This document shows, piece after piece, positions 1 through 24,940 of a stretch of 24,940 bases of DNA. This DNA is from a virus. Both the position numbers and the translations under genes were made by a program. Within the stretch, counting starts at the first letter, position 1. The number at the start of each line of letters is the position of its first letter. Below the pieces are notes generated by a model. That model saw only the letters and a list, made by a program, of their open reading frames with translations, made no database searches and was not told the origin of the DNA. The stretch covers positions 1-24,940 of the IMG/VR virus record IMGVR_UViG_3300045988_097034. One strand, 5' to 3'.

Positions 1-28
1 TTTGGTGCGCCAACAGGGACTCGAACCC
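1..28. repeat. attL core, direct-repeat copy 1 (identity verifiable for 28 bp only because the right copy is cut by the window edge)
   Basis: tttggtgcgccaacagggactcgaaccc is identical at 1-28 and 24913-24940. Confidence 0.85.
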
Positions 29-47
29 CGGACCGACCGGTTATGAG
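3..47 (-). tRNA. Truncated 3' portion of a tRNA with CAU anticodon (Met or Ile2-lysidine type); non-functional remnant at attL
   Basis: Reverse complement of 3-47 reads CTCATAA-CCGGT-CGGTC-CGGGG-TTCGAGT-CCCTG-TTGGCGC-A-CCA. These are the anticodon loop, 3' anticodon stem, variable loop, T-arm, acceptor 3' strand, discriminator and CCA. Beyond 47 there is no matching 5' anticodon stem or D-arm. Confidence 0.8.
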
Positions 48-126
48 TAAACCAACAAAACACTGAAAAACTTAGTATTTATCGGGATTTTCTGAAATTA
101 CTGCAATGCACGCAATTTTATAGTGC

Positions 127-1335
127 TTATGCTTGCTTTTGGGCAGGTTTAAACTCCTTAATCAATGCGTCAATACTGATTATTTTATTCGATTTGCGTT
201 TTGGCAATGATTCGACATAGTGCGTATAAATGTCAAGCGTAGTTGACGGCTTAGCGTGTCCCATTTGTTTTTGCACATAGTGGAGTTCGTGACCTGTATA
301 TAACAAATTGGTGGCACAGGTGTGGCGGAGCGAATGAGCTGTAAACCTATCAATTACAAACGGCACTCCTTTAGGATCGTACTTACTTTTTGGCTGTCTT
401 TCATACTCCAAAAAGTCGCCGTATTTGATATTTAGGTCAGCCATATAACTATTCCAGAGCCTTCGCCACGCTGTATCACTCATCAGAGTACCTTTTGCGG
501 AGGTTACAACAAAATCGTCAAGTTTATGTTCAGGCTGTTTCTTTAAAAAATCAATAAGTATTTTTGGCACATCTGTAACAGTACGCACTCCCGATATGGT
601 TTTTGCACCTTGCTCAATATGCACTTTACCTTTTGTTATTAGCTTTTGATGAACGCTAATTGTACGCTTATCAAGGTTTATATCTCGCCATTGCAAGGCA
701 AGGCATTCGCCAAGTCGCAAGCCTGCAAACATCATTATCATAGCTGGCAATTGTGCACGGTGTTTGGTGGATACAACCCACAGCTGTTCTTGTGCAGTCA
801 ATGCTCGCCGTTCTGAGGTTTTTGCGTCCTTCGGTATGTCAATGTATTGTGCAGGCGAATAATCAATTATGCGGTTTTCGATTGCATAGTTAAACACCTG
901 CCTTGCCACACCCCTCCATTCTCTTAATGTTTTCTTTGCGGTTGGCTTCCCGGTGTGAGAATTACAAGCGTACTCATCGAGGATAATTTGTTGAAAATCA
1001 GCCTTTACAAGTTTATTGATTGGTCGGTCACTAAGAACAGCAAAATGCTTCAGATAATTTACATAGTTCTTGTATTGTCGCTCTGAAAGCATTGTTTTTT
1101 TGTAGGCAAGCCATAAGTTAACGAGTTTCCCCCATTTCATTCCTGAGTTTAGCACATCCATACCCTTGCCGATTTGTAACTTGATAAGCTGTGCCTTTTC
1201 TTCAACCTCTTTGACAGAGTAACCGTTGACGGTTTTGTATTTGCGTTTGCCGTCCTCGTCTTTGCCAAGATATACAGACTTTTGATAGCGTCCGTCTGCA
1301 CGCTTTTTAAGTTTTGCTTTTGCCATAATATACAC
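127..1335 (-). CDS. int: Tyrosine recombinase / phage integrase
   Basis: 402 aa. Shows box I GLRLGE, HSLRHTCAT (HxxR) and GHAKPSTTLDIYTHY (catalytic Tyr region). RBS is AAGGAG. Lies adjacent to attL. Confidence 0.95.
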   Translation of the reverse strand: MYIMAKAKLKKRADGRYQKSVYLGKDEDGKRKYKTVNGYSVKEVEEKAQLIKLQIGKGMDVLNSGMKWGKLVNLWLAYKKTMLSERQYKNYVNYLKHFAVLSDRPINKLVKADFQQIILDEYACNSHTGKPTAKKTLREWRGVARQVFNYAIENRIIDYSPAQYIDIPKDAKTSERRALTAQEQLWVVSTKHRAQLPAMIMMFAGLRLGECLALQWRDINLDKRTISVHQKLITKGKVHIEQGAKTISGVRTVTDVPKILIDFLKKQPEHKLDDFVVTSAKGTLMSDTAWRRLWNSYMADLNIKYGDFLEYERQPKSKYDPKGVPFVIDRFTAHSLRHTCATNLLYTGHELHYVQKQMGHAKPSTTLDIYTHYVESLPKRKSNKIISIDALIKEFKPAQKQA

Positions 1336-1359
1336 TCCTTTTGCTTAAAAAAAGGGTGC

Positions 1360-1399
1360 AAAAATCCCCTGATATTCAAAACTTGAAAAATTCAGGGGA
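1360..1399 (-). terminator. Intrinsic-terminator-like hairpin between the 1495..2046 gene and int
   Basis: Stem 1365-1372/1392-1399 (TCCCCTGA/TCAGGGGA) plus inner TTCAA/TTGAA pairing. On the minus strand it is followed by UUUUU (1364-1360) and a further U7 run, only about 25 nt before the int ATG. Confidence 0.5.
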
Positions 1400-1411
1400 G
1401 TGTGATACAAT
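1383..1411 (+). promoter_or_regulatory. Near-consensus sigma-A type promoter on the plus strand in a region where all genes are minus-strand
   Basis: TTGAAA (1383-1388), 17-nt spacer, TACAAT (1406-1411), with a TGn extension (TGA 1403-1405). Confidence 0.5.
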
Positions 1412-1417
1412 ATTATT

Positions 1418-1500
1418 GCTTTTAGTAGTATCACTGCACCCTGTGTGTGGTGGTTTCCGCTCTGACTTGCTCCAACAGGACAGGGCGGATTTTTTTATTT
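1418..1500 (+). ncRNA. Candidate small RNA of about 80 nt (promoter plus intrinsic terminator, no ORF), convergent with the 3' end of the 1495..2046 gene
   Basis: Predicted TSS about G1418 downstream of the 1383-1411 promoter. Terminator stem 1456-1464/1481-1489 (TCCGCTCTG/CAGGGCGGA, one G-U) is followed by T7 (1490-1496). No ATG or RBS inside. Confidence 0.35.
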
Positions 1501-2046
1501 CTTATTTTCTATAGTTAAAGTAAGTCTTGCGTAATATATCTTTTCTTTTGTCTTTTCATCTTCAAAAGAAGAAATATACAAATCTTTGATTGCCTTGACT
1601 CTGTTCTGATTTTCTTTGATAAATAAGGTATCTTCTGAATGCAAAGAACCAATATCAAGACCATTCGCAATAACTTTAATTGCAGGCTGATTTTCATATT
1701 CGTACTCTTGAAGTTCAACATTGATTACTTTACCGCTGAGCTTTTGTTGCATAAGTTTAGCGAGATGTTCTTGCCTATTATCATATGTAACACCTGCAAT
1801 TTTAAATTTTTTGGAATGTGTACCTTTGGTTGTAGGTGTGTTTTGTGAGGCGTTTGATTGTATGTCTGCACTATTTTCTTTTGTTGGCAATTTCTTGTCA
1901 AGGATAATAAGCACTATGCCTGCTGCTAAAAACAACAAACAAGCAAACCCAGTTGATACAACACCTTGAGCAAATGCGGCAATTGCTCCAACAATACCAA
2001 GTATCAATAATACAATGCCTACAATGAATTTTTTACTTTTATTCAA
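1495..2046 (-). CDS. Membrane-anchored protein: two N-terminal TM helices plus a C-terminal HIRAN-like domain (lysogeny-module accessory gene)
   Basis: 183 aa with a TTG start 7 nt after GGAGG. Hydrophobic segments FIVGIVLLILGIVGAIAAF and GFACLLFLAAGIVLIIL. C-terminal KIAGVTYDNRQ...VELQEYEYENQPAIKVIANGLDIGSL resembles the bacterial HIRAN pattern (vaGvtf.nRq ... ep.N.yD.nAI.V ... iGyl). Confidence 0.6.
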   Translation of the reverse strand: MNKSKKFIVGIVLLILGIVGAIAAFAQGVVSTGFACLLFLAAGIVLIILDKKLPTKENSADIQSNASQNTPTTKGTHSKKFKIAGVTYDNRQEHLAKLMQQKLSGKVINVELQEYEYENQPAIKVIANGLDIGSLHSEDTLFIKENQNRVKAIKDLYISSFEDEKTKEKIYYARLTLTIENKK

Positions 2047-2060
2047 AATATTTCCTCCTC

Positions 2061-2124
2061 ATATGTGATATATATATTGACAAAATATATCACATATTAT
2101 AAAATAATGTTAGAGGGGTTTCAA
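2061..2124. promoter_or_regulatory. Back-to-back overlapping promoters plus a 13-bp perfect inverted repeat (candidate operator)
   Basis: Minus strand: TTGAAA (2124..2119), 17 nt, TATAAT (2101..2096), driving the 1495..2046 gene. Plus strand: TTGACA (2077-2082), 17 nt, TAAAAT (2100-2105). Inverted repeat ATATGTGATATAT (2061-2073) / ATATATCACATAT (2085-2097) brackets the plus -35. Confidence 0.55.
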
Positions 2125-2182
2125 CTTCTCACTATTCCTATTTTTCCTACCATAGTTGCCGCTATGGTAGGTTTTTCTTTTT
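2112..2182 (+). ncRNA. Candidate small RNA of about 70 nt, antisense to the 3' end of the ImmA-like gene
   Basis: TSS predicted about 2112 from the TTGACA-17-TAAAAT promoter. It ends at the 2146-2182 terminator. The only ORF (26 codons) starts upstream of the predicted TSS and has no RBS. Confidence 0.3.
2146..2182 (+). terminator. Plus-strand intrinsic terminator overlapping the stop codon of the minus-strand ImmA-like gene
   Basis: Perfect 10-bp stem CCTACCATAG (2146-2155) / CTATGGTAGG (2162-2171), 6-nt loop, then TTTTTCTTTTT. On the minus strand no U-tract follows the hairpin. Confidence 0.6.
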
Positions 2183-2725
2183 GTTGATAAAATCTGCAAA
2201 TTGCTCTTTCACCTGTCTTTCAAGGGGATGCAGATAAAAAGCGTTTCTGCGTTCGAGCTCTGCCATTCGTTCAGCCCTGTAGGTTGCCGCCTCAAGGCTG
2301 ATGTCGCATAAATTTGCAATTGCAGCGGCATTGATTGCTTGCATTTCGTGCAACACACAAGCCGGAGCTAACAAGTCCCGAGCAAATACATTTGCCGAAT
2401 GTTCGGCATCGTCGGTTATTGCAAAACCTTTACCATTTTTAGCAAACAGATGCCCTAAAAAGATATGCCCGAGTTCGTGGGCAATTGTAAATCTACAACG
2501 CTGAGGAGATTGCTCATCAGCATAGACGATGTACAGCTTATCATCTTGCATCAAAGTTATTCCGCTCTCGTTTTGGTGTAGCAGATTGACCGCTGAATTT
2601 TTCAGCAAAGTAATATCAGCTTGTTTAGCTATTCGGCTTACCTTAACAGGTAGGCTATCTATATTATAATCAATCAAACATTGCCAAGAGGCATTGCGTG
2701 CATTTTTATATTGTCCATAATTCAA
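2162..2725 (-). CDS. ImmA/IrrE-family zinc metallopeptidase (anti-repressor protease partner of the XRE repressor)
   Basis: 187 aa with a HEXXH motif in FTIAHELGHIFLGH. TTG start 6 nt after GAGGTGG. Lies immediately downstream of the XRE repressor, as in ImmR/ImmA modules. Confidence 0.85.
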   Translation of the reverse strand: MNYGQYKNARNASWQCLIDYNIDSLPVKVSRIAKQADITLLKNSAVNLLHQNESGITLMQDDKLYIVYADEQSPQRCRFTIAHELGHIFLGHLFAKNGKGFAITDDAEHSANVFARDLLAPACVLHEMQAINAAAIANLCDISLEAATYRAERMAELERRNAFYLHPLERQVKEQFADFINKKKNLP

Positions 2726-2732
2726 GTTTTAC

Positions 2733-2768
2733 CACCTCATAGGTATTGTAACCTATGGGGTGTTTTTT
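2733..2768. promoter_or_regulatory. 12-bp hairpin that contains the RBS of the ImmA-like gene; on the plus strand it reads as an intrinsic terminator
   Basis: CACCTCATAGGT (2733-2744) / ACCTATGGGGTG (2751-2762, one G-U), 6-nt loop, then T6 (2763-2768) on the plus strand. On the minus strand the GAGGTGG RBS forms the 3' arm of the stem. Confidence 0.5.
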
Positions 2769-2780
2769 ATTATGTAATGC

Positions 2781-3218
2781 TTATAAGTCTGTATCGTCAG
2801 GCTCAAACTTGCTAAGATTAGCTAAGTTTACTATTTCAATTGGTTGATTATTGCCGTCACTTCGTGCGGCTTTAACCGTTGGTATCAATACTTCATCTTC
2901 CACACCGAGCAATCTATCAACTGCAGGTTGCATTTCGACTTTATTACGATATGCAAGTATAACCTTTTTCTCGTGATTCGAAAGTTTATCTATATGTATT
3001 TGTTCTTTGATTTCGCCATTTACCAAAGCGTTTATATCAATAGATAAAAAATTACATATTTTGGTGACATTTTGGATGGATGTTCCCCAAATGCCCCTAC
3101 TAAAAATTCCTTTAACGGTTGTATAAGGCAAATCAACTAATTTTGCAAATTGCATCACGCTTTTATATTTATCTAAAATATAATCTTGCAATTTTTGCTC
3201 AATAGTCATTGCACTCAC
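2781..3218 (-). CDS. XRE-family HTH phage repressor (CI/ImmR-like)
   Basis: 145 aa. N-terminal HTH (QFAKLVDLPYTTVKGIFSRG...). Divergent from a Cro-like gene. RBS is GAGAGGTGAG. Confidence 0.85.
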   Translation of the reverse strand: MSAMTIEQKLQDYILDKYKSVMQFAKLVDLPYTTVKGIFSRGIWGTSIQNVTKICNFLSIDINALVNGEIKEQIHIDKLSNHEKKVILAYRNKVEMQPAVDRLLGVEDEVLIPTVKAARSDGNNQPIEIVNLANLSKFEPDDTDL

Positions 3219-3233
3219 CTCTCTTTGATAGTT

Positions 3234-3262
3234 AGTATATTACAAAATTTTGTAGATGTCAA
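3234..3262 (-). promoter_or_regulatory. Repressor promoter
   Basis: Minus strand: TTGACA (3262..3257), 17 nt, TATACT (3239..3234). Confidence 0.6.
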
Positions 3263-3362
3263 TAACAAATCTACCTTTTTTAGTAAATTATTTTTAAAAA
3301 AGTGTTGACAATCTACCGTAAAAGGTATATTATAATGCTGTAATCTACTAAATAAGGTAGAT
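3252..3362 (+). promoter_or_regulatory. Lytic (Cro-side) promoter and repeated ATCTAC/GTAGAT operator half-sites of the genetic switch
   Basis: TTGACA (3305-3310), 17 nt, TATTAT (3328-3333). The hexamer occurs as GTAGAT at 3252-3257, ATCTAC at 3269-3274, 3311-3316 and 3343-3348, and GTAGAT at 3357-3362. These overlap both promoters. Confidence 0.55.
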
Positions 3363-3377
3363 TGGAGGTGAAAAACT

Positions 3378-3623
3378 ATGTTATATCCTAATTTGGTGAA
3401 AGCAATGAAAGATGAAGGTGTAACTAAAACAGATATTGCAAATCTGCTTGGATTACATTTCAATACCGTAACTGCAAAACTTGAGGGCGAAACATCTTCA
3501 AGCAAAGCTGTTTATCAGGTTGGCTTTACTTTGATTGAGGCGGTAATGATTAAAAACATATTTTTTAAAAGATATGATCTAGCTTGGCTTTTTGATTTTT
3601 CTGAACACACAAAAACAGCTTAA
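3378..3623 (+). CDS. Cro-like small HTH regulator
   Basis: 81 aa. HTH in TKTDIANLLGLHFNTVTAKLEG. First gene of the rightward operon. RBS GGAGGTG. Confidence 0.6.
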   Translation: MLYPNLVKAMKDEGVTKTDIANLLGLHFNTVTAKLEGETSSSKAVYQVGFTLIEAVMIKNIFFKRYDLAWLFDFSEHTKTA

Positions 3624-3650
3624 CGAAATGTTAAAAAAGGAGGACTGAAA

Positions 3651-3848
3651 ATGCCGAGAGAAAGACCTATTGTCAATTGGGATGAAGTGCCGGTGATTAT
3701 TGATGTGCCGTATGTGGCACGGTTGCTTGCACTTAATGTTGATTACACAACACGGCTTGCACAAAGGGGCGTTCTTCCTGCCCACAAAATCGGAAAGCTT
3801 TGGCGATTTGATAAGGAAGAAATCAGACAATACATAAAGGAGCATTAA
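3651..3848 (+). CDS. Excisionase-type (MerR/HTH_17-like) DNA-binding protein
   Basis: 65 aa. VPYVARLLALNVDYTTRLAQRGVLPAHKIGKLWRFDKEEI matches the excisionase-family HTH pattern. RBS AAGGAGGA. Confidence 0.6.
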   Translation: MPRERPIVNWDEVPVIIDVPYVARLLALNVDYTTRLAQRGVLPAHKIGKLWRFDKEEIRQYIKEH

Positions 3849-3850
3849 CA

Positions 3851-4108
3851 ATGTGGTTAAGAAACTATCCGACACGCAGAAAACTGCTCAAAGATGTTAA
3901 GGAGTTAAGAGAAGAAAACAAAAATCTCAAAAATGAGTTAAAAAAAGCTCGCCTTGATAAATCCCAAACCGAAGAAAATTACACAAACGCTCGATATGCA
4001 TTAGAAGGTTATAAAAACGAGAACACTAAACTCTGTGAAAAACTTTCAATGTATGAATCAGCAAAGGCAAAAACATATGGTTTTGAATGTGTGGGGGTTG
4101 GGAAGTGA
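3851..4108 (+). CDS. Hypothetical coiled-coil protein
   Basis: 85 aa, heptad-rich charged sequence, tightly packed in the early operon. Confidence 0.5.
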   Translation: MWLRNYPTRRKLLKDVKELREENKNLKNELKKARLDKSQTEENYTNARYALEGYKNENTKLCEKLSMYESAKAKTYGFECVGVGK

Positions 4109-4422
4109 TGAAAAGACCGTGTAATGCTCCCGTCACTATTGAAGGCTGGTCAATGAAATGCAGTAGTCATAATTACATTACTTTATATTACAACGGTAAG
4201 TTTGTCCGCTGTTTTGATAACGATCTGTATAACGAAGATCCGCTGAAAGATGAATATTACGCAGAACACATTATTAACGCCATCGAAAAAAGAACAGGAA
4301 TGAAAATCACCAACATTCCGATAGTTGGAACAGCTGAAGATTTTGACGGATTAAGATTTTTAAACGGCGGTTTTAAAAAAGGTACCGATTGGTTGTTAAA
4401 TGACAAAGAAAAAGACCGTTGA
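4108..4422 (+). CDS. Hypothetical early protein
   Basis: ORF 4087..4422. Preferred start is ATG 4108, overlapping the upstream stop (TGATG) and preceded by GGGGGTTGGGAAG. Confidence 0.5.
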   Translation: MKRPCNAPVTIEGWSMKCSSHNYITLYYNGKFVRCFDNDLYNEDPLKDEYYAEHIINAIEKRTGMKITNIPIVGTAEDFDGLRFLNGGFKKGTDWLLNDKEKDR

Positions 4423-4426
4423 CTGC

Positions 4427-4502
4427 TTGCAACAATCAACGGTCCGCAAATAAAAGGCTATTTGCAATCTAACTAATATTATCATAGCAAATAACCTTGC
4501 AA
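4427..4502. repeat. Three palindromic TTGCAA hexamers at exact 35-bp spacing upstream of the ParB-like gene
   Basis: TTGCAA at 4427-4432, 4462-4467 and 4497-4502. The outer two sit in a 14-mer repeat CTTGCAA(C/A)AATCAA (4426-4439, 4496-4509). A 9-bp hairpin GACCGTTGA/TCAACGGTC (4414-4444) covers the first. Confidence 0.45.
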
Positions 4503-4522
4503 AAATCAAGGAGATTATAAAA

Positions 4523-5328
4523 ATGGAAAGAAAATCTAAATTACAGATGATAGCAGTGGACAAACTGCACCCACATCCACAGAACCCTCGAAAGGTTATC
4601 GGCGATGTGACGGAGCTTGCGGAATCTATCAAGGCGAACGGCATTTTGCAAAACCTTACCGTTGTGCCAAACAATGATAACTGGGATGATTTTACTGTTA
4701 TCATCGGACACAGAAGATTAGCAGCGGCAAAGCAGGCAGGATTGACTGAACTGCCGTGTGCAGTTGTTGAGATGACTGAAAAGGAGCAGTTATCTACAAT
4801 GTTGACCGGAAAATATGCAGCGGTCAGACTTAACCGTATATGAAGAAGCAAAGGGCTGTCAGCTGTTGCTCGACCTCGGTGATACGGTCGCAGAGGTTGC
4901 CGAAAAGACAGGCTTTTCGGAAAGCAAAATAAGGAGGAGAGTAAAACTCTGTGAGCTTGACGAAGAAGCTTTCAAAGAGAGCCAAATCCGACAGCCTACA
5001 TTGCAGGATTATGACAGGCTGAATCAGATTAAGGATATTGATGTAAGGAATGAATTGCTTACATCAATCGGAACGAATAATTTCGACAATCTCTTGTATT
5101 CTGCCGTCTTTTTTGCAGAAATATCAAAACGGTATGAACATAAATCCTGACATCTTTAAGTATTTGCAAGTTACTTACTATCCCGAATACAAATACCAAA
5201 AAGAACTTGTAATGATTCTTGATGATATCCAATTTATGTATGACCAAGAATTGAACGAAAAAGAAAAATGGGAATATTTCAAAAAGTTTCATTTAAACGG
5301 TATGTTCCCGACTTCAAAAGGAGCGTGA
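4523..5328 (+). pseudogene. ParB N-terminal-domain (ParB/Srx-like) protein gene interrupted by two +1 frameshifts at homopolymer runs
   Basis: Fragment 1 (4523..4843) has LHPHPQNPR and IIGHRRLAAAKQAG. Fragment 2 (4815..5150) continues NMQRSDLTVYEEAKG plus an HTH (VAEVAEKTGFSESKIRR). Fragment 3 (frame of 5050..5328) has no start or RBS of its own. The frame changes coincide with A4 (4810-4813) and T6 (5109-5114). Confidence 0.7.
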
Positions 5329-5330
5329 AA

Positions 5331-5516
5331 ATGGCATTCCCCGAGAAATTAAGAAGGCTTAAACATAAATTAACGCAGGAAGAATTAGGTGAAAAACTCT
5401 GTTTGAGCAGAACAAGTATATCTTACTATGAGCAGGGAAAATTTGAACCTGATATTAATACCATAATAGCTCTATCAGATTTATTTAAAATTTCGATAGA
5501 TAAACTGTTGAAATGA
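5331..5516 (+). CDS. Small XRE-family HTH protein
   Basis: ATG 5331 after AAAGGAG. 61 aa: LTQEELGEKLCLSRTSISYYEQGKFEPDINTIIALSDLFKISIDKLL. Confidence 0.8.
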   Translation: MAFPEKLRRLKHKLTQEELGEKLCLSRTSISYYEQGKFEPDINTIIALSDLFKISIDKLLK

Positions 5517-5525
5517 GGCGTGACA

Positions 5526-6077
5526 ATGAAAATAAAAAAAGCATTCGACATATGCAAGAAAAATAAAATTATTTCCATTTTCGGCAACGAAAAAGGCGAG
5601 CAATGGCTGTCAGACGGCTATGCGGTCTATCCTATTTTCGGCTTGCCGGAACTCAATGAAGATTACATATGCAAACTCTATGACATCAACGATGCGCAGA
5701 GAGATAAGATTAGATTTACAATCAGTCAAACCAAGCCGTTGATTGATGTTGAGGATTGTTCGGCGGATGAAACACCGGCTGAAATGTGGGATATAAGCAT
5801 TATATACGACGGTAAAGTAATGCTCCCGATTAGCACCGCAGAGGGCTTAATGTTTATTGACAGAGTATATCTTAATCCTTTTGTGGATATGCCAAACGAA
5901 ACAATGGCACTTGCACTGCGTAAGGACTTCAAAGGTACTCCCTATTTTGCCGTTAAATTTGGAATGATTGCATACGGCTTTATATGTGCTTATGAAATTG
6001 TTGATGAAGATTTTGTGAGACAATTGAAATCATTATACATTGAAAGCGATATGATTTTGAAAAACAAGAAAGGATGA
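5526..6077 (+). CDS. Hypothetical early protein
   Basis: ORF 5520..6077. Preferred ATG 5526 after GAGGCG. No motif recognised. Confidence 0.55.
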   Translation: MKIKKAFDICKKNKIISIFGNEKGEQWLSDGYAVYPIFGLPELNEDYICKLYDINDAQRDKIRFTISQTKPLIDVEDCSADETPAEMWDISIIYDGKVMLPISTAEGLMFIDRVYLNPFVDMPNETMALALRKDFKGTPYFAVKFGMIAYGFICAYEIVDEDFVRQLKSLYIESDMILKNKKG

Positions 6078-6084
6078 CCTGCCG

Positions 6085-6456
6085 ATGAAGCAGTATGAAG
6101 CTGACCAACAGCGGAAGTTATTTCAATGGACGACTTTCATCAGAACCAAATATCCCGAAATTGATTTGATGTTTCATATTCCGAACGGTGGGAGCAGGAA
6201 CAAACTTGAAGCGGCCAACCTCAAGAAACAAGGAGTAAAGGCAGGCGTGCCTGATTTGTTTTTACCGGTAAGCCGTGGAGCTTATCACGGCTTGTTTATT
6301 GAACTTAAGTACGGTAAGAATAAGCCAACCGAAAAACAAACCGAATGGCTTAAAAGCCTTAATGAACAAGGCTACGCTGTCGCTGTATGTTATGGTTGCG
6401 ACAAGGCAAGCGAAAAAATATTAAAGTATTTGAAATTAGGTGAAATAAATGAGTGA
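6085..6456 (+). CDS. VRR-NUC domain nuclease (PD-(D/E)xK fold)
   Basis: 123 aa. GVPDLFL...GLFIELKYGKNKPTEKQTEWL...GYAVAVCYG matches the VRR-NUC D...ExK core. Confidence 0.75.
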   Translation: MKQYEADQQRKLFQWTTFIRTKYPEIDLMFHIPNGGSRNKLEAANLKKQGVKAGVPDLFLPVSRGAYHGLFIELKYGKNKPTEKQTEWLKSLNEQGYAVAVCYGCDKASEKILKYLKLGEINE

Positions 6457-6640
6457 AGAAAAAAAGAAACGAGGTCGCAAGAAGAAACTCGACCGAATAG
6501 ACAGGATGTGTCTTTACTGTGCCGACTACAATGCAAAGCACGGCACAAGTTACAGTTACGGCCAGTTTGTTGCGCAGATAGCCGCAGGAAAAATTAAAGG
6601 ACTTGGGTTATATGATTATGAAGGAGGTCTTGCAAAATGA
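6449..6640 (+). CDS. Hypothetical basic small protein
   Basis: 63 aa with a KKKRGRKKK N-terminus. Both its start and its stop overlap the neighbouring genes. Confidence 0.5.
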   Translation: MSEEKKKRGRKKKLDRIDRMCLYCADYNAKHGTSYSYGQFVAQIAAGKIKGLGLYDYEGGLAK

Positions 6641-7344
6641 GTGAAAATGAAAAACCGGTTGCAGCGGAAATGCAAGACAATCTGACACCGGCAGAAACAT
6701 TGTCGGAACTCGACAAACTTGTGATAGGCTTCATCGACGGTGACCTTGATGTGGCTACGCTCAATAGCTTGGATATGTTAAATCGTTGGTTAGTGTTGTC
6801 AATGTCAGCCATATACAGCTGCACTAAGATAGGCTTGCTATCAGCCAAGTCTTGTGTCAAGGCCAAATACAAGCTCCTACAAGAGTATCGCAGGTTTAGG
6901 ACTGACACTTTTTTTGCAAACAAGGAACACATCGAATGGATAAAAAGGACGAAAGAAACTTCTTGCAAATTAACGGAGTTGTCAAAGGCGATTGCCGAAC
7001 ACGATACTAATGTATTGCAAATCGCCTTACAGATAATTGACCTACTCACAAAGCACGATGTTTATAATCAACTTTTTATTCTGTCTGATACATCGGATAC
7101 ATACAAGGAAAAATGTTTAAAAACACTAACCGAAAATGATACAGCATTTTTGAATGAGTTCGGCAACATACCATTTGTGGATTTGCTTTTTAAATTTTAT
7201 AAATCGACAGAAGAAACGAGAGCATCAGAAATTTTCAAAGAGCTGGATGCTGATAACATTAGAAAGGTAGCTTGTCATGTGCCGGTTAAGTCGGATGATT
7301 GTCAAGGAATCGCCAAAAGCTACAAAGAATGTTTTGACATTTAA
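6637..7344 (+). CDS. Hypothetical early protein
   Basis: 235 aa, ATGA overlap with the upstream gene, no motif recognised. Confidence 0.55.
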   Translation: MSENEKPVAAEMQDNLTPAETLSELDKLVIGFIDGDLDVATLNSLDMLNRWLVLSMSAIYSCTKIGLLSAKSCVKAKYKLLQEYRRFRTDTFFANKEHIEWIKRTKETSCKLTELSKAIAEHDTNVLQIALQIIDLLTKHDVYNQLFILSDTSDTYKEKCLKTLTENDTAFLNEFGNIPFVDLLFKFYKSTEETRASEIFKELDADNIRKVACHVPVKSDDCQGIAKSYKECFDI

Positions 7345-7687
7345 ACACGGCAACATCCTTACCGTATGCAAAATCTAAAAAACAAAATGTAAAAAGTAAA
7401 TTTTCATATTAAAAAACAGTCAAATGACGACTTCTTCTTTTGATTGTTTTAGTTGTTACAAAAAATGCACCAAAAATTAAACACACAATTGCAACGGTAA
7501 GGTTGCACAAAGCAGTAGTTCGGAGGTCAGACGGACTACTGCATATTTATATCATCTGACTTTTTAATGCGAAAGTAGAACAATAGACAGTCACAAATAA
7601 AAGGGTTGAAATACCCTTTAACTATCCTGCTCAAGGAATTAATTAAGTGACCGTTTTAGTTTTTACATATATAATGGGAAGTTTAAT
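7345..7687. other. 343-bp non-coding, hairpin-rich region (candidate replication origin and/or regulatory RNA)
   Basis: No credible ORF on either strand. Has an 11-bp hairpin 7512-7542 (GCAGTAGTTCG / CGGACTACTGC, 9-nt loop), hairpins 7491-7506 and 7600-7619, and 8-nt long-range complementarity CCTTACCG (7357-7364) / CGGTAAGG (7495-7502). Confidence 0.4.
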
Positions 7688-8425
7688 ATGTTTACATACA
7701 AAGCTGAAATTAAATCAGGACCTTTGCTCGAGGTCAAATATTATAAATCAATTCGTAAACGCAGCAAGAAAAATCTTGCTCGACAAATCAATCAATCAAA
7801 ATCAAGTGAGAAGCAAGCCAAAGCAAACCGTATCAGAGGAGAACAACACACACAGAGGCTTATCCTCTGCAACTTCTCTGAGGGCGACTGGTTCGCAAGA
7901 TTCTCCGCTCCGTTTGGTAAATTTACCGAAGATGAATTTGAGAGGGTTGTATCGAATTTTTTTAAGCGAGTGAAACGCAGGACAGATAAGAAACAAATCA
8001 AGTTTAAATACATCGGCTACTGCGAATGTGGCAAGCTCGGAAAGAATTGGCACTTGCATATTGTGATTGAGGATTGCGTTCGTGAAATCTTAATGGAGTG
8101 TTGGCCATGGAAAAACGGAAGAATTTTCGTTCCGCTCTACCAAGACGGAAACTATGCCGACCTTGCAAAGTACATCCGCAAAGATGTCAGCGGAAAGAAA
8201 AGATTAAAAACATCAAGAAATTTAACAAAGCCTGAAATCAAAGTGACAGAAGGAAAAAAGAGAGAATATCGAAAGCTTGAACGAGGTGAGGCTCTGCCTT
8301 GCCCGGACGGATATTATTTCTACAAGGACGAAATGTGGATAAATGACTACACAGGAGCAAGCTTTTATTTTACTTACTTAGCTGACACCCACAAGCATAA
8401 AAAATTCGGAGGTGCGAAAAATTGA
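7688..8425 (+). CDS. HUH-superfamily rolling-circle replication initiator-like protein (Rep-like)
   Basis: 245 aa. WHLHIVIED fits the HUH motif (H-hydrophobic-H followed by hydrophobics). YADLAKYIRKD fits the YxxK catalytic-Tyr motif downstream at the usual spacing. A basic N-terminal region precedes them. Confidence 0.5.
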   Translation: MFTYKAEIKSGPLLEVKYYKSIRKRSKKNLARQINQSKSSEKQAKANRIRGEQHTQRLILCNFSEGDWFARFSAPFGKFTEDEFERVVSNFFKRVKRRTDKKQIKFKYIGYCECGKLGKNWHLHIVIEDCVREILMECWPWKNGRIFVPLYQDGNYADLAKYIRKDVSGKKRLKTSRNLTKPEIKVTEGKKREYRKLERGEALPCPDGYYFYKDEMWINDYTGASFYFTYLADTHKHKKFGGAKN

Positions 8426-8808
8426 GAGATTCGACAAGAGACTATACAATTGCACAGTTTAGACTTTATGCTTCTCTTGGTTATCCGAGCAAAGCACAAG
8501 TCGTTGCAGATAAGACAATGCACCGAGCATTACAACTTGACCTGCTTGCTGTGATAGACACGCTCAATGCTTTAACAAGCAGCGGCAAAGACTACATCTG
8601 TCAAGCTGTCAGCGCTGTTTACTTTGTTGCACCAACAGCGGCATTGCATAAAGGTGAGATAAATTTGAGGGTGACTAAGTTTGCAGTTAGCAACTATACC
8701 GACGAACGCACGGTGTTTCGCTGGCTCAAAGAGGCACGATTGCTCTGTGCTGATTACCGAGGCTTAAATATTGGCACCGACAAAGATGTCAGTAGAGAAA
8801 GCAGTTGA
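8422..8808 (+). CDS. Putative late-gene transcriptional activator (sigma region-4 / ArpU-RinA-like)
   Basis: 128 aa with a TTG start 7 nt after GGAGGTG. The C-terminal segment ERTVFRWLKEARLLCA looks like a sigma-type HTH. It sits immediately upstream of the HNH and terminase genes, typical of late activators. Confidence 0.4.
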   Translation: MRDSTRDYTIAQFRLYASLGYPSKAQVVADKTMHRALQLDLLAVIDTLNALTSSGKDYICQAVSAVYFVAPTAALHKGEINLRVTKFAVSNYTDERTVFRWLKEARLLCADYRGLNIGTDKDVSRESS

Positions 8809-8825
8809 GGGTTTATACTTAGAGT

Positions 8826-9158
8826 ATGAAAGACTATGCAAAATCTTTTTACTTATCGCAATCTTGGAGAGCTTGCAGAGATGCTTATTTCCGTAAGCAA
8901 AACGGAGTGTGTGAGCGTTGTGGTAATGCAGGCGACATAGTTCACCACAAATGCTACATCAATCCTGACAACATCAACAATCCAAAGATAACTCTGAACT
9001 TCGACAATCTCGAATTGCTCTGTCAGGATTGCCACAACAAAGAACATATGTCAAATCGAAAAGAAAAAAAGAAAAATAAAATAAATAATACTCGCTACTC
9101 TGTTGATGACGAAGGAAACATACTACCCCCCACCTCAAAAAATAAAATACCCCCCTGA
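8826..9158 (+). CDS. HNH endonuclease (packaging-associated)
   Basis: 110 aa. CERCGNAGDIVHHKCYI...NLELLCQDCHNKEH (CxxC...HH...N...CxxCH). Lies directly upstream of the terminase genes. Confidence 0.9.
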   Translation: MKDYAKSFYLSQSWRACRDAYFRKQNGVCERCGNAGDIVHHKCYINPDNINNPKITLNFDNLELLCQDCHNKEHMSNRKEKKKNKINNTRYSVDDEGNILPPTSKNKIPP

Positions 9159-9216
9159 GAACCGAAGGGAGGGACTTAATTTTTCCTCTCTCGTGTGTGC
9201 GTGCGTGAAGGGGGGT
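9126..9216. other. Candidate cos region (C6/C6/G-rich/G6 tracts between HNH and terS)
   Basis: C6 at 9126-9131 and 9150-9155, GAAGGGAGGGA at 9164-9174, alternating GTGTGTGCGTGCGTG at 9193-9207, and G6 at 9210-9215. CCCCCCT (9150-9156) and AGGGGGG (9209-9215) are an inverted pair. This composition is exceptional for this AT-rich genome. Confidence 0.35.
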
Positions 9217-9231
9217 GAAAGGAGTGATTTG

Positions 9232-9630
9232 GTGGAAAATGGAAAAACATCTGAGCTTTTAATTTCAGATAAAGCAGTTAAACAGGAAATGAACAGACTT
9301 AAAAAGATTTTTAAAAAGCATTATCGAGAAATTGACGAAAACGGAAAATCTCATAACAGCGACAAAGGAGAATTGATTGAAAGGCTGATTTCCGAGGCGG
9401 CTTTCATTCGTTGCGTACTCTTAGAAGCCCAAAGGCTCATCAAATCACAAGGCCTTGAAACCACAACGGTGAATGCCTCGCAGAAATTCCGCAAGGCGAT
9501 TCCTGCCGTTACAATTTATTCTGACTATATGCGAACTTACACCTCTGTAATCAACACTTTGATTTCCTATATCCCCGAAAAATCAGAGAGAAAGCAGTCA
9601 AGACTTGAGGCGTTAATGCTTGGCAGTTAA
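9232..9630 (+). CDS. terS: Terminase small subunit (P27-family-like)
   Basis: In the frame of ORF 9103..9630. Preferred start is GTG 9232, 7 nt after GGAG (9221-4). About 132 aa, helical. Sits between HNH and terL. Confidence 0.65.
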   Translation: MENGKTSELLISDKAVKQEMNRLKKIFKKHYREIDENGKSHNSDKGELIERLISEAAFIRCVLLEAQRLIKSQGLETTTVNASQKFRKAIPAVTIYSDYMRTYTSVINTLISYIPEKSERKQSRLEALMLGS

Positions 9631-11293
9631 TTATATTCAAGAATATTACAATCGCATTTGTAGCGGAAAAATCGTAGCAGGAAAATGGATTAAAAAAGTT
9701 TACGCAATGGTTCTTGAAGGCATTGAAAAAGGCTTATGGTTTTACGATGAATCAAAAGCTGATAAGGCTGTAAAATTTATCGAGAATTTTGTGCATCACA
9801 GCAAAGGCCGACACGATTTGTTGCACCTTGAGTTGTGGCAGAAAGCTATTGTAAGTTGTCTTTTTGGCATAGTCGATAATCTTAACAACAGGCAGTTTCA
9901 TGAAACTTTGATTGTAGTAGCTCGCAAGAACGGCAAGACATTATTTGCAGCGGCAATTGCTGAATATATGGCATATGCTGACCGTGAATATGGAGCTGAA
10001 ATTTACTGTCTTGCCCCAAAATTGGCTCAAGCAGACCTTGTATATAATGCTTTTTATCAGTCGGTTAAACTCGATGAAGAATTATCATCAGAAGAAATGA
10101 CGAAAAAAAGAAAGAACGATATCTATGTCATTCCGATGAACACTACGATTTCAAAAGTCGCATTCAATTGCAAAAAGGCTGACGGATTCAATCCACATCT
10201 TACAGTTTGTGATGAACTTGCCGCTTGGCCGGGACAAGCAGGTTTGAAACAGTATGAGGTAATGAAATCAGCTCTCGGCTCACGAAAACAACCGCTTATT
10301 TTATCAATAACTACAGCCGGGTACATCAACGACGGAATCTACGACGAACTGTTCAAGCGCTCTACAAGATTTCTCAAAGGTAAACTTGGAGTAGGTGAAA
10401 TGAGATTACTCCCATTTTTGTATGTGATTGACGATATACAAAAATGGGATGACATCAACGAACTGAAAAAATCAAATCCCAATCTTGGAATATCAGTTTC
10501 AGAAAGTTATTACCTTGAAGAAATTGTTGTGGCAAAAAATTCAACCTCGAAAAAGGCTGAGTTTATGTGCAAATATTGTAATATCCTGCAAAACAGCTCT
10601 ATTGCTTGGCTTGCATATGAAGATGTTGCACTTGCAGGCGGTGAACCTCTTAAGTTAGAAGATTTTCGTAAATGCTATGCTATTGCCGGTGTTGATTTGT
10701 CGAGAACAACTGACCTCACAGCGGCGACTGTTGTAATCTGCAAGAGTGGCCACTTCTACATTTTTACACAATTCTTTATGCCCGAGGACAGCTTCAAAAA
10801 AGCTTGTGAAAATGAGCCTGAAACAAAGTACGAAGTGCATAGAGCAAAAGGAAGAATTATCATCAGTGGCCAGCATTTTGTTGATTATCACGATGTGTTT
10901 AATTGGTTTGTAATGCTTCGCAAAGAATACAAAATAATGCCGTTAATGATTGGCTACGATAGATACTCGGCGCAATATTTAATTCAGGACTTGGACGCAT
11001 CAGGTTTCAAGGTTGATGATGTCTTTCAAGGTACAAACCTTTCGCCAATTATGGATGAATTCGAGGGCTTGTTAAAAGAAGGCAAAATACATTTTGGCGA
11101 CAATGAATTGCTAAAAAAACAGTTTCTTGATGTCGCTGTGAAAATTAACGATTCAGATGAACGAAAGAAACCGGTAAAAATTGAGAGCAGATTGCACATA
11201 GACGGACCTGTTAGCGTTTTTGATGCTTTTACGGTAAGAAGTAAGCATTATAAAACACTTGGCAAAATGTTAGAAAACAGAAAGGCGGCATAA
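9620..11293 (+). CDS. terL: Terminase large subunit
   Basis: 557 aa. Walker A ARKNGKT, Walker B LTVCDELAAW. N-terminal region typical of Terminase_1-type TerL. TTG start overlaps the terS end. Confidence 0.9.
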   Translation: MAVNYIQEYYNRICSGKIVAGKWIKKVYAMVLEGIEKGLWFYDESKADKAVKFIENFVHHSKGRHDLLHLELWQKAIVSCLFGIVDNLNNRQFHETLIVVARKNGKTLFAAAIAEYMAYADREYGAEIYCLAPKLAQADLVYNAFYQSVKLDEELSSEEMTKKRKNDIYVIPMNTTISKVAFNCKKADGFNPHLTVCDELAAWPGQAGLKQYEVMKSALGSRKQPLILSITTAGYINDGIYDELFKRSTRFLKGKLGVGEMRLLPFLYVIDDIQKWDDINELKKSNPNLGISVSESYYLEEIVVAKNSTSKKAEFMCKYCNILQNSSIAWLAYEDVALAGGEPLKLEDFRKCYAIAGVDLSRTTDLTAATVVICKSGHFYIFTQFFMPEDSFKKACENEPETKYEVHRAKGRIIISGQHFVDYHDVFNWFVMLRKEYKIMPLMIGYDRYSAQYLIQDLDASGFKVDDVFQGTNLSPIMDEFEGLLKEGKIHFGDNELLKKQFLDVAVKINDSDERKKPVKIESRLHIDGPVSVFDAFTVRSKHYKTLGKMLENRKAA

Positions 11294-11294
11294 C

Positions 11295-12473
11295 TTGGGG
11301 ATTTTTCAAAAACTTTTTAAACACTCGGCTAAAGCATTCCTGAATTTTTCCCACAGTGAAAGCGGAAATAATTATAACAGCCGTAGCGAGATTATCAACA
11401 GCATTGCAGATAGAATTGCGACACAAGTGTCGAAACTGCAACCGCAGGTTATAAGAAATTCCGCAAACGGAACAGTAATCAAGAATGACAGTCTTGCTCG
11501 TTTGCTGTCAACCCGACCTTGTAAAGAGCTGAATACTACAGATTGGCTTTATAAGATAGCCTATCAATCGGTTATAAGTGGTGACGGTTTTGCTATTATT
11601 TGCTATAACGATAATTTCTCGGAAATTGAGGCTATTCGTCCGATAATTTGTACAAATTATCGCATTTTTGAAGATGAAGGTATATTATTTTTTCGGTTTA
11701 TCTGGTCGTATGACAGCAAGGAATATACAGTTCCCTATGATTGCGTTATTCACTTGAAAGACCGTCCGGGTAAAAAACGATTCCTCGGAAGTGATCCTGA
11801 TGATGATTTAGCTACATCGGTGGAAATGCTCGACACCACATATGACGGTATTAAGAACATTGTGAAAAATTCCGCTCATCTCAGAGGTTACTTGAAATTC
11901 AACAACTTCATTGATGAAGAAGATTTGAAAAACAAAATCAAAGAATGGAAAGAAGCTTATATGACCGCCGAGAATGAAGGTGGTATTGCAGGTCTTGGCT
12001 CGGAATTTGAATTCAAGGAATTAAATCAAACTCCAAAAAGTATTCCAACCACACAGCTTTCATTTTTCAAGACTAACATTTATGACTATTTCGGAGTATC
12101 TGAAAAAATCATTAGAGGCGAATATTCCGAAACTGAGTGGAATAACTTTTACGAATCGAAAATTGAACCCATAGCGATGAAGCTGTCACTTGAATTTACC
12201 TATAAGATATTCTCGGAGCGCGAAAGAGGGTTCGGAAATAAAATTGTTTTCGTTGCTAACAAATTACAGTATGCTACTACACAAACTAAGATGACCGTTA
12301 TGCAAGCGTTGTTTGACCGTGGTTTTATTACTATCAATCAAGGTCTTGAGATGATGGATATGCCGAGCCTCGGCGAAGAAGGAGATATCAGAATGGTAAG
12401 CCTTAACTATGTTAAGACTGATGACCAGTCATTATATCAGACAGGAAAGGAGAACAATGATGCCCCAGATTAA
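11295..12473 (+). CDS. Portal protein (HK97 family-like)
   Basis: 392 aa, immediately after terL and before the prohead protease. N-terminus MGIFQKLF is typical. Confidence 0.85.
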   Translation: MGIFQKLFKHSAKAFLNFSHSESGNNYNSRSEIINSIADRIATQVSKLQPQVIRNSANGTVIKNDSLARLLSTRPCKELNTTDWLYKIAYQSVISGDGFAIICYNDNFSEIEAIRPIICTNYRIFEDEGILFFRFIWSYDSKEYTVPYDCVIHLKDRPGKKRFLGSDPDDDLATSVEMLDTTYDGIKNIVKNSAHLRGYLKFNNFIDEEDLKNKIKEWKEAYMTAENEGGIAGLGSEFEFKELNQTPKSIPTTQLSFFKTNIYDYFGVSEKIIRGEYSETEWNNFYESKIEPIAMKLSLEFTYKIFSERERGFGNKIVFVANKLQYATTQTKMTVMQALFDRGFITINQGLEMMDMPSLGEEGDIRMVSLNYVKTDDQSLYQTGKENNDAPD

Positions 12474-13179
12474 AAATAACATTAACGAAATTTTTCACAT
12501 TCGGAATGAAACTGAAACATCAGCGGATTTGTATTTTTACGGTGACATTGTGAGTGACCGTTGGAGCGCTTGGAGTGATGAGGACCAGTACCCGGAAGCC
12601 ATTCAGCAGTTGCTCAAAGGTCAGGAAGGCAAAGACCTGAATATCTACATCAATTCAGGCGGTGGTGATGTTTTTGCCGGTATGGCAATCTATAACATCA
12701 TTAAAAGACACACAGGCTTTAAAACCGTTTATGTTGACGGTCTTGCCGCATCGATTGCATCGGTTATTGCAATGGCAGGTGATAAATTGGTAATTCCCAA
12801 AAATGCGTTCCTGATGATACATAAACCGTGGTCTTTTGTTATCGGTAATGCAAACGATATGTTGAAAGAAATTGAATTGCTTAATGCCATTGAGCAGAGC
12901 ATTGTCAATATTTACGCAGAACATCTTGCTGATAATGTTGACACCGAAACAATCGCAAAAATGGTTGATGCAGAAACTTGGCTCACCGGTGAACAGGCGG
13001 CTGAATATTTCAGCGTAGATGTTGCAGCGGAAAAACAGATTGCTGCTTGCACGAATGCTCGATTTAAAAATCAGCCCCAAAATCTTGTAGTCGTGACTAC
13101 TGAAAGAGAGAAAAATCTTTCGGCAAAGTCATCAAAAATAAAATCGCTGTGTATCAGCGGAATTTTGAAGGGAGAATGA
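12457..13179 (+). CDS. ClpP-like (S14) prohead maturation protease
   Basis: ATG 12457 after AAGGAG. INSGGGDVFAGMAIYN, GLAASIASVIAMAG (catalytic Ser region), MIHKPW (His). Confidence 0.9.
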   Translation: MMPQIKNNINEIFHIRNETETSADLYFYGDIVSDRWSAWSDEDQYPEAIQQLLKGQEGKDLNIYINSGGGDVFAGMAIYNIIKRHTGFKTVYVDGLAASIASVIAMAGDKLVIPKNAFLMIHKPWSFVIGNANDMLKEIELLNAIEQSIVNIYAEHLADNVDTETIAKMVDAETWLTGEQAAEYFSVDVAAEKQIAACTNARFKNQPQNLVVVTTEREKNLSAKSSKIKSLCISGILKGE

Positions 13180-13185
13180 TTAGTA

Positions 13186-14346
13186 ATGACTATCAAAGAA
13201 CTTAAAAACAGACTTAAAGAAATTGCTGTTGAGGCAAAGGCCGCTGAAACAAGCGGTGATGACGCAAAGCTCGACAAATTGATTGAAGAAGCAAACACAA
13301 TCAATGATAAAATTGAGCGTGCACAGAAGCTTGCTGAAATCACCAAAAAAGCTACAGCGGCAGAGGAAAATGAAGGTGAACAGCAGGAACCTACACCTGA
13401 AAACCTCGCAGAAAAAAGGGGCAAAAAGCTCAAGAACGGCGAAACAGTAAGAATGAACAAGACGATTGTAACGCCAAAAGCGGCAATCAGTACAACAACA
13501 ATTGCTATGCCACATCACACAGCGGAAGATGTCAGAGATACATTCAATGATGTTTCAAGCCTTATCGATGCGGTTAAGATTGTTCCTCTCGACGGTGGCG
13601 AAAGCTATCAGAGAGGTTTTGTAAAGTCATATGGTGAAGGCGACTACACAACAGAAGGTTCAGACGCGGCAACAGCAGAACCGACGTTCGATTATGTTGA
13701 TATCAATAAAACCTACATTACTGCATATGCGGAAGAGCCTAACGCAATTCGCAAACTTGCCCCGGCGGCTTATGATGCCGTAATCAGCAATTCTACATCA
13801 AGAGCCGTAAGAAAGAAGCTTTCAAAGCAGATTCTTGTAGGCTCAGGTGAAACCGGTTCAATTGTCGGCATTTTCAATGCACCTGCAAAGGTAATTGATC
13901 CTACCACGGATATGGAGGTAACCGCAATCACAGGAACCACCCTTGACGACATCATTTACTCATACGGTGGCGAAGAAGATGTTGAAGGTTTTTGCGGTCT
14001 TATTCTCAACAAAGCCGACCTCAAGGCTTTTGCAAAGCTCCGTACAGATGACGGCAAGAAGGTTTACGATATTAAGAACAACGGTAATTCCGGTACAATT
14101 GACGGCGTTCCGTTCATCATCAACTCAGCTTGTAAAGCTGTTTCGGCACCCGGAACAACCAAGGGCGAGTATTGCATGGCATACGGTCCGTTCTTTAACT
14201 ATGAACTTGCTGTTTTTTCTGACATGGATGTGTCAATCTCAACTGAGTACAAATTTAAATCAGGACAGATTGCACACAAGGCTGAAATGTATGTGGGCGG
14301 TAATACGGCATCATACAACGGCTTTGTTCGTGTGAAGAAAGGCTGA
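13186..14346 (+). CDS. Major capsid protein, HK97 fold, with N-terminal coiled-coil delta domain
   Basis: 386 aa with a charged helical first ~100 aa, located after the protease. Confidence 0.9.
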   Translation: MTIKELKNRLKEIAVEAKAAETSGDDAKLDKLIEEANTINDKIERAQKLAEITKKATAAEENEGEQQEPTPENLAEKRGKKLKNGETVRMNKTIVTPKAAISTTTIAMPHHTAEDVRDTFNDVSSLIDAVKIVPLDGGESYQRGFVKSYGEGDYTTEGSDAATAEPTFDYVDINKTYITAYAEEPNAIRKLAPAAYDAVISNSTSRAVRKKLSKQILVGSGETGSIVGIFNAPAKVIDPTTDMEVTAITGTTLDDIIYSYGGEEDVEGFCGLILNKADLKAFAKLRTDDGKKVYDIKNNGNSGTIDGVPFIINSACKAVSAPGTTKGEYCMAYGPFFNYELAVFSDMDVSISTEYKFKSGQIAHKAEMYVGGNTASYNGFVRVKKG

Positions 14347-14353
14347 TGATTAA

Positions 14354-14656
14354 ATGTCATCAACAGACGATTTATTGACAATGGCTAAACTCAGAGTTCG
14401 CAAAATTAGTTCGGATGCCCTCGATGAGGACATCCGACAGCACATTGACTTTGTTTTAGCCGACTTAGAACGCATAGGAGTGCATCCAAGCTGGCTCAAA
14501 AAACCTGACGCACTTATAAAAGAGGCGGTACTTGTTTACTGTAAGGCGAATTACGCAAAAACAGTTGATGATAAACTGACAAACAGTTATAACATCATCT
14601 TGTCGAAAATCAAAGGCAGACTGAAATATAGCAAAGTGAGGGCAAACGATGAATAG
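14354..14656 (+). CDS. Head-tail connector (gp6-like)
   Basis: 100 aa, position and typical N-terminal pattern (LAKLRVRKISSDALDEDI). Confidence 0.65.
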   Translation: MSSTDDLLTMAKLRVRKISSDALDEDIRQHIDFVLADLERIGVHPSWLKKPDALIKEAVLVYCKANYAKTVDDKLTNSYNIILSKIKGRLKYSKVRANDE

Positions 14657-14981
14657 TGAATGTATTGTTACCTTGGTTTCACTGAAATCGTGCGGAACGA
14701 ACTATATCGGTGAACTTATTACCAAGGAAGTAAAAAGGCAGGTTTTCGCTGTTAAAAAGTCCGTGAATCAATCAGAATTTTTTCAGGCTGCAGCGGCAGG
14801 ATTTAAACCCGACATTGTGCTTGACATAAGCGAGTTTGAGTACAACGGAGAAAACTTCTGCATTCTTGCAGGTCAGCGGTACAAAATTTACCGCACTTTT
14901 TCGGCGAAAGATACAGAACGAATGGAACTGTATTTAACGGCAGTAGTAGGTGAAACAAATGTCACTCCCGAAAACAGTTAA
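14649..14981 (+). CDS. Head closure / head-tail adaptor protein
   Basis: 110 aa. Called from position and the C-terminal ILAGQRYKIYRTF pattern. Confidence 0.6.
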   Translation: MNSECIVTLVSLKSCGTNYIGELITKEVKRQVFAVKKSVNQSEFFQAAAAGFKPDIVLDISEFEYNGENFCILAGQRYKIYRTFSAKDTERMELYLTAVVGETNVTPENS

Positions 14982-15381
14982 AATTACCAAAAACGGTGTT
15001 GAGATAATCAGCAATGTTGACCGCATTCAGTATACGCTTAAAGAGCTTGAAAGAGCCGCTCTGCGTGATGTTGGCAAACTTGTATGCAAACGGTCACGAC
15101 AAAAAATAAAACGCAGGACGGGGCGATTGGCGAAAAATACGCAGTATTGGGTACGCTCAAAGCAAAAAATTCCTGACTTGCAGGTAGGTTTTAAGCCGGG
15201 TGGATTTTACGGACTGTACCAAGAGATTGGCACGAATAAATACCCAAAAATCGGAGCATTAAGTGATGCCGCCGAAAGTAACATCAAAGACATCATAAAA
15301 ATTGAACAGCAATACCTCAGTGCCGTAGGTACAGAAGAGGCAGAACGCAAATTGAACGAGGGGGAATACAGCGGTGAATAG
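14959..15381 (+). CDS. HK97 gp10-family neck/tail-attachment protein
   Basis: ORF 14950..15381, ATG 14959 preferred. GLYQEIGT resembles the conserved xxEfGT motif. Confidence 0.6.
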   Translation: MSLPKTVKITKNGVEIISNVDRIQYTLKELERAALRDVGKLVCKRSRQKIKRRTGRLAKNTQYWVRSKQKIPDLQVGFKPGGFYGLYQEIGTNKYPKIGALSDAAESNIKDIIKIEQQYLSAVGTEEAERKLNEGEYSGE

Positions 15382-15730
15382 CATTAAGAATTTTTTGAGT
15401 GCGGTTTTATCGCAGTATGCCCCTTCATTTTTTATGATTGGTGACGGGTTCCCGAGGCTTGTTTATGAGATTAAACAGCTTTACACCAATGAGCCGTACA
15501 AGAAATATCTTGTTACGCTTAATCTGTATGATAGGTTCACCACCGAGAAAATCGACAATATTGTGGATGAAATCTATTCGGATGTTGCGAGGGCAACCTA
15601 TACACAAGGTGAACGGCATTACAAATTCTACAATAACAGCGACAGGCAGTATGTCGCTGAATCCGATAAAACAATAAACAGAATAATGACAACCCTTGAA
15701 TTGAGGGTTTACAACAGAAAGGATGATTAA
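15374..15730 (+). CDS. Putative tail completion/terminator protein
   Basis: 118 aa, GTG start. Called only from its position directly before the major tail gene. Confidence 0.4.
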   Translation: MNSIKNFLSAVLSQYAPSFFMIGDGFPRLVYEIKQLYTNEPYKKYLVTLNLYDRFTTEKIDNIVDEIYSDVARATYTQGERHYKFYNNSDRQYVAESDKTINRIMTTLELRVYNRKDD

Positions 15731-15732
15731 AA

Positions 15733-16386
15733 ATGGCAACAGTTAAGCCACGAAAGATTAAACCGTACAGCGGTTACAGCAATAAGACGGCTGACCGTAT
15801 GTTGCTTGACGCAGGTGCGTTTTTTGTCAACTACGATCCGGCTACTGACACATATGCAAGCGCCAAAAAGGCAGGTAAGTGCCTTGGCGTAACGATTAAA
15901 GGCGGCGAATTTTCCGCAAAGCCGACACTCAGACGCCTTGAATTTGACGGCGTAAAAACAAGAACTAAAGGCGACACAGTAGTTGACGGTTGGGAGGTTT
16001 ACCTTAAAGCGACACTTGCTGAGATGACTACTCAGAACTTCATTTATGGCCTTGGAATTGCTGACAAAGGCACAGACGAAAAGGTCGCAGGCTACGATGT
16101 AATTACGGGTAGAGATGTTATTCTTGACAGTGACTACATTCAGAATATCACTTGGGTAGGTTGTCTCCTCGGAGAGGATAAGCCGTGCATTATTCAGGTG
16201 TTCAACGGCTTCAATGAGAACGGTCTTACACTTGCGATTGCCGACAAAGATAATGGCAAGGTAGAGGCTCAGTTCTATGGTAACCTTTCGCCTGAGGTTT
16301 ATGATTCAGAGGAAGAAATCAAACCGCCGTTTAAGATTTTCAGACCGACAGAAAAAACGGAAACAGCGGAAGCAACGGAGGCATAA
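15733..16386 (+). CDS. Major tail protein
   Basis: 217 aa, located before the chaperone frameshift pair and the tape measure, acidic C-terminus. Confidence 0.7.
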   Translation: MATVKPRKIKPYSGYSNKTADRMLLDAGAFFVNYDPATDTYASAKKAGKCLGVTIKGGEFSAKPTLRRLEFDGVKTRTKGDTVVDGWEVYLKATLAEMTTQNFIYGLGIADKGTDEKVAGYDVITGRDVILDSDYIQNITWVGCLLGEDKPCIIQVFNGFNENGLTLAIADKDNGKVEAQFYGNLSPEVYDSEEEIKPPFKIFRPTEKTETAEATEA

Positions 16387-16388
16387 TT

Positions 16389-16742
16389 ATGAGAAAATTA
16401 AGCATTAAAGACGCATTTACTCTTGCTCGCATTATCAAAAAAGCAGACATCAAAGAGGAAATTGCAGACTTCGCAAATCGCATTGCTGTCAAAAACAACA
16501 GCAAAGATGAAACGGTCAACACCGAAGCGGTCGGTCTTGAATTTGTGATTACTTTGATAACTTCTTTGTCGAACAAAGAAACAGAACAGGAATTTTATTC
16601 ATTGCTGGCCGACATCAGAGGCGACATTACTGCTGATGAGGTAAGTACATTAAGTATCCCCGAGGTTCTTGACAATGTAAAGGCAATCATCAGGGAGAAT
16701 GATATTAAGAGTTTTTTTACCTCGCTCTCAGCCTTGAAGTAA
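16389..16742 (+). CDS. Tail assembly chaperone (gpG-like)
   Basis: 117 aa, acidic, immediately upstream of the tape measure, with a T7 slippery run near its 3' end. Confidence 0.7.
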   Translation: MRKLSIKDAFTLARIIKKADIKEEIADFANRIAVKNNSKDETVNTEAVGLEFVITLITSLSNKETEQEFYSLLADIRGDITADEVSTLSIPEVLDNVKAIIRENDIKSFFTSLSALK

Positions 16743-17038
16743 GAACATATGGAATGCTCGTGCAGTATTGTTGCGGTAATACTGCCATACTACAAAGGCT
16801 GTCTTTTTCAGAGGCTAATGAGATTATTCAAAATGCGATTAATGACCGTGAGGACGAAATGCTCTACAAAGCATATATGCTCACGATGACAGGCAGATTT
16901 ACAGGTGTGTCATATATTGATTTTGTAAACAAGGTTAAAAATCAAATGCAGACAGGTGCGGAAGAAACCGTAAATGTCGAAACTGTCGAAAGCACGATTG
17001 CAGATTATCTTGATAACTACAAATGGGAGGAGGTGTAG
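16389..17038 (+). CDS. Tail assembly chaperone frameshift product (gpGT-like), by -1 slippage at T_TTT_TTT (16712-16718)
   Basis: In the zero frame the codons are agT TTT TTT. The -1 frame is open from the slip site through ORF 16754..17038 with no intervening stop. Confidence 0.65.
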
Positions 17039-17044
17039 CTAATA

Positions 17045-18988
17045 ATGGCTGTTGAAGTATTTAAGTTATTTGGTTCTATATTCGTAAATAACGATGAAGC
17101 AAACAAATCCATTGCAGAGACCGAGAAAAAAAGTAAGGGCGTTGCTTCAACCCTTGGTAACGGAATAAAAACAGCCGCTAAATGGGGAACTGCTCTTGTG
17201 GGTGGAGCGGCGGCAGGCGTAGGAGCATTGTCCTCTGTCGCAGAGAGCACCCGAGAATACCGAACAGAAATGGGAAAACTTGACACAGCTTTCACCACAA
17301 ACAAATTTTCGGCGGCAGACGCAAAGCAAACATATTCCGACCTCTATGCCGTAGTAGGCGACAGCGGACAAGCGACGGAAGCCGCAAACCACCTTTCTTT
17401 ATTGTGCAATTCCACCAAAGATTTGCAATCTTGGACGGAAATCTGCACAGGTGTTTACGGTCAGTTCGGCGATTCGCTCCCGATTGAAGGCTTAACCGAG
17501 GCGGCAAACGAAACAGCGAAAGTCGGGGCTGTAACAGGTCCGCTTGCCGATGCACTTAACTGGATGGGCGTATCAGAAGATGAGTTCAACGAAAAACTTG
17601 CAAAATGCTCCTCAGAACAAGAGCGACAGCAGTTAATTACATCCACGCTCACATCGCTATATTCTGATGCGTCGGCTCAGTATAAAGAAACAAACGGCGA
17701 TGTAATGGAATCCAACAGAGCTCATCAGCAGTTGTCGGATACAATGGCGCAAATTGGTGCTGTCGCTGAACCCGTGCTTAATTCACTTATCGCTTTAGGC
17801 GGTAAGCTACTTGAGCAGTTATCACCGATTATTGAAGGTGTGGCTGATAGCCTTGCACCTGCTCTCATTAACATCTGCGAAGAGGTTGCCCCGATAATTG
17901 TGTCAATGCTTGAACAGATCATGCCATTGATTGAGGAACTACTGCCGTTTATAGCTCAGCTTATAGAGCAGTTAGCCCCTCTCATTGTACAGATTGTCGA
18001 ACAATTATTTCCGCCTTTACTGCAAATTATACAGGACTTGTTACCGTATTTCATGCAGATAATTCAGGCTATAATGCCGTTATTCAGTACGCTTGTAGAA
18101 CTCTTAATGCCCGTAATCGAGGTGTTCGTTCAGCTTGCCGGCGTATTGCTCAATGGATTGTTGGCGGCACTTACTCCGATTATAGAGGATTTAGCTACAT
18201 TTTTGAATGATTTGCTTACACCTCTTATCCCGATTATCAGTGAGTTGTGCGATACAATTGTCGGCACTTTACAGCCTGTTTTTGAACAGCTATCACCTGT
18301 CATCTCACTGGTTTTTGACGCTCTTCGACCGGTTCTTGGCCTACTCGGTGAAATGCTTGAAACACTTATCCCTGCACTTGTTCCGGTGATTGAATGGCTT
18401 GCACATATCTTTTCAGAAGTTTTAGGCGGTGCAATTAAAGGAGTCAAAAAAATTCTTGAACCGCTTTCGGGGATTTTTAACGGAATTGTAGATTTTGTAA
18501 AAGGTGTTTTTTCGGGAAACTGGGAACAAGCGTGGAACGGTGTTGTTAACATTTTCAAAAATGTATTCAACCTTATACCTGCATTCGTCGAGAATGTAAT
18601 CAACGGCATTATTTGGATTATTAACAAGCTCTTGGAGGGCGTAAACTGGGCAACATCAATGATTGGCTGGGAGATTGACCCGATTCCGGAAGTAACCTTA
18701 CCTCGTTTCCGTGCCGGTATTGATTATGTCCCACATGATAAGTTCGCCGCATATCTTGATGCCGGCGAGGCAGTTCTCACAGCTCAAGAGGCTGAGGAAT
18801 ATCGTCAATCAAAGCGTGAAGGCAGAGGCTCAGTTTTTGAAAACGATTCAACTAACATCGTTAACAACATTAGCATTAACATTCCCTCAGTCGCTATTAA
18901 CAACGACATGGATATTGACAGCCTTGTCGAAGATATGAGCAATCGGTTAGCTGATGAAGTCACAAGGAGGCAGAAAGCGTATGCATAA
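17045..18988 (+). CDS. Tail tape measure protein
   Basis: 647 aa. N-terminal TP901-type core (TGPLADALNWMG). Long central run of about 11-residue L/I/P-rich periodic repeats. Confidence 0.9.
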   Translation: MAVEVFKLFGSIFVNNDEANKSIAETEKKSKGVASTLGNGIKTAAKWGTALVGGAAAGVGALSSVAESTREYRTEMGKLDTAFTTNKFSAADAKQTYSDLYAVVGDSGQATEAANHLSLLCNSTKDLQSWTEICTGVYGQFGDSLPIEGLTEAANETAKVGAVTGPLADALNWMGVSEDEFNEKLAKCSSEQERQQLITSTLTSLYSDASAQYKETNGDVMESNRAHQQLSDTMAQIGAVAEPVLNSLIALGGKLLEQLSPIIEGVADSLAPALINICEEVAPIIVSMLEQIMPLIEELLPFIAQLIEQLAPLIVQIVEQLFPPLLQIIQDLLPYFMQIIQAIMPLFSTLVELLMPVIEVFVQLAGVLLNGLLAALTPIIEDLATFLNDLLTPLIPIISELCDTIVGTLQPVFEQLSPVISLVFDALRPVLGLLGEMLETLIPALVPVIEWLAHIFSEVLGGAIKGVKKILEPLSGIFNGIVDFVKGVFSGNWEQAWNGVVNIFKNVFNLIPAFVENVINGIIWIINKLLEGVNWATSMIGWEIDPIPEVTLPRFRAGIDYVPHDKFAAYLDAGEAVLTAQEAEEYRQSKREGRGSVFENDSTNIVNNISINIPSVAINNDMDIDSLVEDMSNRLADEVTRRQKAYA

Positions 18989-19739
18989 CTTTTATTTCGG
19001 AGGTAAATGGCTATCATATTTCGGCGGTCGTATCACACAAGCACCACAGCACGAAATTCCCGTCAGAGATGTTTCAACGGTTGAAATCCCGTGCAGAGAC
19101 GGTGATGTTTTGCTTGATAACGGGCGGTGGCAGAATGTTGAATTTGAGCGTGAAATCTGCTTTTTGCCGTATTTATCCGAACTGTCAGCAAAGCACCTTG
19201 CGAGGGCTGTTATCGAATGGCTAACTTTGAATCGTGGCTACCAAAAGTACAAGGATACTTATAACCCCGGATATTTCACCGAGGCTTATATTTCAAACAC
19301 TGACGACATTGTTCGTGAACTTCCAACATTACTTACAACAAAAATCAAATTCAACCGCAAGCCGTGGTGGTATTCAGAGCTTGGACAGCGGACTATTGAT
19401 TTTGAAGTTAATAAATCGGTTTCCTTGCACAACCCCGAACAATATGAATCCTTACCTACTATCATCATAACTAACACAAACGTTAGTGGTAATAACACTA
19501 CGGCCATTGCTAAAGTTAGCATAAACGGCGAATCACTTGATTTGAAGTGCACAGGTGGTTATGACTACGCCGTGCTTGACGGCGAAACTATGCAGTACAT
19601 AGCGTACAAATCAGACGGTACAACTAATTTTGTTGACGATACTATCCCCCCTAAGTTAAAGGTCGGAGACAATCAAATTGTTGTAACAGCATATAAAAAC
19701 GCGTTTCTGTCGATAAAACCAAATTGGAGGCGATTGTAA
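18981..19739 (+). CDS. Distal tail protein (Dit)
   Basis: ATG 18981 after AAGGAGG, overlapping the TMP end. 252 aa beginning MHNFYFGGK. Confidence 0.7.
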   Translation: MHNFYFGGKWLSYFGGRITQAPQHEIPVRDVSTVEIPCRDGDVLLDNGRWQNVEFEREICFLPYLSELSAKHLARAVIEWLTLNRGYQKYKDTYNPGYFTEAYISNTDDIVRELPTLLTTKIKFNRKPWWYSELGQRTIDFEVNKSVSLHNPEQYESLPTIIITNTNVSGNNTTAIAKVSINGESLDLKCTGGYDYAVLDGETMQYIAYKSDGTTNFVDDTIPPKLKVGDNQIVVTAYKNAFLSIKPNWRRL

Positions 19740-19741
19740 AA

Positions 19742-20893
19742 GTGTTTCCTTTGTTGTATAAATCGGATTTTAAAACAATCGGCCCAAGTAGATTTAACCT
19801 GCTTGGACGGATTACAGAAATAATCAGCGGTAAAGTTACAGAGGAACGAAACGGTGATTATTTGCTTGAAATGGAGTTATCGACAACGGACAGATGTGCC
19901 GATTTGCTCGACACGCAGTATTTCATTAAGGCAAAACCGAACCCAACCGATGAACCGCAATATTTTGAGATTTACGATTTGCAGTACAAAGACAAAAAAT
20001 CAATTACGGTTAAAGCAAAGCATATCAAGCACAATTTGTACAACAATTTTTTGGTTGAAGTACAAAATCAGACAGACATAATGCGCACACCTGCGGAATG
20101 GTGGTATTGCCTTTGCACGGGACATGAGGAGGGCTTGCAAACGCAAATGACCTTGTGGGCGCACTACTTTAAATTTACATCTGATATCACCACAAAATCC
20201 TCTATGACACTCGGTTTTGTTACTCCGTGTACTCTCGGAGATTTTATGGGCGGAGCTGACGGCTCACTTGTTGATGTTTTCGGAGGCGAGTATAAATATA
20301 ACAATTTCAATGTGTCGTTGTTAAAAAGCCGTGGGACGGTTACAGGCTATCACTTACGCTGGGGCAGTAATATCAGCAGTCTTGTGCAAACGCTTAATTC
20401 AGACGACATCTGTTCCCATGTTGCGGCTTATGCTACTTGCCACGACACATACAACAACAAGAACGTCATCCTCTGCTCACAACCGCAAGAACTCAAAACC
20501 CATAAATCTAAGCTCATTAAAGTGAAAACGGTTGATGTGTCGGACGGTGGTTCGGTCTACATCGGCGATGAAACAGGTTACTGGGATTTCAACGCCCACA
20601 CAGGCGAGAATAAGGACTTCTTGATTCAAAAGCTAAATATTCAAGCACAGGTTTTAAGAGGACAACTCGTAAACACAAACGGAGCGCCTACGCTTAATGT
20701 AAAAGTTGACTATCCCCCAACACTTAATGAAATGCTTGGACTGCATTTATGCGATAGTGTTTATGTCGATACTGAAAACGATAGCTTGCAAGCAAAAATA
20801 ATTAAAACAGACTATGATTTCGTGCTCGAACGGTGGAACAGCCTTGAGCTTGGCACACCAAAATCAAAGTTATCAGATTATATAGTTAAATGA
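19742..20893 (+). CDS. Tail-associated protein (Tal / prophage tail endopeptidase N-terminal type)
   Basis: In the frame of ORF 19724..20893. GTG 19742 follows GGAGG. ERNGDYLLEMELS pattern. Located after Dit. Confidence 0.6.
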   Translation: MFPLLYKSDFKTIGPSRFNLLGRITEIISGKVTEERNGDYLLEMELSTTDRCADLLDTQYFIKAKPNPTDEPQYFEIYDLQYKDKKSITVKAKHIKHNLYNNFLVEVQNQTDIMRTPAEWWYCLCTGHEEGLQTQMTLWAHYFKFTSDITTKSSMTLGFVTPCTLGDFMGGADGSLVDVFGGEYKYNNFNVSLLKSRGTVTGYHLRWGSNISSLVQTLNSDDICSHVAAYATCHDTYNNKNVILCSQPQELKTHKSKLIKVKTVDVSDGGSVYIGDETGYWDFNAHTGENKDFLIQKLNIQAQVLRGQLVNTNGAPTLNVKVDYPPTLNEMLGLHLCDSVYVDTENDSLQAKIIKTDYDFVLERWNSLELGTPKSKLSDYIVK

Positions 20894-20904
20894 GGTGATA
20901 AAAT

Positions 20905-21879
20905 TTGAACATTAATCATACAAAAATGACACTCGAAATCAACAGTTGCAAAAACTACGAAATTTTGGAAGTCAGACAGGGCGACAAAGGCTCACGCATT
21001 ATTGATTTTGCGTTCACCGTCAACGGTGAAACTGTTGACCTTGCCTCTACAATGTCAGCAAAAGTCAATGCTACGGTTGACGATGTAATCGTTGCGGACA
21101 GCGTAGCCGCTGTCGTTGACACCGAAAATAATGTAGTCACAGTTACGCTCACAGACACAATGCTTGCTTTGTCAGGTATTTGCAAAATGGACATTGTGCT
21201 TATGGAAGGCGACGAAATTATAACTGCTGAAACCGTTTGTTTGCGTGTAGGAAAAAGCGTAATCAACGATGACAGTAAAGCTTTCCCGGGTGCAAGCTCT
21301 ATTGCGGAAATCACAAAAGAAGTCGAAAATGCAAGAGGTAGTTCTAATTCGCTTGGAGCAAGGCTTGATAAAACAGACAAGAGTATTGCCCGAAAGCTTG
21401 ATTCAATGCCGTTCGACAGCGAACCCAAAAATAACAGCCCGTGTTATCTCACAAGCGGAGCAATTTACAACGCTCTGCTTGTGAAAGCAGATAAAACCGC
21501 CTTGGCGACTAAATACGATTCGTCAAATATTGAAAGTGGTACATCAACACTCACACCGTATTCAACCGTCACCGATAAAATCAAAAGTGCAAACTGTACA
21601 TATAAGACGATTGGTGACATCGTAATCGTCAGTGCAACGGTCAAAATGAACGCAGTATCTCTTGGCGGCAATAGCATGTGTCCGCTGATTGATTTGCCGT
21701 ACAAATGTATTTCCGAGGACAATGTTTTTTGTGTCGGTATTTCAAACCTTGGCAAGCTCTTTAAATTTGCCATTCCGAAAAATAACACTTGGCTACAGTT
21801 TTCGACTCAGGATAAGACGGCTTACACATTTGCAGACGGCGAGCAAATTAATGTGATTTGCTTGTACAAAATTAAATAA
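20905..21879 (+). CDS. Tail fibre / receptor-binding protein with BppU-like N-terminal domain
   Basis: 324 aa with a TTG start after GAGGTGA. VRQGDKGSRIIDFAFTVNGETVDL resembles the BppU N-domain signature. Confidence 0.55.
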   Translation: MNINHTKMTLEINSCKNYEILEVRQGDKGSRIIDFAFTVNGETVDLASTMSAKVNATVDDVIVADSVAAVVDTENNVVTVTLTDTMLALSGICKMDIVLMEGDEIITAETVCLRVGKSVINDDSKAFPGASSIAEITKEVENARGSSNSLGARLDKTDKSIARKLDSMPFDSEPKNNSPCYLTSGAIYNALLVKADKTALATKYDSSNIESGTSTLTPYSTVTDKIKSANCTYKTIGDIVIVSATVKMNAVSLGGNSMCPLIDLPYKCISEDNVFCVGISNLGKLFKFAIPKNNTWLQFSTQDKTAYTFADGEQINVICLYKIK

Positions 21880-21893
21880 CGGAGGTAAAAATA

Positions 21894-22145
21894 ATGGAAC
21901 TTAAAGAAAAAATCACACTCGATATGCTCACAAAGGACAGCGTTTCGGTACTCAGACAGCAGTTTTTGACCTTTAACGGTGAAGAAATGCAGGTAGGCGG
22001 TAACATCCGCAATGCCTACATGAACAGCAAGACGGGCAGAGAACAGCTTAAAACGGTGCTGTCTGATGAATACTATAACGCTGTCATGGCAGTTTGGGGC
22101 GACAATCCAACCGTTGACGAGCCGACGGAAAGCAAGGTCGAATAA
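21894..22145 (+). CDS. Hypothetical small protein between fibre and lysis genes
   Basis: 83 aa, RBS GGAGG. Confidence 0.5.
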   Translation: MELKEKITLDMLTKDSVSVLRQQFLTFNGEEMQVGGNIRNAYMNSKTGREQLKTVLSDEYYNAVMAVWGDNPTVDEPTESKVE

Positions 22146-22400
22146 GTGGCAACTGAAATTATTATAGCTTTAATCACACTTGCAGGATCTGCGGTGGGTA
22201 CTCTTGGGGGTATTGTGATTAACAGTCGAATGTCGAACTATCGCATTGAACAGCTCGAAAAAAAGGTTGACAAGCATAACAGCCTCATCGAGCGTACATA
22301 TGCGATTGAACAGCACAATGCAGTTGTAGACGAAGAAATTAAGGTCGCAAATCACAGAATTGACGACCTCGAAAAAAACAACGAAAGGAAAGAACGATGA
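22146..22400 (+). CDS. Membrane-anchored coiled-coil protein (XhlA-like lysis accessory?)
   Basis: 84 aa with a GTG start. N-terminal TM IIIALITLAGSAVGTLGGIVI followed by a charged coiled coil. Confidence 0.4.
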   Translation: MATEIIIALITLAGSAVGTLGGIVINSRMSNYRIEQLEKKVDKHNSLIERTYAIEQHNAVVDEEIKVANHRIDDLEKNNERKER

Positions 22401-22606
22401 TGAAAAACATTTTTACAAAACAGTGGGCAAAAGCAACAGCTGTCAGAGCGATTAAGACCGTTGCACAGACTGCTATTGCAACAATCGGAGTATCTGCCGT
22501 TATGACAGATGTAAATTGGCTTGCAGTAGGCTCGGCATCTTTGCTTGCAGGTGTATTGTCTGTGTTGACAAGCATTGCAGGTTTGCCCGAAGTTTCGGAA
22601 AACTAA
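22397..22606 (+). CDS. Holin
   Basis: 69 aa. VRAIKTVAQTAIATIG...LLAGVLSVLTSIAGLPE is a common Gram-positive phage holin pattern with two TM segments. Confidence 0.75.
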   Translation: MMKNIFTKQWAKATAVRAIKTVAQTAIATIGVSAVMTDVNWLAVGSASLLAGVLSVLTSIAGLPEVSEN

Positions 22607-22618
22607 CTAAAATAAAAG

Positions 22619-22666
22619 GATAGCCCAGTTGAAAATTAAATTTCTTCTGGACTATCTATATTTTTT
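22619..22666. terminator. Bidirectional terminator shared by the holin and the convergent reverse-strand gene
   Basis: Stem 22619-22628/22647-22656 (9 bp plus one C-A mismatch), 18-nt loop. Followed by T6 (22661-22666) on the plus strand and by a U-rich CCUUUUAUUUU on the minus strand. Confidence 0.5.
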
Positions 22667-22675
22667 AGATTATTG

Positions 22676-23173
22676 TTACGAAATTACTGGTATGCCGGTT
22701 ATATATGGTGGAAGTCCATCTGGGTAAAGTTTAATGAGATTTTTGTAATTTCTTTTATAGTTTTCATTATTTTTGATTGATTTCTGCCATTTGCGTACTG
22801 CATTAAGAATATTATTGCAAAAAAGCTTAACATCAATATTTAAGGCATCATTTATAACATTGTTATGCATAGTTATGCCATGACAAGCTGGAGCTAAAAA
22901 TATAATTCGTGAATATGTAGAATTTTCGTGTGTGGTTTGTGCTTGATGCACATATGAACAACGAAAATAGTAACAATCCTTGCCGGAAATAGATGGATAG
23001 CCCGGTTCTTTTGCGTAAGTGTCATACCAAGCAATATATTTATGTTTATTTGCTACTCCGTCATTTGACTGCAGTGCTCCACAAATATCGGGTAATGTTA
23101 GAGAAGCTTGCAACGCTAAATAGTATAGTTTAGCGTCTAATGCCCGTTCAATTTCTTTTAAAATCAACTCCAT
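22676..23173 (-). CDS. Hypothetical cytoplasmic protein with an Rx4H (HEPN-like) motif; reverse-strand accessory gene inside the lysis cassette
   Basis: ORF 22676..23182. Preferred ATG 23173, 6 nt after GGGAGGTG (the upstream GTG is part of the RBS). 165 aa, no TM. Contains FRCSYVHQ. Visibly more AT-rich than its neighbours. Confidence 0.75.
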   Translation of the reverse strand: MELILKEIERALDAKLYYLALQASLTLPDICGALQSNDGVANKHKYIAWYDTYAKEPGYPSISGKDCYYFRCSYVHQAQTTHENSTYSRIIFLAPACHGITMHNNVINDALNIDVKLFCNNILNAVRKWQKSIKNNENYKRNYKNLIKLYPDGLPPYITGIPVIS

Positions 23174-23198
23174 ATGATTCACCTCCCTTCTATTATGA

Positions 23199-23227
23199 AT
23201 TATACCATATTAAAAAATGTAGTAAAA
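23199..23227 (-). promoter_or_regulatory. Extended -10 promoter of the reverse-strand accessory gene
   Basis: Minus strand: TGGTATAAT (23207..23199), with TTTACT/TTTTAC 16-17 nt upstream. Confidence 0.5.
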
Positions 23228-23271
23228 GTGGGGAGTGCATAAAATAAAAACGAAAGTGAGGAATAATAATT

Positions 23272-24069
23272 ATGTCAGCAAAAAGAATCTATCTCAGTCC
23301 GTCAAATCAGAATAGGAACACCTATGCAACGGGCGGTACAAATGAAATGGCTCAGTGCGACAAAATCGCTGTCGCAACAGCCAAAGCTCTCAAGCGTTGC
23401 GGTTTTGAGGTTATGGTCGCAAAGTCGGGAACGCTTATGCAGACACGCTGTCCCGAATCGGACAAGTTCGGTGCAGACATTCATATGCCGATTCACACCA
23501 ACGCTTTTAACGGCAAATACACAGGCGGTACAAGAGTTTTCTGCCTGAACTCAAACGGCAGAAAGGCTGCCGAGGCGGTAAAGTCTGCCCTCGGAGCAAT
23601 TTCACCCGGCAAGGATGATTCAGTCAGCTACAAAACCGACCTCTACGAAATCAATGTGCCGAGGGCATTGACCGTGTATGTTGAGTGTGAATTTCACGAC
23701 ACCGTGACAGGCTCGAACTGGATCAGGAACAACACAAACGCAATTGCTGAGGCAATCTGCAAGGGTATGTGTAAATACTTCGGCTATAAGTATAAGTCGG
23801 CAAGCTCATCAGGCACAACAAAGCCTACGCAGACATCGAAGCCGACAACATCAAAAGCGTTTAAACCGTACATTGTCAGGATTACCGCAAATGACGGTGT
23901 GAACATCCGCAAAGGTGCAGGCACGAACTATCCCGTGTGCGGCTCAATTGCAAAAGGCGGAGCGTACACAATCGTAGCCGAAAAATCAGGCGCAGGCGCA
24001 AAAAAGTGGGGCAAGCTCAAAAGCGGTGCCGGCTGGATTGCCCTCGACTACACAGCGAAAATTAAGTAA
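23272..24069 (+). CDS. Endolysin: N-acetylmuramoyl-L-alanine amidase (Amidase_3 type) with C-terminal SH3b domain
   Basis: 265 aa. IYLSPSNQ...ADIHMPIHTNA...YVECEFHD catalytic pattern, an S/T/P linker, then VNIRKGAGTNYPVCGSIAKGGAYTI...GWIALDY, which is SH3-like. Confidence 0.9.
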   Translation: MSAKRIYLSPSNQNRNTYATGGTNEMAQCDKIAVATAKALKRCGFEVMVAKSGTLMQTRCPESDKFGADIHMPIHTNAFNGKYTGGTRVFCLNSNGRKAAEAVKSALGAISPGKDDSVSYKTDLYEINVPRALTVYVECEFHDTVTGSNWIRNNTNAIAEAICKGMCKYFGYKYKSASSSGTTKPTQTSKPTTSKAFKPYIVRITANDGVNIRKGAGTNYPVCGSIAKGGAYTIVAEKSGAGAKKWGKLKSGAGWIALDYTAKIK

Positions 24070-24095
24070 AACATAAAATCCAAACACATAATTGC

Positions 24096-24136
24096 AAAAA
24101 AATCCCCCTCATCCGCCGTAAAAAGCGAGTGAGGGG
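24096..24136. terminator. Terminator between the convergent endolysin and HTH genes (strongest on the minus strand)
   Basis: Stem CCCCTCA (24105-24111) / TGAGGGG (24130-24136). The A7 run 24096-24102 gives a U7 tail on the minus strand. AGTTTTG follows on the plus strand. Confidence 0.6.
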
Positions 24137-24143
24137 AGTTTTG

Positions 24144-24320
24144 TCATTTGCGGATATTTTTAAGCTCTTTCAGTATAAGCCGTTCAAAGTAAGGCTTAGG
24201 GTAGTTTGGATTGTTGTCGCTTTCCCAATTTTCCCAAGTACGGTAAGGTACTTTCATAATCTTTGCAACATCTGCTCTGCTAAGACCTGTTGCAATTCTT
24301 GCTTCTTTGATTTTATTCAT
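24144..24320 (-). CDS. Small XRE-like HTH protein (58 aa, below the ORF-track cutoff)
   Basis: My translation: MNKIKEARIATGLSRADVAKIMKVPYRTWENWESDNNPNYPKPYFERLILKELKNIRK. RBS AGGAGA 7 nt upstream. The plus-strand ORF 24129..24335 is its shadow. Confidence 0.7.
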   Translation of the reverse strand: MNKIKEARIATGLSRADVAKIMKVPYRTWENWESDNNPNYPKPYFERLILKELKNIRK

Positions 24321-24480
24321 TGTGATTTCTCCTGAACATTACAAATTCGTGAATAGTTTGTGCAAGTACAATAACTGCATTTATGCCCAAGGCTATGCGA
24401 GCAACAACAAAAAAATTACTTGCAACGCATACGATAAATAAACAAATAAGGCTGAACAGCCAAAAATTATTTTTCTTCAT
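24313..24480 (-). CDS. Small hydrophobic membrane protein (55 aa), overlapping the downstream HTH gene by 8 nt
   Basis: My translation: MKKNNFWLFSLICLFIVCVASNFFVVARIALGINAVIVLAQTIHEFVMFRRNHNE. The stop lies within ATGAATAA at the HTH start. Weak RBS GAAAGGA. Confidence 0.5.
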   Translation of the reverse strand: MKKNNFWLFSLICLFIVCVASNFFVVARIALGINAVIVLAQTIHEFVMFRRNHNE

Positions 24481-24481
24481 A

Positions 24482-24510
24482 TTGCATTATTCCTTTCATA
24501 TTGATATAAT
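24482..24510 (+). promoter_or_regulatory. Plus-strand extended -10 promoter pointing into the 39-codon ORF (antisense)
   Basis: TTGCAT (24482-24487), 17 nt, TATAAT (24505-24510), with TGA at 24502-24504. Confidence 0.45.
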
Positions 24511-24516
24511 AATATT

Positions 24517-24645
24517 ATCCCCATAAGGGGGGAGGGGCTTAAAGCCCCTCTTGATGTTACCACCATCTAATGGCTGTTATCAGAGCAGATAGGGCAAGTA
24601 TCGCTTTGATTATCAACTCAACCATTTTGATGGTGGATTTTTTTA
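24517..24645 (+). ncRNA. Candidate antisense RNA of about 130 nt covering the whole 39-codon ORF
   Basis: Predicted TSS about 24517. Two 5' hairpins (CCCC/GGGG 24519-24530; GAGGGGC/GCCCCTC 24532-24550). Long interrupted stem CCACCATC..AATGG (24560-24573) / CCATT..GATGGTGG (24622-24636) followed by T7 (24638-24644). Confidence 0.3.
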
Positions 24646-24676
24646 TCGGCTTTTTTATTTCATCACCCCCTTTCAT
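24557..24676 (-). CDS. 39-aa peptide with basic N-terminus and hydrophobic C-terminal helix (candidate small membrane toxin-like peptide); possibly leaderless
   Basis: My translation: MKGGDEIKKPIKKSTIKMVELIIKAILALSALITAIRWW. The ATG starts 8 nt after the -10 of a perfect consensus promoter and has no RBS upstream. Confidence 0.35.
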   Translation of the reverse strand: MKGGDEIKKPIKKSTIKMVELIIKAILALSALITAIRWW

Positions 24677-24683
24677 TGTTTAT

Positions 24684-24712
24684 ATTATACACCTAATAGG
24701 TGTATTTGTCAA
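24684..24712 (-). promoter_or_regulatory. Perfect consensus sigma-A promoter reading leftward from the attR arm
   Basis: Minus strand: TTGACA (24712..24707), 17 nt, TATAAT (24689..24684), with an AT-rich upstream region containing TTATAAAAT twice. Confidence 0.65.
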
Positions 24713-24867
24713 GCGCTTTTGCAGAAAAATTATAAAATTTTATAAAATAGTTCACAAATTAAAGGTGAGGTGAATATTACAACTTTTTTCTGCCTTGCAT
24801 TTGCAATGCATTTTTAGCTGATTTTCGTGTATTTCAGTGTATTTTAACACACAAAGGATATAAAAAT

Positions 24868-24912
24868 AACCGCACTAAAAAGCTTGAAAATAGCTTTCTA
24901 ATGCGGTTTTTC
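24868..24912. terminator. Long hairpin terminator directly downstream of the tRNA 3' end (phage-supplied), also blocking rightward readout of the prophage
   Basis: 15 of 17 positions pair between 24868-24884 and 24892-24908, with loop TGAAAAT. The hairpin is followed by a T-run on the plus strand and by TTATTTTTAT on the minus strand. Confidence 0.6.
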
Positions 24913-24940
24913 TTTGGTGCGCCAACAGGGACTCGAACCC
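24913..24940. repeat. attR core, direct-repeat copy 2 (truncated by the window end)
   Basis: Identical to 1-28. Confidence 0.85.
24915..24940 (-). tRNA. 3' end (CCA, acceptor strand, T-arm) of the target tRNA gene, continuing beyond the window; probably tRNA(CAU)
   Basis: Reverse complement reads ...GGGTTCGAGTCCCTGTTGGCGCACCA. The 5' part lies outside the window. The anticodon is inferred only from the left remnant. Confidence 0.7.

What the first reader, a model, noticed from the sequence alone, without database searches (positions are those of the whole stretch)
1495..2046. Membrane-anchored HIRAN-like protein in the lysogeny module with its own near-consensus promoter
The 183-aa protein combines two N-terminal TM helices with a C-terminal segment matching the bacterial HIRAN pattern (KIAGVTYDNRQ ... 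NQPAIKVIANGLDIGSL). Positive charges (KSKK, DKK) lie on the predicted cytoplasmic side. HIRAN domains are known from HLTF to recognise 3' DNA ends. The gene sits between int and the ImmA/repressor operon. It has its own TTGAAA-17-TATAAT promoter and a downstream terminator, so it is probably expressed in the lysogen independently of int. A DNA-end-binding domain tethered to the inner face of the membrane would be well placed to intercept incoming linear phage DNA, giving superinfection exclusion or defence. To my knowledge that mechanism has not been described for HIRAN proteins.
Basis: partly seen in the sequence, partly recalled or inferred. Interest (0 to 1): 0.7.

Follow-up and report, generated by a model that had tools for sequence, protein, structure and literature searches.

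The report
Membrane-tethered HIRAN-like prophage cargo protein
This prophage gene makes a small protein, anchored to the inner face of the cell membrane, whose soluble part is a distant and altered relative of the DNA-end-binding HIRAN domain; it occupies a swap-in slot next to the integrase that in related phages holds defence and toxin genes, so it is probably a lysogen-expressed protection factor, but similar proteins have already been noticed.

Summary
The ORF (1495-2046, minus strand, 183 aa) is real. It has a GGAGG ribosome-binding site, two N-terminal TM helices, a disordered linker and a confidently folded 110-aa cytoplasmic domain (pLDDT 95). The domain misses Pfam HIRAN, as do 83 relatives, and Foldseek and PDB sequence searches find no HIRAN. 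Profile-profile comparison with 13 Pfam-verified HIRAN domains gives 94% probability (score 47; controls 10-32), strongest against Firmicute phage HIRANs. The HIRAN motif NPxDxNA, whose Asp binds the 3'-OH, is replaced by YEGEPA. I read it as a divergent HIRAN-like domain with an altered pocket. About 78% of 116 relatives carry some membrane device, always compatible with a cytoplasmic domain. The gene always lies between the repressor (with or without ImmA) and int. In 109 related phage contigs the slot holds this family (~22%) or Fic, TIR, NYN, zeta, MazF-like and T5orf172 genes. Two conserved RNA-structure elements bracket it. Canonical HIRAN proteins, including the TM-bearing ThaL, occupy the same position in streptococcal and staphylococcal prophages. 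ThaL is named in a 2025 paper, so the architecture is not new. A defence or exclusion role is plausible but untested; DNA 3'-end binding is doubtful.

The parts
1495..2046 (-). CDS, 183 aa: membrane-tethered HIRAN-like protein (TTG start at 2044-2046, stop at 1495-1497)
   Evidence: 10 close homologues at 73-96% identity; 84 distant homologues
1897..2028 (-). TM hairpin: TM1 residues ~7-27 (1966-2028) and TM2 residues ~30-50 (1897-1959). Flanked by MNKSKK and DKK, so N-in/C-in.
1825..1896 (-). Low-complexity, disordered linker, residues 51-74 (pLDDT <50)
   Evidence: variable and indel-rich in alignment A1
1498..1824 (-). Cytoplasmic domain, residues 75-183, order b1-a1-b2-b3-b4-a2-b5-b6. Divergent HIRAN-like. 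Conserved G85 V86 T87 F/Y88, R91 Q92, Y115 x Y117 x G/N119 x P121 A122, N128, G133.
   Evidence: AF2 pLDDT 95.1; hhalign 94% to HIRAN; conservation
2054..2060 (-). Ribosome-binding site GAGGAGG, 7 nt before the start codon
   Evidence: conserved in relatives
2096..2124 (-). Sense promoter-like site TTGAAA-17-TATAAT. The -10 region is conserved in relatives; the -35 is not.
2061..2097 (.). Perfect 13-bp inverted repeat ATATGTGATATAT-N11-ATATATCACATAT. It spans the sense transcription start region and the -35 of the divergent promoter. Candidate operator.
   Evidence: palindromic character kept with variation in relatives
2077..2181 (+). Left boundary element of the cargo slot. Divergent promoter TTGACA-17-TAAAAT (2077-2105), hairpin 1 (2113-2130), terminator hairpin (2146-2171) and T-run. 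Candidate ~70-nt small RNA.
   Evidence: z = -4.5; 7 pairs with compensatory changes; hairpin 1 rich in G.U on this strand only; 39 of 100 related loci, always same orientation upstream of int
1347..1488 (-). Right boundary element, the int leader. P1 hairpin (1457-1488), linker, then a three-way junction closed by GGGUGCA/UGCACCC (1354-1441) and followed by U7 (1347-1353), directly before the int ribosome-binding site. Acts as a terminator or attenuator between this gene and int.
   Evidence: its 20-mer is in >=119 viral contigs
1383..1500 (+). Candidate antisense RNA to the int leader and the gene's 3' UTR. Promoter TTGAAA-17-TGnTACAAT (1383-1411). Terminator is P1 read on the + strand, followed by a T-run (to ~1500).
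   Evidence: promoter hexamers conserved in 14 loci; a conserved C.A mismatch in sense becomes U.G on the + strand
127..1326 (-). Tyrosine integrase (context)
   Evidence: Phage_integrase, 2e-21
2162..2725 (-). ImmA-like M78 metalloprotease (context)
   Evidence: Peptidase_M78, 3e-10
2781..3218 (-). Putative repressor (context): only sub-threshold HTH matches; assigned from position and orientation

Best explanation
The gene encodes a small inner-membrane protein. An N-in/C-in TM hairpin holds a compact 110-aa domain against the cytoplasmic face of the membrane.

The domain belongs to an unannotated family that is a remote, divergent branch of the HIRAN superfamily. It is closest to the HIRAN domains of Firmicute phages. 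The b1 'VAGVTF..RQ' motif and the b3-b4-helix core are kept, but the 3'-OH-binding NPxDxNA loop is replaced by a conserved Y-E-Y-E-G-E-P-A loop.

The gene is one of many interchangeable cargo genes in a fixed slot of the lysogeny module of a group of gut Clostridia (Ruminococcaceae-type) prophages. The slot lies downstream of the repressor (with or without ImmA, LytTR or S24 partners) and upstream of int. It is bracketed by two conserved RNA-structure elements.

The gene is probably transcribed in the lysogen, either by read-through from the repressor operon or from its own promoter, and is insulated from int by a terminator-like leader.

Most likely function (inferred, not shown): a prophage-encoded protection factor, either superinfection exclusion or defence. 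It would act at the inner face of the membrane by binding either incoming nucleic acid or a protein of the DNA-entry route.

Shown here: gene, topology, fold confidence, remote HIRAN relationship, loss of the Asp pocket, conserved slot and its cargo spectrum. Inferred: expression in lysogens, protective function, ligand.
For: Gene and architecture.

Remote HIRAN homology:
- hhalign of A3 against 13 Pfam-verified HIRANs gives 94% probability and score 47. Controls: 12-13 for reversed alignments, 9.6 +/- 1.9 for column shuffles, at most 31.6 for block shuffles.
- Against Firmicute phage HIRANs alone the probability is 89%. Against Bacillus phage G gp253 alone it is 91% over 62 columns that include b1.
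- The family HMM hits 7 of 13 canonical HIRANs at E<0.01.

Cytoplasmic membrane association is conserved through different devices. Of 116 relatives, 62 have TM segments (N- or C-terminal), 20 have an N-terminal 'MGLLSKLFKK'-type amphipathic motif and 9 have basic-aromatic C-terminal tails.

Position: the gene lies between repressor and integrase in every close (>=73% identical) locus and in three of five more distant family loci examined, with Tyr or Ser recombinases and with ImmA, LytTR or S24 partners.

Cargo slot: about 22% of 109 contigs carrying the int leader hold this family. The rest hold Fic/DOC, NYN, CAP12-type TIR, ThsB-like TIR, DUF4041-T5orf172, zeta toxin, PemK/MazF-like, TM2 and Zn-ribbon membrane proteins.

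Bracketing elements.

Precedents:
- Canonical HIRAN proteins occupy the same position in Streptococcus and Staphylococcus prophages.
- Sie2009-type membrane proteins and Ltp are lysogeny-module genes that block DNA injection (PMC7693887, PMC3952083).
- In P0007 loci the next gene carries an Ltp domain.
Against: No experiment bears on function, and PADLOC has no match.

HIRAN membership is weak:
- Nothing in Pfam.
- No HIRAN among Foldseek PDB matches, despite a pLDDT-95 model and five HLTF HIRAN entries being in the PDB sequence set.
- Similarity to HLTF alone is only 7% probability.
- The 3'-OH-binding Asp and one stacking Tyr are not conserved.
- The replacing loop is acidic and the family's median pI is 5.6. 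This does not favour DNA binding.

Guilt by position is indirect. The slot also holds non-defence genes, or none at all.

The sense promoter's -35 is not conserved.
Confidence: 0.45

Rival explanations
1. The domain is not functionally HIRAN-like. It is a protein- or ligand-binding module whose resemblance to HIRAN is only ancestral or coincidental. The protein would then do something unrelated to DNA ends, such as modulating a host membrane protein or envelope process for the benefit of the lysogen (lysogenic conversion).
For: No Pfam, PDB or Foldseek HIRAN match. The D94/Y93 pocket is lost and replaced by an acidic loop, and the family is mostly acidic. Membrane localisation is the most conserved feature.
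Against: hhalign is well above controls and colinear over the whole domain. The shared 'VAGV(T/S)(F/W)..RQ' motif also occurs in the Pfam-verified HIRAN gp253 of Bacillus phage G. Canonical HIRANs occupy the same prophage position.
Confidence: 0.2
2. It regulates the prophage's own life cycle rather than excluding other elements. One possibility is coupling a membrane or DNA signal to repressor/ImmA activity. Another is modulating integrase expression or excision.
For: It always sits next to the repressor (with or without ImmA) and int. It is flanked by conserved candidate regulatory RNAs and a palindrome over its promoter.
Against: The flanking RNA elements and the int leader are equally present with unrelated cargo, so they belong to the slot and not to this gene. 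About 78% of related phages lack the gene, so it is dispensable for the switch. Partners vary (ImmA, LytTR, S24, none).
Confidence: 0.12
3. It blocks natural transformation or other ssDNA uptake. This would protect the prophage from 'chromosomal curing', by binding ssDNA as it emerges from the uptake channel at the membrane.
For: The domain faces the cytoplasm at the membrane. HIRAN ancestry implies DNA-end binding. The paper that names thaL concerns prophage-transformation conflict (PMC12637031).
Against: That paper only names thaL once and reports no function for it. The 3'-OH pocket is not conserved here. Competence of the Ruminococcaceae-type hosts was not examined here.
Confidence: 0.08
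4. It is a membrane-acting toxin or abortive-infection effector kept in check by the flanking antisense RNAs, in the manner of a type I toxin-antitoxin system.
For: It is a membrane protein. A candidate convergent antisense RNA overlaps its 3' UTR. Toxins (zeta, MazF-like, Fic) are alternative cargo in the same slot.
Against: At 183 aa with a folded soluble domain it is unlike type I toxins. Many relatives lack TM helices altogether. The antisense RNA candidates occur with any cargo and do not overlap the coding sequence.
Confidence: 0.07

Closest known systems
[quoted passage not shown] IPP45_00002, SpyM3_1144, Javan240_0002, phiSa2 UYE95984)
   Same: Same genomic position: downstream of the repressor, upstream of int, same strand. 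IPP45/ThaL also has a TM hairpin followed by a C-terminal cytoplasmic domain. A helical insertion sits between b1 and b2 at the same place. There is remote profile similarity (62-66% to single sequences, 89% to the Firmicute set). Function is unknown in both.
   Different: Those proteins score 40-50 bits on Pfam HIRAN and keep the N-P-x-D-x-N-A motif. The window protein does not reach Pfam and has Y-E-N-Q-P-A (family Y-E-G-E-P-A) instead. BLAST finds no similarity outside the TM region.
HLTF/Rad5 HIRAN domain (PF08797; PDB 4S0N, 4XZF, 5BNH, 2MZN)
   Same: Six strands and two helices. The b1 Gly-x-x-aromatic and the b3 'A-I-K-V' / b4 'I/V-G' core align.
   Different: D94 (3'-OH contact) and Y93 (base stacking) are not conserved. 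There is an extra helix between b1 and b2 and no C-terminal helix. Foldseek and HMM searches do not connect the two. hhalign to HLTF alone gives 7%. HLTF's domain is soluble and nuclear, and is fused to a SNF2 motor.
Sie2009-type superinfection-exclusion proteins, the two-component SieF7/2AB system, and Ltp of lactic-acid-bacteria prophages
   Same: [quoted passage not shown] SieF7/2AB pairs a membrane protein with a metalloprotease-like protein; here ImmA is the neighbour. Source: PMC7693887 and PMC3952083.
   Different: No sequence relationship was found (no informative PHROG match). Ltp acts outside the membrane, whereas this domain is cytoplasmic. Exclusion activity is untested here.

Membership tests
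HIRAN domain (Pfam PF08797) | Scores above the Pfam gathering threshold (24.7 bits) | tested here: not met
   No HIRAN hit for the protein at E<=1; among its 83 relatives HIRAN is not in the families listed at E<=10. Positive controls score 40-91 bits.
HIRAN domain (Pfam PF08797) | Profile-profile homology to verified HIRAN domains | tested here: met
   hhalign gives 94% probability, E = 1.4e-7, score 47; controls score 10-32. It gives 89-91% against Firmicute phage HIRANs but only 31% against proteobacterial phage HIRANs plus HLTF.
HIRAN domain (Pfam PF08797) | HIRAN fold (six-stranded barrel flanked by two helices) recognisable by structure comparison | tested here: inconclusive
   The AF2 model (pLDDT 95) has 6 strands and 2 helices in a colinear order. 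Foldseek against the PDB lists no HIRAN in the top 50 and nothing below E = 0.06.
HIRAN domain (Pfam PF08797) | N-P-x-D-x-N-A loop, with the Asp contacting the 3'-OH and Tyr residues stacking on the terminal bases (HLTF D94, Y72, Y93) | tested here: not met
   The D94 equivalent is G 34/43, N 5/43 (N119 in the window protein), D 4/43. The Y93 equivalent is E/N/K. Only the Y72-equivalent aromatic (F/Y88) is kept.
HIRAN domain (Pfam PF08797) | Binds 3' ends of DNA | not testable with these tools
   Needs EMSA or fluorescence anisotropy with the purified domain.
ThaL-type lysogeny-associated TM-HIRAN proteins | Transmembrane segment(s) plus a domain on the cytoplasmic side | tested here: met
   ThaL/IPP45 has the same layout
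ThaL-type lysogeny-associated TM-HIRAN proteins | Encoded in the lysogeny module between repressor and integrase | tested here: met
ThaL-type lysogeny-associated TM-HIRAN proteins | Canonical (Pfam-level) HIRAN domain or detectable sequence similarity to ThaL | tested here: not met
   BLAST finds only the TM region at E = 0.19. hhalign to ThaL alone gives 62%.
Sie2009-type superinfection exclusion | [quoted passage not shown] | tested here: met
   definition from PMC7693887
Sie2009-type superinfection exclusion | Blocks DNA injection by superinfecting phages | not testable with these tools
   Needs plating-efficiency and DNA-entry assays.
Type I toxin-antitoxin | Small (<~60 aa) hydrophobic toxin whose mRNA is overlapped by an antisense RNA | tested here: not met
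   183 aa with a folded soluble domain. The candidate antisense RNAs flank but do not overlap the coding sequence, and they occur with unrelated cargo.

The most novel reading that the evidence does not exclude
A family of cytoplasmic HIRAN-derived domains is always delivered to the inner leaflet, by TM hairpins, tail anchors or amphipathic helices. It would capture the leading end of DNA entering the cell (phage genome or transforming ssDNA) at the exit of the entry channel, through a remodelled pocket (Y-x-Y-x-G-x-P-A plus R-Q). That would be a new, cytoplasm-side mechanism of superinfection exclusion, carried as swappable cargo in a prophage slot bounded by two conserved regulatory RNAs.
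Probability: 0.15. Interest if true: 0.75.

Novelty: new variant of a known kind. Interest (0 to 1): 0.45.

Why it matters
If the protective role holds, this would be a common and so far unannotated exclusion or defence gene of human-gut and rumen Clostridia prophages. It is the largest single occupant, about 22%, of a well-defined cargo slot. It would also give a first functional handle on the lysogeny-module HIRAN proteins (ThaL class), for which I found a name but no reported function.

The conserved membrane targeting by four unrelated devices is a clear and testable clue to where it acts.

Independently of this gene, the slot itself looks useful. It is bracketed by a conserved small-RNA-like terminator unit and a structured int leader with its own antisense promoter. 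It could serve as a marker for mining new defence cargo, and as a candidate RNA-based control of integrase expression.

Tried and rejected
- Pfam, PHROGs and PADLOC on the protein gave nothing informative.
- Pfam on 83 relatives at E<=10 listed no HIRAN.
- PDB sequence searches with the protein, A2 and A3 found no HIRAN.
- Foldseek against the PDB, with the full-length and the domain-only model, gave only noise.
- Foldseek against BFVD found five phage proteins of the same fold, none called HIRAN.
- An iterative search with the family profile gave 38 hits, none with a Pfam domain, so there was no bridge to HIRAN.
- HLTF HIRAN as a query in the big protein collection returned only vertebrate exon fragments, useless for a profile. 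The HIRAN reference set was built instead from annotated phage genomes found by tblastn.
- megablast and tblastn of the window against GenBank phages found no match.
- ARAGORN found no intact tRNA.
- Rfam had no family for the flanking RNA elements.
- Type I toxin-antitoxin reading: rejected (see rivals).
- The idea that the upstream small-RNA unit is specific to this gene: rejected, since 23 of 39 model hits are in loci with other cargo.
- My first attempt to identify the upstream ORFs picked spurious short ORFs inside the leader; I redid it.
Full report
**What is in the sequence**

The ORF at 1495..2046 on the minus strand encodes 183 aa. It starts at a TTG that lies 7 nt downstream of GAGGAGG; relatives have ATG at the same aligned position.

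The window is a complete small siphovirus-type prophage:
- integrase (127..1326 -);
- this gene;
- ImmA/M78 protease (2162..2725 -);
- a putative HTH repressor (2781..3218 -; only sub-threshold HTH matches, assigned from position);
- a divergent cro-like gene;
- ParB_N and replication genes;
- terminase, portal, ClpP-type protease, capsid, tail genes and an amidase.

The first ~50 bases of the window look like the 3' part of a tRNA, which would be the attachment site. ARAGORN calls no complete tRNA.

**Architecture of the protein**

AF2 on the full protein gives two helices (residues 5-27 and 30-50), a disordered linker (51-71, pLDDT below 50) and a folded C-terminal domain.

With 83 diverse relatives as the alignment, the domain alone folds at pLDDT 95.1 and pTM 0.85. 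The order is b1-a1-b2-b3-b4-a2-b5-b6.

The N-terminus (MNKSKK) and the residues after TM2 (DKK) are basic and the inter-helix loop is short. The predicted topology is therefore N-in/C-in, which puts the domain in the cytoplasm.

**Is the domain HIRAN?**

*By standard tests, no.*
- Pfam HIRAN is not hit by the protein at E<=1. Among its 83 relatives it is not in the families listed at E<=0.01 or E<=10.
- PDB sequence searches with the protein or with family profiles do not find the HLTF HIRAN entries. Those entries are in the PDB sequence set.
- Foldseek with either model finds nothing better than E = 0.06 in the PDB, and no HIRAN in the lists shown.

*By profile-profile comparison, yes, remotely.*
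- I built a reference alignment (A4) from human HLTF HIRAN plus 12 phage proteins found by tblastn in annotated phage genomes. All 13 score on Pfam HIRAN.
- hhalign of the family alignment A3 (43 domains) against A4 gives 94% probability, E = 1.4e-7 and score 47. The confident core is 40 columns (b2 end, loop, b3, b4, a2). At low stringency the alignment is colinear over the whole domain and includes b1.
- Controls scored 12-13 for reversed alignments, 9.6 +/- 1.9 (maximum 15.7) for column shuffles, and 17 +/- 4.5 (maximum 31.6) for 8-column block shuffles.
- The signal comes mainly from Firmicute phage HIRANs. It is 89% for that subset, 91% over 62 columns for Bacillus phage G gp253 alone, and 62-66% for ThaL and phiSa2 alone. 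It is only 31% for the proteobacterial phage set plus HLTF, and 7% for HLTF alone.

*The functional motif is not kept.* In HLTF, D94 contacts the 3'-OH and Y72/Y93 clamp the last two bases (PMC5773155). In the aligned family columns:
- the Y72 equivalent stays aromatic (F 34, Y 8 of 43);
- the Y93 equivalent is E/N/K;
- the D94 equivalent is G in 34, N in 5 (including this protein, N119) and D in 4 of 43;
- canonical N-P-x-D-x-N-A becomes Y-E-G-E-P-A.

The family has its own near-invariant residues: G85, V86, T87, R91, Q92, L95, Y115, Y117, P121, A122, V125, N128 and G133. Net charge varies; the median pI is 5.6, and 9.0 for this protein.

My reading is a divergent HIRAN-superfamily domain with a remodelled pocket. 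It is not a Pfam HIRAN member, and there is no sequence support for 3'-OH recognition.

**Membrane association is the conserved theme**

Exhaustive phmmer found 84 relatives of the domain at 50% clustering. Among the 116 family proteins collected:
- 62 have TM segments, mostly an N-terminal hairpin with basic flanks and some with C-terminal anchors after an N-terminal domain with no hydrophobic N-terminal segment;
- 20 TM-less proteins start with a conserved amphipathic motif (MGLLSKLFKK, MGIFDFLKK, MGILDVFKK and similar);
- 9 end in basic-aromatic tails (for example KKKKWQFWK, KGFLNKYFKI);
- most of the rest are fragments or have very basic tails.

All these devices are compatible with a cytoplasmic domain held at the inner leaflet.

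**Genomic context**

In every close relative (>=73% identity) and in three of the five more distant family loci examined, the gene sits on the repressor strand, directly upstream of the recombinase. The backbones otherwise differ:
- an S24/LexA-type repressor, followed in one group by a Zn-ribbon plus Ltp-domain gene;
- an HTH-only repressor with a serine recombinase;
- ImmA;
- a LytTR-type protein.

One distant member is a lone opposite-strand gene in a phage early region, and for another no recombinase was seen on the short stretch held.

In two loci the gene starts 12 nt after the S24-family gene it follows (a full HTH-S24 repressor in L020), which implies co-transcription with it. Another group has its own TTGACT-17-TATAAT promoter.

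**The slot and its boundaries**

*Downstream boundary.* The intergenic region between this gene and int is conserved across 14 distinct loci. It consists of a hairpin right after the stop codon, a linker, and a three-way junction closed by GGGUGCA/UGCACCC and followed by U5-7, directly before the int ribosome-binding site.
- Seven pairs show compensatory changes.
- The G.U pairs indicate that the sense strand folds.
- The window sequence folds with z = -5.7.
- A conserved antisense promoter (TTGNAA-17-TGnTACAAT) lies inside the junction. The first hairpin is better formed, and followed by a T-run, on the antisense strand. This suggests an ~85-nt antisense RNA.

*Upstream boundary.* Upstream of the gene is a second conserved unit on the opposite strand. 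It has a promoter (TTGACA-17-TAAAAT), a G.U-rich hairpin and a terminator hairpin with seven covarying pairs and a T-run.

*Both elements belong to the slot, not to this gene.*
- A 20-mer of the int leader occurs in at least 119 IMG/VR contigs.
- It is followed by an ORF of at least 300 aa in 76 of 80 loci, and that ORF resembles the window integrase in 59 of 80.
- Of 109 contigs with enough upstream sequence, 23-25 carry a member of this family ending 124-143 nt before the motif.
- The others carry Zn-ribbon/TM/PsbP-like proteins, Fic/DOC, NYN, a CAP12/Pycsar-type TIR, a ThsB-like TIR, DUF4041-T5orf172, zeta toxin, PemK/MazF-like or TM2 proteins, or just the repressor or ImmA.
- A covariance model of the upstream unit finds it in 39 of 100 of these loci. 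It is always upstream of the int leader and in the same orientation. The gap equals the cargo size: 0.56-0.72 kb for this family and 1.1-3.6 kb for others. Twenty-three of the 39 loci carry other cargo.

The gene is therefore one interchangeable cargo in a defence- and toxin-rich hotspot.

**The promoter and terminator claims**

TTGAAA-17-TATAAT is present. The scan finds 17 such sites in 4 kb against 12.6 expected, so the match alone is not significant. The -35 is TCTGAA or TAACGA in 90-96% identical relatives, while the -10 region is kept. It overlaps, -10 to -10, the better-conserved divergent promoter. A perfect 13-bp inverted repeat covers the start region.

Expression in the lysogen is plausible, by read-through or from the gene's own promoter, but it is unproven. 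Insulation from int by the leader terminator is supported.

**Comparison with what is known**

Canonical HIRAN proteins occupy the same position, between repressor and int, in Streptococcus and Staphylococcus prophages. The pneumococcal IPP45 protein has a basic N-terminus, a TM hairpin and a C-terminal HIRAN domain.

Pneumococcal prophage records already annotate a 'Phage HIRAN domain protein'. [quoted passage not shown] The architecture is therefore known. What is new is a divergent, unannotated family with an altered pocket.

By function and position, the nearest characterised analogues are Sie2009-type membrane proteins, the two-component SieF7/2AB system (membrane protein plus metalloprotease-like protein) and Ltp. 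All are lysogeny-module genes that block DNA entry (PMC7693887, PMC3952083).

**Verdict**

Its specific mechanism, 3'-end capture, lacks support from the conserved residues, and its novelty claim is overstated.

I rate it a new variant of a known kind, interest 0.45. The most novel reading not excluded is cytoplasm-side capture of entering DNA by a remodelled HIRAN pocket, at a probability of about 0.15.

Noticed in passing
window 2077-2181 (+): Candidate ~70-nt small RNA transcribed divergently from the gene. It has a TTGACA-17-TAAAAT promoter, a G.U-rich hairpin (2113-2130) and a terminator hairpin (2146-2171) with 7 covarying pairs plus a T-run. It overlaps the ImmA stop codon in antisense. 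A covariance model finds it in 39 of 100 related phage loci, always at the upstream edge of the cargo slot. No Rfam family matches.
   Followed up: yes
window 1347-1488 (-), and 1383-1500 (+): Conserved structured leader in front of int: a hairpin, then a three-way junction closed by GGGUGCA/UGCACCC, then U7, directly before the int ribosome-binding site. A conserved antisense promoter (TTGNAA-17-TGnTACAAT) lies inside it, with an antisense-strand terminator. This may be an antisense-RNA-controlled attenuator of integrase expression. Its 20-mer is in at least 119 IMG/VR contigs, including loci with serine recombinases.
   Followed up: partly
window 2061-2097: Perfect 13-bp inverted repeat ATATGTGATATAT-N11-ATATATCACATAT over the two overlapping divergent promoters. 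Relatives keep a palindrome there with a different sequence (L018: TTGACA-N5-TGTCAA). Candidate operator; the binding protein is unknown.
   Followed up: no
L057-L175 (IMG/VR loci), slot between the two RNA elements: The slot upstream of int is a cargo hotspot. Besides the HIRAN-like family (~22%) it holds Fic/DOC-wHTH, NYN, CAP12/Pycsar TIR, ThsB-like TIR, DUF4041-T5orf172, zeta toxin, PemK/MazF-like, Zn-ribbon-TM2 and Zn-ribbon-TM-PsbP-like genes, plus several proteins with no Pfam match.
   Followed up: yes
proteins P0013, P0014, P0016, P0026, P0037, P0040, P0043, P0046, P0050, P0068, P0070, P0096-P0100: TM-less family members share an N-terminal motif MG[LIF][LF]x[KLF][LF][FK]KK (for example MGLLSKLFKK). 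To my recollection it looks like an amphipathic membrane-binding helix of the PspA/Vipp1 type. Others end in MinD-like basic-aromatic tails.
   Followed up: partly
L013-L016 6596-7687 (+): In the P0007 group, a 363-aa Zn-ribbon (DZR) protein with a Lipoprotein_Ltp domain lies between the HIRAN-like gene and int. Ltp is the superinfection-exclusion domain of phage TP-J34. That makes two putative exclusion genes in tandem.
   Followed up: no
BFVD hits A0A8S5T8B4, A0A8S5P580, A0A8S5T5A9: Gut-phage proteins of 390-454 aa, labelled 'ATP dependent helicase', 'DNA polymerase III subunit alpha' and 'DUF4236', contain a domain with the same predicted fold (probability 1.0, TM 0.52-0.59). This hints that the domain also occurs fused to other modules. 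Their sequences were not retrievable here.
   Followed up: no
window 1-60: The window begins with what looks like the 3' part of a tRNA gene on the minus strand (TGGTGCGCCAACAGGGACTCGAACCC...). This fits an attachment site next to int. ARAGORN calls no complete tRNA.
   Followed up: no
P0024 (2351 aa): A giant protein gives 7-11 partial matches to residues 43-80 of the domain (E = 5e-11 overall). It is probably a repeat-driven or spurious similarity and was excluded from the alignments.
   Followed up: no
L025-L027 and L030, gene upstream of the HIRAN-like gene: In these prophages the position held by ImmA in the window is taken by a 234-aa Response_reg(weak)/LytTR protein downstream of an HTH repressor. 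This is an unusual partner for a phage repressor.
   Followed up: no
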